A stretch of 64,000 bases of DNA from Candidatus Poribacteria bacterium. GTDB lineage: Bacteria > Poribacteria > WGA-4E > PCPOR2b. Shown here piece after piece: positions 1 to 64,000 of the stretch; the stretch's first letter is position 1, and each line of letters opens with the position of its first letter. The stretch is from contig OZ242351.1 in the NCBI GenBank assembly GCA_965208675.1, forward strand, positions 704,001-768,000. The letters run 5' to 3'. The notes under the pieces are model-generated. The model was not told the origin of the DNA. It made no database searches and worked only from the letters and a program-made list of their open reading frames with translations. The translations under genes were made by a program, and so were the position numbers.

Positions 1-108
1 CTTACCAAAAACATTCCTTTACACCGCAGGAAAAGACTAGGGCGTGTTGAGATTTTGGCGTTGCAAATGCAAAAAACGACTGCCTTATTTGCCAAATGCC
101 AAGAGAAC

Positions 109-1146
109 CTAGTGAGTCGGCGGCTCAACAATTCCGAGTAACCGATCAATGATGTCAAGGCTCGTGATGCCATCAGCTTCCGCGTTGAAATTTGTCAAAA
201 TACGGTGCCGCAAAACAGGTTTAGCAACGGCTTTTATATCGTCATGAGAGACATGATAACGGCCATGCATGATTGCCCGTGCTTTTGCGCCTAACACGAG
301 ATATTGAGACGCCCTAGGACCTGAACCCCAATTCACCCAATCCTTAATAAAATCGGGCGCATCGGGATTGTTGGGGCGCGACGCACGGCTCAATGCAACT
401 GCGTATTCAACCATGGATTCCGCAATTGGTACTTTTCTCACGATATTTTGGAGCCGCAAAATATCTTCGCCCGAGATTACCGGTTGCAACGACGGGTCAT
501 ATGCAGAAGTTGTTGTCATGACAATCTGCTTTTCAGCGGCAGAATCAGGATAGTCAATGTAGATATTGAACATGAACCTATCCAACTGCGCCTCCGGTAG
601 TGGATAGGTGCCTTCTTGTTCAATCGGGTTTTGGGTTGCAAGTACGAAAAAGGGCAAGTCTAGCGGATAGGTCACGCCGCCTGCTGAAACTTTGTACTCC
701 TGCATGGACTGCAATAGCGCCGCTTGCGTCTTGGGCGGTGTACGGTTAATTTCGTCTGCAAGCAGGATGTTTGAGAAAACGGGCCCCTTTATGAATCTGA
801 AAAACCGGCTGCCTTTATCCGTGTCCTCCTGAATAATATCTGTTCCAATGATATCCGAAGGCATGAGATCCGGCGTGAACTGAATGCGGTTAAATTGGAG
901 GTCCAATATCTCGGCAAGGCTGTTAATGAGAAGCGTTTTGGCAAGTCCGGGTACGCCAACTAACAGACAATGCCCCTGTGAAAAAAGAGCTATCAATAAC
1001 TCATCAATTACCTCTTCCTGGCCGACAATCCGTTTTTTGAATTCACTGAGTATGGATTCCCGCGCCTTTCTCAAGAACGCCGCCGCTTCTAAATCAGCAT
1101 CTGGTACGTTCTGAGCATTAGAAGTATTCAAATAACTGTGCTCCAT
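109..1146 (-). CDS. MoxR family AAA+ ATPase
   Basis: Walker A GVPGLAKT, RIQFTPDLMPSD, Walker B LLADEINR, ATQNPIEQEGTYPLPEAQLDRF. Confidence 0.95.
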   Translation of the reverse strand: MEHSYLNTSNAQNVPDADLEAAAFLRKARESILSEFKKRIVGQEEVIDELLIALFSQGHCLLVGVPGLAKTLLINSLAEILDLQFNRIQFTPDLMPSDIIGTDIIQEDTDKGSRFFRFIKGPVFSNILLADEINRTPPKTQAALLQSMQEYKVSAGGVTYPLDLPFFVLATQNPIEQEGTYPLPEAQLDRFMFNIYIDYPDSAAEKQIVMTTTSAYDPSLQPVISGEDILRLQNIVRKVPIAESMVEYAVALSRASRPNNPDAPDFIKDWVNWGSGPRASQYLVLGAKARAIMHGRYHVSHDDIKAVAKPVLRHRILTNFNAEADGITSLDIIDRLLGIVEPPTH

Positions 1147-1543
1147 TAAATGTCTGGCTTGTGATGTCGTGCTGTGTTCAGCGCAGCATAGTCAAGGCAA
1201 ATATCTACGCAAGACGCGTAGATAAGGATTTTTTTTTGCTCTCCGGCTTCTTTACAATGTTTTGCTCTTCGGCAAATCACAACTTAATGAAATCTAAAGT
1301 ACTCTTAACCTGATAACCACTGGAAGTTTTCTCTAACGAAACAAATTTTGGAGCGCCTTGAAAATGCTAGGAATAGAAATACCGAAAGGTTTCACTTGAA
1401 ATGGAAAAATGGAAGGGAATGTAAGAAAGAAACTGATGAGGTGGGCAACAATCACCAAATCCAACTACGTTAATTAGGCTGCTGCGAATAATTTGAAATT
1501 TCGGGGTGACTGTTGCCAACCCAAGGGGGCAACGTGAGCGAAA

Positions 1544-1825
1544 TTAGGAACAAGCGTCCTTGAGCCCTTTGCCGGCCTTAAAACGTGGAACGTTCTTTTC
1601 CGGAATGCTAATTATGTCGTTAGTCTGAGGATTACGGCCTTCGCGCGCTGCTCTGGTAGCGACTTCAAAAGTACCGAAGCCAATCAGCCCGACGGAATCT
1701 CCATTAGATAGGGCATTTTGAATTGCTTCCAAAGCAGCATCAACGGCTGCAGTCGCATCCCTTTTGCTTAATCCGGTACTTTCAGCAACGCTGCTCGCAA
1801 CATCTTGCTTTGATAATCTAGCCAT
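1544..1825 (-). CDS. hup: DNA-binding protein HU
   Basis: GFGTF and REGRNPQT motifs; start moved to ATG 1825 (MARLSKQD) after AGGAG. Confidence 0.93.
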   Translation of the reverse strand: MARLSKQDVASSVAESTGLSKRDATAAVDAALEAIQNALSNGDSVGLIGFGTFEVATRAAREGRNPQTNDIISIPEKNVPRFKAGKGLKDACS

Positions 1826-1893
1826 ATTAGTATCTCCTGTGAAATTTGAGTTAAAAATAATCAAAAATCTTCAGTAATGACTGAATTTTGCCC

Positions 1894-1922
1894 ATTATAC
1901 TGTGAATCAAATTTCCTGTCAA
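1894..1922 (-). promoter_or_regulatory. sigma70 promoter for HU
   Basis: Minus strand TTGACA-17 nt-TATAAT, perfect consensus. Confidence 0.8.
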
Positions 1923-1991
1923 GAAAAAACACAATGATGATTCGGTTTAACAACCGTTTATGAAAAAAACATATAAACCGAGGAAATTTTG

Positions 1992-2020
1992 TTGACTGGA
2001 TAGCAAAAAACGGGTAAAAT
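1992..2020 (+). promoter_or_regulatory. sigma70 promoter for the nfo operon
   Basis: TTGACT-17 nt-TAAAAT, divergent from the HU promoter. Confidence 0.65.
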
Positions 2021-2085
2021 GACGCCTTGATGCAACTTGGTTAGAGACAACAATACTGTTCACTGAAGAGGCAAGAGAGACCATT

Positions 2086-2928
2086 ATGATGCTTGGCGCT
2101 CACGTTTCCACCGCAGGCGGCATACACAATGCGATTTCCAATGGAACTGACTTAGGGTGTGACTCTGTCCAGATTTTTCTTAAAAACCCGAACCAGTGGG
2201 CAGGCAAGTCACCTTCCGAAAGCGACATAGACCAGTTTATCGAGCGCTGGCGGGAATCTCCAATCCAAGAGATATTGATTCACGACATCCATCTCACCAA
2301 CCTCGCCTCGCCAAAGAAGGAAGTGCTTGAAAATTCGCGCGAACAGTTCCATGTACAAATGCAACTCGCGGCTCGCCTGAATATTCGATACATCGTAACG
2401 CATCTTGGCGCACACCTTGACTCGGGCGAAACCGAAGGTTTGCAGGTGTTAAGCGACAGCCTCAATTTAGCGTTGGAGCAAACCACCGGCGGCGACGTAG
2501 AAATCTTGTTGGAAACCACAGCCGGGCAAGGGACGAATCTAGGCTACTGCTTCGAACATTTGCGTCAGATTATTGATATGTCCAAATATCCGGAAAGAAT
2601 GGGAGTCTGCTTCGATACGTGCCACGTCTTTGCAGCCGGCTACAACTTGTGTACGGACGCCGACTATGATGAGACATTCGAACGCTTTGACCAGATAATC
2701 GGCTTGGATCGGTTGGTTGCGTTCCACCTCAACGACGCCAAATCGGCGTATAACAGCCGCGTGGATCGCCATGATCACATCGGCGAAGGAAATCTCGGAA
2801 TTCCTCCATTTCAACGCCTAGTAAACGACCCTCGATTTGAGCACACCCCCTCGATTATCGAAACGCCCAAAATGAAGGAGATGCACGCAACCAATCTTGC
2901 AGTGTTGAGGGGTTTAGTAGCGGATTGA
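2086..2928 (+). CDS. nfo: Endonuclease IV
   Basis: GAHVS, LLETTAGQG, CFDTCH, HLND, DRHDHIGEG, ETP metal-binding motifs. Confidence 0.95.
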   Translation: MMLGAHVSTAGGIHNAISNGTDLGCDSVQIFLKNPNQWAGKSPSESDIDQFIERWRESPIQEILIHDIHLTNLASPKKEVLENSREQFHVQMQLAARLNIRYIVTHLGAHLDSGETEGLQVLSDSLNLALEQTTGGDVEILLETTAGQGTNLGYCFEHLRQIIDMSKYPERMGVCFDTCHVFAAGYNLCTDADYDETFERFDQIIGLDRLVAFHLNDAKSAYNSRVDRHDHIGEGNLGIPPFQRLVNDPRFEHTPSIIETPKMKEMHATNLAVLRGLVAD

Positions 2929-2939
2929 GAGGTTTGGGC

Positions 2940-3122
2940 ATGTCCATCGGGTTCTGGGAAGTCGCAATCTTACTTACGGTTTTTCTAGGCATAGTATTAA
3001 TTTCGCGTTATCAGACCAAGCGCATTTGCCGTAAATGCGGCTTTGCCATCCGCTCTTATACCTCCCATTGTCCGGAATGCGGGATGGTATTTCCCAGGAA
3101 GAAAAGGCTGCAGGAGCGTTGA
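2940..3122 (+). CDS. Small membrane-anchored zinc-ribbon protein
   Basis: N-terminal hydrophobic helix, CRKCG...CPECG; its stop overlaps the next ATG (TGATG). Confidence 0.65.
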   Translation: MSIGFWEVAILLTVFLGIVLISRYQTKRICRKCGFAIRSYTSHCPECGMVFPRKKRLQER

Positions 3123-3883
3123 TGAAAATTACGTTTTTAGGAACGGGCACATCGCACGGTGTGCCGGTCATCGCATGCCGTTGCAGCGTATGCTCATCAA
3201 CTGACACGAAAAATCAACGCACTCGACCTTCCATCGTTATCACGCTCAACGGTAAAAACGTCTTAGTTGACACCTCGCCTGAACTTCGAATCCAATCGCT
3301 CCGATGCGGCATAGAACGTGTCGACGCAATCTTATTCACGCATACCCACGCGGATCACTTGCACGGGCTTGATGACGTACGTGCATTTACCGCGTTGCAA
3401 GACAATGCCATCCCCTGTTACGGAAGTCCCCAAACCCTTGAGCGCATTCGAACCGTCTTTCATTACGCGTTCAAATTGCAGCATCTCGGCGTCCTCATCC
3501 CGCAAATTGAATTGGTGCAAATTGAAGGTAAGTTCCAGTTATTTGGGGTTGAGGTGATACCGCTCCTTCTGCTGCATGGGAAGGCGGAGGTACTGGGGTT
3601 TCGAATTGGCAATTTTGCGTACGCAACAGACTGCAACCATATTCCGCCCGATTCCATGGAACTGATGCGTGGTCTCGACCTTCTAGTGCTCGACGCGCTG
3701 CGCTGGTCACCGCCTAATCCCACGCATTTCACCATTCCGGAATCATTAGATATCGTTGAGCAGCTCAGACCTAAACGAACTTACTTCGTCCACATGAGCC
3801 ACGATGTCGAACATCACGATACAAATTCGAAACTCCCTGAGGGTGTTGAACTCGCCTACGACGGGTTGATTGTGGAGGTCTAA
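3122..3883 (+). CDS. MBL-fold metallo-hydrolase (PhnP-like)
   Basis: MKITFLGTGTSHGVP, CxCxxC, HTHADHLHG; start moved to ATG 3122. Confidence 0.92.
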   Translation: MKITFLGTGTSHGVPVIACRCSVCSSTDTKNQRTRPSIVITLNGKNVLVDTSPELRIQSLRCGIERVDAILFTHTHADHLHGLDDVRAFTALQDNAIPCYGSPQTLERIRTVFHYAFKLQHLGVLIPQIELVQIEGKFQLFGVEVIPLLLLHGKAEVLGFRIGNFAYATDCNHIPPDSMELMRGLDLLVLDALRWSPPNPTHFTIPESLDIVEQLRPKRTYFVHMSHDVEHHDTNSKLPEGVELAYDGLIVEV

Positions 3884-3918
3884 TAACCTTTAGTTATTGA
3901 ATCCAGCAATTTTGTATG

Positions 3919-3970
3919 TGTGGGAGGGAAATACCTTTCCCGATAATCGAGGCAGGGATGCCTCTCCCAC
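3919..3970. repeat. REP-doublet-like inverted repeat between convergent genes
   Basis: GTGGGAGG...CCTCTCCCAC; the right half recurs at about 47366-47391, 14558-14580 and 15905-15927. Confidence 0.6.
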
Positions 3971-3980
3971 CTTATTCCGA

Positions 3981-6197
<2,217 letters not shown>

Positions 6198-6746
6198 TCA
6201 ACTCAGGTGTGAAACAGAATTATCGTCCAAGATTGAGTCATCAATCGTTGGCGGTGGTTACAAGATAGAATCTCTGTAGTGATTGATTTGGGAGGCAGTT
6301 TCAGTCGTCCTCCCTGTTTGGTCGATCAATGGCACTAAGCGACCTACAGTCAAATAAAAATATCTACTCGCCCAGGTGTAGCGCGTATCAAAATTACAGT
6401 TTTTACAGTCCATAAAAAAAGGGGTTGTCACCGCAACATTTGGGTAAATTTGTATGAAAATGGTCACATTTCAGATTTACTTATTTTTCGCTTATTTGCG
6501 ACATCCAAAAAGACGCTCAATGCCGCGGAAAGCTAGATACAGTGCGGGTTTCTGGCGTCGATTATTCTAAAGTCTCAGCAAAAATAAGTTGAGAATGCTC
6601 ATTTTCAGTACACTCCAAAACCAACGTAACTGAAGATTACACATATTAACCGATTAAAAAGCGGTGCCGAACTCCCGGAGACTATCGTCGTCGTAATCCA
6701 GGCAGTTAATCGCGCAACCTAAGGTAATACTAATTGCATCGTGTTT

Positions 6747-6779
6747 AGAAACCGAGTTTTTCGAAAAAACTCGGTTTCT
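6747..6779. repeat. Palindrome family A, copy 1 of 7
   Basis: GAAACCGAGTTTT-n-AAAAACTCGGTTTC; other copies at 14727-14758, 15486-15518, 16590-16622, 18599-18630, 22033-22064, 24005-24035. Confidence 0.9.
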
Positions 6780-6798
6780 CCTTATTATGGTTCGCGGT

Positions 6799-7704
6799 TC
6801 AATTCAGATTTCGGGTTGCCTCCGTATCAGCGCGTGATTCTGCGTCATCTCCATTTTTGGATTGTGTTCGGGTTCTCTCGTAGTACGACTTTGGTTCTTC
6901 TTCCCGGTAGCCGAAACGATAAATCCGGCGGACTCTGCGATTTTCAATAAGGCGATCGATGTAGGCATAGGCTAGTTTGGTTTCCTGCTGAATCTCCTCA
7001 CGCGTTTTATAGTTATTTATCATACCGATGACCTCGTTCTCAACTCTACGACGCGCCATATTATCTTTTAATTTTTCTTCATTGACGCCCGTTTCTTCCC
7101 TAATTTCATCAAAACTTCTACCTTCCCACAGCATATCTCGCGCTTTATTCTCTCTGTGCATCCGATTCATGGCTTCGTCTATATCCGTCTCACATTCGGC
7201 TTGTTCTTCGGCATCCGCTTCCGAATTGTCTAGTTCGGCTAAGGAAACGGAAGGTTTTACGTTTTTGACGGCTTGGTTCAGCGTTAGCAACGTTTTGGGA
7301 ACGAGCGAAATCTGTTCTTTTGGGCTAAGGGATGAAATTGTGGATTCCAAATTGTCATAAGCGGCGTTCAATGCAGTCACAGACTTGGATGTTAGTTGTC
7401 GGATTGACTTTTCTCGGTCTTCAACGTAATTAGCCTGTATTAGCCCATATTGCTTAGCCCATTTTTCAGCGTTGCACCGACCGTCGTTCGGGTTGACGGT
7501 ACAGATGGCTTCCTTGGCAAATCGGTGGTCGGCTTTTGCGTCGCCGGTTGATCGCTCGGGGTATCGCTCGACAAGCGTGTCTGCGACCTCAGGCGTGCCA
7601 TAGTCCTGGGCAAACATGGCAAGCCATTCTGCGAGTTCGGATGGGGTTTGATGGTACGGGTTTTTGTAACGTCGTTTTTCTTTCATTTTTACCTCTCTGG
7701 ACAT
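6799..7704 (-). CDS. Hypothetical protein with two tandem HTH-like segments
   Basis: Helical, charged 301 aa ORF; segments MLWEGRSFDEIREETGV and MINNYKTREEIQQETKL. Confidence 0.6.
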   Translation of the reverse strand: MSREVKMKEKRRYKNPYHQTPSELAEWLAMFAQDYGTPEVADTLVERYPERSTGDAKADHRFAKEAICTVNPNDGRCNAEKWAKQYGLIQANYVEDREKSIRQLTSKSVTALNAAYDNLESTISSLSPKEQISLVPKTLLTLNQAVKNVKPSVSLAELDNSEADAEEQAECETDIDEAMNRMHRENKARDMLWEGRSFDEIREETGVNEEKLKDNMARRRVENEVIGMINNYKTREEIQQETKLAYAYIDRLIENRRVRRIYRFGYREEEPKSYYERTRTQSKNGDDAESRADTEATRNLN

Positions 7705-7793
7705 TTCATTTCAGTGTTTATGTGGTTTATCGATTTGAGGGGACGATGCGCCTGTGGGCGTAATGTATATTTTACTGTTGCGGGATTAAATTT

Positions 7794-8642
7794 TCAAGTT
7801 GATTTTATATCATCTGGGATTTGGGCATTTGACGATTTGTGGTCATTGTTACGAATCCAGATCCAAATTCGAATAATTATAGCAACTAGAACAAGATACG
7901 TAACAAGCCAAATTGAATTAATTTTGGATGCGACAGTAGTCCCCACATCAAAATCCAATACTTGCAATGTTTTTTGCATCTCGGTCTCAGGACCGCCAAC
8001 TCTTATATTAAGCATTACGGAAGTAGCAACAACTAGATATCCTATGAACATCCAACATCGTAACCTTTGGTGTTTCAAGTTCTTTTTTTCACTTTCCCTG
8101 CTGTATCTCAAATGCGAGTCGAGTCCCAAAATCCGCTCTATCTCGTAAATTCGTGAGAATCGTATTTCAAATCTTCTTTTACTTATGAGAGTGGAGAAGT
8201 ACCAAAATGCCATTAAGGATATCCCCCCAACGACGGCAAGCAACGTAGGGGTTTCCTCTTTCAAATAAGGCAAGGTCAGCGCGGCAATGGATAACGGTAG
8301 CAAGACCGCCGTCAGTTTTGCAATCCAGTCATCATCATGTCTCCAACAAAGACCGAGTTCTGTGTATTCGCCAAACAAGCGTTGTTCGACATGAGGGTCC
8401 AATTTTTTCAATAGAGAACACAGACTATCTATGGTAAAATCACTCAAATGACCGCGTGTGAGATCGGCAACTTTAGATTTGTTTATGTCCAAAAAATCAG
8501 CGGCTTTCTTTAGAGTCATTTCCCGAACTTTAATCATGCGAGTGATATTGGATGCCAATACGTTCTTAGCCAAATCTTCATCAAAATTGGGAGGGCTCAA
8601 TTCCTGAAAAAAGTTTCGTGAACTGTTTATGTGTTTTGACAT
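7794..8642 (-). CDS. XRE/HTH_37 (HigA-like) domain fused to a multi-pass membrane domain
   Basis: N-terminus SSRNFFQEL...MTLKKAADFLDINKSKVADLTRG...FTIDSL, followed by about four hydrophobic helices. Confidence 0.72.
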   Translation of the reverse strand: MSKHINSSRNFFQELSPPNFDEDLAKNVLASNITRMIKVREMTLKKAADFLDINKSKVADLTRGHLSDFTIDSLCSLLKKLDPHVEQRLFGEYTELGLCWRHDDDWIAKLTAVLLPLSIAALTLPYLKEETPTLLAVVGGISLMAFWYFSTLISKRRFEIRFSRIYEIERILGLDSHLRYSRESEKKNLKHQRLRCWMFIGYLVVATSVMLNIRVGGPETEMQKTLQVLDFDVGTTVASKINSIWLVTYLVLVAIIIRIWIWIRNNDHKSSNAQIPDDIKST

Positions 8643-8970
8643 TTTTTTTGATCTCGCGGTGTGCTCTTTAAAGGGCTAGTAGCTTCAATCGACTGTTGTG
8701 GTGTCATCACTGGGTTGTTGTTCAAGGAATTCGTCAATTGATGCTAATAACGGCGCCTTAGCCATGTTATAATCTGTGATGATTTCATCTGGGATTGGTC
8801 TGTTGTGCGCCACGCAGTTTCTAAGTGTTTCGATGTGTTTCGATCGGATCTAACCGTTTTTCCCGCCCGCAATCCGTCTTGATGTGATGCTAGAATGCAT
8901 CGCTCTACTGGCGAGAAATTGGCACGCCGGTATTTGGCACCAACATTTAGGTAAAGGACTATAAACGTCC

Positions 8971-10851
8971 TCAAAGTCGTTCAGCAAAGTTCTTCGCGGA
9001 CGGCCATAGTGATTTGAAACTACCAATCAAGTCTGCCGAACGTACTGCAATTTCAGGAATATCCCAGGATTCATACTCACAAATTTCCCTATTCAGAATC
9101 AGCAAGGAGTTTTGAAACAAACGGCCTTTCTTATCTGAAAATGGCCTGTTCGAGAGGCTTGAATTTAGGGAGCCCGCGACTAGCGTTAAGTTTCCTATTT
9201 CTTGAACAAAATTGTTTCGGCCTTTTGCCACGCTTAATGCCGATCCGTACGATTCGTCGGCCAACTGGCTTTCCGACGCTTCGGTCGCCCATTCAGGGTT
9301 GTTTTCACGGTATTCGTATGGAAACAATTCTTCGTACAGAACCGTTTCATCGCAACCATATGCTGGCTCGTCGTATTCATCCGTCCCTATGGGTAATGGC
9401 CAGGTGGTCCGCCATCTTTCTGGCATTATATGCTCTAAACTGAGTTGGTTATTCAAAACCAATTCATTATCCTCAAGCAGCCGATTCTCTCCCCGTTTTT
9501 GTAATTCTATCCGATACAATACGTACCGAATGTCTCTATTCGTCATGTTTTGCCGCACCGTAAGACATTCGCTCACCTCGTAGTCATTCGGCCACCTCGT
9601 GGCGTTAGCTTTTTCATCCGACAATGCTTGTACCAACGACTCTACGTCAAAATCCACTTCCCTCAACTTCCGGATTAATCTGCAGACGAGTTTGGTATAG
9701 CTCTTGGTCCCCGGAGTGTTGCACACTATCCGTCGCATCGCGTAGGATTCTAATATTTGCATAACCAAATTGAGTTCCGAGCCTGAAACGCGCAATTCGT
9801 TTATCACAAATAGAATAAATGGATGTAACGTGGTAATATTGAATGTCTTATAAAACGACATTGCCTGTCCAATTTCCGAATCTGGAGAACAATCCGTCAT
9901 CTCTTGGTAAACATCGGAATATTTCTTCAGTTGAGAAAATTCATCTTCAATTACCCCGGTTCCGGCAATCCTTTTCTGATAAACATTGAACAAGGGCGTA
10001 ATCTTCTCCTCGGCGAGTTTTGCCCTAATGAAATGGTCGAAAAATAGTTCCGATAAGGTTTTTCGAGCGACCTTTGCCTCCCAATAGGGATTTTCGAAAT
10101 GCTGCCAGTATTCTCTATATAATCTATCTCTATCATCTTCAACTCGAGCCCTTAAGAACAAGTTATTCCTGAGCAAGTCAAAGTCTAGTAACCGTTTAGC
10201 CCTTGCATTGAGCGATTCAAAGATTCTTTCTGGCTCGTCCCCCGTATCAAGCAGAATTTGGACAAATCCAAAGTCGTTCACGATTGAGTGAAACAATGCA
10301 AGTATTTTCGTCAAATTCCCGTCCGTGTACCCTTCAATTGAAAACTTGAAAAAATTGTATGTTAGACGAATCCGTTCGATGCTATCATCTATACGCCCAT
10401 CAGCGAGTGCGATGAATGAAGCCCTGTCATACTCAGTTGGAATGAGTTTGTATTTTTCGTTGCGCGAGTCATCCGAGGACATTCCTTGATTTAGAATGTG
10501 TCGATCTACCTCCAGTCCAATTCTTTGACCTCCGGTTGAATTTGATACATCTCTGAGCGCACAGAGAACGACTTGAAATGTAGTTAACCGTTGCTGACCG
10601 TCAATGATTTCGTATTTTGGTACTTCATCCACATTTGTCTGTTTTTGCTGAATGACGATTGCACCGGTGAAATGAGAGAACTTGTCTCGTTGAGGTTCCG
10701 ACAATCTGTGGTCCGCCTTATTCTTTATATCTTCCCACAAAGGGTACCACTGTTCGCTCATTTCCCAAACATAGTGTCGCTGAAAGAGAGGTATAATGTA
10801 CTGTATATCACTGTTAAACAGATCCTTTACTCGTACCTCACTTGTTTTCAT
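8971..10851 (-). CDS. DUF262/DUF1524 GmrSD-like type IV restriction protein
   Basis: IPLFQRHYVW, IIDGQQRLTT, IFESLNAR, then EHIMP...GNLTL...N HNH motif. Confidence 0.9.
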   Translation of the reverse strand: MKTSEVRVKDLFNSDIQYIIPLFQRHYVWEMSEQWYPLWEDIKNKADHRLSEPQRDKFSHFTGAIVIQQKQTNVDEVPKYEIIDGQQRLTTFQVVLCALRDVSNSTGGQRIGLEVDRHILNQGMSSDDSRNEKYKLIPTEYDRASFIALADGRIDDSIERIRLTYNFFKFSIEGYTDGNLTKILALFHSIVNDFGFVQILLDTGDEPERIFESLNARAKRLLDFDLLRNNLFLRARVEDDRDRLYREYWQHFENPYWEAKVARKTLSELFFDHFIRAKLAEEKITPLFNVYQKRIAGTGVIEDEFSQLKKYSDVYQEMTDCSPDSEIGQAMSFYKTFNITTLHPFILFVINELRVSGSELNLVMQILESYAMRRIVCNTPGTKSYTKLVCRLIRKLREVDFDVESLVQALSDEKANATRWPNDYEVSECLTVRQNMTNRDIRYVLYRIELQKRGENRLLEDNELVLNNQLSLEHIMPERWRTTWPLPIGTDEYDEPAYGCDETVLYEELFPYEYRENNPEWATEASESQLADESYGSALSVAKGRNNFVQEIGNLTLVAGSLNSSLSNRPFSDKKGRLFQNSLLILNREICEYESWDIPEIAVRSADLIGSFKSLWPSAKNFAERL

Positions 10852-11074
10852 CTTTAAATCCTCCGCAATTCTTGAGTCGTTTACACTGGTAAGTCAAAGG
10901 AGCGCAGTTCGCTCTTGAACGCACCGCCCCCCCGATTTGGGCGTTAAGACCACCCGATGAAAAATATTGACACGTCCTTGCTTCACGATAAACCAAGGCT
11001 GCGTTCGTGGTGCACGCTCGGAATCACTGGGGCTCGAGTTTCGCTCGCCCTCTCCAAAATTCGTCAGAATTCAA

Positions 11075-12037
11075 CTATTCCTTCCTGAAGACATTCGTTC
11101 GATGCCACTCCATCGCTGCGTGCGCCGGCCATAGTTGCTCGCTGTTTGGCCGCCGAATTCGAGTATTCTCAAGATTTTTCAGCACACGCGCAGCCTGCGA
11201 ACCACTGGCGAATGTCACCGAAACAATCACATGATAACTATCGCATAAAGAAATTAATCCCCCAAGAAACGCCCAACGGTGTAGCGGACACAACAAAATT
11301 CCATTTCGGACATCATCATTATGCGAAACATCATGTGAAATAATATGAGTAGCCTCTGTCGCACCATGTCCTTCCGCGGTCACGATATTTAGGTGGCAGA
11401 CAGCGCAGCTAAAATCGTACAGTCGCATTATTGCTCGACGGAAACCCTCTCTACGAATTCGCACTTCCCGCGGGCAAATTGGGACCAACTTTTTTATTGG
11501 TTCGAATGAACGTTCTGTCTCACCCAATAATAGTGATTCATATTCTTCCGTCTCTCTCACCTCGGCGCTGATTATATCGATTTCATTGCGGCGTTCTGGA
11601 AAATACTCTTGGATCAATGCGTGGCGAAGTGTTTCTCTGCCGATTGAATTCGTTAAAATAGCAAACAATTCTTCATCTAAATATGCAACCGTAATACGCT
11701 CACGTCGCTTGGATTTTTCGATATTTTTTTTATCATGAAGTTTGGTTTCACCGTCACGTTTTGCCAAATCATGCCAGAACCCCTCGCTGCTCAAATGATC
11801 GAATGGTGTCGCAATGTTAGGTTGGCGCGCTGTTGACCTCGGCCAAAAGCGAACGAAAGTCTCCCGTAATTCTTCTGACAACGTAATCCTGTTCTCTAAA
11901 ATTCGACCATTTTCGATCATCGCAATTACTGTGAGGAGGAGAACCGGCTTATTGGGTGCCGGACCGAATTTCCTATTCCAATCTCTATTCAGATTAGTAA
12001 ACTTCTCAATATAATGTTGAATGTTCTTTCTTATCAT
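11075..12037 (-). CDS. Sulfur-binding-domain HNH endonuclease (phosphorothioate-dependent restriction family)
   Basis: APNKPVLLL, PFDHLSSEGFWH; C-terminal CAVC...EATHII...NGILLCPLH. Confidence 0.8.
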   Translation of the reverse strand: MIRKNIQHYIEKFTNLNRDWNRKFGPAPNKPVLLLTVIAMIENGRILENRITLSEELRETFVRFWPRSTARQPNIATPFDHLSSEGFWHDLAKRDGETKLHDKKNIEKSKRRERITVAYLDEELFAILTNSIGRETLRHALIQEYFPERRNEIDIISAEVRETEEYESLLLGETERSFEPIKKLVPICPREVRIRREGFRRAIMRLYDFSCAVCHLNIVTAEGHGATEATHIISHDVSHNDDVRNGILLCPLHRWAFLGGLISLCDSYHVIVSVTFASGSQAARVLKNLENTRIRRPNSEQLWPAHAAMEWHRTNVFRKE

Positions 12038-12362
12038 CGCAAAAATTTCGCTTTCACTAATTATATTAATGCTATACCTGCTAATTTGGCACGCGTGTAA
12101 AAAAACACTTCACCAGGCCGCATGATGATTTGATGCCTGCTTCATGTGTTCGCGATTTAGCAACACTTGGTGGTATTGCTTTACGCTTAGCTACGGCGAT
12201 ATAAGTCGTTCCAGTCTTGTCAACTTCAATTCAAGTGGAATTGCCGAATACCTGATGCTTTTTCAGAATCGGAATCTCAATTCACTACCTTCCGCCACTC
12301 TTTAACTCTACACCCATCACGGCATTCGACATCCGCACAATGCCCCTTTTCATCAATCAATT

Positions 12363-12848
12363 TTAACCGCTAATGTTTATCACGTCCCTCAACGCGCGCT
12401 TCAGTTCTTGCTTTGCCCTTTCAATCTCCTCCCGGACAATCCGTCTAATTGTCTCTTCCGTCACATTCGGAGCTACACTAGAGTCCTCCTTGAGCCCTTC
12501 TAGTCCCCGTTCGGTAGTCCCGTGAAAGGCGTGCCGCATTGACCCTTCCGTTACGCCTCGCGAAACGTCCGAGTTTTGCCTCAATTCCGCCAGCCCTTGT
12601 TCCGTTATCCTGTGATAGCCGCGGCGCACAGACTCTAAAAGCCCTTGTTGTGTCATATGAAATTCTGCCCATTGACAGTTTTTTTTGAACCGGCTCTCCC
12701 CGCTTGGTATGCTTTCCATTCTTTCCTCACCAGTAAGTGAAAAGTGGTCCGCGAGCGAATCTATGATGTCTCTGAGTCGATACTCTTCTCCGTGAGAAAC
12801 TATCTCAAGGAGCGAAATCGTTATTTCTGCTAGGCTAGGTATTGCCAT
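12363..12848 (-). CDS. Mrr N-terminal winged-helix protein lacking the nuclease domain
   Basis: MAIP...LADHFSLTGEER...PSG...F...W...GLLES.RRG.. ITEQG; no PD-(D/E)xK region follows. Confidence 0.85.
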   Translation of the reverse strand: MAIPSLAEITISLLEIVSHGEEYRLRDIIDSLADHFSLTGEERMESIPSGESRFKKNCQWAEFHMTQQGLLESVRRGYHRITEQGLAELRQNSDVSRGVTEGSMRHAFHGTTERGLEGLKEDSSVAPNVTEETIRRIVREEIERAKQELKRALRDVINISG

Positions 12849-13610
12849 GAAATTTGTTCCTTCTCCGGCAACATCAGTTTCGTGAACTTGCGCGTCCTTG
12901 CAACTTGATATTTATGTTGGACGCTCCTAAACGCAATCTTACCATTCCTATTCCTGCCAATGAAGAATTGCCATGAATCAATCTTCCCACATATCGACGG
13001 AATTACACCTCTGAATGCCGGCGCCAAATGTCTCATCCCGTCCACGCCGTGGGCATAGCACATGTTTCACGCTCGCCGCCAAGTACACCTCGGTCTCACG
13101 TTAGTGTTGCGTATCAGTGCTCACTGCAATTTTGCGGTTAGTCTTCGTATCATTCTAGCAATTTTCCTTGACGATTTCAATCTGCTCAATCACTTCAAAT
13201 AGAAGCACCTGTTTATAAGTGGAGCCGCCATGTTTTTTACTGTATTTCCTCTGCAAGCGCGTAAATTTTTCGGTGTATCATGACAGGCTATCGCATGGTA
13301 AACTGCCAGATAGTGATTTGAATAGGAATACAGTGACTGAATGCGCAAATTGTAGCCGCGGTGCTACTTTTCATTTAGATTTTACTACAGACCGGTTCGC
13401 ATGTAAAGACCATAAGATGTGTCCATGCCTTTCCCGCGCACGGTTGAGTGTATACGGTCAGATATGATATACTAGCTACCGTTAGGGTTTCACGAGCGCT
13501 TGTGTTTTCTAAGCAAGTTAACGTTTTATTTGGACATACTGCGGAAAGTGGTTGACCGAAAATCGCACGCGCTGATTCGCGTCACATCTATCGAATAGGA
13601 GGGACTGATA

Positions 13611-14288
13611 TTGGCGTCATGGAACGAGTTGTTCGGTGATGAAAAATATCGTGAGCTGATCCCAGAGACGGCTGTCTATCGGTTTTGCAGTATGGTGGAA
13701 GGCACATTTGAGGAACGACCGCTAAGGTTCTGGGATCTCGGCTGCGGCGTGGGCAGGCACACCGTGGCGCTTGCCCGGCTCGGTCACTACGTCTATGCGA
13801 CGGACGCCGCACCGCGCGCAGTTGATGTGACAAAACAACGGTTAGCGGAATTTGACCTGTCGGGTGACGTTCGGTTGGCGGACATGACAGCATGCCCACC
13901 GCAGCCTCGCTATTTTCACGGCGTTGTCAGTTGGAACGTTTTGCACCACAACAGAATTACCGCGATTCGCGAGGCTGTATCGCACATTTATGAATCGCTG
14001 ATTCCTGGTGGTATGTTGATGGTCACACTCAAATCGGACAAGGCTGATTTTGCCGGACAGGGGACCGAAATTGAACCGGGGACATTCATTCACGATGTCG
14101 GCGATGAAAGCGGTGTGCCACACCACTATTTCAACGAGATTGGAATTCGAGAATTGTTTGCGGATTGGGAGTTTGTGGTGCTCGCAGAACAGGTCATCGC
14201 TCACTTGGAGCGACCTGATCGATTTTGGGAATATGCGCCGTTTCCATTTACGAATTGGGGGATTGTTGCGCGAAAGCCCGCGGGGTAG
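13611..14288 (+). CDS. Class I SAM-dependent methyltransferase
   Basis: DLGCGVGRH motif I, LIPGG; TTG start after GGAGG. Confidence 0.9.
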   Translation: MASWNELFGDEKYRELIPETAVYRFCSMVEGTFEERPLRFWDLGCGVGRHTVALARLGHYVYATDAAPRAVDVTKQRLAEFDLSGDVRLADMTACPPQPRYFHGVVSWNVLHHNRITAIREAVSHIYESLIPGGMLMVTLKSDKADFAGQGTEIEPGTFIHDVGDESGVPHHYFNEIGIRELFADWEFVVLAEQVIAHLERPDRFWEYAPFPFTNWGIVARKPAG

Positions 14289-14294
14289 GAGTAT

Positions 14295-14790
14295 TTGTAG
14301 GTTGGGTAGAGCGGGGTGAATGAATTATGTGAGCTATGCGGCATGAATATAGTTTGTAGATTGAGTTCGAGATTTTTGTGTGTGAAGCGAAACCCAACGC
14401 TTTTCTGTAGTTTGAAAAGCGTTGGGTTACGCTCCGTGTTTTTCCGAGCCACGTAGTACGGGAATCAGAACGGATTCCTACGCAGGACTGCTTTTTGGAT
14501 TACTCGCTCAACCCAACCTACAAAAACTTTACAGACCGGAGTGTGCCTACTACTTTATCGCGGCTGGAAGCCGCTCCCACAGGAGGGGTGTTGAGGTGAA
14601 GACTAAAAGAAAACTATCACCTTCCCTATTCGGTCGGTTGATCCCTCGCTATTCACTCGGTTGATCCTTCGCTATTCGCTCAGTTGATCGCTCTACCCAA
14701 CCTACAAGAGTTATTGCTTCGTTTTAGAAACCGAGTTTTGAAGAAAAAACTCGGTTTCAAATGAAGGTCGCGATTGGGAAATCGATCCTT
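14295..14790. repeat. Composite REP/REPIN-like cluster 1
   Basis: TTGTAGGTTGGGT...ACCCAACCTACAA element 14295-14523, three 23-bp units 14620-14688, family A palindrome, GTCGCGATT.. REP. Confidence 0.88.
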
Positions 14791-15471
14791 CTAGCACAAT
14801 TTTATTAGCTCCGATAAGGAGGCGATTCTGGTACCGATGTACCCGCTATATCTGTTTCTTCGATCAATTAAAACAGCCTTAATTCCTGCCTGCTCCGCTC
14901 CGGTGATGTCATCTTCGATTGAGTCGCCGACCATCAATACCTCAGAGATGGCAGCGCCAAGATCGCGTAAAACATACTCAAATGCCTCGCGGTGAGGTTT
15001 GAAGAAACCAATCTCCTCCCCGATGTAGATGCTTTGAATATATTGGGCCAATCTAAGGTTTCTGAATTTGGCTCTTTGACTATCGGACATGCCATTCGTG
15101 AGAATTACGGATTCGATTTCCTTCGCTCGCAAAACCTTCAACAGGGGTATTGTGTCCTCGAATAGCTCTATCTTGCGAGTAGTTTCCTGAATGTAAATTT
15201 GATTTAAATCCGAGGCTAATTTGCGAAATTTTTCGTGGGCGCCTTGCAAGACATCGGCAAACCGACGAATTCTATATTCATCTATGGTAATGAATCCGTC
15301 TGCAAACTGGCGGAATAGCGCAGGCGCTGCGCGGTTGAATTGATTCCAAAATGCGTCTAAGTCTAGCGCATGCGTTTGCAAGACCTCGTTTATGCGGGAC
15401 TTTGCATTTCCTTCGGCTTTCTGAAAATCGAACAGCGTATCATCTGCGTCGAAAATTATGTGTTTGATCAT
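14791..15471 (-). CDS. HAD-family hydrolase (YjjG-like)
   Basis: FDADDTL, LTNG, KP, MVGDSIEDD. Confidence 0.9.
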   Translation of the reverse strand: MIKHIIFDADDTLFDFQKAEGNAKSRINEVLQTHALDLDAFWNQFNRAAPALFRQFADGFITIDEYRIRRFADVLQGAHEKFRKLASDLNQIYIQETTRKIELFEDTIPLLKVLRAKEIESVILTNGMSDSQRAKFRNLRLAQYIQSIYIGEEIGFFKPHREAFEYVLRDLGAAISEVLMVGDSIEDDITGAEQAGIKAVLIDRRNRYSGYIGTRIASLSELIKLC

Positions 15472-15485
15472 AGCTGCGACGTCAA

Positions 15486-16019
15486 GAAACCAAGTTTTGA
15501 AGAAAAAAACTCGGTTTCAAAAATTTTAAAGGCGCAATAGTAGGCAAGCGGCGTGTGCTCTAAATCGTAAACTTAGCTTTGAAGCCCGATGGCAGCATCG
15601 GGACTGGTTTTTGTAGGTTGGGTAGAGCGGGTTGAATAAATTATGTGTGTTATGAGGCATGAGTATAGTTTGTAGATTGAGTTTGAGATTTGTGTGTGAG
15701 GCGAAACCCAAGGATCGAACAGCGGGATATGGCGTGTGATAGTTTAAGTGACAGTGAAGACTATCGCCTTCGCTATTCGCTCAGTTGATCGTTGGGTTTC
15801 GCTTTATCAATTTGGCTAACGGGGTTGTTTGGATTTTCCGGAGTAATATCTTCCATTGTTACGGATTTGGGTTTATCCGATCTACCCAACCTACAAGAAC
15901 TTTTTCGCGGCTGGAAGCCGCTCCCACAGGAGGAGTGTTGAGGTGAAGACTATCGCCTCCCGCCTGGATCGGTTAATCCTTCGCTATTCGCTCAGATGAT
16001 CGCTCAACCCAACCTACAA
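15486..16019. repeat. Composite REP/REPIN-like cluster 2
   Basis: Family A palindrome, element 15611-15896, then the same GCGGCTGGAAGCCGCTCCCAC...ACCCAACCTACAA tail as cluster 1. Confidence 0.88.
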
Positions 16020-16031
16020 GAACTTGTTAGT

Positions 16032-16550
16032 TTAATCGAGTGAGGGTTCGAATCCCGGTGAATCCTGCATTAGGGCTTCAACGCTATCGGCGGCGTTTTG
16101 CAATCCCTTACGTACTCTAAAGTTTAATTCCCACAACGCGCATTTGTTGGTATCCCAATGCAGTAATTCCATGGCACGGCTATAATCCAGCCACTTATAC
16201 TCCGAATGTTCATGGGATAGTTGCAACAGTTCCCCTTTGACCTTTACTCCAAAGCAATATTCGGGAATAACTAAGACATCGCTGCCCCATCTGAAGCCGC
16301 AGACGTTTACAACGGGAACCATGGCGAACGAATCGAGTTTTAGGAATTCATTACTCGGGTGGATGCCGGCTTCTTCCTGAGTCTCTCGTTTAGCGGCTTC
16401 CAACGGAGATTCGCCGTTTTCTCCTCCCCCCGCAATTCCCTGCCAATAACCGCCTGTCGAAGATTCGCGCCTAAAAAGCGCGTAAAGAACTGCGTTGTCC
16501 CGCGCGATTCTATAAGGAAGCACTAGAACTTGATAAGGCGCTCGGCTCAA
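16032..16550 (-). CDS. NUDIX hydrolase (NudB-like)
   Basis: WQGIAGGGENGESPLEAAKRETQEEAG Nudix box, LSHEH; start moved to TTG 16550 after GGAGA. Confidence 0.88.
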   Translation of the reverse strand: MSRAPYQVLVLPYRIARDNAVLYALFRRESSTGGYWQGIAGGGENGESPLEAAKRETQEEAGIHPSNEFLKLDSFAMVPVVNVCGFRWGSDVLVIPEYCFGVKVKGELLQLSHEHSEYKWLDYSRAMELLHWDTNKCALWELNFRVRKGLQNAADSVEALMQDSPGFEPSLD

Positions 16551-16629
16551 AGGTTTTCTCCAAATTTTGTTAGATATTGAAAAGGTCAAGAAACCAAGTT
16601 TTCAAGAAAAAAACTCGGTTTCAGGATTT

Positions 16630-17331
16630 TTACAGAAGCGCTTCAAACTCCTCCAGATTCTTTACGCATTGGATATCAACATCCGGCGTTATACCGTTAC
16701 GAACCATAAGGATACCCTTCATTCCCAACTCAATTGCCTTCTCCACATTTTCGGGAACATCGTCTACAAACAGCAGTTTTTCTGGCGGCAGCCCTAACTC
16801 GTCAATAGCCCTCTTGTAAATCCTTTCATCCGGCTTGCAGCAGCCGATTTGGGCCGAAATGACAAATGTCTGGAAGAAACTCCGTAGACCGAGCAGTCTG
16901 TGCTTTCTCTCAAGCGAGGGCCAAGCGTCTGATATAATACCAAGTGAAAAGCCATTTTTGAATAATCTCTCTAGAACGGCGGGGGTATCGTCGAAGATTT
17001 CAAAATCAACTTCATCCACCCGGGCGCATGCCAGTGCGGAAAGCAGACTAGTATCGGGGTTGCACTGCCCAAGATTTTCGAGCACGATTCGATAAAACGT
17101 TCGAAATTGGGCGCGTTCCTCGTCTACAGTCATTAGGTGATGATGGTCGTCAAGGTATCGTATTCCTTCTTCAAGCGCACACTCCATCCGACTCCACGAT
17201 AGGTCCCGTATGTTGTAGTTATCAAGAATCTCGCGGAACCGCGCCCCGGGCCACCATTTTCCCCCGATTGGACGTACCAAAGTGTCGCCGGAGTCGAATA
17301 GGATACCTTTTACGTCACAAAATGAGGTCAT
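16630..17331 (-). CDS. HAD-family hydrolase
   Basis: FDSGDTL, ISD, KPDERIY, FVDD; start probably ATG 17331. Confidence 0.88.
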   Translation of the reverse strand: MTSFCDVKGILFDSGDTLVRPIGGKWWPGARFREILDNYNIRDLSWSRMECALEEGIRYLDDHHHLMTVDEERAQFRTFYRIVLENLGQCNPDTSLLSALACARVDEVDFEIFDDTPAVLERLFKNGFSLGIISDAWPSLERKHRLLGLRSFFQTFVISAQIGCCKPDERIYKRAIDELGLPPEKLLFVDDVPENVEKAIELGMKGILMVRNGITPDVDIQCVKNLEEFEALL

Positions 17332-17426
17332 GGAACCACCTAAGATTGCTTCCATTTCTGTTTGCCGGATAGGCGTAAGTTCAAGGGGTTGAAAGACACC
17401 ATCTATTGACGCTTTCAATACTCATT

Positions 17427-17455
17427 ATTTTACATCAGACCTAGTCCGATGTAAA
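17427..17455 (-). promoter_or_regulatory. Promoter overlapped by a palindromic operator
   Basis: Minus strand TTTACA-17-TAAAAT overlapping TTTACATCAGAC-CTA-GTCCGATGTAAA (11 of 12 arm match). Confidence 0.6.
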
Positions 17456-17574
17456 GCAACAACCATGTTCTCGTTGAGATTAGGGGTGCCGTTGAATGCG
17501 CGCGGTCAGATGTGCTATACTAGCTAATCTTCAGGTGCCACGCGCACCAGCGCATTTTCAGGGGCGATAAGGAT

Positions 17575-18312
17575 ATGATTGGCAAAACGGCAATTGCATG
17601 GCTTGAAGCGAAAAAGCGAAAGTACCTGCTCGGGCTAGATCGGCAGACGACGATGGTTATGCTCGGATCGGCATTGCTTTTGATATTGTACCGCACCTAC
17701 AGCCGGCGGCGTTTTTTTCACACTCACTTTGCAGACAATTTCGGGGACCATGCACTTTGGGAACTTTACCCGTACTACTACTGGTTTTTATCAACTGCGG
17801 TTACCCTGCTGCTGATACCGGCGCTGGCCGCGATATTCGGAACAAATCAGAAAATTCGAGACTACGGCTTTCGACTGTGCAACGGCAAGTTAGGTTGGGG
17901 GCTAGCTGCCGCTGTTTGGGCGCTTATGGTTCCTTGTGTTATCCTCGCCTTACATCTATTTCCAGCCTTCCAGAGTAAGTATCCGCTATGCAAGTTAGCT
18001 GGGAGCCGTTGGCAGCTTTTTGTCCCGTACCAAATCGCTTACGGCGTCTATATGTTCGCTTGGGAATTTTTCTTCCGCGGTTTTATGCTTTTCGGTTTGG
18101 AGCGGAAATTTGGGAACAGTAGCATCCTGATTCAGAACATTCCATTTGCTGTGATGCACTACAACAAACCGTTACCGGAAGCGATCGGGTCGATATTTGC
18201 GGGGGTGTTTCTCGGTGTTTTCGCATTGGAGACCCGGTCTTTTATTTACGGTGCGGCAATTCACTGGTTTGTGGCGATGACGATGGACGTGTTGGCGGTT
18301 GTGTGGAGGTGA
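17575..18312 (+). CDS. CPBP/CAAX family intramembrane metalloprotease
   Basis: WEFFFRG, FAVMH, AAIHW; multi-pass hydrophobic. Confidence 0.9.
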   Translation: MIGKTAIAWLEAKKRKYLLGLDRQTTMVMLGSALLLILYRTYSRRRFFHTHFADNFGDHALWELYPYYYWFLSTAVTLLLIPALAAIFGTNQKIRDYGFRLCNGKLGWGLAAAVWALMVPCVILALHLFPAFQSKYPLCKLAGSRWQLFVPYQIAYGVYMFAWEFFFRGFMLFGLERKFGNSSILIQNIPFAVMHYNKPLPEAIGSIFAGVFLGVFALETRSFIYGAAIHWFVAMTMDVLAVVWR

Positions 18313-18315
18313 TTC

Positions 18316-18664
18316 TTGTAGGTTGGGTAGAGCGGGTTAAATGAAATGGGTGACATGTGCAAAATATACGACCCCCTCTAGCTCCCCCTTGGCAAGGGGG
18401 AGGACTTAAAGCGTGTGAGTCGCGATTTGGAAATCGCTCCTACAGGCGTGGATTCCCGTAGGAGGGAAATCCAATTCGCGGCTGTCAAGCGACCAGGAAA
18501 GGAGCGCGATTGATTAATCGAAGATGAAGACTAGAGGAAAACTATCGCTCTTCCTTTTCGGTCGGTTGATCCTTCGCTATCCGCTCAGTTGCATTTTAGA
18601 AACCGAGTTTTGAAGAAAAAACTCGGTTTCTATTAAACGTCGCGATTCGGAGGTCGCTCCTACA
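18316..18664. repeat. Composite REP-like cluster 3
   Basis: GTAGGTTGGGTAGAGCGG, CTCCCCCTTGGCAAGGGGGAG hairpin, two GTCGCGATT..CGCTCCTAC REPs, two 23-bp units, family A palindrome. Confidence 0.85.
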
Positions 18665-18679
18665 GGGGGGAGATTTCAA

Positions 18680-18707
18680 TTGACAATGGCATGGATTACC
18701 TTATAAT
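18680..18707 (+). promoter_or_regulatory. sigma70 promoter for acs
   Basis: TTGACA-16 nt-TATAAT. Confidence 0.7.
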
Positions 18708-18781
18708 ACACAACCGTGGAATTGACCTATAAAATCTGATAGAAATATACATTCGAAACAAAATTCAACTTGGAGGAAATA

Positions 18782-20725
18782 ATGAGCAGGAAAGTCTTTC
18801 CACCGGAAAATACGAGTTATCCAATTGTGGATGCCCATGTAAGCAATATGGAGCAGTATCGTGAAACGTACGCGGAATCGGTGACAAATCCAGACGGGTT
18901 TTGGTCGAATATTGCCGAACGGATTACATGGTTTAAGAAATGGGATGAAGTTAGCGAGTACGACTTTGTTAAAGCGGATATCAAGTGGTTTGACGGCGGG
19001 AAGCTGAACGCATCGTATAACTGTCTTGACCGGCACGTTGAATCCGGGCACGGCGATGCGATTGCGCTCATCTGGGAAGGCAATAATCCGGAGGAAGACA
19101 AGACATTTACTTACAGCGAACTGTTGGGTGAGGTGAAACGATTTGCGAATGCACTCAAAGCGGAAGGCGTACGCAAGGGCGATCGGGTCTGCGTCTACTT
19201 GCAGATGATTCCTGAGTTGCCGATCGCCATGTTGGCTTGCGCCCGCATCGGTGCAGTGCATTCGGTGGTTTTTGGCGCGTTTTCGGCGGAATCGCTGCGC
19301 GATCGAATCAACGATTCCGCGTGCAAGATGTTAATTACGCAGGATACGGCGGTTCGCGGCGGACGCGGCGGACTTCCGATGAAAGCGAACGCCGACCGCG
19401 CCGTCGCTGAATGTCCTTCGATTGAACGGGTAGTCGTCGTACGCCGAACCGGTGATAGCGTGGACTTCGATGCGTCACGCGATATCTGGTGGCACGACGC
19501 CATGGCGAACGCAGGAGATGAGTGCGCGCCGGAAACGATGAATGCCGAAGACCCGCTGTTCATCCTTTACACGTCCGGTTCGACCGGCCAGCCGAAAGGT
19601 GTGCTTCACACGACCGCCGGTTACCTACTTTATACATCCTACACCCACGAGTTAATATTTGATTACCGCGAGGGGGATGTCTACTGGTGTACGGCTGACA
19701 TCGGCTGGATCACCGGACATTCCTACATCGTGTACGGACCGCTTGCGAATCGAGCGATTAGCGTGATGTTTGAAGGCGTTCCGAACTATCCGGATTTTGG
19801 GCGGTTCTGGCAAGTTGTGGAAAAGCATCGCGTCAACCTATTCTACACCGCACCAACCGCGCTGCGCGCCTTAATGAAGGAGGGCGATGCGTGGGTCGAG
19901 AAGTTTAACCGATCCACACTGCGGCTGCTTGGGACGGTGGGTGAACCGATTAAGGAACCGGAGTGGCTCTGGTACTACAACGTTGTCGGGGAAGGACGAT
20001 GCCCTATCGTTGATACGTGGTGGCAAACCGAAACGGGCGGCATACTGATTACACCGTTGCCAGCAACGACTCCGCTCAAACCGGGTTCCGCAACCTTGCC
20101 GTTCTTCGGCGTTGTGCCGGTGATTTTGGATGAAGCGGGCAATGAGGTCGAAGGCAATCCCGCAAGCGGATACTTATGTATCAAAACGGCATGGCCAAGT
20201 TTGATGCGGACGGTTTACGGCGATCACGAACGCTTCCGGCAAACTTATTTCGACCGATTTCCCGGTTACTACATGACGGGAGACGGCGCACTGCGCGACG
20301 AAGACGGCTATTACTGGATCACTGGACGTGTGGACGATGTGCTAAACGTCTCGGGCCACCGATTGGGCACCGCCGAAATCGAGGGAGCAATCGGCCAGCA
20401 CACGACTGTGGCTGAAGCGGCGGTTGTTGGATTCCCGCACGAGATAAAGGGGCAGGGAGTGTATGCGTATGTTACACTGATGACCGGCGAAACGCCCACT
20501 GACGAGATTGAAAGCGGCATTATTGGTGCGGTCCGCCAGCATATCGGACCGCACGCTACGCCGGATAAAATTCAGTTTACACCGGCGTTGCCGAAAACGC
20601 GGTCAGGCAAGATTATGCGGCGTATCCTTCGAAAGATTGCTGAAGGCGACCTCTCCAATCTCGGCGACACCTCCACGCTCGCCGACCCGGCGGTGGTCGA
20701 TTCGCTCGTCGAAGGGCGGAAATAA
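18782..20725 (+). CDS. acs: Acetyl-CoA synthetase
   Basis: [31 protein letters not shown]; ATG 18782 after GGAGG. Confidence 0.97.
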
Positions 20726-20774
20726 ACGTTGTAATCACAAAGAGAAGCTAACCGAATATCGTGGAGGTACCCAT

Positions 20775-21269
20775 TTGCCCTCAGCGGTAAAGATTGTGGA
20801 CGAACTAAAGAAATGGGATGTGACGCATGTGATTGGCTTGCCCGACAATGGGAGTGCGGAAATTTATCGCTTGTTTGACGGAGATGGAGAGGTGGATGTC
20901 ATCACTGTGAGCCGCGAAGGGGAAGCCTTCGCAATTGCATCAGGCTTGTACGTCGGAGGAAAGCGCCCAGTCGTTTTAATTCAAAATACGGGATTTCTGG
21001 AGTCCGGGGACGCCTTCCGGGGGACAGCCTTCAATATGAAAATTCCGTTGGTGACGCTAATCGGATATCGCGGGTATCATTCGATGGGGGCAGATGACGA
21101 TTTCGTCGATACGGCGGCGACGTTCCTCGAACCGACGCTTAAAGCGTGGGGACTTCCGTACAATACGATAAAAACGGACGACGATGTTGGGTATATCAGC
21201 GATGCCTTTCGGGAAGCTGGTGCGACATCTATGCCGAGCGCGGTGTTGATTGTTGATATTTGTACATAG
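20775..21269 (+). CDS. TPP-enzyme N-terminal domain protein (sulfopyruvate/phosphonopyruvate decarboxylase alpha-like)
   Basis: GLPD, SREGEAFAIASG, IQNTG, GYRG; start moved to TTG 20775 after GGAGG. Confidence 0.8.
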   Translation: MPSAVKIVDELKKWDVTHVIGLPDNGSAEIYRLFDGDGEVDVITVSREGEAFAIASGLYVGGKRPVVLIQNTGFLESGDAFRGTAFNMKIPLVTLIGYRGYHSMGADDDFVDTAATFLEPTLKAWGLPYNTIKTDDDVGYISDAFREAGATSMPSAVLIVDICT

Positions 21270-21302
21270 ATGAAACGCATTCTTGCCGCGCGTTAGATGT
21301 AT

Positions 21303-22096
21303 GCAGTGATTAGGAGGTCGTTACTACAATGGTAAATACCGGTAGGGGTACTCAGATTCCCGACGCTTAAACGACTGGATAAAGGGCACGATAGTTTTTG
21401 TAGGTTGGGTTAAGCGGAGCAAGTGAAATCGACGAAATATGTCGAATGGACATCGGCATTTTACGTCGTGCAGCGTTTGATTGAGTGTAGCGAACCCAAC
21501 GCTTTTCTGTCGTCGGAAGTTTTGAAAAGCGTTGGGTTTCGCTACACGTAATTTGCAATTGGCAATTTTTTGGATTCTGAACTGTCAACTCACTCGGAAC
21601 GGTTTTGGCATTACCCGCTCTACCCAACCTACAAGAGCTGGAGAGTGTGGGTCGCGACTCGGAGATTGTTACTACAGGGGAAAATACGGTAGGAGGATAC
21701 TCCGATTCCCGACGATCAAACGACTGGATAAGGGGCACGATAGTTTTTGTAGGTTGGGTTAAGCGGATCAAGTGAAATCGACGAAATATGTCGAATGGAC
21801 ATCGGCATTTTACGTCGTGTAGCGTTTGATTGAGTGTAGCGAAACCCAACGCTTTTGGTTATTTCGATTGTGTTTTGGAAATTAGGGGCGGCTTGATATA
21901 TTGAAAAGCGTTGGGTTACGCTCCGTGTTTATTCCGAGCCACGTTGTACGGGAATCGGAACGGATTCTTACGCAGGACCGCTTTTGGTATAATTCGCTCA
22001 ACGCAACCTACAAGAGTTATTGTTGCGTTTTAGAAACCAAGTTTTGACGAAAAAACTCGGTTTCAAATAAAGGTCGCGATTCGGAGATCGCTCCTA
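21303..22096. repeat. Composite REP/REPIN-like cluster 4 with an internal direct duplication of about 190 bp
   Basis: Elements 21398-21634 and 21747-22013; 21310-21506 is repeated at about 21660-21856; ends with family A and a GTCGCGATTCGGAGATCGCTCCTAC REP. Confidence 0.9.
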
Positions 22097-22212
22097 CCAC
22101 CTCTAACCCGACTGAACGTTTTTGTTTCGCTGTTTTTTCATAGTGTGATAAAATATCGCCAATTTCAATTTCATCCTTTGCAATTAACTCTTTTACTTGG
22201 AGGAAAAACATA

Positions 22213-23016
22213 ATGGGAAAATTAACCTTGATGTGCACGATTGTCATGGCTGTCGCGCTGGTGCATTCGGGCATCAGCGACGCGGCGATAGATCCCTCAA
22301 CCGCCATGGGAATATGGCTGTTGGACGAGGGAAGCGGCGATACAGCCTTCGATTCGTCCGGCAACGACCATCACGGGACGATTAACGGCGCCCAATGGGC
22401 AGAAGGAAAGTTCGGCGGCGCATTGAGTTTTGACGGTCAGGACGATTTTGTCGATTGCGGCAATTCTGAACTATTGCGAATCAGCGCCGGTTCCATGGCT
22501 GCATGGATAAGCATTAACGTCAGCGACGACAGCGGTTTATCCGCGGTGACACTTCCTTATGATGACGGGGACGCGTGGGACGATCCTTGGCGGAGTTTGG
22601 GGCTGGGTTCTTGGCGAGGTTCGTTGCGCTACTGGCTGGCAATAGACGGTAATAACGCCGAAATGCAGCCGGGCGACATCAATACGAATCAATGGTATCA
22701 TCTGGTGGCGACGTTTGATGGCACAAGCCGGAAAGCATATCTTGACGGCGAACTCAAGTTTGAAGCTGAAACGCCGGGTACGATTATTTACGGCGATCCG
22801 AAGCCATCTTTTGTCATTGGGGACCGTAATGTAAACCGTGCCGCGTCCGGGGAGCGCATGAACGGCCTCGTCGACGATGTCGGCGTGTTTAATGTTGCGC
22901 TAAGCGACAGCGATGTTTCGGACATTATGAACAATGGCCTGCAAGGCGTTGTTGCGGTTGAACCGTCCGGCAAACTGGCTACGACTTGGGCGACCGTGAA
23001 AAACCGGCGTGAGTAG
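22213..23016 (+). CDS. Secreted LamG-like jellyroll domain protein
   Basis: Signal peptide, WLLDEGSG, GKFGGALSFDG, WYHLVATFDG, C-terminal AVEPSGKLATTWATVK. Confidence 0.88.
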   Translation: MGKLTLMCTIVMAVALVHSGISDAAIDPSTAMGIWLLDEGSGDTAFDSSGNDHHGTINGAQWAEGKFGGALSFDGQDDFVDCGNSELLRISAGSMAAWISINVSDDSGLSAVTLPYDDGDAWDDPWRSLGLGSWRGSLRYWLAIDGNNAEMQPGDINTNQWYHLVATFDGTSRKAYLDGELKFEAETPGTIIYGDPKPSFVIGDRNVNRAASGERMNGLVDDVGVFNVALSDSDVSDIMNNGLQGVVAVEPSGKLATTWATVKNRRE

Positions 23017-23022
23017 CGTCTG

Positions 23023-23055
23023 AACCTTCGGAAGGCGTCGCGCCTTCCGAAGGTT
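23023..23055. other. Perfect 15-bp-stem hairpin between the LamG genes
   Basis: AACCTTCGGAAGGCG-TCG-CGCCTTCCGAAGGTT, without a U-tract. Confidence 0.7.
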
Positions 23056-23086
23056 GTTCAAATACTGGTATGGGAGGTGAGGACCA

Positions 23087-23881
23087 ATGGGGCGGTTTAT
23101 TCAAACATGCGTAATATGTGCGTTAGCCGTACTGATGTGTAGCGGTGCGGGCGACACAAAAATTGACCCGGAAACGGCTGTTGGTGTATGGTTGTTAGAT
23201 GAGGGCAGCGGAAATACCGTTTCGGATATCACGGGCAACGGGAATGACGGGGAATTCGTTGGCGAACCCAAATGGATTGACGGGGTGTTCGGCAAGGCGC
23301 TGCATTTTGACGGCAAAGACGACATGGTTCCGGTCGGTCAAAACGAAGTTTTACGCGTGAGTGAGGGAACGATGATGAATTGGATAAATACGCAGACCGC
23401 CAACGACATCGGTTTGTCTTCGATGACCATTCCTTATGACGATGGGCCGGCGTGGGATGCGCCGTGGCGGAGTTTGGGGCTGGGCACATGGCAGGGTCAA
23501 CTCCGATACTGGATTGCGATTAACGACCAGAATCAGGAAATACAACCGGGCAACATTGAGGTAGATCGCTGGTATCACGAAACGATTACCTTTGACGGCG
23601 AGACACGGAAAGCGTACCTTGACGGTGAACTTGTACAAGCGGTCGATGGGCCGGGCGAAATTACGTATGGGAAACCTACACCAACTGCTGTAATTGGCAG
23701 CGCAAGTATCGCGGTTCCCAGAGAACTGTTTAATGGATACGTAGATGAAATCGCGATTTTTAACGTCGCACTTAGCGAAGAGGACATTAACGACATTATC
23801 GACAACGGACTTAACGACATCTTAGCGGTCAATCCCAAAGGGAAGGTGACCACGACTTGGGCAGATATCAAAAGCGAATGA
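23087..23881 (+). CDS. Secreted LamG-like jellyroll domain protein (paralog of the previous gene)
   Basis: Same motifs; C-terminal AVNPKGKVTTTWADIK. Confidence 0.88.
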   Translation: MGRFIQTCVICALAVLMCSGAGDTKIDPETAVGVWLLDEGSGNTVSDITGNGNDGEFVGEPKWIDGVFGKALHFDGKDDMVPVGQNEVLRVSEGTMMNWINTQTANDIGLSSMTIPYDDGPAWDAPWRSLGLGTWQGQLRYWIAINDQNQEIQPGNIEVDRWYHETITFDGETRKAYLDGELVQAVDGPGEITYGKPTPTAVIGSASIAVPRELFNGYVDEIAIFNVALSEEDINDIIDNGLNDILAVNPKGKVTTTWADIKSE

Positions 23882-24061
23882 AGTAACGCAAACCTAGGGA
23901 TTGCATCTGCGCACATGGCAGCTCGAAATCCCCCGGTAGAATTGCTTTGGCATAGCGTGGACTGCTACTGCACGACATGCACACGCGCTCTTTGTAGTTG
24001 AACAGAAACCGAGTTTTGGCGAAAAACTCGGTTTCACAGCGCGTTAGGTGAGAAAGTTATG

Positions 24062-24103
24062 AAAGCCAGAGAGTGTGTGCATCCTTTCTGGCTTTTTGGT
24101 TTT
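24062..24103 (+). terminator. Intrinsic terminator
   Basis: AAAGCCAGA...TCTGGCTTT stem followed by T-rich tail. Confidence 0.55.
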
Positions 24104-24253
24104 ATAGTCACTGCAACTAAAAATTACACATTACCTTCAATCCAATCAAAAAGAGGTGTCAACCCCCAAAACTATCGCCTTCGCTATCCACTCAGTTGAT
24201 CCCTTATCAGGGGGGTATCTGAATGTGTGTAAATATGAATGTAAATGGCTATA
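24103..24253. mobile_element. MITE-like element, copy 1
   Basis: TATAG...TTACACA and TGTGTAA...CTATA imperfect terminal inverted repeats; homolog at 48673-48791. Confidence 0.65.
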
Positions 24254-24627
24254 TGGCTGAAATATCGTATCTCGTTTAACAGCTTCTATAAAGGGAAATG
24301 AGACCTCTAATCCAGGCTGAAACGACGACTGGCGCAATTGCAGCGGGTAAATCGAGCGCGTTAAACTCCCTGACTGCTGGTTGATCGCCCTTAGCCAAAA
24401 TCCGTTGCACTTGTTTATGGGAATCATAGGAGCGCGCCGCGGAATGGAAGTTACGGGCATCGTTGCGTACGGGGCACACCGGGCGGCAATTGGATATAGT
24501 CTGGATAAGCCGATGTTACGATTCATGTTGGAGATTGGCTAACTGTTGATGTCCATTCCGGGCTATGTTATAATCCCAACCGTGTGGATTACGGGAAAAA
24601 AATGAATTTTTCGGAAGGGAAACCTTG

Positions 24628-25419
24628 ATGGCGGATCGATTAAAAAATAAGGTGGCGTTGATTACCGGCGGCGGGACGGGTATCGGCAAGGCGATTGCCA
24701 TTATTTTCGCACGGGAAGGCGCAAAAGTGGCTGTTTCGGGTAGGACAGCCAGCACTTTAACTGAAACCGTTGCACACATCATTGATGAAGGAAATGATGC
24801 GATTTACATCCAAGGTGATGTATCTATCGCAGCAGACGCCGACCGGATGGTTGAGGATACTGTCGCAAAATTCGGCAAACTTGACGTGTTGGTCAACAAT
24901 GCGGGGGTTCGGGCAAGTATTTTGACGGTATTGGAATTGACTGAAGATGAATGGCAGCGAACGTTTGATATTGATGCAAAAGGGACGTGGCTCTGCTCGA
25001 AAGCGGCAATTCCTGAAATGCAAAAGGCGGGCGGCGGTTCCATTATCATGATTTCATCCAATTGCGCGTATATCGGACTCCGCAAACAGGGGGCGTATAA
25101 TGCCGCCAAGGCAGCTCAAGAGTTCCTGATGAAATGCATGGCGCTTGACTTCGCACCCGACAAGATTCGCGTCAATTCGATTTGTCCGGCGTGGGTTAGA
25201 ACGGAAATGAACCGCGAACAGTTAGCCGAGATGGAAGCCAATCCAGATCAGGAATTTCCGCCCGGCTTTAAGTATACCGATGTTGTGGACCTGCATCCCA
25301 TCGGGCGAATCGGCGAACCGGAGGATGTGGCATGGGCGGCCGTCTATTTTGCGTCCGATGAATCTACTTGGGCTACCGGCTCTTCGCTCGCACTCGACGG
25401 CGGATACACGTGCCAGTAA
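24628..25419 (+). CDS. SDR family oxidoreductase
   Basis: TGGGTGIG, NNAG, YNAAK, IRVNSICP. Confidence 0.95.
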   Translation: MADRLKNKVALITGGGTGIGKAIAIIFAREGAKVAVSGRTASTLTETVAHIIDEGNDAIYIQGDVSIAADADRMVEDTVAKFGKLDVLVNNAGVRASILTVLELTEDEWQRTFDIDAKGTWLCSKAAIPEMQKAGGGSIIMISSNCAYIGLRKQGAYNAAKAAQEFLMKCMALDFAPDKIRVNSICPAWVRTEMNREQLAEMEANPDQEFPPGFKYTDVVDLHPIGRIGEPEDVAWAAVYFASDESTWATGSSLALDGGYTCQ

Positions 25420-25484
25420 CCAGTAATGTACGTGCTCGAATTGAGGTAGACCGCTAAATTAAACAGAGCTGGCAAACAAGGATT

Positions 25485-27809
25485 ATGGAGCAACATTCAG
25501 TGAAATTTAAAGAAGATGTGTTACAGCGTAACGATTTAGTTTACAAGGTGCTTCCGCCTCGCTGGGTATTTGGATTGCCTATCGGCAACGGTCAGATCGG
25601 CGGCATGATTTGGGTGGAGGACGAAACGAAAATTGTCGTCACACTTGACAGCGTTTGGGCATGGGATTACCGGCAAACGCCGATACAAAATCCTGAGACG
25701 AATAACTACGCGCGATTTCGAGAACTCATGGCTGCGGGCGACGAGGAGGAAGCCCAGCAGGTTTTGAGGCCCGGCGGCATACAACCCACCAAGACCTACG
25801 TGGGCCGCCTCGTGGTTGATGTGGGGCGAAAAATTACGGGCGAGGCGCGTTTACGCTTAGCCGATGCTGAGGTTGGACTTGAAGCACTGGCGGACAATGG
25901 AGAGACGATTCACCTAAAGTTCGCCGCCTATGCGAATTTACCCGCCATCGCGGTACAGCACAGACCTAAATCGGCGATAAAGGAGATTCGGCTTGAGCGG
26001 CTTCCGCCAGACGGCGTCGGGCTCCATGATGTACCGGACCTTGTAACCGGTGCATCGAATGCCGTTGAATGGATACGCCAAGACATTCCAAGTAGTCCGT
26101 CGATTGTGATAGCGTTGCTTTCGGGCGAGACACAATCCTTTGCAACCGTCCAAGTCGCGCGGAATGGCTTAGATCCCGTAGAAGAGGCGTTAAAAGTACT
26201 TGAGTCGGCGGCGGCTAATGCGAACACACACTGCGAAGTACACCGTTCCTGGTGGGCGCGGTTCTGGGAGAAATCTGCGGTTCAGATGCCGGACGAAAAA
26301 ATTGAGTCGGTCTGGTATATGGGATTGTATATGCTGGCTTCAGCGAGCCGCGAGGGCGGTTGCGCGGCGAGCCTGCACGGTCTCTGGTCGCCTGACAGTT
26401 GCATCCCTCCGGCGCTCGGTTTTTATATTTGGGACTTTTATTCGCAGCATTGGGGGCTTTATACAGCGAATCAGTTAGAAATCGGGGAGGTTTTTTGCGA
26501 TCATTTCTTGTCAATTCTTCCGCGCCTAAAAGAAGAGACGCAGCGCTTTTATGGATGGGACGGGGTGTTCGTCCCCGGATTCATGATAGTCGATGGATCA
26601 TGGATTTATCTCGGCCACACCCAATTATTGATTTGGCCCGGAACCAGTGCATGGGTGGCACAGGCGTTCTGGTGGCAATATCTGTACAGTAACGATGTCG
26701 ATTTTCTGCAACAGAAAGCCTATCCGTTTATGCGCGAATGTATGTTGTTCTATGAAGGATTGCTCGAAAAAGAGAACGACGGCAAATACCATTTGAACGT
26801 GAGCTACGCGCCTGAATTCAAGAGCTGGATCCGCGACGACACACTTAGCTTAGCCGTGATTCGATATCTCGTTGATGGGCTTTTGCGAGCAGTTGAGATA
26901 CTTCAGAACGATGAGCCTCATCTCGCCGTCTGGCAAGACATAGCAGAGAATCTCCAAACCTACCACGTAAACGATTCGGGACTGATGTTCGGAGAAGAGT
27001 TGCCGTACACAGAATCTCACCGCCACATGTCTCATCTCGGACCGGTCTACCCGTGCGATAGCCTGAACATTGACGGTTCTTCGGAGGATCGCCAACTCAT
27101 CGATCGGACGATAAATCACGTCATCCTTAATGGTTACGGAACATTCGTCGGGTGGGCGTTCGTTTGGCTGTCAGCGATTGCTGCGAGAGCCGGGCGCGGA
27201 CAGATGGCGTGGTGGACGCTCAAACAGTTTGCAGACGCTTTCGTCCCCTGTAACACGTACAATCTCAACCTGGATTGGGAACGGAACGGCATCTCAATTC
27301 AGCCAGACACCTTGTGTGTCGATGGAAATATGGGGGCAGTAGATTCGGTCAACCAGATGCTCTTGCAGAGTTGGGGCGGCCGTATTCGCGTGTTCCCCGC
27401 CTGTCCCAGCCATTGGCGCGACGTCAGATTTGACAACCTTCGCTGCGAGGGCGGCATATTAGTATCTGCGGTGCGTTCAAAGGGACAGACACTAGGCGTT
27501 CGGCTGGAATCTGCGTCAGAAACACGAGTTCGCCTGAGAAACCCATTTAGTGATGCCGGCGGTTATCTCAACGGAGCCTTGATTCAACCCGATGCGGACG
27601 GAGATCTAGTCGTCAATCTGAGCGCCAATCAAGCGGTATGGTTGACCATCACATCCGAAATGACAGGTACTGACTTGGATGACTTTACCGTCGAACGGCC
27701 GGAAGCGATGCGGAACCCGTATGGGCTGAAATACCTTGAAGATGGGTGGTTGGCTGATAATCCGGACATTCCAAACGTACACCCCCACTTTCACAACACT
27801 TTCATCTGA
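25485..27809 (+). CDS. GH95-like glycoside hydrolase
   Basis: LPIGNG, HRHMSHL, DGNMG, MLLQS, RVFPACP; no signal peptide. Confidence 0.8.
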   Translation: MEQHSVKFKEDVLQRNDLVYKVLPPRWVFGLPIGNGQIGGMIWVEDETKIVVTLDSVWAWDYRQTPIQNPETNNYARFRELMAAGDEEEAQQVLRPGGIQPTKTYVGRLVVDVGRKITGEARLRLADAEVGLEALADNGETIHLKFAAYANLPAIAVQHRPKSAIKEIRLERLPPDGVGLHDVPDLVTGASNAVEWIRQDIPSSPSIVIALLSGETQSFATVQVARNGLDPVEEALKVLESAAANANTHCEVHRSWWARFWEKSAVQMPDEKIESVWYMGLYMLASASREGGCAASLHGLWSPDSCIPPALGFYIWDFYSQHWGLYTANQLEIGEVFCDHFLSILPRLKEETQRFYGWDGVFVPGFMIVDGSWIYLGHTQLLIWPGTSAWVAQAFWWQYLYSNDVDFLQQKAYPFMRECMLFYEGLLEKENDGKYHLNVSYAPEFKSWIRDDTLSLAVIRYLVDGLLRAVEILQNDEPHLAVWQDIAENLQTYHVNDSGLMFGEELPYTESHRHMSHLGPVYPCDSLNIDGSSEDRQLIDRTINHVILNGYGTFVGWAFVWLSAIAARAGRGQMAWWTLKQFADAFVPCNTYNLNLDWERNGISIQPDTLCVDGNMGAVDSVNQMLLQSWGGRIRVFPACPSHWRDVRFDNLRCEGGILVSAVRSKGQTLGVRLESASETRVRLRNPFSDAGGYLNGALIQPDADGDLVVNLSANQAVWLTITSEMTGTDLDDFTVERPEAMRNPYGLKYLEDGWLADNPDIPNVHPHFHNTFI

Positions 27810-27873
27810 TTGGGTGTCAGCCTTGTGCGGGTAGCGTCTCAAAAATACTTATCTGAGGAGATGCCTTAGCCTA

Positions 27874-30312
27874 ATGCCCTCCACCCGGGAGATACTTGAT
27901 AGAAACGATTTGGTTTACAACGTGCTGCCGCCTCGTTGGGTTTTTGGATTACCGATTGGAAACGGAAAGATTGGCGGGATGGTATGGGTAGAGGATGGAA
28001 CGAAAGTCGTGATTACGCTCGATCATGTTTGGGCATGGGACCTGCGCGAGCATCCCCGGAATGACCCTGAAAAGTTTCGTTTCGACAATTTGGTTGAACG
28101 CAACGGGCACTTACTCCGAAAAGACCGCCTCGCAGACATTGAAGCCGGTCGCCTCCCTACTGAAGCCGGTTTCTTGACGGACATCCTTTGCTCGGTTGAC
28201 TGGAGCCTGTCACTGCCTTCAAAAACGCACGTGGGCCGCTTCGTCATTGAATTCGACCAGACAATTACGGGATCTGCCCGCCTTAGTCTCTGGGATGCGG
28301 AGGCGGTATTAGAACTCCGTACTGAAACCGGAGAACGAGTACGCCTTGAAATTCGTACCGATGCCAATGTGCCCGTAATTTGTGTATCGCACAACCGCAG
28401 TGATATCATAAGGGATTTTCGACTCGAAAGAGTCGCGTCCGACGATTTGATCCCGCATCAACCACCAGGCGAAGTTTCTCCGGCGTGGTATAGACTCCCG
28501 GATTGTGAATGCGGGAAAAGAGGGGAAATCAGATGGATGCGTCAGGACATCCCGCATAGCCCGTCGTTGGTGCTCGCGTTCCTATCGGGTGACGAGCAGA
28601 CATTTGTAACAGTGCAGGCTTCGCATGACTGCAACGATTCCGTGGAAGCGGCCGTAAGTGCGCTTAAACAAGCGGCGTCCACGCCTGAGCAGCATCTGGC
28701 AGAACACCACACGTGGTGGCAACGGTTTTGGGGGCGTTCTAGCGTCCAATTGACAGATGCGAAGATTGAGTCTTTATGGTACATGGGGCTTTATCTTTTA
28801 GCGTCGTCCAGCCGTGAAGGCGGCGCTTCGGTGAGTTTGCACGGGCTATGGCAACCAGATAGCCGCATGCCGCCTTCCTTGGGTCTCTACATCTGGGATT
28901 TTTATCCCCAATACTGGGGGATTTATGGCGCGAACCATCTGGAGTTGGGAACAGCCTACTACGAACACTTTCTCTCCATCTTGCCTCGCCTGAAAGAAGA
29001 AACTGTGAAATTTTACGGTTGGGATGGCGTTTTTGTGCCTGGCCAAATGGCGATTGACGGTTCGTGGCTACTCGCGCCGTGGCCGCATGTCCTTTTTTGG
29101 CCGGGAACGAGCGCTTGGATCGCGCAGGCGTTTTGGCAACACTATCTCTATAGCAGGGATGATGTGTTCCTCAAGCACAAGGCATATCCATTTATGCGGG
29201 AGTGCATGTTATTCTACGAGGGTTTTCTGAGTAAAGGCGAGGACGGCAAGTATCACATTTATCCCACTCAATCGCCAGAAACGGGTGGATGGGGAAGGGA
29301 CGATACCCTTTCACTTGCCTTGCTGCGCAATCTCATCAGCGGGCTGTTAGAAGCGGTCAATATAACTGGATTGAATGAACCGCATAGAGAGATTTGGACG
29401 GAGATACTGGATAATCTGCCCGACTACCATCAGGACGATTCCGGTTTGCATCTAAAAGAGGGCGCAGCGTATACCCGGTGTCATCGCCACCTGTCCCATC
29501 TTGCGCCAATCTATCCCGTTGGCGACATCAATATTGACGGGTCAAAGCAAGAGTTGCAACTCATTGAGCGATCGCTCAATACGGTAGTTTCCAAGGGATA
29601 TGGAATCTGGGTGGGTTGGTCATTCGCGTGGGCTTCAATTATCGCCGCGCGGGCTGGACGCAAGCAGATGGCGTGGTGGACACTCAAGCAACTCGCGGAT
29701 GCCTACGTCTCATGCAACACATTCAACCTGAATCTCGATTGGGAACGGAACGGCATCGCATCGGATACAGACGCCTACTGCCAGGACGGCAACATGGCGG
29801 CTGTGGCAGCCGTAAACGAGATGCTTTTGCAGAGTTGGGGAGGACGAATTCGTGTTTTTCCCGCATGTCCGCCGCATTGGCGAGATTGCCGTTTTGACGG
29901 ACTGCTTTGTGAAGGCGGCATAGAGGTGTCCGCCGTTCGTTCAAACGGACAAACATTGGCGGTATGTTTGGAGTCTGCATCAGACCAACAAGTTCGGCTC
30001 TTCGATCCATTTGAACAGCGGGGCGGTTATCACGATGGATATCGAATTCAACCCGATTCAGACGGCGATTTGGTAATAGACCTGAAGTCTGGTAAGGGAA
30101 TGTGGTTAACCGCAACGGCAGAAATTGAGCCTTCCGACTTCGACGCGTTCTCCGTCAACAAATCGGCAACGATGGTGAACCCCTACGGATTGAAATACCT
30201 CGACGATGCATGGTTCACCGAAAATCCGGATATCCCGGCAGTACACCCCTATTTCTGCGACTCTTTCGTGAAAGCATCCCCGGTACATTATGTTTCGATC
30301 GGCGTGTCATGA
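27874..30312 (+). CDS. GH95-like glycoside hydrolase (tandem paralog)
   Basis: LPIGNG, SPE, HRHLSHL, DGNMA, EMLLQS; collinear with the previous gene. Confidence 0.8.
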   Translation: MPSTREILDRNDLVYNVLPPRWVFGLPIGNGKIGGMVWVEDGTKVVITLDHVWAWDLREHPRNDPEKFRFDNLVERNGHLLRKDRLADIEAGRLPTEAGFLTDILCSVDWSLSLPSKTHVGRFVIEFDQTITGSARLSLWDAEAVLELRTETGERVRLEIRTDANVPVICVSHNRSDIIRDFRLERVASDDLIPHQPPGEVSPAWYRLPDCECGKRGEIRWMRQDIPHSPSLVLAFLSGDEQTFVTVQASHDCNDSVEAAVSALKQAASTPEQHLAEHHTWWQRFWGRSSVQLTDAKIESLWYMGLYLLASSSREGGASVSLHGLWQPDSRMPPSLGLYIWDFYPQYWGIYGANHLELGTAYYEHFLSILPRLKEETVKFYGWDGVFVPGQMAIDGSWLLAPWPHVLFWPGTSAWIAQAFWQHYLYSRDDVFLKHKAYPFMRECMLFYEGFLSKGEDGKYHIYPTQSPETGGWGRDDTLSLALLRNLISGLLEAVNITGLNEPHREIWTEILDNLPDYHQDDSGLHLKEGAAYTRCHRHLSHLAPIYPVGDINIDGSKQELQLIERSLNTVVSKGYGIWVGWSFAWASIIAARAGRKQMAWWTLKQLADAYVSCNTFNLNLDWERNGIASDTDAYCQDGNMAAVAAVNEMLLQSWGGRIRVFPACPPHWRDCRFDGLLCEGGIEVSAVRSNGQTLAVCLESASDQQVRLFDPFEQRGGYHDGYRIQPDSDGDLVIDLKSGKGMWLTATAEIEPSDFDAFSVNKSATMVNPYGLKYLDDAWFTENPDIPAVHPYFCDSFVKASPVHYVSIGVS

Positions 30313-30438
30313 GGTTAAATGCATCTCGTGGACGGCGCATTAAATTCCTGTAATGCTACAACTACGAACTCAAACCGATTTTTACCGATTAACACCGTTT
30401 TACGTTTGAGCGGTTTAATACGCTACGGCAAATACATC

Positions 30439-32400
30439 ATGGATGAAAAATTTCCCCAGAGAGCGGTGCACCTCGATTTCCACACGATGCCGAGGGTTGA
30501 GGACGTTGGAATTGAATTTAACGCAGACGAATTTGCGCAGACGCTTAGCGACGCACATGTGGATTTCATCACCGTCTTCGCACGATGCAACCTAGGTTTT
30601 GCCTATTATCCAACAGAGGTTGGTATAGTTCATCCGGGAATCCAGACGGATGACATGCTTGGTCCTATGATTGAGGCGTGTCACCGCCAAAACATCCGGG
30701 TGGCAGCGTATATTAACGCCGGTCTCGACCATGAACATGCGCTGCGGCACAGGGAATGGTGTAAAATAAACAAAGCGGGACAGGTTTACAATGTTTCGGA
30801 GATGGGGCATTATTTCAGAAGCATGTGCTTGAATACGGGTTATGGAGAACACCTCCTGCGCATGGTGGACGAACTATTGACGAACTACCCGGTTGATGGG
30901 CTATTTCTGGACTGCTTCGATCTTTCACCCTGTTACGGCGTAGAATGCCTTTCCGATATGGACGCATCAGGTCTGGACAAATTCGACGACGATCAGGTCG
31001 GCGAATTTTGTGTGCGAATGACGGACGCTTTTCTCGAAAAGGTCAAAAACCGATCGCGTCAACTGGCGCCGGGCATTTATCTTTACTTCAACGGTATTCG
31101 CTACAGAAACCAGCCAACCCATTTTGAGTTGGAGGTTCTTCCGCCTGCGTGGGGCTACGACTATCTGCCTTTCGCCATCAGATACGCGCGTACTTTGGGC
31201 AAACCTTACTTTACGATGACCGGCAGATTTCATAAGAGTTGGGGGGACTTTGGCGGGATTAGGACGAAGCATTCTCTAAAGTTCGACTGTTATTATTCGA
31301 TTATCAATGGAGGTACCTGCTCCGTCGGTGACCACATGCATCCGCGCGGCAAGCTGGATCCAGAGGTGTATCGGCTGATTGGAAATACTTATGCAGAAAT
31401 TGAAGCATTGGAGCCGTGGACGGCGAGCGCGAGAGCTTTATCCGAAATTGTGGTTCTCGATCCGCGTCTGCGCCGGGTTCCGGGTGAATACCGAATTCGA
31501 CAGGGACACAGTCTCCAAGGTGCTGCTAGAATGCTGTCGGAATTGAATTGCCAGTTTGACATGAGCGACGGGGATATAGATCTTTCCGGTTACCAAGTGG
31601 TGATTCTACCGGATGATGTCCCATTGGACGAGAAACATGCGGCGTCGTTAACCCAGTACCTTGAGAATGGCGGTGCGATTATTAGCTCTGCCCATGCGGG
31701 ATTAAAGCCGGATAAGAGTGGATTTGCGTTAGATGCTTACAAGGTGAATTACGAAGGGCCAGAGCCGTATAATTTTAGCTTCTTTGAGGCACAGCCCGGC
31801 ATAAATTATGAACTGCCCGATATGCTGACAACGGTATACGAGCCGGGAATCGCCATGACTGCTGCGGAAGGTTCAGAAATCCTAGCCAAGCTGCACAAAC
31901 CGTATTTCAACCACGAAGAATGGGACTTGTACCACGAACATCTTTACATTCCGCCCAAAGCGGACACGGGCCGGCCGGCGCTGGTGAATTGCGGAAATTT
32001 ATTCCATTTCAGCTTCCCGATTTTTAAAAACTATATCAACCACGCCGTCGTTCCGCACAGAATACTCTTCCGAAATTGTCTGGCGCGCCTCCTTCCCAAA
32101 CCTATCGTAAAGGTTGAAAATCTTCCTTCCTTTGGCCAGGTTACTGTGACAGCGGCGGAAAACCGGCGGATGGTACACCTGCTCACGTATGTGCCGGAAC
32201 TGCGGGGCAAGGCGCAGATTATTGAAGAGCCGATTTTTGTGCGCGACATTAGCGTATCACTAAGAATTGATGAGATTTTTCCCAAATCGGTCTACCTTGC
32301 GCCTACCGGTGAAAAGCTCGACTTCACGGTGTCGGAAGGGTATGTGCACGTTTCAGTTCCTGAAGTCTGCGGCTACGAATTGCTCGTGTTTGAGGCGTAA
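30439..32400 (+). CDS. GH151/GHL6-like glycoside hydrolase with trimerisation domain
   Basis: RAVHLDFHT, DGLFLD, MTGRFHKSWGDFGG, VGDHMHPRG; start moved to ATG 30439. Confidence 0.8.
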   Translation: MDEKFPQRAVHLDFHTMPRVEDVGIEFNADEFAQTLSDAHVDFITVFARCNLGFAYYPTEVGIVHPGIQTDDMLGPMIEACHRQNIRVAAYINAGLDHEHALRHREWCKINKAGQVYNVSEMGHYFRSMCLNTGYGEHLLRMVDELLTNYPVDGLFLDCFDLSPCYGVECLSDMDASGLDKFDDDQVGEFCVRMTDAFLEKVKNRSRQLAPGIYLYFNGIRYRNQPTHFELEVLPPAWGYDYLPFAIRYARTLGKPYFTMTGRFHKSWGDFGGIRTKHSLKFDCYYSIINGGTCSVGDHMHPRGKLDPEVYRLIGNTYAEIEALEPWTASARALSEIVVLDPRLRRVPGEYRIRQGHSLQGAARMLSELNCQFDMSDGDIDLSGYQVVILPDDVPLDEKHAASLTQYLENGGAIISSAHAGLKPDKSGFALDAYKVNYEGPEPYNFSFFEAQPGINYELPDMLTTVYEPGIAMTAAEGSEILAKLHKPYFNHEEWDLYHEHLYIPPKADTGRPALVNCGNLFHFSFPIFKNYINHAVVPHRILFRNCLARLLPKPIVKVENLPSFGQVTVTAAENRRMVHLLTYVPELRGKAQIIEEPIFVRDISVSLRIDEIFPKSVYLAPTGEKLDFTVSEGYVHVSVPEVCGYELLVFEA

Positions 32401-32488
32401 GCGTGACGTTGTCCTACATCTTGACAAATTTCAGTCATTGACATAGTTTTAAAATTTGGTGCACCAATTTAGATATGGAGGAATTACT

Positions 32489-33346
32489 ATGTTCAAGAAT
32501 TTAGCTCCGGGTGGCATCGGCATCCAGGCGAATATACACGAATCATTAGAGTTGGCGAAGTCCACGGGATTTGGTGGGACGGATCTCAACATCGTCGAAG
32601 CAAGCACGTTAGCTGAGACGCACTCAATCCAGTATGTCAAAGACCTTTGGTCGGAGGCTGGGTTGCAGATGGGCGCATGGGGACTAGAAATCGACTGGCG
32701 CGCGAGCGGCGCAGCATATTACGAAAGCCTATCGCGTTTCGCCAAATTTGCGCAACTCGCGGCTGACCTCGGCTGTTTTCGCTGCACCAGTGCTCTACCG
32801 GGGTGGTCGGATGAACTCACATTTACCGAGAACTGGGATTTCCACGTTAAACGCCTTCGTCCTGCCGCGGAGATCCTAAAAGATTTCGGTCATGCGCTCG
32901 GTTTAGAGTATATTGCGCCCAGTACAAGCCGCGCATCGTCTAAGTACGGGTTCGTCCATAGCATGGACGGTATGTTGGCGCTCGGCGCGGGGATAGGCAC
33001 GGGCAACGTTCGCTTACTGCTGGATGCATGGCACTGGTATGTTGCGCACGAAACTATTGCGGATTTAAAGAAACTAAACGTGGACGATATAGTGTCCGTC
33101 CACATTTGCGATGCCCCGGCGGGCGTTGATGTGGATGATCAGGTCGATGGCGTGCGCGCAATGCCAGCCGAAACGGGGGTTGTGCCGCTGGGTGAATTCA
33201 TCCGAATTGTCAGCGACCTCGGTTACGACGGTCCGGTTGCGGCTGAACCCCTGAGGAAACCGGCAGATCACATGTCGCCGATGGAAGCCGCACATGCCAC
33301 ATCCGAATCATTGGATACGGTTTGGAGGCAAGCCGGTATATCGTAA
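32489..33346 (+). CDS. Sugar phosphate isomerase/epimerase (TIM barrel)
   Basis: GLEY, LLLDAWHW, VHICDA, GYDGPVAAE; ATG 32489 after GGAGG. Confidence 0.88.
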   Translation: MFKNLAPGGIGIQANIHESLELAKSTGFGGTDLNIVEASTLAETHSIQYVKDLWSEAGLQMGAWGLEIDWRASGAAYYESLSRFAKFAQLAADLGCFRCTSALPGWSDELTFTENWDFHVKRLRPAAEILKDFGHALGLEYIAPSTSRASSKYGFVHSMDGMLALGAGIGTGNVRLLLDAWHWYVAHETIADLKKLNVDDIVSVHICDAPAGVDVDDQVDGVRAMPAETGVVPLGEFIRIVSDLGYDGPVAAEPLRKPADHMSPMEAAHATSESLDTVWRQAGIS

Positions 33347-33476
33347 GTATGCGCACGGCGGTTCATCGGAGTTTTCAAAATTACCTCGCACAATAGAGGC
33401 GTTGAGTGCTCTAATCACACCGTATACACGAAACGCAGAAGACTTTTCGCTTAACTATCTGAAAGGATTTGGATCA

Positions 33477-33890
33477 ATGCCGGTTTTTAAGACTGCGGCT
33501 GAACTCTACACCTGTTTTGGCGGCTTGTTGGAGCAGATGGAATCTCAGACAGAAGCAGAGAAGGGGCTTAAGTCGCTGGATTTAACTATCAGGTTTTCGT
33601 TCACAGAACCGGCAGCATCCATGTCACTGATTTTGAATCACGGCGAGAAATCCATCTTTTATGGCGAATGTGAGCAAAACCCTGATTTAGAACTTGCTAT
33701 GACAGGGGATGTAGCCCATCGGTTCTGGATGGGTGAAATCAACGTGATGGAGGCGATTACAAAGCGGCAGATTGTGTTCGTCGGCTCGTTGTCAAAGATG
33801 CTAAATCTTGCGCCCCTGATTAAGGCGGCAATCAAGGTTTACCCACGGTATTTTCAAGAATACCGCACACAGTGTTTGGCGGAGTCTTAA
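33477..33890 (+). CDS. SCP2 sterol-binding-like domain protein
   Basis: PDLELAMTGDVAHRFWMGEINVMEAI...GSL; start moved to ATG 33477. Confidence 0.75.
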   Translation: MPVFKTAAELYTCFGGLLEQMESQTEAEKGLKSLDLTIRFSFTEPAASMSLILNHGEKSIFYGECEQNPDLELAMTGDVAHRFWMGEINVMEAITKRQIVFVGSLSKMLNLAPLIKAAIKVYPRYFQEYRTQCLAES

Positions 33891-34047
33891 GTCCAGAATG
33901 CTGCCATTGCATCAAGCACTGTGAAACCTGCGCCAAGTCTACTCGTTTCTATCCTTAGTATACTTTAACAGAGGCACGTCGGCGAAATACTCATCACATT
34001 TCTAAATTGCTATGTGACTCTGAAACCGACTCCCAGATTGGACGAAA

Positions 34048-34791
34048 ATGAAATTTGCCGCCCAAACAGACCGAGGAATCCGCCGCGCACGCAACGAGGA
34101 TTGTTACTATGTCAATCCCAAAAACAATCTGTTCGTGATTGCAGATGGGATGGGCGGCCACAGCGCAGGCGGAATTGCTAGTCAGATGGCTGTAGCAGTA
34201 TTTCAGAATTGGGTGGAAGAACTAAGTTGCGAATCTACATTCAGCCAATCCACGGCCCCATCTGAAAAAATCAGTATACTGACGGAACTTACCATGGAAT
34301 CGAACCGCCGTATTTACGCTCAATCGCAGCAACACGGTATCCCGGACGGTATGGGCACTACACTGACAAACGGTTTCCTAAATGGCGCGCACCTCTGCTA
34401 CGTTCACGTTGGTGATAGCCGGCTCTATATATTGAGGGATGGCGCGTTGACGCAGGTTACGAAAGATCATTCTCTCGTTCAAGAGATGGTAGATGCGGGC
34501 AAAATATCGCCTGAAACAGCACGTGTGCACCCACAGCGAAACATTATCCGTAACGCAGTTGGCTTGGAACCGACGCTAAAAATTGATTCCGGTTGTTATC
34601 CGCTCGAACAGGGCGATCTCGTTCTTGCATGCACCGATGGGCTGCACGACATGATTGTTGACGATGCTGAAATAGCAAGACTCATCGCCGCCGCACCAAA
34701 CCTCGATGCCGCCTGCCATAACCTAATTGACGCCTCGCTTGACTACGGCGGCGAGGATAACGTCACGCTGATTCTCGCTACGCCAGATTGA
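34048..34791 (+). CDS. PP2C-family Ser/Thr phosphatase
   Basis: RARNED, IADGMGGH, GMGTT, HVGDSR, CTDGL, GGEDN. Confidence 0.95.
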   Translation: MKFAAQTDRGIRRARNEDCYYVNPKNNLFVIADGMGGHSAGGIASQMAVAVFQNWVEELSCESTFSQSTAPSEKISILTELTMESNRRIYAQSQQHGIPDGMGTTLTNGFLNGAHLCYVHVGDSRLYILRDGALTQVTKDHSLVQEMVDAGKISPETARVHPQRNIIRNAVGLEPTLKIDSGCYPLEQGDLVLACTDGLHDMIVDDAEIARLIAAAPNLDAACHNLIDASLDYGGEDNVTLILATPD

Positions 34792-34915
34792 GTTCAGCGG
34801 TAGAAAGGCGAGGCTTTATAGCGACTCCGGCTTAGTAGCCCCCATTTGCATCTGGCAACGGCTGCCCGCTAAACGCCGATTTCACCGGGGTATTATTACA
34901 CCGTTTGACACACAA

Positions 34916-35335
34916 CTAGGGTGTAGCGCCGCGCCATTCATCTTCGGCACAAGTGATGTCGATTACATTTCCATCTGGATCAGCAACCTTAAAAGATCGC
35001 ACTGGCGGTGCTTCCATGTCAATTTCATCCCGAATTTTGACATCATCACGCAACAGCCGTGCGCCTGTCTCCCGAAGAGTTTTGTAAGTACACTCTAAAT
35101 CAACCACAATTAACCCAAAGTGTGCAAATTCTGTTCCCTCCTCTAGCGGCTGACGTTTTTCTCCGTCATACTGTATGATTGTCATGTTGAGTGTACCGTC
35201 GGTGAGGTCAATTCCCTTGCCGCTTGGACGATGGCCGATATATTTCAATCCGAGAATCTCATAAAACCGTCTTGACGCTTCCATATCGCCCGCTCGGATT
35301 GCAATATGCCTCAATGAAGCCATTAGCAAGTCCAC
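34916..35335 (-). CDS. VOC/glyoxalase family protein
   Basis: LRHIAI, HFG, DPDGNVID. Confidence 0.85.
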   Translation of the reverse strand: MDLLMASLRHIAIRAGDMEASRRFYEILGLKYIGHRPSGKGIDLTDGTLNMTIIQYDGEKRQPLEEGTEFAHFGLIVVDLECTYKTLRETGARLLRDDVKIRDEIDMEAPPVRSFKVADPDGNVIDITCAEDEWRGATP

Positions 35336-35385
35336 TCACTACCTATTTTTCGAGTCGGAAGGCGGTAGGCTTTAACACCGTCAGC

Positions 35386-37107
35386 TCATATTAACGACGA
35401 CTTTAATTCTTCAAAGTAGTCAGATGCAAGCCTGTTTTCTGCGGCATGGGTCATCTCGTAGCGCTGACACAACTTGATGTACCGTTCGATGAGTTGTGTG
35501 CGCTCCGCAGGCGGGATTTCATCACCAGTGACAATCATCGCCCTATACGCACAAATGGAAGCCTTCTCCACCCGTGCCCGAACTACATCATCATCCGCCA
35601 TGGCGAGTGCCCGTTCAAAGTATTCAAATATTTCTCGTGCGAACTCGGCATCCAACCCAACCTCGTGCGGTAATGGAAAGCAACCCGGATGGAGTCCGCG
35701 GGCATCGGCATTATCGTGGAGCCGATTAATATAGTCCAAAATGGGTTGTGCTGCGCCTCCGTAGTGCAACCTAACAAATTCGCCGCAGAGCGCTTCGTCA
35801 TCAAGCTCAGGGTCCCAAATCAGGCGGGCGATGATGTAGTTCCGCAGGTCGCATAGCTCGCCGGTCGTGCTGCTGCCGTTCGCCTGCATGAACACACCTT
35901 TGGCGTTATTGCGCAAAAAGTAACGGACATTGGGACTAATAACGCGCAGGTTCGGAAAGGGCAAATCATAGGCGTGGAAATTCGTGTTGTAGTTCCAAAT
36001 CCAGATGTCATTGCAGATCTTCCCCCACTCGTCCGCATCCCGGCAGAAAGCACGATTCTTTTCGCATTTTGAATCGTCGATTGGGTGCAACGTGCAACAT
36101 TCGATGCTGCACAATTGGATTTGGACATTGTGCCTCGGGCGGATGGTTATCGGGGCTTTCCGTGTGTACCAATACGCGAGCGTCCCAATTTTCACGTCTG
36201 GATGAGCCTTCTCGACTCTTTCAGCTACAGCATTAACAAATGTAAGCTGAGCACCCATTGGTGTGTCTTCACGCCCGTTGATTTCTTCACATGCATTACA
36301 ACGGCAGTATGCGTTGGTATCAGCTTGACTAACACTGATATTTCGCGCTAAGGGTTTGTCGTTCAGCCTTTTTATCGCGGCTGCTGCCGCGGTTTCAACA
36401 ACCCCCGGATTAGTGACACACAATTGCGGCCCTCCGCCACGCGTGCGAGTATCGCGTTCACCGTCCACTAACGCATAAAATTCTGGATTGGATTTCCCGT
36501 ATTCGTTGTATGGCACCAGCAGGTGGACCGAGTGGTTGATAAGCGATTGCCCCGTGTTTCCGCCAAGCCGGTCCTCGCCTGTGACGGTGTTTACCCGAAG
36601 CTTGGCGGCAAATTCAGGATGCTCCGCGTTCTCCCGGTAGAAACTCCACCGAAACGAAAATGGAGGGGTGTAGGTACGAGTGCCGCACGGAATCTTTAGC
36701 GCAGCTACATCAGGAACGTGTGTATGATCGTATGTAAGAAAACGCACGCCCAGGTAATCTTCGAGAAATTGGTATACGCCGTAAAGCGTACCGCGCGGAC
36801 GACCGCCGGCGACTACCAGACGATTCGTTTCGATGCTAATTCGCAGTTCTTCCTCCTGCATTGCAGAGGGGTTTAGATTCGCTGCGTCTGCGCCAATAAT
36901 GACATGACACGACGTCCCTTCAGCCGCTGAACGCAGCGGCAGTTGGACTCCGGTGCTTCGACTAAACCACCGCTGAAATTCTTCCGCCGCATATTTTTCG
37001 GAAGGGATTGCCTCATCAGCGATCACAATATCCCATGTGTGCATTTGGGAGCAATCTAGGTAATCCCCGCAGTCTACAGCTTTCGAGGTTGGCATTTTTC
37101 TCGCCAT
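35386..37107 (-). CDS. DUF4838 domain protein (putative glycoside hydrolase-like)
   Basis: RGTLYGVYQFLE, QLCVTNP, CRCNAC, TLAYW, ARLIWDP. Confidence 0.8.
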   Translation of the reverse strand: MARKMPTSKAVDCGDYLDCSQMHTWDIVIADEAIPSEKYAAEEFQRWFSRSTGVQLPLRSAAEGTSCHVIIGADAANLNPSAMQEEELRISIETNRLVVAGGRPRGTLYGVYQFLEDYLGVRFLTYDHTHVPDVAALKIPCGTRTYTPPFSFRWSFYRENAEHPEFAAKLRVNTVTGEDRLGGNTGQSLINHSVHLLVPYNEYGKSNPEFYALVDGERDTRTRGGGPQLCVTNPGVVETAAAAAIKRLNDKPLARNISVSQADTNAYCRCNACEEINGREDTPMGAQLTFVNAVAERVEKAHPDVKIGTLAYWYTRKAPITIRPRHNVQIQLCSIECCTLHPIDDSKCEKNRAFCRDADEWGKICNDIWIWNYNTNFHAYDLPFPNLRVISPNVRYFLRNNAKGVFMQANGSSTTGELCDLRNYIIARLIWDPELDDEALCGEFVRLHYGGAAQPILDYINRLHDNADARGLHPGCFPLPHEVGLDAEFAREIFEYFERALAMADDDVVRARVEKASICAYRAMIVTGDEIPPAERTQLIERYIKLCQRYEMTHAAENRLASDYFEELKSSLI

Positions 37108-37217
37108 TCTTGCAAGTGTTGCACATCGACCACCTGAAATTATCTGAGCACATACGTGCAGTGAACGTCACATCTGGTGTTACCGAGTATGGAAGTTCTC
37201 TCGATTACAACGTCACC

Positions 37218-37622
37218 TCATTCGGTGGGGCAACTGTCGGATTCACATTTTGTGCGGCCCAAACGAGAGCGGTTTTTTGAGATAATCAAGTATATGCCTT
37301 TTAGCAGCGTTCTAATTACGGGCACAAGGTAGATCCATGTGATATAGCGAAACTTGCCAATTCGCCGGTAAATCTGATATAAAGCGTCTGCTCCGCAATG
37401 AACCTTTCCGGCATGGTCAATTAACCGCATCCCCGCCTTTGACTCAATCTCGAGGAGCTGTGGATAAAGCGCATGGAGATCTTGCGTCTGCTTTGGGGTA
37501 TAGAGAAACTGATCGGCGTTATCTCTATCGCGAATACGGCGAATTCCGCTATCACAAAAATTACACTCAGCATCGTAGATAATCACAGGTCTGGCCGGTT
37601 CGGTTACATTGTTCGTATTCAT
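37218..37622 (-). CDS. DCC1-like thiol-disulfide oxidoreductase (DUF393)
   Basis: YDAECNFC, GADA, Y..IS.NR. Confidence 0.85.
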   Translation of the reverse strand: MNTNNVTEPARPVIIYDAECNFCDSGIRRIRDRDNADQFLYTPKQTQDLHALYPQLLEIESKAGMRLIDHAGKVHCGADALYQIYRRIGKFRYITWIYLVPVIRTLLKGIYLIISKNRSRLGRTKCESDSCPTE

Positions 37623-37651
37623 GCGAAAATTCTCCTTCTATGTTTCGCTCC

Positions 37652-39418
37652 TTACATCTCCTCAAGGGCTTTAATTCCCAATAGTGCCAGTGAATTTCTG
37701 ATGACGACCGCCGAAGCGCTTACTAACGCCAGTCGGGCTGCCGCCAACGTCGCAGGTTCCGCCGCAAGCACAGGATGCCGGTGATAAAATTGATTCACGG
37801 CCTGCGCGGTGGCGAACACATGATTGCAGATGCGAGCCAGAGTGAACTCGCCCGCGGCTTCTGCTACGACGTCCGGAAACTGAATTAACCCGCGAAGGAG
37901 TTCCAACTCTTCGGTGTTTCCGAGAAGAGAGTAATCCGGTTCAATAGACGCGAGACCGCGATTTTCTGACTTTCGCAGAATGCTGGCACAGCGAGCGTAG
38001 GCGTATTGACAATAGGGGCCCGTAAATCCGTCAAAGGAGATTGATTCCTTCGGCTCAAAGTTGATATCAAGTTCAGGGCGCGTGCGTAAAAGGTAGAATT
38101 TAATAGCAGCAAGGCCAATGGCATGCGCACGCTTTTGGATTTCTTCATGAGACAGTGTGTTTTCGGTATCACGCCGCCGAATCTCATCTTCGGCGAGTTG
38201 CCGCATTTCTTCAATCAAGTCGTCGGCATCAACCACCGTGCCTTCCCGTGATTTCATCTTGCCTTCCGGAAGATTGACCATACCGTAGGATAGATGGTGG
38301 CATCCGTCCGCCCATTCAAAACGGAGCATATTGAGCATCTTGAAAAGACATTGGAAGTGGTAATTTTGCTCTTTCGCAACGACGTAGATTGAGCGGTGCG
38401 GCTGATGGTCGTCGAACTTTAGCTTCGCTGTCCCCAAGTCCTGCGTGATGTAGACGCTTGTGCCGTCGTCACGGAGCAGCGTTACGACCTTCTGGCTCCC
38501 ATCCTTCTCGCCGCCAAACTCATCAATAGGAAGTGGGGCTATGACTGCACCGTTTGCAGCTTCGTTGAACACGCCCTCGTCCAATCCTACCTGAACGAGG
38601 TCTTTGCCAAGCGTGTAGGTGTTGGATTCGTAGTAGAATACGTCGAACACGAAGCCTAGCTTTCGATAGGTCTCCTCGTAACCGAAATACACCCACTGGT
38701 TCATCATCTCCCACAGCTTAATTGTCGCGGGGTCGCCTGATTCCCATTTACGGAGCATCGCCTGCACATCTTCTTGTAGCTGTGGATTTTTTTTGGCTTC
38801 CTGATCGTATCGGACGTACCAATTACCGACGAAGTGATCACCCTTCGTATCTGCAGATTCCGGCGTGTCTCCGTTCGCCCACTTACTCCACGCCAGCATG
38901 GATTTGCAGATATGCACCCCTCTATCGTTCACAAGGTTTGCTTTAATAACCGTGTGGCCTGCGGCTTCAAGCAGGTTGGAAACGCCCATACCGAGGACAC
39001 CGTTTCGAATGTGACCTAAATGCAGCGGTTTGTTGGTGTTAGGCGACAGGTACTCGACCATTACCCGACGACCGTTTCCCAAGTTGTTGTTGCCGAAGGC
39101 TTTTTTCCTTCGGATTTCAGTACACACGTCCCCAAACAGTAGGCTGTTGTGAAGTTTAAAATTCACATACGGCCCAACGGCAGTTACCGTTTTAAGTGAC
39201 TCATTGGGTTGAATCTCCGACGCAATGGTTTTGGCAATGTTTGCAGGATTCTGCCGAAACTGCTTAGCCAAGGGGAAACACTCGACCGCAAAATCTCCGA
39301 ATTCGACTTTCGGGGGATAATTTAGATTGAGATTCTGGGGACGCTGACCAAACACGGTTTTACAAGCGGCTTCTATCGCCGATAGAATCTCTGTTTTAAT
39401 GTTGGCGATCGACATCAT
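37652..39418 (-). CDS. argS: Arginine-tRNA ligase
   Basis: SPNTNKPLHLGH, KMKSREG, YCQYAYAR, ends LGIKALEEM. Confidence 0.97.
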   Translation of the reverse strand: MMSIANIKTEILSAIEAACKTVFGQRPQNLNLNYPPKVEFGDFAVECFPLAKQFRQNPANIAKTIASEIQPNESLKTVTAVGPYVNFKLHNSLLFGDVCTEIRRKKAFGNNNLGNGRRVMVEYLSPNTNKPLHLGHIRNGVLGMGVSNLLEAAGHTVIKANLVNDRGVHICKSMLAWSKWANGDTPESADTKGDHFVGNWYVRYDQEAKKNPQLQEDVQAMLRKWESGDPATIKLWEMMNQWVYFGYEETYRKLGFVFDVFYYESNTYTLGKDLVQVGLDEGVFNEAANGAVIAPLPIDEFGGEKDGSQKVVTLLRDDGTSVYITQDLGTAKLKFDDHQPHRSIYVVAKEQNYHFQCLFKMLNMLRFEWADGCHHLSYGMVNLPEGKMKSREGTVVDADDLIEEMRQLAEDEIRRRDTENTLSHEEIQKRAHAIGLAAIKFYLLRTRPELDINFEPKESISFDGFTGPYCQYAYARCASILRKSENRGLASIEPDYSLLGNTEELELLRGLIQFPDVVAEAAGEFTLARICNHVFATAQAVNQFYHRHPVLAAEPATLAAARLALVSASAVVIRNSLALLGIKALEEM

Positions 39419-39918
39419 CCCTCACTTTCGCTTGTTGAATCAGTAGAAACAAGGTTTACGTCCTCGCCAAAATCGATATCGTCGTCGCCAAACGCATCAA
39501 AATCTTCATCGAATTCATCATATTCAACTTCGACCTCTACATCGGGTACTTCAATTGTAGGGGCTTCATGCCAGAGTCGTTCAAGATTGTAATACTCACG
39601 TTTTTCATCCAAAAAGATGTGCACAATAAAATCGACATAGTCCAACAAAATCCAATCTGACTTACGTTCGCCTTCTCGATGCCAAGGGCGCGCGTCCCAA
39701 TTGTCCTTCAACTTCTCCAATACTGCTTCAGAAATTCCTTCCACTTGAATATCTGAGATGCCGCTGCATATCACGAAAAAATCTGTAAAGCCCGCCATGG
39801 CTCGCAAATCGAGAATCGAGGTGTTGTGCGCCTTTCGGCTCAACGCAGCAGCTGCGGCAGCTTTCGCCATGTCCAGTGTATTTTCTTCCACGTTGGCTCC
39901 TTTTCGAAATGTTACCAT
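39415..39918 (-). CDS. rsfS: Ribosome silencing factor with acidic tail
   Basis: TDFFVICSG, WILLDY, HIF...REYYNLERLW. Confidence 0.92.
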   Translation of the reverse strand: MVTFRKGANVEENTLDMAKAAAAAALSRKAHNTSILDLRAMAGFTDFFVICSGISDIQVEGISEAVLEKLKDNWDARPWHREGERKSDWILLDYVDFIVHIFLDEKREYYNLERLWHEAPTIEVPDVEVEVEYDEFDEDFDAFGDDDIDFGEDVNLVSTDSTSESEG

Positions 39919-39943
39919 TAACAGTTTGCCGGATTCCTAGTTA

Positions 39944-40561
39944 TTATCCGGTGCTGCAGGTTTTTTGTAATGCGGCGTTGTAGGCGTCAATTGTGTTCGG
40001 GTGGATGGCCTTTCCTTTAGTGAGCAGCCGCTCAATTTTGTAACGGCTGACTTCCAATACCGCTCGGTTCAAATCTTGATACGCCAACTTACGGACGATA
40101 TCCGCCTCTCTATAGGTGCGCTGCGGTTCAGCAAAATCGGCGACGTACAAAATCCTGTCGATAAGCGTCATTGCGCCACTGCCGGTAGTGTGCAGGCGAA
40201 TGGCGCTGAGAATTTCAGGATGGTCGATGCCAAAACGCTTAACGGCCAGCTCGGCACCGATGCGCGCATGCAAAATGGATGGGTGGGCACGCTCAATGAC
40301 ATCAAGATGAAGTCCGAAATGGGCTGCGGATTTGAACAATTCCTCGGCACTCATCCATTTTGCGCAATCGTGCAGCAGCGCGGCAAAATTCAACTTCTGT
40401 GTATCGGCAGAATATCTTCTCGCCAAATCGACTGCCGTGTCGCGTACAGAAAGGACGTGCGCATAACGTCTTGGCTGGAGTTTCTCTTTGAGGTAACGCT
40501 GAATTTCAACTGTCTTAGGGTGTTCCAGCCAATCTCCTTCCGCACTGACATCATTATTCAT
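39944..40561 (-). CDS. yqeK: HD-domain Ap4A hydrolase
   Basis: RYAH, LLHDCAK, HTTG, YVADFAEP; context nadD-rsfS. Confidence 0.9.
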   Translation of the reverse strand: MNNDVSAEGDWLEHPKTVEIQRYLKEKLQPRRYAHVLSVRDTAVDLARRYSADTQKLNFAALLHDCAKWMSAEELFKSAAHFGLHLDVIERAHPSILHARIGAELAVKRFGIDHPEILSAIRLHTTGSGAMTLIDRILYVADFAEPQRTYREADIVRKLAYQDLNRAVLEVSRYKIERLLTKGKAIHPNTIDAYNAALQKTCSTG

Positions 40562-40805
40562 CGTTACTGTTAATGTCGTCTACTCTTCCCGCCTTTGACA
40601 GGAATTGCGAGAACGCCTCCCGCTCTTCATTCGTCATAGCTTGTACACTGGGCAATGGTGTGCTAATTCTGTACTCCTCGTTGAACCATTTGCCTAAGTC
40701 AATCGATTTACAACGAGAACTACAGAATGGAAAGTGGGGCGGTAACTCTTTACCTTTATCATCAAATTCGTAGGATTCGCCACAGATACTGCATCGGAGG
40801 GTCAA
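40554..40805 (-). CDS. yacG: DNA gyrase inhibitor YacG
   Basis: CSIC...PFCSSRCKSIDLGKWFNEEYRI. Confidence 0.9.
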   Translation of the reverse strand: MTLRCSICGESYEFDDKGKELPPHFPFCSSRCKSIDLGKWFNEEYRISTPLPSVQAMTNEEREAFSQFLSKAGRVDDINSNDE

Positions 40806-40815
40806 TCTGCATCAC

Positions 40816-41397
40816 CTATCTGTAAAGTTCATGTTGAAAAATATAGTCTTCTACAGTATGGGGCACTAGGTATCGGATAGAACGTCTTTCCCGGACACGC
40901 TCACGAATTTCGGACGCTGAAATATTGAGACCAGTAATTGAGTAAACCTGGACGCGGTTGTGAATGTTAGGAAGCGCTTCCTCAATACAGTAGTTAGGCC
41001 GCGTGGTTGCGATGAAATGGCAGGTCTCGAGCAACTCATCAAAATCCTTCCAGATTGTGAATTCAATCAGCGAGTCCGCGCCAATAATCCACGCTAGTTG
41101 GCACGCGTCCCCGTAAAATGATTGTAACTCCTTTATGGTCTGAATTGCGTAGGATGCGCCGTTGCGATCCAATTCAATCCGTGAGACCTCAAAATCAGGA
41201 TTGTCCTTTATCGCCAACCGGGTCATCTGATAGCGATGCTCAGGATCGATGATGTCCCAAGGTTCTTTGTGAGGTGGACGCGCAGATGGGATAAAGAGAA
41301 CCTTGTCGTAACCTAATCCATCGCGCACCTGCTCTGCGCTCAGCAGGTGCGCGTTATGAATGGGGTTAAAGGTGCCTCCCAAAATAGCAATTTTCAT
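40816..41397 (-). CDS. nadD: Nicotinate-nucleotide adenylyltransferase
   Basis: GGTFNPIHNAH, PPHK, IIGADS, ISASEIR. Confidence 0.95.
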   Translation of the reverse strand: MKIAILGGTFNPIHNAHLLSAEQVRDGLGYDKVLFIPSARPPHKEPWDIIDPEHRYQMTRLAIKDNPDFEVSRIELDRNGASYAIQTIKELQSFYGDACQLAWIIGADSLIEFTIWKDFDELLETCHFIATTRPNYCIEEALPNIHNRVQVYSITGLNISASEIRERVRERRSIRYLVPHTVEDYIFQHELYR

Positions 41398-41479
41398 GAT
41401 GGCAGTTGCGATTTAATCGGGTACAGTACGGTTTACACCAATACTGAAGGTTCTTTAATAATGTCATTTTCCCAATTGA

Positions 41480-41508
41480 ATTATACTTACTGTGTGAACA
41501 CATGTCAA
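41480..41508 (-). promoter_or_regulatory. sigma70 promoter for the nadD operon
   Basis: Minus strand TTGACA-17-TATAAT. Confidence 0.8.
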
Positions 41509-41604
41509 TAAGAAACCTAACCCTGCGCTGCCGCATAGCGTGATTGTAAGGGTAGCGGGTTGATTGACTGATGGCTTTTCTTACGCTGTTCCCGTGTTCC
41601 AATC

Positions 41605-42561
41605 TCACACCGGACCACGCTTCTGATTTTCCCGCCTTTTTACACTAGCTGGAAATTGATTGACAAGATAGATGCCAAGCACAACCAGAGGTGTCCCAAT
41701 GCCGAGTCCGGGGGTAAATGGCTCCTTAAGGAGTACGTAACTGAGTGCGATTCCCCAGAGTGGCGTTGTAAAAAACAGGACGGCGACCCGGCTGGGAGGG
41801 TAGTATTTCAGCACCAGTGTCCACGCAACAAGACAGAAACCCGCAACCACCGCACCCTGATACAAAACGGCGAACAATGCGGGATTAGAAAATCCATAGC
41901 CGACTTTCCCTTCAAAAATCGCACTTAATATGAAAAAAAACGGTATACCAACCGCCATCTGGGAGGTAAGTAATCGATACGGGTGAATCGACTGAACCAG
42001 CCGATTAGTCAGCGTAATTAGTAGACCAAGCTGGAGTCCGCTTAGAAGCGTTAGCAAATCGCCAGCGAGATGCCCGCTCGTGTCACCGATTAGGTTGTCA
42101 CGAAAGACAATCAGAATACCGCTAAATGCGACGATTAATCCCACGGTTTTCCATCGTCCCAACCTATCTCCCGGAACGATGAAATGTGAGACGATGGCGA
42201 CAAAGAATGGATGCGTGTTGACGAAGACCACCGACCGCCCCGCATGTGTGAGGTTCGTACCCCAGTTTAAGCAGGTTGTTTGCCCCGTAAATAGGAGTCC
42301 GAACAGGAGCAACCGCAAGAGTTCGTCCGCCTTCGGTTTCAGCGACTCTCCTTGTGAGGTTGCCCATAACGCGATAACGAACAACCCAATCGAATACCTT
42401 AATCCTGCCAGAGCGAACGGCGCGAATTGTTGAAGTCCAACCTTAATCGAAACGGAAATGCCGCCCCAAAGCAGCGCCAAAAATAGCACGAACAACACTA
42501 TCTTTATCGGAACATCGACTTCACCGGTTTTTTGATTCGATTTTGGCCGCATCCATCTCAC
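41605..42561 (-). CDS. EamA/DMT family transporter
   Basis: About ten TM helices, LLWG, duplicated halves. Confidence 0.9.
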   Translation of the reverse strand: MRWMRPKSNQKTGEVDVPIKIVLFVLFLALLWGGISVSIKVGLQQFAPFALAGLRYSIGLFVIALWATSQGESLKPKADELLRLLLFGLLFTGQTTCLNWGTNLTHAGRSVVFVNTHPFFVAIVSHFIVPGDRLGRWKTVGLIVAFSGILIVFRDNLIGDTSGHLAGDLLTLLSGLQLGLLITLTNRLVQSIHPYRLLTSQMAVGIPFFFILSAIFEGKVGYGFSNPALFAVLYQGAVVAGFCLVAWTLVLKYYPPSRVAVLFFTTPLWGIALSYVLLKEPFTPGLGIGTPLVVLGIYLVNQFPASVKRRENQKRGPV

Positions 42562-42678
42562 TATTTACAATGTGCTCCTTACCTTGATTCTGTTAATTGC
42601 AAGCTCAGTCAGTGTCAGTGGATTGTCCACCTACCAAACAAATTACTTGGTTGATTCTTCTGTCTCACGCAAATTGCT

Positions 42679-43209
42679 TCACGATGAACAATCGATCTTC
42701 GATTCTTGGTCGATTTCAAAATGTATTTCTGAAAGGTTGGGAAGCAACAATATGTAGGCGTCTTCACCGTCATCCGGATAATATTTCCGGCGAAAGTCGG
42801 CAATCTCAAAGCCGAATTGACGATAAAGGTTTAGCGCCGGCAGATTGCTGGTACGCACCTCCAAGAAGACTGCTCTTCCGCCCTGTTCCCTAATGTCCTC
42901 TAGGGATCGCGCGAGTAGGTATTTGCCAACATTTTGGCGGCGGCAAGTCGGCGCCACTGCAAAGTTTGTGATATGAACGTAATCCTCAACCATTAAAAAG
43001 TTAATGAATGCAATCGGCGTGCCTTTAGCGCGAGCGACGAGAAAATGGCAGTGTGGATTCGTCCGGTTTGCGCCCTGCTTAAAGGCAATCTCTGGCCAAG
43101 GGAAAGCAAATGATTGACGTTCAATCTCTAACACAGTCGGGAGATCGCTTTGCTGCAAATGGTTAATCTGAATGTCGATTGGAGGAAGTTTTACGTTGAC
43201 AATTTTCAA
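42679..43209 (-). CDS. rimI: Ribosomal protein alanine N-acetyltransferase
   Basis: IERQSFAFPW, HITNFAV, LEVRTSN, RRKYY, EDA. Confidence 0.9.
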   Translation of the reverse strand: MKIVNVKLPPIDIQINHLQQSDLPTVLEIERQSFAFPWPEIAFKQGANRTNPHCHFLVARAKGTPIAFINFLMVEDYVHITNFAVAPTCRRQNVGKYLLARSLEDIREQGGRAVFLEVRTSNLPALNLYRQFGFEIADFRRKYYPDDGEDAYILLLPNLSEIHFEIDQESKIDCSS

Positions 43210-43271
43210 CTTGCGGTTCTAACCTATTTCAGTCTTGATTCGCCTCGCCGAACGTTCAATCTCACTGCTTC

Positions 43272-43373
43272 ATTTTAGCCTCAAGTCGTCCTTCTGTCAA
43301 TCCTGTTATGCAGAGTTGTTTACGCTGTAAACGATAGAAATGCTTGACAGACAGGCGATATAGAAACTAAAAT
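43272..43373. promoter_or_regulatory. Divergent sigma70 promoters
   Basis: Minus strand TTGACA-17-TAAAAT (43272-43300); plus strand TTGACA-18-TAAAAT (43344-43373). Confidence 0.65.
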
Positions 43374-43590
43374 TTGGTGAATGCGAATGCGTTCAGAAAG
43401 ATAGGCTGACCCAAGCAAATTCTAGCGTTCGATTCATTATCTCCACGGCATAATGACATTCAAATTACTCAGAGAGGGATAATGGCAATTTGGGTTGTAA
43501 TTAATCGTGTATTCTCCGGGAATTCCCCCTGTACCTGGAATTGTCAACAAAGGAGCGTGGGTTTAATTTACTAACAAAAAGGTAACCAAT

Positions 43591-44334
43591 ATGATACCTA
43601 CACCTGTCCTAGTGTCTTGGTCTTCAGGTAAAGACTCCGCATGGGCGCTCTACACGCTGCGCAAGCAGCCAGAACGTTATGACGTACGCGGAATATTTAC
43701 TACGATAACTAAGACATTTGATAGGGTTTCAATTCATTCTACACCATCGTGGATTTTAGAGCAGCAAGCCCAGAGATTAGACTTGCCACTGTACGAGATT
43801 CCTATCCCCTATCCCTGCTCTGACTCACAGTATGAGTCTGCTATGAGAGCGTTCCTTAATCAAATTCAGGAACTGCCCGCGGATATCGCCGCGTCACATC
43901 TTGCATTTGGAGACCTCTTCCTTGAGGACATTCGGAAGTATCGTGAGGAAAAATTGGTCGGGACGGGCTTCACACCGATTTTCCCGGTATGGGGGCAAGA
44001 CACCACATTACTTGCTCGAAGGATGATTGGGTCGGGAATGCGGGCGATTGTTACTGCGCTTAATCCAACCATGATACCAGCAGAATTCGCCGGCAAATGG
44101 TTCGATTCCAACTTTTTAGCGGACTTACCGGAGGAAGTAGACCCGCTGGGCGAGAACGGAGAGTTTCATACGTGTGTCGTTGATGGTCCGATGTTCAGCA
44201 GCGCTATTGCAGCCAAACCCGGAAGAATTGTAGAGCGAAAAATTGCCGCCGCTTCAAATGAAGGTGATGACCTAGACAACGCCGAAAATGTCTCCCCGGC
44301 GTACGTTTACGCTGACGTAGTTCCATTGACCTGA
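43591..44334 (+). CDS. PP-loop ATP pyrophosphatase (diphthamide synthase/MJ0570-like)
   Basis: SWSSGKDS, FGDLFLED, DPLGENGEFHT. Confidence 0.9.
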   Translation: MIPTPVLVSWSSGKDSAWALYTLRKQPERYDVRGIFTTITKTFDRVSIHSTPSWILEQQAQRLDLPLYEIPIPYPCSDSQYESAMRAFLNQIQELPADIAASHLAFGDLFLEDIRKYREEKLVGTGFTPIFPVWGQDTTLLARRMIGSGMRAIVTALNPTMIPAEFAGKWFDSNFLADLPEEVDPLGENGEFHTCVVDGPMFSSAIAAKPGRIVERKIAAASNEGDDLDNAENVSPAYVYADVVPLT

Positions 44335-44486
44335 GGCTTTCCTACAAACTGCCGAAACGGACAGCCTTAGCCCATCACTGATTTGTTGTTGTGTCCATCA
44401 ATTTCGAAGTATTGGCAGTTGAGCTAATAAAAACGGCTCCGTACTAGGTTGACTTGTCGTACTGGAGTTACTTTAGGTTATCTGCT

Positions 44487-45191
44487 TCACTCGAACTTGA
44501 TCTTACTTCTTTTGTAGGAACCATCACTCGCGATCTCTGTGATTATCTCTATTCCATTCTCTAAACCGCCAATTCTTGATACAACCCAGACAACGTCCTT
44601 CTCTTTAGTGTAACCCGTTTGATACTTATCAATCTTAAAAACATGGATGAAATCCTCTGCACATCCTCGTTCAGCGGGGAAAGGCACGTACTTGTGAGTC
44701 TGGTCTTTCATGTGTATGAACCCGTAACCATCTATCATTCCCTCGTCAGCCATTTTGATTACGACCCAGTTCTTCGAGAACAAGATGTGCCAACCGCTAT
44801 ACATTCCCATATCGTTGTCTATCACAAACTTTTTGTTTCCTTTCCTATCGTAAACCTCGATTTCCCTTCCATTAATCGGGGGCACATGGGCTCTGTCTGG
44901 ATAGTCCCCGTTTCTGTAAATGAGGAGATATTCAGGTTTGTACGCTCTTTGGTCATAGAACACCTCGTCCTTGATATACCCGCGTCTGTTTTCGATCGGT
45001 GTTTCGGGTCGCATATCTTCATATGGTGTTTCAGGTTTAAGCGATAGTGTTTTGACTACCTTGCCATTTTCCTTAAAAATTACTTGGTTGTCTTCTACCT
45101 CAAATGTAGATTTTTCTGTGTAACTGTGAACGCCTAGCGTAAAAATTGTGAACAATACAGCCGCTACAAGAGCCAGCGTAATTAGTCGCAT
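44487..45191 (-). CDS. Hypothetical exported protein
   Basis: Signal-like MRLITLALVAAVLF after AGGAGGAG; beta-rich soluble remainder. Confidence 0.6.
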   Translation of the reverse strand: MRLITLALVAAVLFTIFTLGVHSYTEKSTFEVEDNQVIFKENGKVVKTLSLKPETPYEDMRPETPIENRRGYIKDEVFYDQRAYKPEYLLIYRNGDYPDRAHVPPINGREIEVYDRKGNKKFVIDNDMGMYSGWHILFSKNWVVIKMADEGMIDGYGFIHMKDQTHKYVPFPAERGCAEDFIHVFKIDKYQTGYTKEKDVVWVVSRIGGLENGIEIITEIASDGSYKRSKIKFE

Positions 45192-45368
45192 GTGCAAACC
45201 TCTCCTCCTTCTAACCGGCAATTGGATGGTTAAAATTCTGCCTACTGGGTCGATTTTCTTTGCCTTGTCTTAACGCAATGGCGACATGCCAATTTTTGGT
45301 TGCTAAAGTTTTATTTTTTTGATTGGACTCTCGTTCACGGGACAGTGGGCAGGGAATGCTAGACAAAT

Positions 45369-47249
45369 TCAATTGCATGGGTTTATTACAGTCGACAATG
45401 TTTCAATGAGTTCATCAAGGTACACGTGCCGAAAGAACTCTGAAAGCCGCTTCTGCCTCGGTTTAATCGGGAGCAAAATAAAGTCTGCGCGGTAAACTTG
45501 GATGGATTCAAATACCATGCGGTAGGCGTGACTCGTGGCGTAGCCAACAACCAGCGCATAATTGTCGCCGTGTTTGTCGAGATAGGCGTTGAACCGATCG
45601 ACGCCCAACTGGATTTGCGAGATGTTTCTGGGGGACAACTGGAAATCGTAGCGCACGACGGGTTCTTCAGTTTCAAATTCTTCAGGTACTGGCCCGTAAA
45701 GCCCCGAAAGCGTAACCTTGTGAATCTCCTGTTGATTCTCTCCAAAAGCCGCTTTAAGCTTGGTATTGATGATAGCGTGCGTGCGGGACAGTGAATACGG
45801 CTTTTTCCCCGCACAGGGTATTGCCAATAGCACCTTCTTGTCCCTCGGCGGCACATAACTATCTGGAATGACAAAGGAATCTGGCGTGTAATCCAGCGAG
45901 AGGTTTGTCACTTCTTCTCGAGTGGCTGGGAATAGTTCCAGTTGATTCGGGTTTCTCCTACCCGCACGCCGGTTTACCGAGGCGGGGACTGCCGCAATCG
46001 TTCTTGCCATCCGGCTGGTAAATGATTCATCGTTAGCCATCAACCAGTCGATAGCCGCACGGATGCCGCGGCCAGATGAAGCATGCCGGCACAATTCTTC
46101 TAGCGCATCATCGGCTTCAATAGCTCGTTTCATGCGAGACAGCAGTTCTGCTTCCAACTCGAAATTATGTAAGGCAATTGCCGCGTAATATTCGCTCTTA
46201 TATTTTCCGGTCGAGGTCCGTTTATAGCTTGCCGCTTCCATTAAGGCGCCCTGCATCTCATCAAGCGAAACCTCGCTGCATATTCGGCAGGTACAAGTTA
46301 GCTCATCCAACTCCATTAGTTTTCGCTTTGCTCGGGTCAATGGATCCGCATAGTTGAGGCCGCGCGCCGCCTGAATATAACTAGTGCTGTCAAAGCTATC
46401 AATCCCCATGTATGCCAGGATAGGCGCGAGTTCGCCTGAGACCCCAAAAGCGTGGATGGGCGTATGTTGGCGTGCTGAATCCGGAATCGCCCTTTGAACC
46501 CCGCAGATTCGTTCTAGCACCTCCGAATCCTGCTTCCCGCGCAGCGGCACTAAGGAGCCAATCGCAAGCCCGAACGCGGGCAGCACGCCCATAAGACGGT
46601 CAAAAACCCTTTTGACATAATCTTCAATATCCGACTGCGACTGCCCATGGCAGCAAACGTATAAAAAGGGCGGTTGCGCTTTGGTTGAGAGCAAAGTTGC
46701 CACACGGCAGGCGTTCTCCAAACTGAGGCTCATCCGTTTTTCGGCTTCGGAGCGTTCTAGCCCCGGCGGTAACGGATAGTCTAAGGAAGCGAAGATTTCT
46801 CCGCCAACGTCCTCTTGGAGCGCAAGGATATCATCGGCTTCGGTTTCCTTTTCAATACCAAATTCCGTTAAGTCTAACCCCGTGCTGTAAAGCAACTTAA
46901 ATCCGCCGGAGTCAAGAAACAGCGGGGCATTGTAGGCACCGTTTACCTCTTGGTACCATTCACGAATGGTTTTGGTGCGCCACTTCGTTAAGATTTTCCC
47001 ATTGATCGGGAAGTCCAGAAAGTGGAGGACTTGTGATAACATCGGCGTGTCACGTTTCATAAAATCGCGGAGCAGATATTTCCAGAGACCTCCGCCACGT
47101 GGAGTTGAGCCGGTCATAAATGAAACCACCGGATACAAAATCGGTGTTGACAGTGGTGATAAAACTTCGCCATTCCGTCGCAATCGAAGTTCGCCAATTC
47201 TGCCGTTTTTTCTTTGAACACTCGTATGGTACGTTGGGATTGTGGTCAT
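45369..47249 (-). CDS. Archaeosine-TGT-like transglycosylase fused to a DUF5591/ArcS-like domain
   Basis: FLDSGGF, LDYP, AIGSLVP, PIHAFG, DSFDSTSY, CTCRIC...ALHN zinc site; C-terminal PCAGKKPYSLSRTH and SGLYGPVPEE. Confidence 0.85.
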   Translation of the reverse strand: MTTIPTYHTSVQRKNGRIGELRLRRNGEVLSPLSTPILYPVVSFMTGSTPRGGGLWKYLLRDFMKRDTPMLSQVLHFLDFPINGKILTKWRTKTIREWYQEVNGAYNAPLFLDSGGFKLLYSTGLDLTEFGIEKETEADDILALQEDVGGEIFASLDYPLPPGLERSEAEKRMSLSLENACRVATLLSTKAQPPFLYVCCHGQSQSDIEDYVKRVFDRLMGVLPAFGLAIGSLVPLRGKQDSEVLERICGVQRAIPDSARQHTPIHAFGVSGELAPILAYMGIDSFDSTSYIQAARGLNYADPLTRAKRKLMELDELTCTCRICSEVSLDEMQGALMEAASYKRTSTGKYKSEYYAAIALHNFELEAELLSRMKRAIEADDALEELCRHASSGRGIRAAIDWLMANDESFTSRMARTIAAVPASVNRRAGRRNPNQLELFPATREEVTNLSLDYTPDSFVIPDSYVPPRDKKVLLAIPCAGKKPYSLSRTHAIINTKLKAAFGENQQEIHKVTLSGLYGPVPEEFETEEPVVRYDFQLSPRNISQIQLGVDRFNAYLDKHGDNYALVVGYATSHAYRMVFESIQVYRADFILLPIKPRQKRLSEFFRHVYLDELIETLSTVINPCN

Positions 47250-47417
47250 GGTACAACGTTTTTTCCGTCGGTACGATTATGATTTAGGTATGCAGTAATA
47301 TTGACTAGAATCCAATCCATAGTCATTTAGGTTCAAATTTACACAAGGAGGAATCGGCTGATTGATAATCGAGGCTAGGAAGCCTCTCCCACAAACTAAT
47401 GAGCAAATGTACAATTT

Positions 47418-48572
47418 TTAGTCACAATGGCTATAAATTTCGGATTTATAACTTCCCTGTGCCATTGGGTTTGTACGTTCAGACGAACGGCAAAATGAAC
47501 TTCTTGACAAATGTGGCCTTTTTGTAGAACGTCCATCAGATAGCTCACCAAGGCGTTTTCGCGCAATCCCGATATACGATTCTTCTTTCTCAATCATCAC
47601 CCATTTTCGGTTATTTTTTTCTGCGGCGACTCCGGTCGTCCCGGTACCGGAAAACGGATCTAGAATAAGGTCACTTTCATTGGTTCCCGCCAGGACAAGC
47701 CGTTCAACGATTTGAAGAGGCTTTTGTGAAGGGTGTTTTCCATATCTTCTTTCCGACGGTTTAGTTAGCGGTATTTCCCACATGTTCCGCATCTGCTTAT
47801 TATTATTCATTGATTTCATTGTATGATAGTTGAACGTCCAATTCTTCGCCTTCTTACTTTCATTGTTGACTGCCCATAAAATGAACTCTGTCGACTCCGT
47901 GAACATCCTACAGGTAATATTCGGCTGTGCATTCGGTTTATACCAGACGATTTGGGTAATAATCCGGCGGTCAAAAATATTTTGCATAATAAACCCAAGC
48001 GTGAAGATACTGTGAAACGAACCGAAAACAAAGATATTTCCATTTCGCTTGACGACTCGTAGAATTTCGGTGACCCAATCGAGCGTGAACTGAACATATT
48101 CGTCTTTTGAAAAAATGTCCCAACCCTCCTGCATGGTAACATGGGAACTAAACGCCCACCCCAACCCTTTCTTTTGCGACATGTTGAACGGCGGGTCGGC
48201 AATGCAACAATCGAAGACGCTGTCCGGCATTGAAGGCAGGATGCTCAGGCAATCGCCGTGTAAAATTTGCTTTACAGAAAGATTCTCGGGTGAGGTATCG
48301 GAAGGTAAGATTAAATCCGAATCTAATGGCGTGAATTGTAATTGATTTTCTGACAGGACTGCGGGTTCGGCGCTGTCGTCCGGATTGAGATCGAGATTCG
48401 GGCGAGTTGGATGATCCCCCGTCGCAATATACTGAATCAGTTGGGCTTTATTCAAATACGAATATCTTTTTAATCCACGTTTTTTCGCCTCCTTTCTCAA
48501 ATCTCTGTCTCGCATTCGGTCGAAATTCATTGGATAGCCCTTTCTCAATTCCATGTCAACTAGTCGCGCCAA
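47418..48572 (-). CDS. Beta-class N4/N6 DNA methyltransferase (DpnA-like) with N-terminal Rho_N-like domain
   Basis: ADPPFN precedes HPSQKP and LDPFSGTGTT; N-terminal DLRKEAKKRGLKRYSYLNKAQLI. Confidence 0.9.
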   Translation of the reverse strand: MARLVDMELRKGYPMNFDRMRDRDLRKEAKKRGLKRYSYLNKAQLIQYIATGDHPTRPNLDLNPDDSAEPAVLSENQLQFTPLDSDLILPSDTSPENLSVKQILHGDCLSILPSMPDSVFDCCIADPPFNMSQKKGLGWAFSSHVTMQEGWDIFSKDEYVQFTLDWVTEILRVVKRNGNIFVFGSFHSIFTLGFIMQNIFDRRIITQIVWYKPNAQPNITCRMFTESTEFILWAVNNESKKAKNWTFNYHTMKSMNNNKQMRNMWEIPLTKPSERRYGKHPSQKPLQIVERLVLAGTNESDLILDPFSGTGTTGVAAEKNNRKWVMIEKEESYIGIARKRLGELSDGRSTKRPHLSRSSFCRSSERTNPMAQGSYKSEIYSHCD

Positions 48573-48672
48573 ACGGACAAATCTGCCAAGTCAAATAACA
48601 TGTGGAAAATGTCATCTTCAGAGATGTGTGTAAAAATATGACGTACAACTGAATCATAGGAAACCTTGGTAC

Positions 48673-48791
48673 TATAGTAACTACAACTAAAAATTACACA
48701 TATTAATCCGAATAAAAGAGGTGTCAACCTCCCTAGCCCCCCTTGTCAGGGGGGTATTTAATGTGTGTAAATATAAATGTAAATGGCTATA
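48673..48791. mobile_element. MITE-like element, copy 2
   Basis: Same ends as 24103-24253; central CCCCCCTTGTCAGGGGGG hairpin. Confidence 0.65.
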
Positions 48792-48890
48792 CTAGCTACG
48801 CGGTGTCAGCGAACTTGCGGGATGCGCACAAGTAAAGCCAACGGTCATGTTGCGGGGCGATAGGTGTCGTTAAGACGGCATGCTCGCCCT

Positions 48891-49700
48891 CTATCGTCTT
48901 ACTGACTGTGTCGGACTAAAGAACGGGGTTTTGAGCATGCCCCAGGCTGTCTGCCATTGAAATTCATCGAATTCAGATAGCCCTAGTTCAATGCTGCCCG
49001 GTTGCTCTTTCAATCGAACGGTTCTTGCGACTCGATCCCAGACTGAAAAGATGCTCGAATAGTTAGAGTCGGTTTCCGGCTGAAATCGGGAGTGATGCAC
49101 GCGGTGCATATTGGGAGAGACGATTAACGCTCGAAGGCAGCGATCGTATTTTTCAGGCAAGTTAACGTTGCTATGATGGAATTGAATCACCGGAAGCAGA
49201 ATCAGCTCGTACAGGATGACTTGCCACAAGTCTAGTCCTAACAAAGGGATTAGCCCAAGCCTCAAGATTGACGAGATAACCAGTTCGCCAGTGTGAAAAC
49301 GGGTGGCGGTCGTCACATCCATGTCGGGGTCGCTGTGATGCATACGATGGAAACGCCAAAGGAATGGAATAGCATGATTGGCGCGGTGCCACAAATACAT
49401 CCAGCCGTCAAACACTAGAATGGCAATTAACGTCTCTGCCCAGATAGGGAAATTCAAAGCGTGCAACAATCCGGCGCTGCGGTCATGGCTCCAGCCAGCA
49501 ACCGCGGCGGTCAAGCCGGCAAAGACCAGTCCGATAATCGCCGTGTTTATTATGGCAATCGACAGGTTGCGTCCAGCGTGCCGAACCCGATGTCGGCGTT
49601 CCCGGAACAGCGGCATCCAAGTTTCTACACACCAGAGAATCAGTAAAACAGCGATTCCCAATATCGTCTTGGTCCCACTAAGCGTCGCTGCGAAATCCAT
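48891..49700 (-). CDS. Sterol desaturase/fatty acid hydroxylase family protein
   Basis: HRANH, HRMHHS, FHHSN, HRVHHS histidine boxes. Confidence 0.92.
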   Translation of the reverse strand: MDFAATLSGTKTILGIAVLLILWCVETWMPLFRERRHRVRHAGRNLSIAIINTAIIGLVFAGLTAAVAGWSHDRSAGLLHALNFPIWAETLIAILVFDGWMYLWHRANHAIPFLWRFHRMHHSDPDMDVTTATRFHTGELVISSILRLGLIPLLGLDLWQVILYELILLPVIQFHHSNVNLPEKYDRCLRALIVSPNMHRVHHSRFQPETDSNYSSIFSVWDRVARTVRLKEQPGSIELGLSEFDEFQWQTAWGMLKTPFFSPTQSVRR

Positions 49701-49811
49701 TTTCCTACCCTAAGGTTGAGCCCAAGCCTGTGTGTGAGTGCTCGACGTTCTATTCGGTCATGTGATTCGTACCGAAGAGTACACCGCAATGAGTTGCGCC
49801 ATAACCTATAA

Positions 49812-51038
49812 TCACTCTCCAATCACAACGCCGTATTCGCCCACGACGGCGCCTCTGTGCTTGTCTTGATAGTGCATGTGCCGCTCTCCTACGATCGACT
49901 GTGTGCTCTGGACTTCGATAGTACCGAGAACATTTCCCATGGCGTTGTCGTCAACATCCCAACAGCAGAAGGGTTTAATAGTATTGTGAAGCTGTCTGAG
50001 TACATTTCCATGCCTATCACGAATCACGATGTTGACCATGGCATCAGCCTCATCGACGTTCAAGAAGCGAAACCAGTCATGCGCCCCGGTGTAGACTTCG
50101 GGAAAAAAGAGGTGGCGTCCGACATGTCCGCCCTCAGCCGATGCACCCGGGAGATCGACAATACTTGTGCCGCTGTGCATGTGGCGTTCCGCTGCGATGG
50201 ACTGGTCGCTCCGAGCTTCGAGGGAAGATTTTATTTTGATTGCATCCATATCTGGCGTCCAGCATTCAAACGAACTAAGTGTCTGTTCCGCCGACCACAC
50301 GGGGTTACCGGTGCCATCCTCTCTTGCTATGAGTGTAACTTTTGCCTCTTCCTGACCAACATTCACAACAATTGCCCAATCGTGCCAAGCTGGTCCAACT
50401 TCAGGGAAGTACAGTGTGGTTGGACCGTCCGAAATGACCTGCCCAAATTGACCGACCGAAGTTTGCCCCCCCTGATAGTGTAGATGCCGTTCACCAACAA
50501 CGGGTTGTGTGCTCTGCACTTCGACGGTTCCGACCACATTTCCCATGGTTTCCTCCGCGAGATCCCAAGTACAAAGCGGTGGAATCTGACGATGATGCTG
50601 TCTAATGACGTCTCCATTTCTGTTGCGGATTACCAGGTTCACTAGCGCTTCTGCTTCCCCAACATTCAAAAATCGAAACCAGTCTCGTGCGCCGGACACC
50701 AGTTCGGGAAAAAAAAGTCGTTGACCGACCGTTTCATATTCTTCGGCTGCGCCCACAAAATCCATAACATTGGTGCCGCCGTGCATATGCCGCTCTGCAA
50801 CAATCGGCTGGTCAGCCGTGAATTGCATGGAGGAATTCTCTCCAATTGCTTCAACATTGGGTGTCCAGCATTCAAACGCGTCAATTTCCTTTTCCTCGGA
50901 CCATATGGGCTGGCCATTCGCTGGATTCCTTGCAATTGCCAATACTTTTGTAGGCTCATTCCCGACATTGACTACCTGCACCCAATCTTCCCACGCGGGC
51001 CCGACTTCAGGGAAATAGAGTGTCGTTGCTCCTGGCAT
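49812..51038 (-). CDS. Four-repeat beta-domain protein of unknown function
   Basis: Four units L[YF]FPE...NV...ERH[ML]H in ABAB order. Confidence 0.75.
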   Translation of the reverse strand: MPGATTLYFPEVGPAWEDWVQVVNVGNEPTKVLAIARNPANGQPIWSEEKEIDAFECWTPNVEAIGENSSMQFTADQPIVAERHMHGGTNVMDFVGAAEEYETVGQRLFFPELVSGARDWFRFLNVGEAEALVNLVIRNRNGDVIRQHHRQIPPLCTWDLAEETMGNVVGTVEVQSTQPVVGERHLHYQGGQTSVGQFGQVISDGPTTLYFPEVGPAWHDWAIVVNVGQEEAKVTLIAREDGTGNPVWSAEQTLSSFECWTPDMDAIKIKSSLEARSDQSIAAERHMHSGTSIVDLPGASAEGGHVGRHLFFPEVYTGAHDWFRFLNVDEADAMVNIVIRDRHGNVLRQLHNTIKPFCCWDVDDNAMGNVLGTIEVQSTQSIVGERHMHYQDKHRGAVVGEYGVVIGE

Positions 51039-51113
51039 CGTTACATCTCCTAAAATTTAGATACACACTTTACCGATGTCTCGGCGTAGAACATCGTCAG
51101 CTAAACTTCACTC

Positions 51114-52076
51114 CTACCGAATGGCGATGGGGTTGCCCGGCGACCCGGTTGCACCTTTGAGCCTCAGCGGCGAAAAGACAAAAGCGAATTCGTAAACTTT
51201 GTCTCGCACCAAGTCCTCAGTAATCAGGTTTTCGAGATTGTAGATTCCGTTTTTCGGCAAGAACAGTTGGTGCACCGGAAACGACATGGATTCATCGGGA
51301 TTAGGAACCACCTCAATTGCCCAAGTATCGGCGCCCGCCATCACGATTTTCTGTTCGACCAAATATTCGCCTGCTTCCATGCCTATACCGGGTTCGGTTG
51401 TACCGTAGCGTTGGTTATCCGTCATCCAATATTTCCCCCAGCCGGTATGGAATAGAACGAAATCGCCCGGTTTGATTTCGGTGCCTTGACGTTCTAACGC
51501 GCCTTTCAAATCCGCCAGCGTGATTTCATAGCCGCCTTCCAAATGTTCGACGCCCTTGTAGCTTGCGATATCAATCAGAACACCCCGTGTGAAGAAGACG
51601 CCGACGTTTTCTACGCCGAGCTTAATCAATCCCCCGGGTTTTGCAAAGTCGTGTCGATTAAACCCGTTGTAGTAGAGATCTCCGATACCGACGTGTCCCA
51701 ATCCATCGAATTGCGTGCCAACCTGACCAATCTGGCCGCTGAAGATTTCGTCGTGTGACGTAAGCTGATTCTCGCCAGATGGGTCCGTTGTGTGCGGAAT
51801 CATGAGACTGTAGTGGCGTGTACCAACTAGCGGCATGCCAGCTTCGTAGACCCTTCCAAGCTGATAGATTTTCCCTTCATTGATTAAACTTACAGCCTCC
51901 AACACCTTTGCGGGGGTTATGCGGTTTGCCGCACCGCGCTGATCGTCAGGACCCCATTCCGATGGGTACCATTTTGATTCTTGGGTAATTGTCCATGTTG
52001 TCGTCAAAGCCATCAATAGTATCACCGTACCGGTGAGAACTACACGTTTAATTCGCTGTGTATGCCTGCTAGTCAT
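51114..52076 (-). CDS. Cyclase family (kynurenine formamidase-like) protein
   Basis: GTQFDGLGH, RGVLID, HTGW, GADT, GATGSP; N-terminal signal-like segment. Confidence 0.9.
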   Translation of the reverse strand: MTSRHTQRIKRVVLTGTVILLMALTTTWTITQESKWYPSEWGPDDQRGAANRITPAKVLEAVSLINEGKIYQLGRVYEAGMPLVGTRHYSLMIPHTTDPSGENQLTSHDEIFSGQIGQVGTQFDGLGHVGIGDLYYNGFNRHDFAKPGGLIKLGVENVGVFFTRGVLIDIASYKGVEHLEGGYEITLADLKGALERQGTEIKPGDFVLFHTGWGKYWMTDNQRYGTTEPGIGMEAGEYLVEQKIVMAGADTWAIEVVPNPDESMSFPVHQLFLPKNGIYNLENLITEDLVRDKVYEFAFVFSPLRLKGATGSPGNPIAIR

Positions 52077-52384
52077 TAGTTTCTCCTTGCGATTGCCGAC
52101 GTTTATGCGCTATAGCCAAACCGCGTTAGAAGGGATATTAACAAAAGGTGACGACTTGAAAGCGCTGCTTTCCCTACTTGAAACAAAGTTTAGCAGAATC
52201 AATAAGCTAATTCAAGAGAATTCATAGACACAGTACCACCTCATGGCAGAAAATTAAAGGCTTGACGCCCGCTTTTTTTCTCTGTATTATCTTCCTTTGG
52301 AAGGATCGAAGTATTGCCCGGTTAGATGGTTCGGCTGCTGAAAGAATTTTCATAGCGCCTTATGGGAAGGTAAAGTATATCTGC

Positions 52385-53167
52385 ATGCTCGTTGACTCAC
52401 ACGCTCACATTCAACTCGAAGCGTTCGCCGCAGACCGAAAGGAGGTATTGGAAAACGCACAAGAAGATGGCGTGCATTCCATCCTCACGATTGGATTCGA
52501 TGTGGAGACCAGCCGCGGCGCAATCAAGCTTGCCGAACAATATGAGCAAATCTTTGCGACTGTTGGCATGCATCCGCACGATGCGAAGGCATTCAATGAC
52601 GAAACGAGCAAAATATTTCGCAGTCTCGCCGACCACCCGAAAGTAATCGCGCTTGGCGAGATGGGGCTCGACTACTACCGAGATCTCTCGCCGCGTTCGA
52701 TTCAGAAAATAGCGTTCGAGCAGCAATTAGATCTTGCCGAAGATAAAAACCTGCCCGTCGTCATTCACAATCGAGAAGCCTACCACGACATCATCCCAAT
52801 TTTGCAAGCGAGGCGCGGGCGTATCCGCGGCGTAATGCACTGCTTTTCCGGAGAAGTCGAAACCATGCGGCAGAGTCTTGATCTCGGATTTTACATCGGA
52901 ATCGGAGGTCCCGTGACGTATCGTAAATCTCACGCATTACAGGTGGTAGCACGCGAGGTACCAGCCGATCGCCTTCTTGTGGAAACAGACTGTCCGTGGC
53001 TTACGCCCCAATTTCGGCGCGGCACACGCAATGAACCAGCCTATGTTCGTGCGGTAGCAGCAAAAATTGCCGAACTTCGCGGCGTAACGTTGGAAGACAT
53101 TGGGGCAATAACGACACGCAACTTTGGGATTCTGTTTGGGAGAAGCGTACAGGCCGGCACACGATGA
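52385..53167 (+). CDS. tatD: TatD family hydrolase
   Basis: DSHAH, GMHPH, GEMGLDY, HCFSG, ETDCP; start moved to ATG 52385. Confidence 0.93.
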   Translation: MLVDSHAHIQLEAFAADRKEVLENAQEDGVHSILTIGFDVETSRGAIKLAEQYEQIFATVGMHPHDAKAFNDETSKIFRSLADHPKVIALGEMGLDYYRDLSPRSIQKIAFEQQLDLAEDKNLPVVIHNREAYHDIIPILQARRGRIRGVMHCFSGEVETMRQSLDLGFYIGIGGPVTYRKSHALQVVAREVPADRLLVETDCPWLTPQFRRGTRNEPAYVRAVAAKIAELRGVTLEDIGAITTRNFGILFGRSVQAGTR

Positions 53168-54285
53168 ACAGGCTAAATTTTCGCACCTACGCAATGGTGA
53201 TTGCACTCACCTGTATTTGGGCGATTTTCACCGCAATAACCGACGGAACATTCCTCACGAACCGAAACCTCTCGAACCTTTCCCGGCAGGCGTCGGTGAC
53301 TGCTATTTTAGCTGTCGGAATGGTGTTCGTCATTGTCTCCGCAAATATCGATCTCTCAGTCGGCTATGGCTCCGGACTGCTTGGAGCAATTGCCGTGATC
53401 ATACATGTTTGGTGGGAACAAAACCCGATAGTTGCAATCCTTGCAACTATCGCACTAGGGATACTGATTGGCGCGGTGCAGGGATATTTCGTAGCGTATC
53501 AGCGGGTACCCGCCTTTATTGTCACACTTGGGGGTTTTATGGTCTGCCGCGGCCTGATGTTGGCAGCCACAAGAGGCGAAACTATCCTACTTCCAAACAA
53601 TTGGTTCAAAGCGATAGGAAATGCCTACCTGCCAAAATCGTTCGGTTGGGGCTTAGCAATTACCGCGCTGATTTCGGGCGCATATGCCTTCTGTCGCCAG
53701 CGGAAAGCCCGTGTAAGTTACGGGTTGGCGGTGCCTTCGACCACAATATTTTTTGTGAAAATTGTCGCAACATCGACGACAATTATCGGATTTGCCGCCG
53801 TCATGAACAGCCATGAAGGCATTGCGGTTCCGGTTTGTATTTTGTTCATGTTAGTCTTCTTTTTTCACTTTATTGCAAGCCACACTCGTTTTGGGCGGTA
53901 TGTTTACGCTATCGGCGGAAATTCGGAAGCCGCTTATCTCTCAGGGATCAACGTCCGAAACGTCACGCTGCGCGTCTTTGCAATCATGGGTGCTCTCACG
54001 GCGGTCGCCGGCGTTGTGCTGGCTGCACGTGTCGGCAGCGCAAGCCCTGAAGCAGGCCGCTTACTTGAGTTAGATGCAATCGCCGCTTGTGTTATCGGCG
54101 GCGCAAGTTTAATGGGCGGGCGCGGCAGCATTCCGGGCGCGGTATTAGGAGCGCTCGTGATGGAAAGCCTTAATAACGGCATGAGCATGGCAAACATGGA
54201 TGCCTCATGGCAAGATATAATCAAGGGGGTCGTATTAGTAGCAGCCGTTTGGTTTGACATTATGTCACGGCGGCGAGGCAGGTGA
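53164..54285 (+). CDS. Sugar ABC transporter permease (XylH-like)
   Basis: IDLSVG, PAFIVTL, GRYVYAIGGN, ELDAIAACVIGG. Confidence 0.92.
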   Translation: MNRLNFRTYAMVIALTCIWAIFTAITDGTFLTNRNLSNLSRQASVTAILAVGMVFVIVSANIDLSVGYGSGLLGAIAVIIHVWWEQNPIVAILATIALGILIGAVQGYFVAYQRVPAFIVTLGGFMVCRGLMLAATRGETILLPNNWFKAIGNAYLPKSFGWGLAITALISGAYAFCRQRKARVSYGLAVPSTTIFFVKIVATSTTIIGFAAVMNSHEGIAVPVCILFMLVFFFHFIASHTRFGRYVYAIGGNSEAAYLSGINVRNVTLRVFAIMGALTAVAGVVLAARVGSASPEAGRLLELDAIAACVIGGASLMGGRGSIPGAVLGALVMESLNNGMSMANMDASWQDIIKGVVLVAAVWFDIMSRRRGR

Positions 54286-54331
54286 GGACGCAAAATTTGA
54301 CTCTTACAGAAACTGAAAAATGGAGGAAGCT

Positions 54332-54673
54332 ATGACGGTGAATTGGATGTACTTTAGAAATAGCTGAACATCTTGCCGTAAAGCGCAAGAGTTTCTTGAC
54401 GCAAATGATTTTCAAGTAGAAAGCCAAACGGATGCCCGTAAGGTAAAGATGTATCCAAAGGAAGTTTGGGAGCGAATCAGAACTGCCCAATCCATCCACG
54501 TTGCGCGGGGCAAGGAGGTTGATGTTTTCAATCCTGATGTCAGCTTGCGAGATGACATTCTCAAAGCGGTAATGGGACGAAGTGGAAACTTGCGTGCACC
54601 CACACTTCAAATCGGGGAGTCGTTTTTCGTCGGATTTAATGCGAAACTGTACGACGCTATTCTAACGCAATGA
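54332..54673 (+). CDS. ArsC/thioredoxin-fold selenoprotein with UxxC (113 aa)
   Basis: GGAGG then ATG 54332: MTVNWMYFRNS-TGA-TSCRKAQEFL, in frame with ORF 54449-54673 (GRSGNLRAPT...VGFN). Confidence 0.85.
54369..54407 (+). promoter_or_regulatory. Candidate bacterial SECIS element
   Basis: GCG-CAAGA-GTT-TCTTG-A-CGC hairpin at 54383-54402 with a G-first loop 23 nt after the TGA. Confidence 0.6.
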
Positions 54674-54829
54674 GCACCGCGTGACGCGGACACACAGCAG
54701 AGATAGCTGTCGAAAACATTAAGTGGGCCTGAAACGATGTAATCATCGGTCCTCCTAGAATGCAGGAAATTTTATGATAAAAAACCCCGGTTACGGTGTC
54801 TTTAAAAGAAAAGCAGGAAAGTATCCACC

Positions 54830-56590
54830 ATGCAGATTGAGCGTTCCGATGAAATTAGCCTTATCCGACAGACGCTGAACGGCAAGACATCAGCATTTAA
54901 TCTGTTGGTCAAGATGCACTACGCCACAGTCGATGCGCTGGTTCTTCCGTATACCAAAAATCCGGTTGACGCGGAAGATCTTACCCAACAGATATTTATT
55001 CGCGCGTACGAGCGGCTAGCAACTTTGCGTGAGCTGGATCGCTTTCTACCATGGCTTCAACGGATTTCACACAACACCTGCAAGAATTGGCTACGGCAGC
55101 AGAGCGGGGGGACAATCGGTTTTGAGGCGGTGAACGATGCGGATTTCACGAAAACCGCTCCATCTCCTGAAGACATTGCGCTGAGGGCTGAAATCAAAGC
55201 TTTAGTGCGAGAAGCAATCGGTGGTCTACAAGAAACGGACCGCAAGTTGATGGAAGCCCGCTACATTGATGGAGCGAGCTATAGCGAGATGCAAGTCGAA
55301 TCCGGTTTGTCGTATGCGGCTATTGTCAATCGGCTCAAGCGTGCGAAAAAGAAGGTTCGCGGCCAAATCGAAAAATTGTTGGGCGGTATAGCGATATTGC
55401 CGAGTCGCACCATAATCTTAGGAGGTACAGAATCCGTGAAATTATCAGTGAAAGCTAAACTCGCTACGGTCGGAGTCGCCGCAGTTGTCGGTATTGGCGG
55501 GGGTAGTGTGTTGTATCACCGCTCATTTCAATTGCAGCCTGTTATTGGAAACAATCAAAAGGTTTCAGAAGTGCAAACTGCCATAGGGGATTCACCAGCT
55601 TACAGTGCGCATCCGACAGATGCCAAATCGGGCAACAACTCCCCAACGAACGCGGAATCCATATCTAAATTAGGTGAATCAGATCGTTTTGAAATTTCGA
55701 CAGATGACGGTGTTGAGATTATTGACATCAAAGAGGCGGGGGATTTAGAACTGCCAGAAGAAATAAAGGAACTCCTTCAAACCCGTGCGAAGAATGGTGC
55801 CGATGGCAAGGTTTTCGCTGCGTTTACGACCGTTTTCAGCGGAGAGTTGACGGAAGAGATGCTTGAGAATTTACCGGAGGCGATTGGTCAGGCGATAAAA
55901 AGGGTACAAATTGCCAATGCTAATATGAATACCCGTGTGTTGGTGATTAAGGACGACCAGCACAAATTGATGGCAGAAACTGAAGAACTACCGGAGGAAA
56001 TAAAGCAGAAAATCGCACGAGGGGAATTTGTTACATGGATTGGAAGTGGTCAGGAAATGCCGGATGAGATTCGCCAAGCGATTGAAGGGGCGATAGAAGG
56101 GTTAGCAAAAACGAATACCCGCGTGATCAAGACTCAGAAACCGGCGGAGGAGCCAAAGCAAAATACTTCTAACGCAGACATTCAGCATCTACCCGCCTCA
56201 GTGAACACACTACTAAAATCAACCGAATCACGACCACAGCCCACTCATTCTGGTCACCGAGTTGAATCCCAGACCGTCCCTTCTAAACCTTCGGGACACA
56301 CTGCCCCACTTTCTGATGAAGAGTGGATTGAATTTGAGAAACTGTTGAGCGAATTCTCAGATGAGGATTGGGCGGAGTTTGAAAAACTGCTAGGAATCGC
56401 CACGGAAGGAGATACACGTCATCGGGATAAGCAGGAGCCGCTTGATACTGATCAGCGACATCAGATTGAAAAATCGCTTGAAGAACCGCCCATTGACCCG
56501 TCCGAACGGCAAGAGATGCGGCGGCGACAGCGTCTCCCTCTTGAACCCAACATTGATTCGCTGTCCTCACGCCAAGAACGAAGATGGTAA
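54830..56590 (+). CDS. ECF sigma factor with TM segment and long C-terminal extension
   Basis: Region 2 DAEDLTQQIFIRAY...WLQRI; region 4 SYSEM...VNRLKRAKKK; hydrophobic segment near aa 210-230. Confidence 0.88.
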   Translation: MQIERSDEISLIRQTLNGKTSAFNLLVKMHYATVDALVLPYTKNPVDAEDLTQQIFIRAYERLATLRELDRFLPWLQRISHNTCKNWLRQQSGGTIGFEAVNDADFTKTAPSPEDIALRAEIKALVREAIGGLQETDRKLMEARYIDGASYSEMQVESGLSYAAIVNRLKRAKKKVRGQIEKLLGGIAILPSRTIILGGTESVKLSVKAKLATVGVAAVVGIGGGSVLYHRSFQLQPVIGNNQKVSEVQTAIGDSPAYSAHPTDAKSGNNSPTNAESISKLGESDRFEISTDDGVEIIDIKEAGDLELPEEIKELLQTRAKNGADGKVFAAFTTVFSGELTEEMLENLPEAIGQAIKRVQIANANMNTRVLVIKDDQHKLMAETEELPEEIKQKIARGEFVTWIGSGQEMPDEIRQAIEGAIEGLAKTNTRVIKTQKPAEEPKQNTSNADIQHLPASVNTLLKSTESRPQPTHSGHRVESQTVPSKPSGHTAPLSDEEWIEFEKLLSEFSDEDWAEFEKLLGIATEGDTRHRDKQEPLDTDQRHQIEKSLEEPPIDPSERQEMRRRQRLPLEPNIDSLSSRQERRW

Positions 56591-56663
56591 CAGGACACGA
56601 TAATCCCATCTCACGAATCCCAATGATCGCACACTTGGACGTGCACGTACGAAGTTGAACAGA

Positions 56664-59489
56664 TTATCGCCGTTTCCAAATCGCCACAGTTCCAAGCTGA
56701 ATATCTTCGATATAATGTATTTGAAGATAAGCAGCGACTAATGGAAGCACGGCGGAAATCCTCTCTCGGTATATAACTATTTTTGGCTTCGACGCCTCCA
56801 AGTTCGCAATCACCTCTTTCTGCAGCGGCTCCGGTTTAGCATAGGCGATTTGAGGGAACCTTGTTGGATTAGGTCTGTTTGCAAGGAAATAGTTCATGCC
56901 TTGATTAGCGAAATCGAAGATCGTGTCAGAAGAATCCGTGTTTTCTTGGATATAATTGACCACCTGTTCAATCTGCGCCGCCTCGTTCACTGGCGTCAAA
57001 ACCCGCCCGGCCCGCTTTAAGCGTACCTCGGCATATCCCCCTGGGATTCTTCCATAATTCGTAAAATTAACAAGCATCTTATCAGCCTGCTTCAACGGCT
57101 TGGCGGCGAATACCCCATACAGGTCCGTTCTGACATACCAAAGCAAGCCCACCACAAAAATCAAAGAACAAATTAACAGCGGTAGATTAATTCGGGACAT
57201 TTGCACGCTGCGGACTGTAGGCGGCGACGCATCACGACATTCACCATGCTCCGCCGCCAATTTAGCATCGTTGAATGTATCGGCTCTCGCCAGTTCTTCA
57301 CTCGTTTTTAACTGGGGTGTATTCTCCGAAGATCCACGCGACCTAAACGCCAGGCACACTCCTTCAAAGAAAAAGAAGCAGATTAGCCAGATATAAGAAG
57401 AGCTAAATAAAACATGGTGCCAGTCCGAACGACCTAAAGCTGTTCTGAAATAAATGATACCCGCCAACAGAATTATCAGCAACTTCCAATCCTCCACTTT
57501 CCATTGATTGGCAACCGCGCGAAACATCAGAAAGGTTAAAGTCATCAAGTAAACGAGGATGGGGAAATACCACATAAATGTCTTGTTTAAAATAAAGTCC
57601 GAGAATGTGACGAGAGAGGTAATCTTTGATAGTTCTGCCAACAGCGGGATGAAGGGCGTTGCCCAAATTTCCGTGTGATACGTGAATTGTGTCCATGAGC
57701 TTTCAACCGCATCATCTATCGCACCGAGGACGCCAAAAAAGATAAGGAAAGGGGCAAATCCTATTATGACCCCTAACTTATACGTTAGAAGCGGCGACAG
57801 ACACTTGCCCAATGCGCCATCCCTCACCTGCTGTATTAGGTCTTTTGAAGAACTAGGATTCGCCGCGGCTGCATCATTTTTAACCGATCTGCGAAAGATG
57901 GAGGCGAAACCGAATACAAATAAGAACAAGCTAGAGGCTGCCCAAGTATACAATCCGGTGTCAAGACTGTAAAACACTGCCAATGTTGTACAAACTCCTG
58001 CCACTGCGAGAAGCGATTTTCCATGTCCGGGACCTCTTTGAGTCCATTTGCATAACAACATCAGCGTAAGAAACCCCAGTATATGCCGATCTGTCACCGG
58101 AAGGTACGCTCGCGGTGCTGCCAATCCAAACGTCAGCAAAATTAAAGCCAAAGAAACAAAGAGAGCCGTAGCTCTTCTTCGAAAACACTGCAACGCGAGA
58201 AGATAAAAACAGACATATCCCAGCGGATACACAATATGGTGCAGTTTTCTATCCGCCTCTAGCGTTTCTCCAAAAAGTTTCATGGCGAGCCAGGGTTTGT
58301 ATGCGTTTTGAATAAGGCCGTGCTGTAGGTAGACATCTCGATAGGGAATGCCCCCTCGCAGCAGTTCGTTTACTACGGCAGCACGTTCGCCTTCGTGATA
58401 AAGGTCAATACCGCCCACGGCGCTCGCACCGGAATAAGCATGGCTAAGACTGGCATTGCTATTATACATAAAGGCGTAGATGAGAGCGGACAACATGATA
58501 ATGTTTAGGATAGACACTCTCCGCTGCAAAGCCGTGCGGTAAGGCCGGATGGCGGGGATTTGCTGCTTAACAATTCTTCGGGACGAACGGAGGTTTAGCA
58601 AGGTAGAAATTTTCAAAGCGGCAATTGCTATGACAGTGACAATTGCCAAGATTGCCGCCGCATGCTTCACCCTGAAAAACACCGTGAGCAACAACAGCAG
58701 GATTGTCGGGAAATAAGTCACAGAATCATTTCGTACTATATCAGCGAAACTATACGGTGTTAATTTTCTCAGCAGTATCGAATATCCAACCCAGAATCCC
58801 CAGGTTCCCAGTATAATAACAAAGAGCATTTGCCAACACGCTATTGCTGCGACCTCTTTCGGACTTCCAATAATCAGAAGACAAACAGTCAGGCAAACGC
58901 CGCAGGCAATCGGTATTCCATGGAATGGCATTGTCTCCCTTGCCCAAAGAATTTCTCCAATTTTTGGCTCTCCTTCCAAGCGCGTCTCGTCCTCGCGTGT
59001 TTCCAGTTTTTCACGCCAACGCCTTTTCGAGATCATCAGGTGGAATGAAAAAAACAACACTTGGGCAATTATGAACAGAATCGCCGGCATCCCGAATTCT
59101 CCAGCAAATCTGCCAGGAAGGTGTACTCGCTCCAACACTAACAGGAGAAGTAGATATGTGAGCGCATTTTGCCGCAAGATGCGCTCTTTGGCGTTGTTAG
59201 TCAATGTAGCGCAAAGCGCCGAAAACGTCACCCATAACCCGCAACTCATCAGGGTATAAACCGGCACAAAGGCGAGTGCAGCTAAATAATTTACAATCTC
59301 TTGACGCTCGGCAACAGTACGTTTGCCAAGTTGATCTGACCCAAATTCAGTAAAAAAATGGAGGTGTTCCTTGAAATAAAAACCCAATGCCAGTGCGAAA
59401 ACAAAGCTGCTTCCGGAAACTATCACCGCAAAGGCTTGGTTTCTATGTTGGCGTGCGAGGTTGAAGGTTTCGCGAATAGCGTCACGCAT
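56664..59489 (-). CDS. Large multi-pass membrane protein, possibly a GT-C glycosyltransferase
   Basis: Many TM helices; DLYHEGE...GGIPYRDVYLQHG loop, RSDWHH, soluble C-terminal domain; start uncertain. Confidence 0.65.
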   Translation of the reverse strand: MRDAIRETFNLARQHRNQAFAVIVSGSSFVFALALGFYFKEHLHFFTEFGSDQLGKRTVAERQEIVNYLAALAFVPVYTLMSCGLWVTFSALCATLTNNAKERILRQNALTYLLLLLVLERVHLPGRFAGEFGMPAILFIIAQVLFFSFHLMISKRRWREKLETREDETRLEGEPKIGEILWARETMPFHGIPIACGVCLTVCLLIIGSPKEVAAIACWQMLFVIILGTWGFWVGYSILLRKLTPYSFADIVRNDSVTYFPTILLLLLTVFFRVKHAAAILAIVTVIAIAALKISTLLNLRSSRRIVKQQIPAIRPYRTALQRRVSILNIIMLSALIYAFMYNSNASLSHAYSGASAVGGIDLYHEGERAAVVNELLRGGIPYRDVYLQHGLIQNAYKPWLAMKLFGETLEADRKLHHIVYPLGYVCFYLLALQCFRRRATALFVSLALILLTFGLAAPRAYLPVTDRHILGFLTLMLLCKWTQRGPGHGKSLLAVAGVCTTLAVFYSLDTGLYTWAASSLFLFVFGFASIFRRSVKNDAAAANPSSSKDLIQQVRDGALGKCLSPLLTYKLGVIIGFAPFLIFFGVLGAIDDAVESSWTQFTYHTEIWATPFIPLLAELSKITSLVTFSDFILNKTFMWYFPILVYLMTLTFLMFRAVANQWKVEDWKLLIILLAGIIYFRTALGRSDWHHVLFSSSYIWLICFFFFEGVCLAFRSRGSSENTPQLKTSEELARADTFNDAKLAAEHGECRDASPPTVRSVQMSRINLPLLICSLIFVVGLLWYVRTDLYGVFAAKPLKQADKMLVNFTNYGRIPGGYAEVRLKRAGRVLTPVNEAAQIEQVVNYIQENTDSSDTIFDFANQGMNYFLANRPNPTRFPQIAYAKPEPLQKEVIANLEASKPKIVIYRERISAVLPLVAAYLQIHYIEDIQLGTVAIWKRR

Positions 59490-59705
59490 AGCAAGATGCT
59501 CCAATCGAAGAAAGCCCCAGCTCGTCCTGATGGACGCCCACATATAATCTGTATGTAGAGTCATGCCTCCTGACGGTTCAGAAAGGACTATCGTGGTTTC
59601 ATTTGGCGAGTCAAAGGGAATAAGACGCGGATGCAGTGCTTTTTGATGTCGATGGCACCCGCACAAAGGCGGGGTGAAGGCTGGGTGCCAAATTCTACGA
59701 ACCGT

Positions 59706-60668
59706 TTAAGGAATCAAAGCAATATTACCGTATGCGGGCGACTGCATTACGCGGTGATGTGCGTCGGCGGCTTCAGCAAGCGGAATTTCTTTGCCAACTC
59801 TCGGACGGAGTGTACCATTACTCAAGCCAGCGACCAGATAAGCGTGAATGCTGGCAAATTCACATGCCGATGCATTTCTCAACGACATCCCTACGATACT
59901 CGCATCGCGGCTCATCGTGTCACGGGCGTTGATTTCCACAGCATCTCGGCTGCCGATTATGACAACTCGTCCGCCCATCGCAAGCGCAGGTAGATCGTTG
60001 CCAAGGTTGACGTTTGCGAGCATTTCGAGGATGACATCTACGCCCTGTCCATTGGTGATTTCAATGGCTTGGTCGAGATGATTTGGCGCGTGGTGATCCA
60101 ATACATAATTCGCACCGTGTTCGGCAACCAAAGACCGCCCGGCTTCAGAACCTACTGTGCCAATGACTGTTATTCCGCCAGCCCGGGCTAACTCGACCGC
60201 AGCAAGACCGACACCGCCGCTTGCACCATGGACCAAAACAACTTCTCCCGGTATTACCCGTGCACGTTGAAACAGAGCGCGATACGCTGTACCGTATGGC
60301 ACGCCCACGCTCGCACCTTGAGAAAACGACACAGATTCGGGGAGCGGATGAACGTCGGCTGTTTGGCAAACGGTTCGTTCTGCATAACCGCCGGTGATTG
60401 TGCCGGCACTGTACACTCGATCTCCCACCGACACATTCGCCACGCCATCCCCAACTGACTCAACGATACCAGCAGCGTCAATTCCGGGTGTGTAAGGGAG
60501 GTCGGCTGTATAACCGTGAAGCCCGGACCGAATGTATGTATCTACGGGATTGACGCCAGCGGCATATACCTGAATTACGACTTCTTCAGCACCGGGATGC
60601 GGGTCTGGTATGTCTTCTAAGATCATTACTTCCGGTGAGCCGTGCTCGTGTACTCTAATTGATTTCAT
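59706..60668 (-). CDS. NADPH:quinone reductase (zeta-crystallin/MDR)
   Basis: GVNPVD, GGYAE, HGASGGVG. Confidence 0.93.
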   Translation of the reverse strand: MKSIRVHEHGSPEVMILEDIPDPHPGAEEVVIQVYAAGVNPVDTYIRSGLHGYTADLPYTPGIDAAGIVESVGDGVANVSVGDRVYSAGTITGGYAERTVCQTADVHPLPESVSFSQGASVGVPYGTAYRALFQRARVIPGEVVLVHGASGGVGLAAVELARAGGITVIGTVGSEAGRSLVAEHGANYVLDHHAPNHLDQAIEITNGQGVDVILEMLANVNLGNDLPALAMGGRVVIIGSRDAVEINARDTMSRDASIVGMSLRNASACEFASIHAYLVAGLSNGTLRPRVGKEIPLAEAADAHHRVMQSPAYGNIALIP

Positions 60669-60718
60669 AATTTCTTCCTCCTATTCTTTGGGCGGTTAAA
60701 CATTCCGAAAATAATGGT

Positions 60719-62050
60719 TCATTCAACGTCTTTTGCGTTCGAGGACCGGTAATTAATTCGCAAGGGTGTCCCGTTAAAGCCGAATGCCTTGCGGATACCA
60801 TTAATCAGATATGCTTCGTAGTGGTCAGGGATTTTTTTGGAGTGTCGAGCAAAAATCAGAAATGTCGGCGGTTTCGTTTTTATCTGCGTAATGTACTTCA
60901 ATGCGGGCCGTATTTTTCCAGCCCGCGGCGGTTGATGTTCATTCTTTAATCTCATCAACAAGTCGTTTAACTCATGTGTTGGCACCTCTGTGCAATACTC
61001 GTAATTTATGTCTAGACTGAGATTGAGTAGATTCGTTACGCGTTGACCTGTAATTGCGGAAACAAAAAGTAACGGCACATAAGAGAGTTGGGATAGCTGT
61101 GAGTAAATTGACTCGACAAATTCGTTGTGGGTTGAGTTGTCTTTCTCGATTAAATCCCATTTGTTGATAACCAAAATACACGCCTTTCCCTGTCGGGCGA
61201 TGTAACTAGCGATTGTTTTATCTTGACGCGCGATTTTACGATTGGCGTCCACAACCAACCACGAGATGTCACTCTGGCGAATACTGCGAATTGCTCGTTG
61301 AACGGTCGATTGCTCCAAATCGTCGCCAATAGTAGATTTCCGCCGCATCCCGGCTGTGTCAATCAGTTCAAAGGCGACATGGTTGTGCACAAAACTGATG
61401 TTGACCGCGTCGTGTGTAGTACCGGGACGTTCATCAACAATCATCCGCTCTTCCCCTAGAATTCTGTTAATTAGCGAGGATTTACCCACATTAGGGCGGC
61501 CTACGATGGCAACTTTTATAGCCTTTGAAGAGACCGTAGTATCTACGTCAGCCACCGGAAGCGCAAATACAACTCTATCAAGGAGATGACTGAGACCGTC
61601 ATTTTGCGTACATGATACGAAGAAATGGTTGTCGAATCCCAGCTCATAAAACTCTACCGCATTGGCTCTGAGTCGTTCATTATCGACTTTGTTCACAACG
61701 ACGAAAACCGCTTTCTCCGTTTGCCTGAGCGCGTTCGCAATATCCAGGTCCTGCGGCAACATCCCCGTCATCGCATCAACCACAAACAGAATGATTTTCG
61801 CTTCATTTAAAGCGACTTCTACCTGCACCTTAACCTTATCAATTAACGAATCTTCGGGAGCAAGCTCTAATCCGCCAGTATCTGCGATCGTGAAACATTT
61901 CTCCATCCATTCGACATCCGCATAGAGTCGATCTCTAGTCACGCCCGGCCGATCATGGATAACAGCAATCATTTTTTTGGCAATCCGATTAAAAAGTGAA
62001 GATTTCCCAACGTTTGGTCTGCCGACGATTGCAACAATGGGTTTTGGCAT
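60719..62050 (-). CDS. der: Ribosome biogenesis GTPase Der
   Basis: Two GRPNVGKSS domains, DTGG/DTAG, NKVD/NKWD, KH-like tail. Confidence 0.97.
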   Translation of the reverse strand: MPKPIVAIVGRPNVGKSSLFNRIAKKMIAVIHDRPGVTRDRLYADVEWMEKCFTIADTGGLELAPEDSLIDKVKVQVEVALNEAKIILFVVDAMTGMLPQDLDIANALRQTEKAVFVVVNKVDNERLRANAVEFYELGFDNHFFVSCTQNDGLSHLLDRVVFALPVADVDTTVSSKAIKVAIVGRPNVGKSSLINRILGEERMIVDERPGTTHDAVNISFVHNHVAFELIDTAGMRRKSTIGDDLEQSTVQRAIRSIRQSDISWLVVDANRKIARQDKTIASYIARQGKACILVINKWDLIEKDNSTHNEFVESIYSQLSQLSYVPLLFVSAITGQRVTNLLNLSLDINYEYCTEVPTHELNDLLMRLKNEHQPPRAGKIRPALKYITQIKTKPPTFLIFARHSKKIPDHYEAYLINGIRKAFGFNGTPLRINYRSSNAKDVE

Positions 62051-62077
62051 GATTACCGTCCCTTTTTGAATGCAAGC

Positions 62078-64000
62078 TCACTCTTGCGCCTCTGCTTGTG
62101 CGCTCAAATTCATCTTTTTTGAGACGGTCAGCATTGACTTGATTACAACTATGGCTGGAAAGGCGAGGAGCACTCCCCAAAACCCGAACACTGTTGCACC
62201 GAATATTACGGCGAACATAATCACCATCGGGTCGACATTTATGGCTCTGCTCATGACTTTGGGTGAAATTAGCGAGTTATCAATCGCTTGAATACCAAAA
62301 ATCGCGCCTAACAATACTGCAATCCGGAATAGCAATCCAACCGAATCAAAATCACCCGCGGTGAATCCCATTAGGAGCGAGAGAATGGCGACGCCGCCTC
62401 CGATAAATGGACCAAAAGTAGGAATAGCATTGCACAGACCCGCGAGTAATCCAATGACCAGTGCGAACGGCACACCGATGATTGAATACACCGCTACTGA
62501 AATGATACCGATGATAAAACTAACGGCAACCTGTCCCCGCAAGAATGACTCCATAGTACGGTTTATCTCTGACAGATATAACCTTACCGTAGTGCGATGC
62601 CTATCGGGAAACAGGTTTACCAAGTCTTGTGTATATCGGTTGAACGCTTGGCCCGCGTAAATGAAGACAATGAGCGCTAAGAACACCGTCGCTAAGAATC
62701 TGCCGAAACCGACAGCAATAGTTGAGAATCGCGTGACAAATTTCACGATTGATTCACCGACTGTGCGCGCCAAAGTAGAAAATCTTTCGGTTAACTCATC
62801 TTGCAACCAAATGGCAAAATTCTTCCCTCCTACAGTTTTGAGTAGCTGACTGTCGTTCAGATCTGCGAGGACGCCCCGTTTCGCACTCACACCTGTGAAT
62901 AGCCAATCAGCAGGAGTGGTACTGCGATAGATTCCGCGGCGATTACTTGCATACATCGTACCTTGTTGAGGCAGCGAAGCCAACAGTGGAACTGCAGACG
63001 AAGTCGACTCGAGTGACGGCTCGATTGGTTGCCACTTTGCGTGATTCTGCAAAATTCGGAGCCTAATTTTCGACATCGTCTCGTCTAAATGAGCGTTCAA
63101 GTCGAACAGCCACTCATAAATCCCGTTCAATGTCCCCGCATAAAGCCGTTCATGTGCTACAGCGAGCGCATGAATTTCCGCATCGCCTAGTCCTGCCGGT
63201 GTAATGGGCGTCCAAGTCTTACCTTCGTCGACACTTCGATACACGCCTAAATTTGAAGCAATAAATACGGATTTTGCACCCTTGGCCGAACAGGCAACAC
63301 TCAATATGGAAATTTCTCCTTGAGACACTCCGGCATATTCATCAACACGAACCTCCTCCCAAGTTGCGCCGCGATCGGTGCTAGAATAAAGTCCAGTGTC
63401 AGTTCCCACATAAAGTTGCGCGAGATTCCATGAGGGTATTGCAATCGCTTGAATAGATTTTCCAGCGAAAGCGTCTGTTCCGATCTGTACCCACGTGGTA
63501 ATGTCTGTTTCCATATTGTCCGTGGTTTTAGGTACATACAACCCCTGTGCCGTGCCTACGTGGATCTGATGGTCGCCTGTTCCTACAGCAACCGCTTGAA
63601 TGGACTGTCCAATCAAAACTCCCCCGGTTATGTCCTCAGGCCGGTTCTTACCATCCTCAAAGCGGTAGATACCGTGTGTTGTTCCGAGGTAAACGATGTT
63701 CGAACCGTCAGGTTGGCGGTGAACGGCAACGGCATGGTATTCGTTGCCAATAGCGAAGGGCAACATGTGGTTGTAGAATCTCACCAATCCGCTAACCATG
63801 TCCCTCGATTGCCTGCTGACTTGTGGAATAATGTACAGTAGTAACAGAGTGAACGCACCAAGAGTCAGGGCAGTTAGAACCACACGGGCTGTCCTCCGAG
63901 ACAGATGCAAACGCCTGCCCCGTGTCAGCGGAAGGTCCTGTATCGTATTGAGCAAAAATCGGAAGAAGTAAGCGAATCCAAAGCCTAGTATGAATGGTAA
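62078..64000 (-). CDS. AI-2E family transporter with inserted beta-propeller domain (5' partial)
   Basis: FLRGQ, IPTFGP, FGFWGVLLAFP; Asp-box STDRGATW and SVDEGKTW; frame stays open to the window edge (LPFILGFGFAY). Confidence 0.85.
   Translation of the reverse strand, partial: LPFILGFGFAYFFRFLLNTIQDLPLTRGRRLHLSRRTARVVLTALTLGAFTLLLLYIIPQVSRQSRDMVSGLVRFYNHMLPFAIGNEYHAVAVHRQPDGSNIVYLGTTHGIYRFEDGKNRPEDITGGVLIGQSIQAVAVGTGDHQIHVGTAQGLYVPKTTDNMETDITTWVQIGTDAFAGKSIQAIAIPSWNLAQLYVGTDTGLYSSTDRGATWEEVRVDEYAGVSQGEISILSVACSAKGAKSVFIASNLGVYRSVDEGKTWTPITPAGLGDAEIHALAVAHERLYAGTLNGIYEWLFDLNAHLDETMSKIRLRILQNHAKWQPIEPSLESTSSAVPLLASLPQQGTMYASNRRGIYRSTTPADWLFTGVSAKRGVLADLNDSQLLKTVGGKNFAIWLQDELTERFSTLARTVGESIVKFVTRFSTIAVGFGRFLATVFLALIVFIYAGQAFNRYTQDLVNLFPDRHRTTVRLYLSEINRTMESFLRGQVAVSFIIGIISVAVYSIIGVPFALVIGLLAGLCNAIPTFGPFIGGGVAILSLLMGFTAGDFDSVGLLFRIAVLLGAIFGIQAIDNSLISPKVMSRAINVDPMVIMFAVIFGATVFGFWGVLLAFPAIVVIKSMLTVSKKMNLSAQAEAQE

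What the first reader, a model, noticed from the sequence alone, without database searches (positions are those of the whole stretch)
45369..48572. Candidate new DNA-modification module: TGT-ArcS-like fusion paired with a DNA methyltransferase
Seen: a TGT barrel with archaeal-type motifs (LDYP, IGSLVP, HAFG, FDSTSY, CxCxxC..H) and HG where tRNA TGTs have QG. It is fused to a DUF5591-type domain (PCxxKKPYSxSxxH), shows no recognisable PUA RNA-binding domain, and lies directly downstream of a co-oriented DpnA-like methyltransferase. Known: DpdA, a TGT paralog, inserts 7-deazaguanines into DNA, and ArcS-type domains act on the preQ0 nitrile in archaeosine synthesis. Inference: one polypeptide may exchange guanine and then convert the base in DNA, alongside methylation. 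No dpdB-K, queC/D/E or restriction nuclease is adjacent, so this is not the canonical dpd island.
Basis: partly seen in the sequence, partly recalled or inferred. Interest (0 to 1): 0.85.

Follow-up and report, generated by a model that had tools for sequence, protein, structure and literature searches.

The report
Fused deazaguanine transglycosylase–ArcS enzyme gene
A sponge-associated bacterium carries one gene that joins a guanine-swapping enzyme to an archaeosine-synthase core, and its relatives sit in deazaguanine DNA-defence islands, so it probably marks DNA rather than tRNA; the neighbouring methylase is a separate leftover.

Summary
Window 45369-47249(-) encodes a 626-aa protein with an intact TGT catalytic domain, an ArcS-type C1 domain (DUF5591, exact PC-X3-KPY-X2-S-X2-H motif) and no PUA domain. 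A co-oriented DNA methyltransferase lies 168 bp upstream.

The organism is a Candidatus Poribacteria MAG. It also has a canonical bacterial Tgt and QueC/D/E/F.

The "paired with a methyltransferase" reading is weak:
- The MTase belongs to a type II R-M cassette. In relatives it comes with a MutH/Sau3AI-like or another type II nuclease.
- It is present in 15 of 42 poribacterial loci and 0 of 80 metagenome loci. In the window it is an orphan.

The DNA-modification reading gains support from the wider family. 67 of 80 metagenome loci, plus two haloarchaeal megaplasmids, place TGT-DUF5591 genes beside at least one of the tallied neighbour types. These include QueC/D/E, a YhhQ-type transporter, DpdJ-/DpdH-like proteins, PLD-like proteins, DUF6884 and a GHKL ATPase; many loci also hold a second short TGT.

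The gene is patchy in the phylum (47 of 151 genomes).

Both halves resemble the Vibrio phage nt-1 DpdA2/ArcS2 pair, which makes dG+ in DNA.

Best reading (about 0.55): a single-polypeptide 7-deazaguanine DNA modifier, a new variant of Dpd-type systems. A tRNA/RNA target is not excluded.

The parts
45369..47249 (-). Gene for the 626-aa TGT-DUF5591 protein (P0001)
   Evidence: ORF, translation, Pfam TGT + DUF5591. The full-length start is supported by homologs covering residue 1 (P0004, 93% identity, 100% coverage). AlphaFold2 mean pLDDT 90.2, pTM 0.89.
45990..47249 (-). Residues 1-420: TGT catalytic barrel with Zn site and helical extension. Key residues are D113 (DSGG), D157 (LDYP), H201-G202, GSLVP 231-235, D287 (FDS), C319/C321/C324/H361
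   Evidence: Family alignment. PDB profile search gives arcTGT 1iq8 at E 3e-32 over profile positions 4-418. Foldseek best hits are 1iq8/1j2b.
45909..45989 (-). Residues 421-447: low-confidence, Arg-rich linker
   Evidence: pLDDT below 50 for residues 424-444; sequence AVPASVNRRAGRRNPNQ.
45369..45908 (-). Residues 448-626 plus stop: ArcS-type C1 domain (DUF5591) with PCAGKKPYSLSRTH and SGLYGPVP
   Evidence: Pfam DUF5591. NCBIfam ArcS model positions 287-402. PDB AF0587 (2q07) at E 7.3e-13. BFVD fold hit to the Vibrio phage nt-1 DUF5591 protein R9TEI9 at E 2.2e-4.
47250..47417 (.). 168-bp spacer between the MTase and TGT genes; no restriction-nuclease remnant
   Evidence: tblastn with the relatives' nucleases gives no hit here. 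The scan found no terminator-like site on the minus strand in this gap (scan counts were not above shuffles).
47418..48572 (-). Orphan beta-class (N6/N4) DNA methyltransferase. The likely true start is Met15 at 48530, and the C-terminal tail of about 40 aa is shared only with L018
   Evidence: Pfam N6_N4_Mtase 1.3e-49, PADLOC MTase_II 3.7e-75. Most orthologs start MNF/MSF.., aligned with residue 15.
48700..48727 (-). Promoter-like site upstream of the MTase (weak evidence)
   Evidence: 10 of 12 consensus matches. The number of such sites in the region (9) is not above shuffles (7.1 +/- 2.9).

Best explanation
The gene encodes a single-polypeptide 7-deazaguanine nucleic-acid modification enzyme that most likely acts on DNA.

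Inferred mechanism:
1. The N-terminal TGT barrel has its general acid/base Asp113, base-binding Asp157 and His201, nucleophile Asp287 and Zn site all intact. It excises a guanine and inserts preQ0. The cell makes preQ0 with its own QueC/D/E.
2. The C-terminal ArcS-type C1 domain then adds an amine to the 7-cyano group. This gives an amidine (dG+-like) or an amino-acid adduct.

The protein belongs to an unnamed family that elsewhere is a component of Dpd-like 7-deazaguanine modification/restriction islands. In this Poribacteria genome it stands alone as an orphan modifier.

The upstream methyltransferase is the surviving half of an independent, probably GATC-type, type II R-M cassette that tends to lie at this position. 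It is not a functional partner.

Shown: domain content, intact motifs, gene contexts, distribution. Inferred: substrate (DNA), donor, product and biological role.
For: (1) Intact catalytic, Zn and ArcS motifs are conserved across 26 diverse homologs. The model is confident: pLDDT 90.2.

(2) No PUA or other RNA-binding C-terminal domain.

(3) The genome already has a canonical bacterial Tgt (541 bits), QueC, QueD, QueE and QueF. preQ0 is therefore available, and the ordinary tRNA pathway has its own enzyme.

(4) Family context in 80 metagenome loci:
- GHKL ATPase 40
- DUF6884 32
- a second short TGT 33
- DpdJ-like helicase 22 (PADLOC 3.8e-54)
- QueD 18, QueC 16, QueE 14
- small PLD-like protein 16
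- DpdH-like 9 (7.3e-18)
- YhhQ/Vut_1 transporter 6
In all, 67 of 80 loci have at least one of the tallied clusters. In several contigs (L103, L120, L106) the long form is the only TGT seen in the stretch held, next to a DpdJ-like helicase and a PLD-like protein; in L103 and L120 a YhhQ-type transporter follows.

(5) Two haloarchaeal megaplasmids carry full-length homologs (34% identity, 96% coverage) among PbeA-, DruE/DpdJ- and MkoA-like proteins, a short TGT and DUF6884.

(6) In Poribacteria the gene is accessory:
- Strong matches occur in 47 of 151 genomes (families f1 21/25, f2 8/10, f3 17/100, others 0/15).
- Four genomes have a second copy; one of these carries a stop. One further genome has the gene split in two.
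- Its immediate neighbours are repeatedly defence or que genes: R-M cassette 15/42; QueD-like PTPS directly upstream in 3 of 9 lineage-2 loci; HKD+Snf2 helicase (PADLOC 1.8e-83) in 2; Dam MTase in 2.

(7) Precedent: Vibrio phage nt-1 DpdA2 inserts dPreQ0 and its stand-alone DUF5591 protein ArcS2 converts it to dG+ in E. coli (PMC10516641, passages and Table 3 read). The model's two halves hit exactly these two nt-1 proteins in BFVD: R9TGF0 at 3.3e-9 and R9TEI9 at 2.2e-4.

(8) His-Gly at the base-binding position is as in S. Montevideo DpdA (H181-G182; PMC10164549 passages; 'aHG' visible in the 7ui4 alignment).

(9) In a quick tree the long forms group with the bona fide DpdA/short-TGT clade, apart from an arcTGT homolog (SH-aLRT 98).
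Against: - No experiment or read-level evidence bears on the substrate.
- By profile score the catalytic domain is nearer arcTGT (PDB 3e-32; NCBIfam TgtA 86 bits) than DpdA (PDB 7ui4 0.0046; NCBIfam DpdA 24.9 bits against a cut-off of 200).
- A true DpdA from another Poribacteria genome scores 308 bits on the same PADLOC DpdA model that gives P0001 24.7 bits.
- His-Gly is not a DNA signature: the poribacterial DpdA fusions have Gln-Gly.
- In this genome no DUF6884, no YhhQ and no DpdJ-like gene were found, and no nuclease partner is adjacent. There is no restriction arm here.
- The poribacterial copies are monophyletic (SH-aLRT 94). Their identity to the window's protein tracks that of housekeeping neighbours (TGT 92/83/83% against ArgRS 91/81/76% in L001/L002/L018). 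That would also suit a housekeeping RNA enzyme.
- T. kodakarensis ArcS is active only in complex with RaSEA (PMC11298593, passages), and no RaSEA (TIGR01210) was found in G000, which is 96.4% complete.
- The 80 metagenome loci include many close relatives from similar samples, so the counts are not independent.
- The tree is a quick search with one bacterial Tgt and one arcTGT row.
Confidence: 0.55

Rival explanations
1. It is an RNA (tRNA or rRNA) modification enzyme: a bacterial, PUA-less counterpart of arcTGT plus ArcS that installs preQ0 and converts it to an archaeosine-like base in RNA. The defence-gene neighbours would then be incidental.
For: - The best profile matches are arcTGT and ArcS.
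- The ArcS motif is exact.
- ArcS needs no tRNA shape and accepts even a preQ0 nucleotide (PMC11298593 passages). [quoted passage not shown]
- Within Poribacteria the gene looks vertically inherited, and its identity to the window's protein tracks that of housekeeping neighbours.
- No restriction partner is present in this genome.
Against: - Patchy presence: 47 of 151 genomes, 0 of 15 outside three families, with duplicated and broken copies.
- The family sits with extra QueC/D/E copies, DpdJ-/DpdH-like proteins, PLD-like proteins and DUF6884 on plasmids and metagenome contigs.
- No RNA-binding domain.
- The genome has its own bacterial Tgt pathway.
Confidence: 0.25
2. The methyltransferase and the TGT-ArcS protein form one obligate two-mark DNA-modification module. 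For example, both might protect the same GATC-type sites from the cassette's nuclease.
For: - The MTase lies directly upstream and co-oriented in 15 of 42 poribacterial loci, across at least four different flanking contexts.
- The identities of the two proteins to the window's copies track each other closely.
- In six loci the order is MTase, MutH-like nuclease, TGT, with short gaps: 22 and 112 bp in L015.
- No terminator-like site was found in the window's gap.
- GATC is under-represented in the window (observed/expected 0.49).
Against: - The TGT gene occurs without the MTase in 27 of 42 poribacterial loci, including the closest relative L001, which has the same flanks.
- It occurs without it in 80 of 80 metagenome loci.
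- The MTase has its own nuclease partners of two unrelated kinds, as an ordinary R-M cassette does.
- Two poribacterial lineages never show it.
Confidence: 0.08
3. It acts on something other than a nucleic-acid polymer. It might conjugate a 7-deazaguanine to a protein (as CBASS Cap10 does), or convert free preQ0 or a nucleotide into a metabolite.
For: - A TGT-family enzyme that conjugates a deazaguanine to protein exists (abstract of 10.1101/2025.04.06.647259 in the listing).
- Cap10 (9ntn) is a weak hit of the family profile: E 3.8e-5 over about 54 positions.
- ArcS accepts a preQ0 nucleotide (PMC11298593).
Against: - The Cap10 match is short and far weaker than the match to arcTGT.
- None of the top-25 neighbour clusters that were named, and no neighbour annotated in the poribacterial loci, is a CD-NTase or other CBASS gene. 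Most neighbour clusters were not annotated.
- The neighbours that recur are DNA helicases and nucleases.
Confidence: 0.07

Closest known systems
Vibrio phage nt-1 DpdA2 + ArcS2 (two proteins; dPreQ0 inserted into DNA, then converted to dG+)
   Same: The same two activities are predicted: a TGT-family base exchanger plus a PUA-less DUF5591 core. The model's two halves hit the two nt-1 proteins in BFVD: R9TGF0 at 3.3e-9 and R9TEI9 at 2.2e-4. The ArcS motif is conserved (motif from PMC10516641).
   Different: Here the two parts are one polypeptide in a cellular genome. No phage or viral contig with the fusion was found. Sequence identity to the phage proteins is low (13-16% in the structural alignments). 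The activity here is untested.
Bacterial Dpd system (DpdA/DpdB insert preQ0 into DNA, DpdC makes dADG, DpdD-K restrict; S. Montevideo)
   Same: TGT-fold enzyme with the same Asp triad and His-Gly base contact (PMC10164549 passages). Relatives of this gene lie beside DpdJ-like and DpdH-like proteins, DUF6884 (a weak DpdC match) and que genes.
   Different: - The protein fails the DpdA models: 24.9 bits against a cut-off of 200.
- The nitrile-converting part is ArcS-type, not DpdC-type.
- The ATPase found next to relatives is GHKL-type. From memory, DpdB is ParB-like.
- This genome has no restriction arm nearby.
Archaeal arcTGT (TgtA) and ArcS (tRNA G15 to preQ0 to G+)
   Same: Best profile and fold matches. 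Same catalytic and Zn motifs as arcTGT. Exact ArcS C1 motif.
   Different: - No C2 or PUA domains.
- Far below both equivalog cut-offs: 86.1 against 350, and 85.6 against 440.
- His instead of Gln at the base contact.
- Bacterial host with its own Tgt.
- No RaSEA.
DUF6884-DpdA fusion proteins of other Poribacteria (seen here in L140-L144)
   Same: Same logic in one polypeptide: a transglycosylase joined to a putative nitrile- or base-handling domain, in the same phylum, beside helicase and nuclease genes.
   Different: - Opposite domain order.
- A bona fide DpdA domain (PADLOC 1.6e-92; 7ui4 1.2e-60).
- DUF6884 instead of DUF5591.
- Gln-Gly instead of His-Gly.

Membership tests
DpdA (DNA-guanine transglycosylase; NCBIfam NF041059, PADLOC DpdA) | Score over the family model's cut-off | tested here: not met
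   NF041059 gives 24.9 bits against a cut-off of 200. PADLOC DpdA gives 24.7 bits, against 308.5 bits for a poribacterial DpdA fusion. PDB 7ui4 is hit at E 0.0046.
DpdA (DNA-guanine transglycosylase; NCBIfam NF041059, PADLOC DpdA) | Three active-site Asp residues plus a His-Gly base contact (D95, D130, D256, H181, G182 in S. Montevideo DpdA) | tested here: met
   D113, D157 and D287 are invariant; H201-G202 is at least 90% conserved. Residue roles come from PMC10164549. The equivalence rests on the arcTGT and own-Tgt alignments, not on a direct alignment to DpdA.
DpdA (DNA-guanine transglycosylase; NCBIfam NF041059, PADLOC DpdA) | Acts on DNA with an ATPase partner (DpdB) | not testable with these tools
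   No ATPase gene is adjacent in the window. DpdB models were not searched genome-wide. Relatives have a GHKL ATPase next to a second short TGT.
arcTGT / TgtA (TIGR00432) | Score over the equivalog cut-off; C2 and PUA domains | tested here: not met
   86.1 bits against a cut-off of 350. No PUA or TGT_C2 hit. The protein ends after the C1-type domain.
arcTGT / TgtA (TIGR00432) | TGT barrel with catalytic Asp residues and a CxCxxC...H zinc site | tested here: met
ArcS (archaeosine synthase alpha; NF040592) | C1-domain motif PC-X3-KPY-X2-S-X2-H | tested here: met
   PCAGKKPYSLSRTH. P484 and Y485 are invariant; K483 and S488 are at least 90% conserved. The motif is as quoted in PMC10516641 and PMC5699537.
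ArcS (archaeosine synthase alpha; NF040592) | Score over the equivalog cut-off; PUA domain; RaSEA partner | tested here: not met
   85.6 bits against a cut-off of 440. No PUA. TIGR01210 has no match in G000 (96.4% complete), while the control search rang over the cut-off in 3 control genomes; the three archaea it named include M. jannaschii, H. volcanii and M. acetivorans.
Phage ArcS2 (stand-alone DUF5591 core) | DUF5591 domain without TGT, C2 or PUA domains | tested here: not met
   The DUF5591 domain is present (51.6 bits, cut-off 26) but is fused to a full TGT domain.
Type II restriction-modification system (for the upstream gene) | DNA methyltransferase with a cognate restriction nuclease | tested here: not met
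   The MTase is present. No nuclease lies in the window's gap. The nucleases are present in 9 related loci: 6 MutH-like and 3 PADLOC REase_II. The window copy is an orphan.

The most novel reading that the evidence does not exclude
TGT-DUF5591 proteins are a previously undescribed, widespread class of single-polypeptide DNA hypermodification enzymes (G to preQ0 to an amidine or amino-acid adduct). They would serve as the modification arm of a new branch of Dpd-like systems. That branch includes minimal sets (DpdJ-like helicase + PLD-like protein + TGT-DUF5591 + YhhQ) and larger haloarchaeal sets (with DUF6884, a second TGT, a GHKL ATPase and QueC/D/E). In Poribacteria, sponge symbionts, the enzyme would persist as an orphan that marks the host chromosome with a 7-deazaguanine base.
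Probability: 0.4. Interest if true: 0.8.

Novelty: new variant of a known kind. Interest (0 to 1): 0.62.

Why it matters
7-Deazaguanine marks in DNA are known from the bacterial Dpd island and from phages. In both, base insertion (DpdA) and conversion of the nitrile (DpdC, ArcS2, Gat-QueC, QueF-L) are done by separate proteins.

If this family does both steps in one chain, three things follow:
- It gives a compact, portable tool for installing dG+-like bases in DNA.
- It widens the known range of cellular (not only phage) genomes that carry such bases, to Poribacteria, haloarchaea and other lineages.
- It defines new Dpd-like defence systems whose restriction arms could be tested directly.

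It also offers a natural experiment on how a tRNA-type transglycosylase is retargeted to DNA.

For the window itself, the practical message is that the methylase next door is an R-M relic, not part of the device.

Tried and rejected
- Phage and viral origin: tblastn against 50,697 phage records gave no match. A scan of IMG/VR with the family alignment gave only 5 distant TGT-only hits and no fusion.
- MTase as partner: rejected as an obligate partner, for the reasons under the rival explanations.
- Remnant of a restriction nuclease in the 168-bp gap: none.
- Co-transcription of MTase and TGT: the promoter/terminator scan was not above shuffles, so nothing is concluded.
- Expression: no RNA holder was listed for the stretch.
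- RaSEA, DUF6884, YhhQ/Vut_1 and a DpdJ-like helicase were looked for in the window's genome and not found. The DpdJ search used one protein query only and has no positive control.
- His-Gly as a DNA-versus-RNA marker: rejected, because the poribacterial DpdA fusions have Gln-Gly.
- Literature: I found no description of a TGT-DUF5591 protein in a DNA-modification system. The searches were 'DUF5591' (2 papers, one work), 'DpdA+ArcS+7-deazaguanine', 'ArcS2', 'DpdA+fused+archaeosine synthase', 'DUF6884', '7-deazaguanine/haloarchaea/DNA modification/transglycosylase', 'DpdA+haloarchae', 'TgtA5' and 'RaSEA+archaeosine+ArcS'. Subscription papers are not covered.
- Complex prediction was not used: no binding claim is made.
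- The names of most window neighbours (ArgRS, RsfS, YqeK, NadD, EamA, GNAT, TatD and others) are my reading of the translations, not tool results.

Full report
WHAT IS THERE

The window belongs to a complete-looking chromosome of a Candidatus Poribacteria MAG. Its closest loci all carry that title, and the genome is 4.89 Mb in one contig, 96.4% complete.

The ORF 45369-47249 on the minus strand encodes 626 residues. Pfam finds a TGT domain (residues 106-386) and DUF5591 (463-583), both over their cut-offs. NCBIfam's best models are arcTGT/TgtA (86.1 bits) and ArcS (85.6 bits), with DpdA far behind (24.9 bits). All three are far below their equivalog cut-offs.

In an alignment of 26 homologs at 30-61% identity, the following are invariant or nearly so:
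- the TGT catalytic residues D113, D157 and D287;
- the base-contact pair H201-G202;
- the GSLVP loop;
- the zinc ligands C319, C321, C324 and H361;
- the ArcS C1 motif (K483, P484, Y485, S488).

The AlphaFold2 model is confident (mean pLDDT 90.2, pTM 0.89). It shows a barrel with a helical extension, a disordered Arg-rich linker (424-444) and one C-terminal alpha/beta domain. There is no PUA domain. Foldseek and a PDB profile search place the N-terminal part nearest P. horikoshii arcTGT (E 3e-32) and the C-terminal part nearest AF0587 (2q07, 7.3e-13). S. Montevideo DpdA (7ui4) is a marginal hit at 0.0046.

The gene 168 bp upstream, 47418-48572(-), is an N6/N4 DNA methylase. Its real start is probably Met15 at 48530.

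THE METHYLTRANSFERASE IS A SEPARATE R-M CASSETTE

I compared 42 poribacterial loci: the window, 21 loci and 20 regions. ORFs were clustered. The TGT-DUF5591 gene falls into three lineages.

The MTase is upstream in 15 of 42 loci, all in one lineage. It occurs in at least four different flanking contexts.

- In six of these loci a 205-aa MutH/Sau3AI-type nuclease lies between the MTase and TGT genes (Pfam MutH 1.6e-11; PADLOC REase_II 1.5e-11).
- In three loci a DUF6996/DUF6997 protein lies there on the other strand (PADLOC REase_II 7.6e-31).
- One locus adds a Dam-type methylase.

Within the window's own flanking context the series runs as follows: MTase plus nuclease plus TGT (L002), MTase plus TGT (the window and L018, which share a read-through tail on the MTase), and TGT alone (L001, the closest relative). 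That is the usual decay of an R-M cassette beside a stable gene.

None of 80 metagenome loci has such an MTase.

GATC is under-represented in the window (observed/expected 0.49). This fits a GATC-type system in the lineage's past but does not prove it. The target site was not determined.

WHAT THE FAMILY KEEPS COMPANY WITH

The library search found 666 representatives at E<=0.001 and 102 at E<=1e-30. Many are full-length at 33-47% identity. The ESM Atlas shows TGT+DUF5591 clusters in both Bacteria and Archaea.

Two haloarchaeal megaplasmids carry full-length copies (34% identity, 96% coverage) among PbeA-, DruE/DpdJ- and MkoA-like proteins. In Haladaptatus there are two long copies, a short TGT, an ATPase and a DUF6884 protein within 25 kb.

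Of 80 metagenome loci, clustering and annotation give:
- a GHKL ATPase in 40;
- DUF6884 in 32;
- a second, short TGT paralog in 33;
- a DpdJ-like helicase in 22 (PADLOC 3.8e-54);
- QueD in 18, QueC in 16, QueE in 14;
- a small PLD-like protein in 16;
- a DpdH-like NTPase in 9;
- a YhhQ/Vut_1 transporter in 6;
- HerA/NurA in 4.

In all, 67 of 80 loci hold at least one of the tallied clusters, although 16 loci are shorter than 4.5 kb. The loci are not independent: many are close relatives from similar, apparently hypersaline, samples.

In some contigs (L103, L120, L106) the long form is the only TGT in the stretch held, next to a DpdJ-like helicase and a PLD-like protein. In L103 and L120 a YhhQ-type transporter follows. 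That looks like a minimal modification-restriction set. In these sets the long form would have to insert the base itself.

In Poribacteria, the two lineages without the MTase show other neighbours:
- a QueD-like PTPS gene directly upstream in 3 of 9 loci;
- an HKD+Snf2 helicase in 2 loci (PADLOC 1.8e-83);
- a Dam methylase and a GNAT gene in 1 locus;
- an Fe-alcohol dehydrogenase downstream in all 12 loci of the third lineage, probably mere synteny.

DISTRIBUTION

Among 151 genomes of the phylum, strong full-length matches occur in 47: family f1 21/25, f2 8/10, f3 17/100, six other families 0/15. Four genomes have a second copy, one of which is interrupted by TAG. One genome has the gene split in two.

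The poribacterial copies are monophyletic in a quick tree (SH-aLRT 94). This pattern suggests one early gain, duplication and many losses. It marks the gene as accessory.

The window's genome has a canonical bacterial Tgt, QueC, QueD, QueE and QueF. preQ0 is therefore made, and the queuosine pathway does not need this protein. RaSEA, DUF6884, YhhQ and a DpdJ-like helicase were not found.

HOW IT MOST LIKELY WORKS

By analogy with published enzymology, the barrel would flip out a guanine, form a covalent Asp287-sugar intermediate and install preQ0. The C1 domain would then attack the nitrile with an amine.

- Roles of the Asp residues and of His181 in DpdA come from PMC10164549 (passages).
- For ArcS, M. 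jannaschii ArcS uses NH4+, Asn or Gln directly. T. kodakarensis ArcS transfers lysine, and only in complex with RaSEA (PMC11298593, passages).
- In E. coli, Vibrio phage nt-1 DpdA2 alone gives dPreQ0 in DNA, and adding its stand-alone DUF5591 protein ArcS2 gives dG+ (PMC10516641, Table 3 and text).
- The present model's two halves hit those two nt-1 proteins in BFVD.

The fusion, the missing PUA domain, the family's neighbours and the accessory distribution all point to DNA as the substrate.

Against this stand the higher profile similarity to arcTGT, the lack of any restriction arm in this genome, and divergence that tracks housekeeping neighbours. The product (dG+, a lysine adduct or plain dPreQ0) is open.

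I put the DNA reading at about 0.55, an RNA target at about 0.25, an obligate MTase-TGT module at about 0.08, and a non-polymer target at about 0.07.

COMPARISON WITH WHAT IS KNOWN, AND NOVELTY

The protein is not a member of DpdA, arcTGT or ArcS by their curated models. It carries the defining catalytic features of the first two and the C1 motif of the third.

It works most like the phage DpdA2+ArcS2 pair, in one chain and in cellular genomes.

Canonical ArcS already has a TGT-like N-terminal domain (PMC10516641 passage). So the new points are:
- the intact transglycosylase site;
- the loss of the C2 and PUA domains;
- the Dpd-like company the family keeps.

I found no description of this in the nine literature searches listed under Tried and rejected.

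I rate it a new variant of a known kind. Interest is 0.62: a specialist would find the family and its Dpd-like contexts worth a bench test, but the specific claim of the finding (pairing with the methylase) does not hold, and the substrate is unproven.

Noticed in passing
L140:6383-8308(+), L141:6219-8045(+), L142:7001-8761(-), L143:5912-7690(+), L144:7077-8795(-): Other Poribacteria genomes, some without the TGT-DUF5591 gene and one (G049) with it, carry proteins of about 570-640 aa whose C-terminal part is a bona fide DpdA (for L141: PADLOC DpdA 1.6e-92; PDB 7ui4 1.2e-60). The N-terminal part is DUF6884-like: a weak PDC-M57A hit (1.5e-6) plus motifs by eye. HerA-like, UvrD-like, Cas4-like and PD-(D/E)xK genes flank them. 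This looks like a second kind of insertion-plus-conversion fusion in the same phylum.
   Followed up: partly
Metagenome loci such as L104, L108, L109, L122 and L089; plasmid locus L025: A recurring, apparently haloarchaeal gene set: long TGT-DUF5591, DUF6884, short TGT (about 415 aa), GHKL ATPase (about 517 aa). It is often accompanied by divergent queD-queE-queC genes and a DpdJ-like helicase plus a small PLD-like protein. I found no description of it in the papers searched.
   Followed up: partly
model mff43c038a4e7, residues ~448-626: In BFVD the C-terminal domain also gives weak fold matches to YaaA and DUF6884 proteins (E 4.3e-3, 1.4e-2, 8.8e-2). This hints that the ArcS C1 domain and the DpdC-like DUF6884/YaaA fold may be related.
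   Followed up: no
window 1-64000: Palindromic tetramers GATC (observed/expected 0.49), GGCC (0.37) and AGCT (0.64) are under-represented against a second-order expectation. The other twelve tested lie between 0.79 and 1.0.
   Followed up: no
window 43591-44334 (+): A 247-aa ORF with an SSGKDS PP-loop-like motif (by eye it resembles an ATP pyrophosphatase of the Dph6/MJ0570 type). It lies about 1 kb downstream of the TGT gene on the other strand. It is kept only in the window's own flanking context (the window and L001).
   Followed up: no
window 49812-51038 (-): A 408-aa ORF made of two similar halves (repeated TTLYFPEVGPAW...VVNVG... blocks, by eye). No family was sought for it.
   Followed up: no
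G061:C1:1273191-1275078 and G114:C1:3513611-3515502: A second copy of the gene in G061 is interrupted by a TAG stop. The single copy in G114 is split into two ORFs. L019 (a locus) likewise shows the gene as two ORFs of 167 and 473 aa. These are signs of ongoing loss.
   Followed up: no
L003:5179-5838 (-): A 219-aa ORF between the MTase and TGT genes ends with a stretch that by eye resembles the C-terminus of the DUF6996/6997 nuclease of L002. It may be a decayed nuclease.
   Followed up: no
window 4001-6000: GC content rises to 0.593 against 0.43-0.53 elsewhere in the window. No Rfam or tRNA hit was found anywhere in the window.
   Followed up: no

Follow-up and report, generated by a model that had tools for sequence, protein, structure and literature searches.

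Bacterial proteins dock on the DnaN sliding clamp (beta clamp) through short peptides, for which the available text of PMC9690074 and of bioRxiv 10.1101/2025.08.20.671105 gives the consensus QL[S/D]LF and the revised form Q-phi-x-[L/M]-[F/L], an LF ending conferring the highest affinity. The clients described in the accessible portions of the literature (Pol III alpha, Pol IV, Pol V UmuC, MutS, MutL, Hda and RecB) resemble the QLELF motif considered here in combining a glutamine, an aliphatic residue and a final LF within five residues. Theirs, like QLELF, lies in an extended or disordered segment, which our model for QLELF places between domains II and III of DnaN. Unlike these clients, the Poribacteria protein joins a base-exchange enzyme of the TGT superfamily to an archaeosine-synthase core, and its motif lies between two catalytic domains, whereas theirs is terminal. 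In eukaryotes, the maintenance DNA methyltransferase Dnmt1 is recruited through a PCNA-binding motif and newly replicated DNA is marked, according to the available part of PMC9690074. The resemblance, a DNA-marking enzyme on a sliding clamp, would be one of way of working and not of descent, and the clamp, the motif, the chemistry and the domain of life all differ.

The catalytic domains have described counterparts as well. As far as the available accounts go, DpdA2 with ArcS2 of Vibrio phage nt-1, and the bacterial Dpd system (DpdA/B/C), share with the fusion a TGT-family transglycosylase and a DUF5591 core, and the comparison with DpdA2 and ArcS2 extends to the motif PC-X3-KPY-X2-S-X2-H, which is defined as ArcS-specific in the accessible portions of PMC10516641 and PMC5699537 and is present in the Poribacteria protein. 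By analogy with DpdA2 and ArcS2, the fusion would insert preQ0 and then convert it to archaeosine. It differs from the phage and Dpd proteins in combining both activities in a single bacterial polypeptide encoded on the chromosome, with a TGT domain nearer ArcTGT than DpdA. No dpdB-K or preQ0 genes were found beside it in the window or among its recurrent neighbours. Archaeal ArcTGT (TgtA) and ArcS are similar to the fusion in TGT fold and catalytic residues and in the ArcS C1 core motif; the fusion differs from them in being bacterial, in having no PUA and in carrying a clamp-type motif in its linker. The word "clamp" has 0 occurrences in the available text of PMC10516641, and a literature search short of full-text depth found no published description of a clamp client of the TGT/ArcS-core type.

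Architecture of the TGT-DUF5591 fusion

The fusion gene lies in the window, by which we mean the whole 64,000-nucleotide stretch of DNA that was analysed, and has the following features:

45369..47249, minus strand: TGT and DUF5591 fusion gene (P0001), 626 aa, from its open reading frame and translation
46092..46934, minus strand: TGT (guanine-exchange) domain, residues 106-386, Pfam PF01702
45891..45998, minus strand: disordered interdomain linker, residues 418-453, AlphaFold2 pLDDT <50
45930..45953, minus strand: conserved N-P-x-Q-L-E-L-F, proposed DnaN-binding motif, residues 433-440, from entropy, conservation and co-fold
45930-45944, minus strand: core QLELF, residues 436-440, in the context NPNQLELFP
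45501..45863, minus strand: DUF5591, the archaeosine synthase catalytic core (C1) domain, residues 463-583, Pfam PF17884
45777..45818, minus strand: PC-X3-KPY-X2-S-X2-H motif, P478-H491, PCAGKKPYSLSRTH, from the translation

Pfam recognized both domains in the 626-aa protein (E-values of 3.4e-14 for TGT and 1.2e-13 for DUF5591), and 440 homologues were found at E <= 0.001. An alternative gene call in the same genome (P0003, 582 aa) starts at M45; because residues 1-44 are covered by homologues and can be aligned with the initial strands of ArcTGT, the 626-aa start is likely the true one. For the TGT domain, the nearest solved structure was ArcTGT 1iq8, both by fold (among the matches listed) and by profile (E 1.8e-30), and the 50 Foldseek matches listed against the PDB were tRNA TGTs only, with no ArcS or DpdA structures among them. 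Across 23 diverse family members, D113, D157, C319, C321, C324 and H361 were invariant and D284 nearly so, and the DSGGF, LDYP, DSFDS and CxCxxC columns of the family profile matched the corresponding positions of 1iq8. The protein has the catalytic Asp and the CxCxxC...H zinc site that mark the TGT superfamily, and it passed the tgt_general superfamily model (58.6 against a cut-off of 47.6).

Assignment to narrower families was a different matter: the fusion scored 86.1 bits against a cut-off of 350 with the ArcTGT equivalog model TIGR00432, and 85.6 bits against 440 with NF040592 for ArcS, a four-domain protein with a PUA; Pfam found no PUA domain in the 626-aa protein. It also missed the DpdA cut-off (NF041059, 24.9 bits against 200), and the PADLOC DpdA match (E 2.2e-06) covered residues 166-295 only. 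The NCBIfam ArcS match spanned residues 463-584, the DUF5591 domain had a profile match to PDB 2q07 (AF0587), and C479, K483, P484, Y485 and S488 of the ArcS-specific motif were invariant in the 23 members.

Conservation of the linker motif

On the coding strand, the reverse complement of 45930-45944 reads CAA CTG GAA CTA TTC, which translates as Q L E L F, and the Pfam boundaries (106-386 and 463-583) place it between the two domains. AlphaFold2 gave mean pLDDT values of 34, 38 and 32 over the three 10-residue blocks of 421-450, predicted no secondary structure in 418-453 beyond a 3-residue helical turn at 425-427, and left the motif segment (pLDDT 32-38) unpacked against either domain. The codons, the domain bounds and the pLDDT bear out the preliminary description, which had placed QLELF in the TGT interdomain linker; it had also called that linker low-complexity, and here the interdomain position holds (pLDDT <50), but disordered and variable are the better terms for the segment. 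The predicted disorder is of the kind expected around a clamp-binding motif, and QLELF fits both the QL[S/D]LF-type and the Q-phi-x-[L/M]-[F/L] consensus exactly, LF ending included. A lone occurrence is weak evidence, because the chance of Q[LM]xLF in one given 626-aa protein is ~1% (shuffled ORFs gave 23.5 +/- 4.8 matches per 1.42 million residues).

Conservation was assessed in 119 homologue clusters from the best 120 of the 440 homologues. Residues were present at the motif columns in 94 of the 119 clusters, and 86 of these fit Q-phi-x-[LM]-[FL], mostly as QLELF (69) or QLDLF (14); conservation among orthologue linkers, a property expected of clamp-binding motifs and a check that the preliminary description had proposed, thus held in 86/119 clusters. 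Column entropy was 0.17-0.9 bits at N433, P434, Q436, L437, L439 and F440 (0.17-0.55 bits at Q, L, L and F alone) against ~2-3 bits in the flanks, so that NPxQL[E/D]LF forms a low-entropy island inside an otherwise variable linker. At the level of genome loci, Q[LF]x[LF]F was found in 37 of 78, down to 54% protein identity. Across these 37 loci, the glutamine is encoded by CAA (21) or CAG (16), the phenylalanine by TTC (21) or TTT (16), and L437 by six Leu codons. Because synonymous codons vary freely, selection on the motif acts at the level of the peptide and not of the DNA, and this turnover rules out that the motif is conserved through a nucleotide-level constraint such as an overlapping element. 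That QLELF is a functionless chance match in the linker would agree with the ~1% chance level and with a genome-wide count no higher than the shuffle expectation (below), but we regard it as scarcely credible, since a low-entropy island with synonymous turnover in 37 loci down to that identity is incompatible with chance.

The motif is missing from parts of the family. Within the same sample (best 120 of 440 homologues), a Poribacteria paralogue clade of 25/119 clusters has the whole linker segment deleted, and 8/119 clusters are off consensus at the motif columns (e.g., QRFLI, QRYRI and QLEHF). Most cyanobacterial, Chloroflexota and Planctomycetota orthologues also have no motif, so the enzyme does not depend on it. 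Among distant relatives that are <=47% identical, the linker variants are QLPLPL, QLALF, QLSLF and QVELF, and QLRLPL is found in a C-terminal tail. Canonical variants were present in 7 of the 62 representatives of at least 500 aa, compared with 1.36 +/- 1.09 after shuffling (none of 1000 shuffles reached 7), and clamp-motif variants recur at varying positions in these relatives.

Modelled clamp docking and genomic context

We co-folded residues 416-462 of the fusion with DnaN of the same genome, alongside 3 controls. The pair scored 0.71 against 0.00 for the best control, a pass that may be memory because many clamp-peptide complexes have already been solved. The co-fold mark is reached by 116/157 solved complexes and 2/215 mismatched pairs, a calibration that is rough here as our own alignments were used. 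The runs shared at least 66% of contacts, with a partner pLDDT of at least 44. The interface comprised residues 432-433 and 435-440 of the linker and residues 170, 172-175, 241, 243, 246, 343, 345 and 359-366 of DnaN, which we take, by E. coli numbering, to be the canonical domain II/III cleft and the C-terminus. Peptide-DnaN co-folding, also proposed earlier as a check, placed residues 435-440 in the cleft, with the reservation about memory just given. The co-fold score carries nothing on affinity.

A survey of the whole genome found no excess of Q[LM]xLF (27 ORFs of at least 180 aa against 23.5 +/- 4.8 shuffle matches), and we dropped this count as support. Apart from the fusion, 26 ORFs bear the motif, and 10 of them encode replication, repair or modification proteins. 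With the permuted pattern LFxQ[LM] as control, the figure was 4 of 21 (Fisher one-sided p = 0.13); enrichment among DNA enzymes is only suggestive. The control tally covered 21 of 25 ORFs, 20 by genome order plus the already annotated MutS, and on both sides it left out regulators (LexA, sigma-70 and RpoA) and proteins of unknown function. Individual cases include DnaE, with QMNLF between its HHH and OB domains, and MutS, with QLALF in its C-terminal tail; both motifs fall outside the Pfam domains, at the sites by which the E. coli counterparts bind the clamp. A core N6_N4 methyltransferase bears the conserved C-terminal tail KQ[I/M]xLFESN, and three further DNA methylases or nucleases in the same genome carry the motif.

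Upstream of the fusion gene lies another DNA methyltransferase, with a clamp-like tetrapeptide of its own:

47418..48572, minus strand: CcrM-like N6_N4 DNA methyltransferase with an N-terminal extension (P0002), Pfam PF01555 1.3e-49
48333..48344, minus strand: QLQF in the methyltransferase linker, residues 77-80, unconserved

The NCBIfam CcrM model gave this protein 222.6 bits against a cut-off of 830, and an alternative call in the same genome (P0273) is 370 aa long. The preliminary description had seen in QLQF a partner motif and proposed that both enzymes may be recruited to newly replicated DNA. The tetrapeptide is indeed present, but it is kept in 0/119 methyltransferase homologue clusters, relatives read QLQV, QTQF, PIQF, QMQA and others at the site, and its four residues fall short of the five- or six-residue consensus. 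None of the 106 methyltransferase clusters that possess the extension has a consensus clamp-binding motif in it. We therefore rejected QLQF as a second clamp motif, and the proposed recruitment is supported for the TGT-DUF5591 protein and fails for the methyltransferase. Nor does a conserved operon partner explain QLELF: the genes that recur nearby encode oxidoreductases, beta-propeller proteins and others, and a methyltransferase homologue lies upstream in only 14 of the 37 loci with the motif and is absent in the closest relative (L002).

Conservation shows that the motif has a function and leaves the partner unspecified, so a real linear motif could instead dock elsewhere, on another protein with a hydrophobic groove, on a partner subunit or in an intramolecular or dimer contact. 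Some members keep both domains without the motif, as would be expected of any accessory interaction, and the co-fold pass could be memory. Against such a partner stand the exact clamp-consensus fit with its preferred LF ending, the QLSLF, QLPLPL and other canonical clamp variants of distant relatives, the unpacked state of the segment in AlphaFold2 and the fact that no neighbouring gene, the methyltransferase included, tracks the motif; we consider docking elsewhere unlikely. The consensus fit, disorder, conservation island, peptide-level selection, recurrence in relatives, co-fold and DnaE and MutS motifs together favour the clamp, and QLELF with its N-P-x prefix is probably a linear motif by which the TGT-ArcS-core fusion docks in the hydrophobic cleft of DnaN.

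Substrate and proposed role

Putative clamp docking makes it a reasonable inference that DNA is the substrate of the fusion enzyme, in line with the missing PUA, a separate canonical Tgt in the same genome (541 bits) and the DNA-modification or restriction neighbours of some relatives. An alternative is that the protein is a tRNA-modifying analogue of ArcTGT/ArcS, in which any clamp docking is incidental and uninformative about the substrate. Its nearest solved and curated relatives are indeed tRNA enzymes (ArcTGT 1iq8 and the NCBIfam TgtA and ArcS models), DpdA models match it weakly, and in most Poribacteria loci the gene is surrounded by metabolic genes. The canonical Tgt speaks against a role on tRNA, and we know of no clamp client acting on RNA. 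Neighbouring genes likewise fit DNA better than tRNA: the CcrM-like methyltransferase accompanies 14/37 loci with the motif, and in 9 cyanobacterial loci the orthologue has a GmrSD_N gene no more than 4 kb away. Finally, the available text of PMC10516641 describes the PUA, which the fusion does not have, as the RNA-binding domain of ArcTGT and ArcS, and reports that phage DpdA2 and ArcS2 produce dG+ in DNA. We judge the tRNA-modifying alternative improbable, slightly more so than docking on another partner.

With DNA as the substrate, clamps left behind the replication fork would tether the fusion enzyme to newly made duplex. The TGT domain, its catalytic Asp and Zn site intact, would replace guanine by a 7-deazaguanine base, for example preQ0, and the DUF5591 domain, its ArcS motif intact, would then turn the inserted base archaeosine-like. 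With a long flexible linker on either side of the motif, the docked protein may still be able to bring both catalytic domains to the DNA. The fullest version of this proposal is that in Poribacteria the fusion travels with the beta clamp and places an archaeosine-like base in new chromosomal DNA, and that clamp tethering is a general strategy of the phylum's DNA-marking enzymes, as the KQ[I/M]xLFESN tail and the three further motif-bearing methylases or nucleases would suggest; we offer it tentatively, as a possibility that may well prove too broad.

The TGT-DUF5591 fusion represents a widespread bacterial family, hitherto uncharacterised. Its putative clamp-docking peptide lies outside both catalytic domains and is a separate line of evidence that the Poribacteria enzymes work on DNA, either at the replication fork or behind it. 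If this is true, DNA base-exchange and modification enzymes would join the short list of bacterial clamp clients, and Poribacteria would link DNA hypermodification to replication, in a bacterial base-exchange counterpart of Dnmt1-PCNA.

Place and conservation of the QLELF peptide

The fusion protein carries QLELF in the sequence context RRNPNQLELFPAT. Because Pfam bounds its TGT domain at residues 106-386 and its DUF5591 (ArcS-core) domain at 463-583, the peptide lies between the two.

45369-47249, minus strand: fusion ORF, 626 aa, from translation
45930-45944, minus strand: QLELF, reverse complement CAA CTG GAA CTA TTC, fusion residues 436-440

In an AlphaFold2 model of the fusion (21 aligned homologues; mean pLDDT 81), both domains were confident, while residues 418-453 had a pLDDT below 50 and a 3-residue helical turn (425-427) as their sole predicted secondary structure, so the linker is predicted to be disordered. 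Coordinates, domain bounds and predicted disorder thus agree with the preliminary description, which had placed the peptide in the linker separating the domains. The collection's gene call for this ORF (P0003, 582 aa) starts at M45; residues 1-44 (window 47118-47249) are covered by homologues and align with the first strands of ArcTGT (GRIGEL...TP..PVV), so the 626-aa start is likely the true one.

We counted Q[LM]xLF in the 3485 ORFs of at least 180 aa in this genome and found no excess over shuffled ORFs (27 observed vs 23.5 +/- 4.8); the shuffles put the chance of the pattern in a protein of the fusion's length at about 1%. A lone occurrence is unremarkable, and it is conservation that carries the weight. 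We examined 119 homologue clusters from the best 120 of 440 hits (63-93% identity); the motif columns are occupied in 94, and the whole segment is deleted in 25. The revised clamp-binding consensus, Q-phi-x-[L/M]-[F/L], fits 86 of these 94 (69 QLELF, 14 QLDLF, 2 QFELF and 1 QLQLF), and eight clusters are off consensus (QLDFF, QLEFF, QLEHF, LVEHF, QRFLI, QRYRI, QLQPF and one mostly gapped). Column entropy was 0.17 bits at Q436, 0.46 at L437, 0.55 at L439 and 0.23 at F440, with 0.9 at N433 and 0.7 at P434, against 2-3 in the surrounding linker. Among 78 loci taken from species-representative genomes, Q[LF]x[LF]F was found in the linker at 37, down to 54% protein identity, and all 37 belong to Candidatus Poribacteria or metagenome bins. 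Synonymous codons have turned over at these loci (Q is CAA in 21 and CAG in 16, F is TTC in 21 and TTT in 16, and six Leu codons are in use at L437), which argues for constraint on the peptide and not on the DNA. The conservation in ortholog linkers that had been proposed as a check is therefore present, as a low-entropy island fitting the consensus in 86/119 clusters and recurring at 37/78 loci.

The motif was mostly absent from Cyanobacteria, Chloroflexota and Planctomycetota orthologues among the 78 loci fetched, and also from a Poribacteria paralogue clade, 62-67% identical to the query, in which the linker is short. In several Poribacteria genomes this short-linker form occurs alongside a paralogue whose long linker has the motif (L016/L019, L035/L021, L004/L030 and L013/L047, the L047 gene ending prematurely ahead of the linker). 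Where its linker is readable, the short-linker paralogue has a conserved neighbourhood of its own, composed of radical SAM/LAM_C, class-III aminotransferase and cyclophilin genes. The genome studied here holds the motif-bearing copy only. Judging from these sequences, the motif is dispensable to the enzyme family.

DnaN as the predicted partner

QLELF satisfies both the canonical (QL[S/D]LF) and the revised clamp-binding consensus, and LF is described as the highest-affinity ending (PMC9690074; 10.1101/2025.08.20.671105). In relatives at most 47% identical, the place of the peptide shifts and further textbook variants appear: the linker has QLPLPL (P0124), QLALF (P0125), QLSLF (P0126) or QVELF (P0175), and P0182 has QLRLPL in its C-terminal tail; looser variants (QLSIF, QLRFAF, QLQFAF) lie close to the C-terminus in distant family members. 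The strict pattern occurred in 7 of 62 representatives vs 1.36 +/- 1.09 when shuffled (0/1000 shuffles reached 7), a figure somewhat inflated by relatedness, as P0123 is from the query's own clade.

We then co-folded this genome's DnaN (367 aa, 33-row alignment) with fusion residues 416-462 (21-row alignment), which scored 0.71 vs 0.00 for the best of three controls. Among solved complexes 116 of 157 attain the mark applied, and among mismatched pairs 2 of 215, counts that are rough here since our own alignments were used. Contact agreement between runs was at least 66% and partner pLDDT at least 44. The confident interface comprised exactly residues 432-433 and 435-440 of the fusion, and residues 170, 172-175, 241, 243, 246, 276-277, 279, 317, 319, 343, 345, 359, 361-364 and 366 of DnaN, which we take to be the canonical domain II/III cleft and C-terminal strand (E. 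coli numbering). As a prediction, the co-fold favours the peptide in the cleft; clamp-peptide complexes have already been solved, so the score shows likeness, is no measurement of binding, and may reflect recall of them.

Two replication and repair proteins of this genome have comparable peptides: QMNLF separates the HHH and OB domains of DnaE, and QLALF lies in the C-terminal tail of MutS. E. coli DnaE and MutS have their clamp motifs at these places. With a motif that is conserved and fits the consensus, and that the models leave disordered and seat in the clamp cleft, we consider QLELF probably a real DnaN-binding motif and the fusion a new predicted clamp client.

Q[LM]xLF occurs in 26 further ORFs, 10 of which encode replication, repair or modification proteins (DnaE, MutS, HolA, family-4 UDG, a Cas4-like nuclease, two SNF2 helicases and three N6_N4 methylases), each with the motif outside its best-matching Pfam domain stretches. 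Another 10 are plainly unrelated (two TPR proteins, BamA, PhoX, GH116, lactonase, enolase-like, PMT_2, hydrolase and SecY), and the remaining six are RpoA, a DUF488 protein and four ORFs without a family match. The permuted control LFxQ[LM] gave DNA enzymes in 4/21 (PolA, GmrSD, HsdS and MutS; 21 of 25 control ORFs), so that the enrichment is suggestive only (10/26 vs 4/21; Fisher one-sided p = 0.13).

The motif lies in tails or linkers of DNA enzymes at L081, L085, L089, L090, L093, L095, L097 and L099, all outside the window except the holA ORF, which reaches window 1-18. QLTLF forms the very last residues of the family-4 uracil-DNA glycosylase, and HolA has QLNLF past its delta C-domain; the DUF488 protein likewise carries the pattern, as do the two SNF2 helicases, the Cas4-like PD-(D/E)XK nuclease, a methylase fused to DUF559 and a second small methylase. 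In MutS (1277 aa; L080, G000:C1:494344-498177, outside the window), domain V is split by an intein with a LAGLIDADG domain.

Methyltransferases

The preliminary description had also proposed a docking peptide in the partner methyltransferase, with both enzymes possibly recruited to newly replicated DNA.

48333-48344, minus strand: QLQF, upstream N6_N4 DNA methyltransferase residues 77-80

The peptide is present there, but it is kept in 0 of 119 methyltransferase homologue clusters (relatives have QLQV, QTQF, PIQF, QMQA and others) and is off the five- or six-residue consensus. A consensus clamp motif was found in the N-terminal extension of 0 of the 106 clusters having one. We therefore rejected QLQF as a clamp motif, and the methyltransferase part of the recruitment proposal fails. 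The pairing of the two genes is loose: only 14 of the 37 motif-bearing loci have a similar methyltransferase upstream, and L002, the closest relative (92% identity), has none.

At the N-terminus of this methyltransferase is a SAP/Rho_N-like module (KEAKKRGL..YS.LNKAQLIQY; window 48345-48530; homologues P0274-P0392), which is doubled in a homologue subgroup (precomputed Pfam PF02037, PF07498). In 46 of 106 homologues, an x-[L/I]-F peptide without the Q (DLTLF, ELPLF, SPT[L/I]F) lies about 20 residues ahead of the catalytic core; the window protein reads DLILP there. Outside the window, the genome encodes another N6_N4 DNA methyltransferase (L094, G000:C1:1568278-1569195; also loci L131-L160), which 48 of the 61 genomes searched from the same order have as well. 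Behind a variable stretch it has a conserved C-terminal tail, KQ[I/M/G]xLFESN. Q-x-x-L-F occurs in 26 of 30 such tails (own genome included), the exceptions being QKTFF, QENFF, one motif-less tail and one with Q-x-x-L-F shifted by one residue. From its tail, this methylase looks like a second candidate for clamp tethering, and a better one than the window methyltransferase.

The fusion enzyme and its candidate DNA substrate

The genome is from Poribacteria, the name that all its neighbours in sequence space bear. The N-terminal domain of the fusion is nearest to archaeal ArcTGT in fold (1iq8) and profile (E 1.8e-30). Across 23 diverse members of the family, D113, D157, C319, C321, C324 and H361 show no variation, D284 is nearly invariant, and the DSGGF, LDYP, DSFDS and CxCxxC columns of the family profile match the corresponding 1iq8 positions; we take these to be the catalytic and zinc residues of TGT structures. 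The C-terminal domain has PCAGKKPYSLSRTH, an exact instance of PC-X3-KPY-X2-S-X2-H, which is the ArcS C1-domain motif (PMC10516641; PMC5699537). Unlike ArcTGT, which it resembles in TGT-domain fold and profile, and ArcS, with which it shares the C1 motif, the fusion has no PUA domain found by Pfam and falls below the curated cut-offs for TgtA (86.1 vs 350) and ArcS (85.6 vs 440), as well as DpdA (24.9 vs 200) and bacterial Tgt (20.6 vs 306.75); the TGT superfamily model is the only curated family model that it passes. Separate genes in this genome encode Tgt of the canonical type (541 bits) and QueC (257 bits), so tRNA queuosine is already served and preQ0 is plausibly available.

We infer that clamps remaining on DNA behind the fork would recruit the fusion enzyme, whose TGT domain would swap G for a 7-deazaguanine base, e.g. 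preQ0, and whose ArcS-core domain would turn the inserted base into an archaeosine-like base. Phage nt-1 DpdA2 and ArcS2 bring about this conversion in DNA (PMC10516641, Table 3). The lack of a PUA domain, the separate canonical Tgt and the CcrM-like DNA methylase adjoining in one clade fit a DNA substrate. At nine cyanobacterial loci (L052, L054, L056, L057, L058, L060, L061, L069 and L078), a GmrSD_N (DUF262) gene lies within 4 kb of a motif-less TGT-DUF5591 orthologue; at L057 the two genes share a strand and the GmrSD_N gene starts 79 bases downstream. GmrSD_N is typical of modification-dependent restriction enzymes, and its adjacency hints at a DNA modification/restriction pairing. It too is compatible with a DNA substrate, though none of these features proves one. 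In the window, a PP-loop ATP pyrophosphatase gene of the Dph6/PAB0415 type (Diphthami_syn_2; 43591-44334, plus strand) is convergent with the TGT gene, one gene (a 244-aa ORF) beyond it; it is kept in L002 and not in other loci, and is therefore probably unrelated.

The motif class is known and the predicted client is new. A literature search, mostly of records without full texts, found no bacterial DNA-modification enzyme or TGT-family protein as a clamp partner; the methyltransferase passages in PMC9690074 concern eukaryotic Dnmt1-PCNA, and the word "clamp" is absent from PMC10516641. Of the independent support that had been put forward for a DNA substrate, the part drawn from the methyltransferase is lost, and what stands is indirect, as suggested by the fusion's candidate clamp motif. 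If QLELF binds DnaN, the fusion would be a new clamp client, and the motif an indirect pointer to a DNA substrate.
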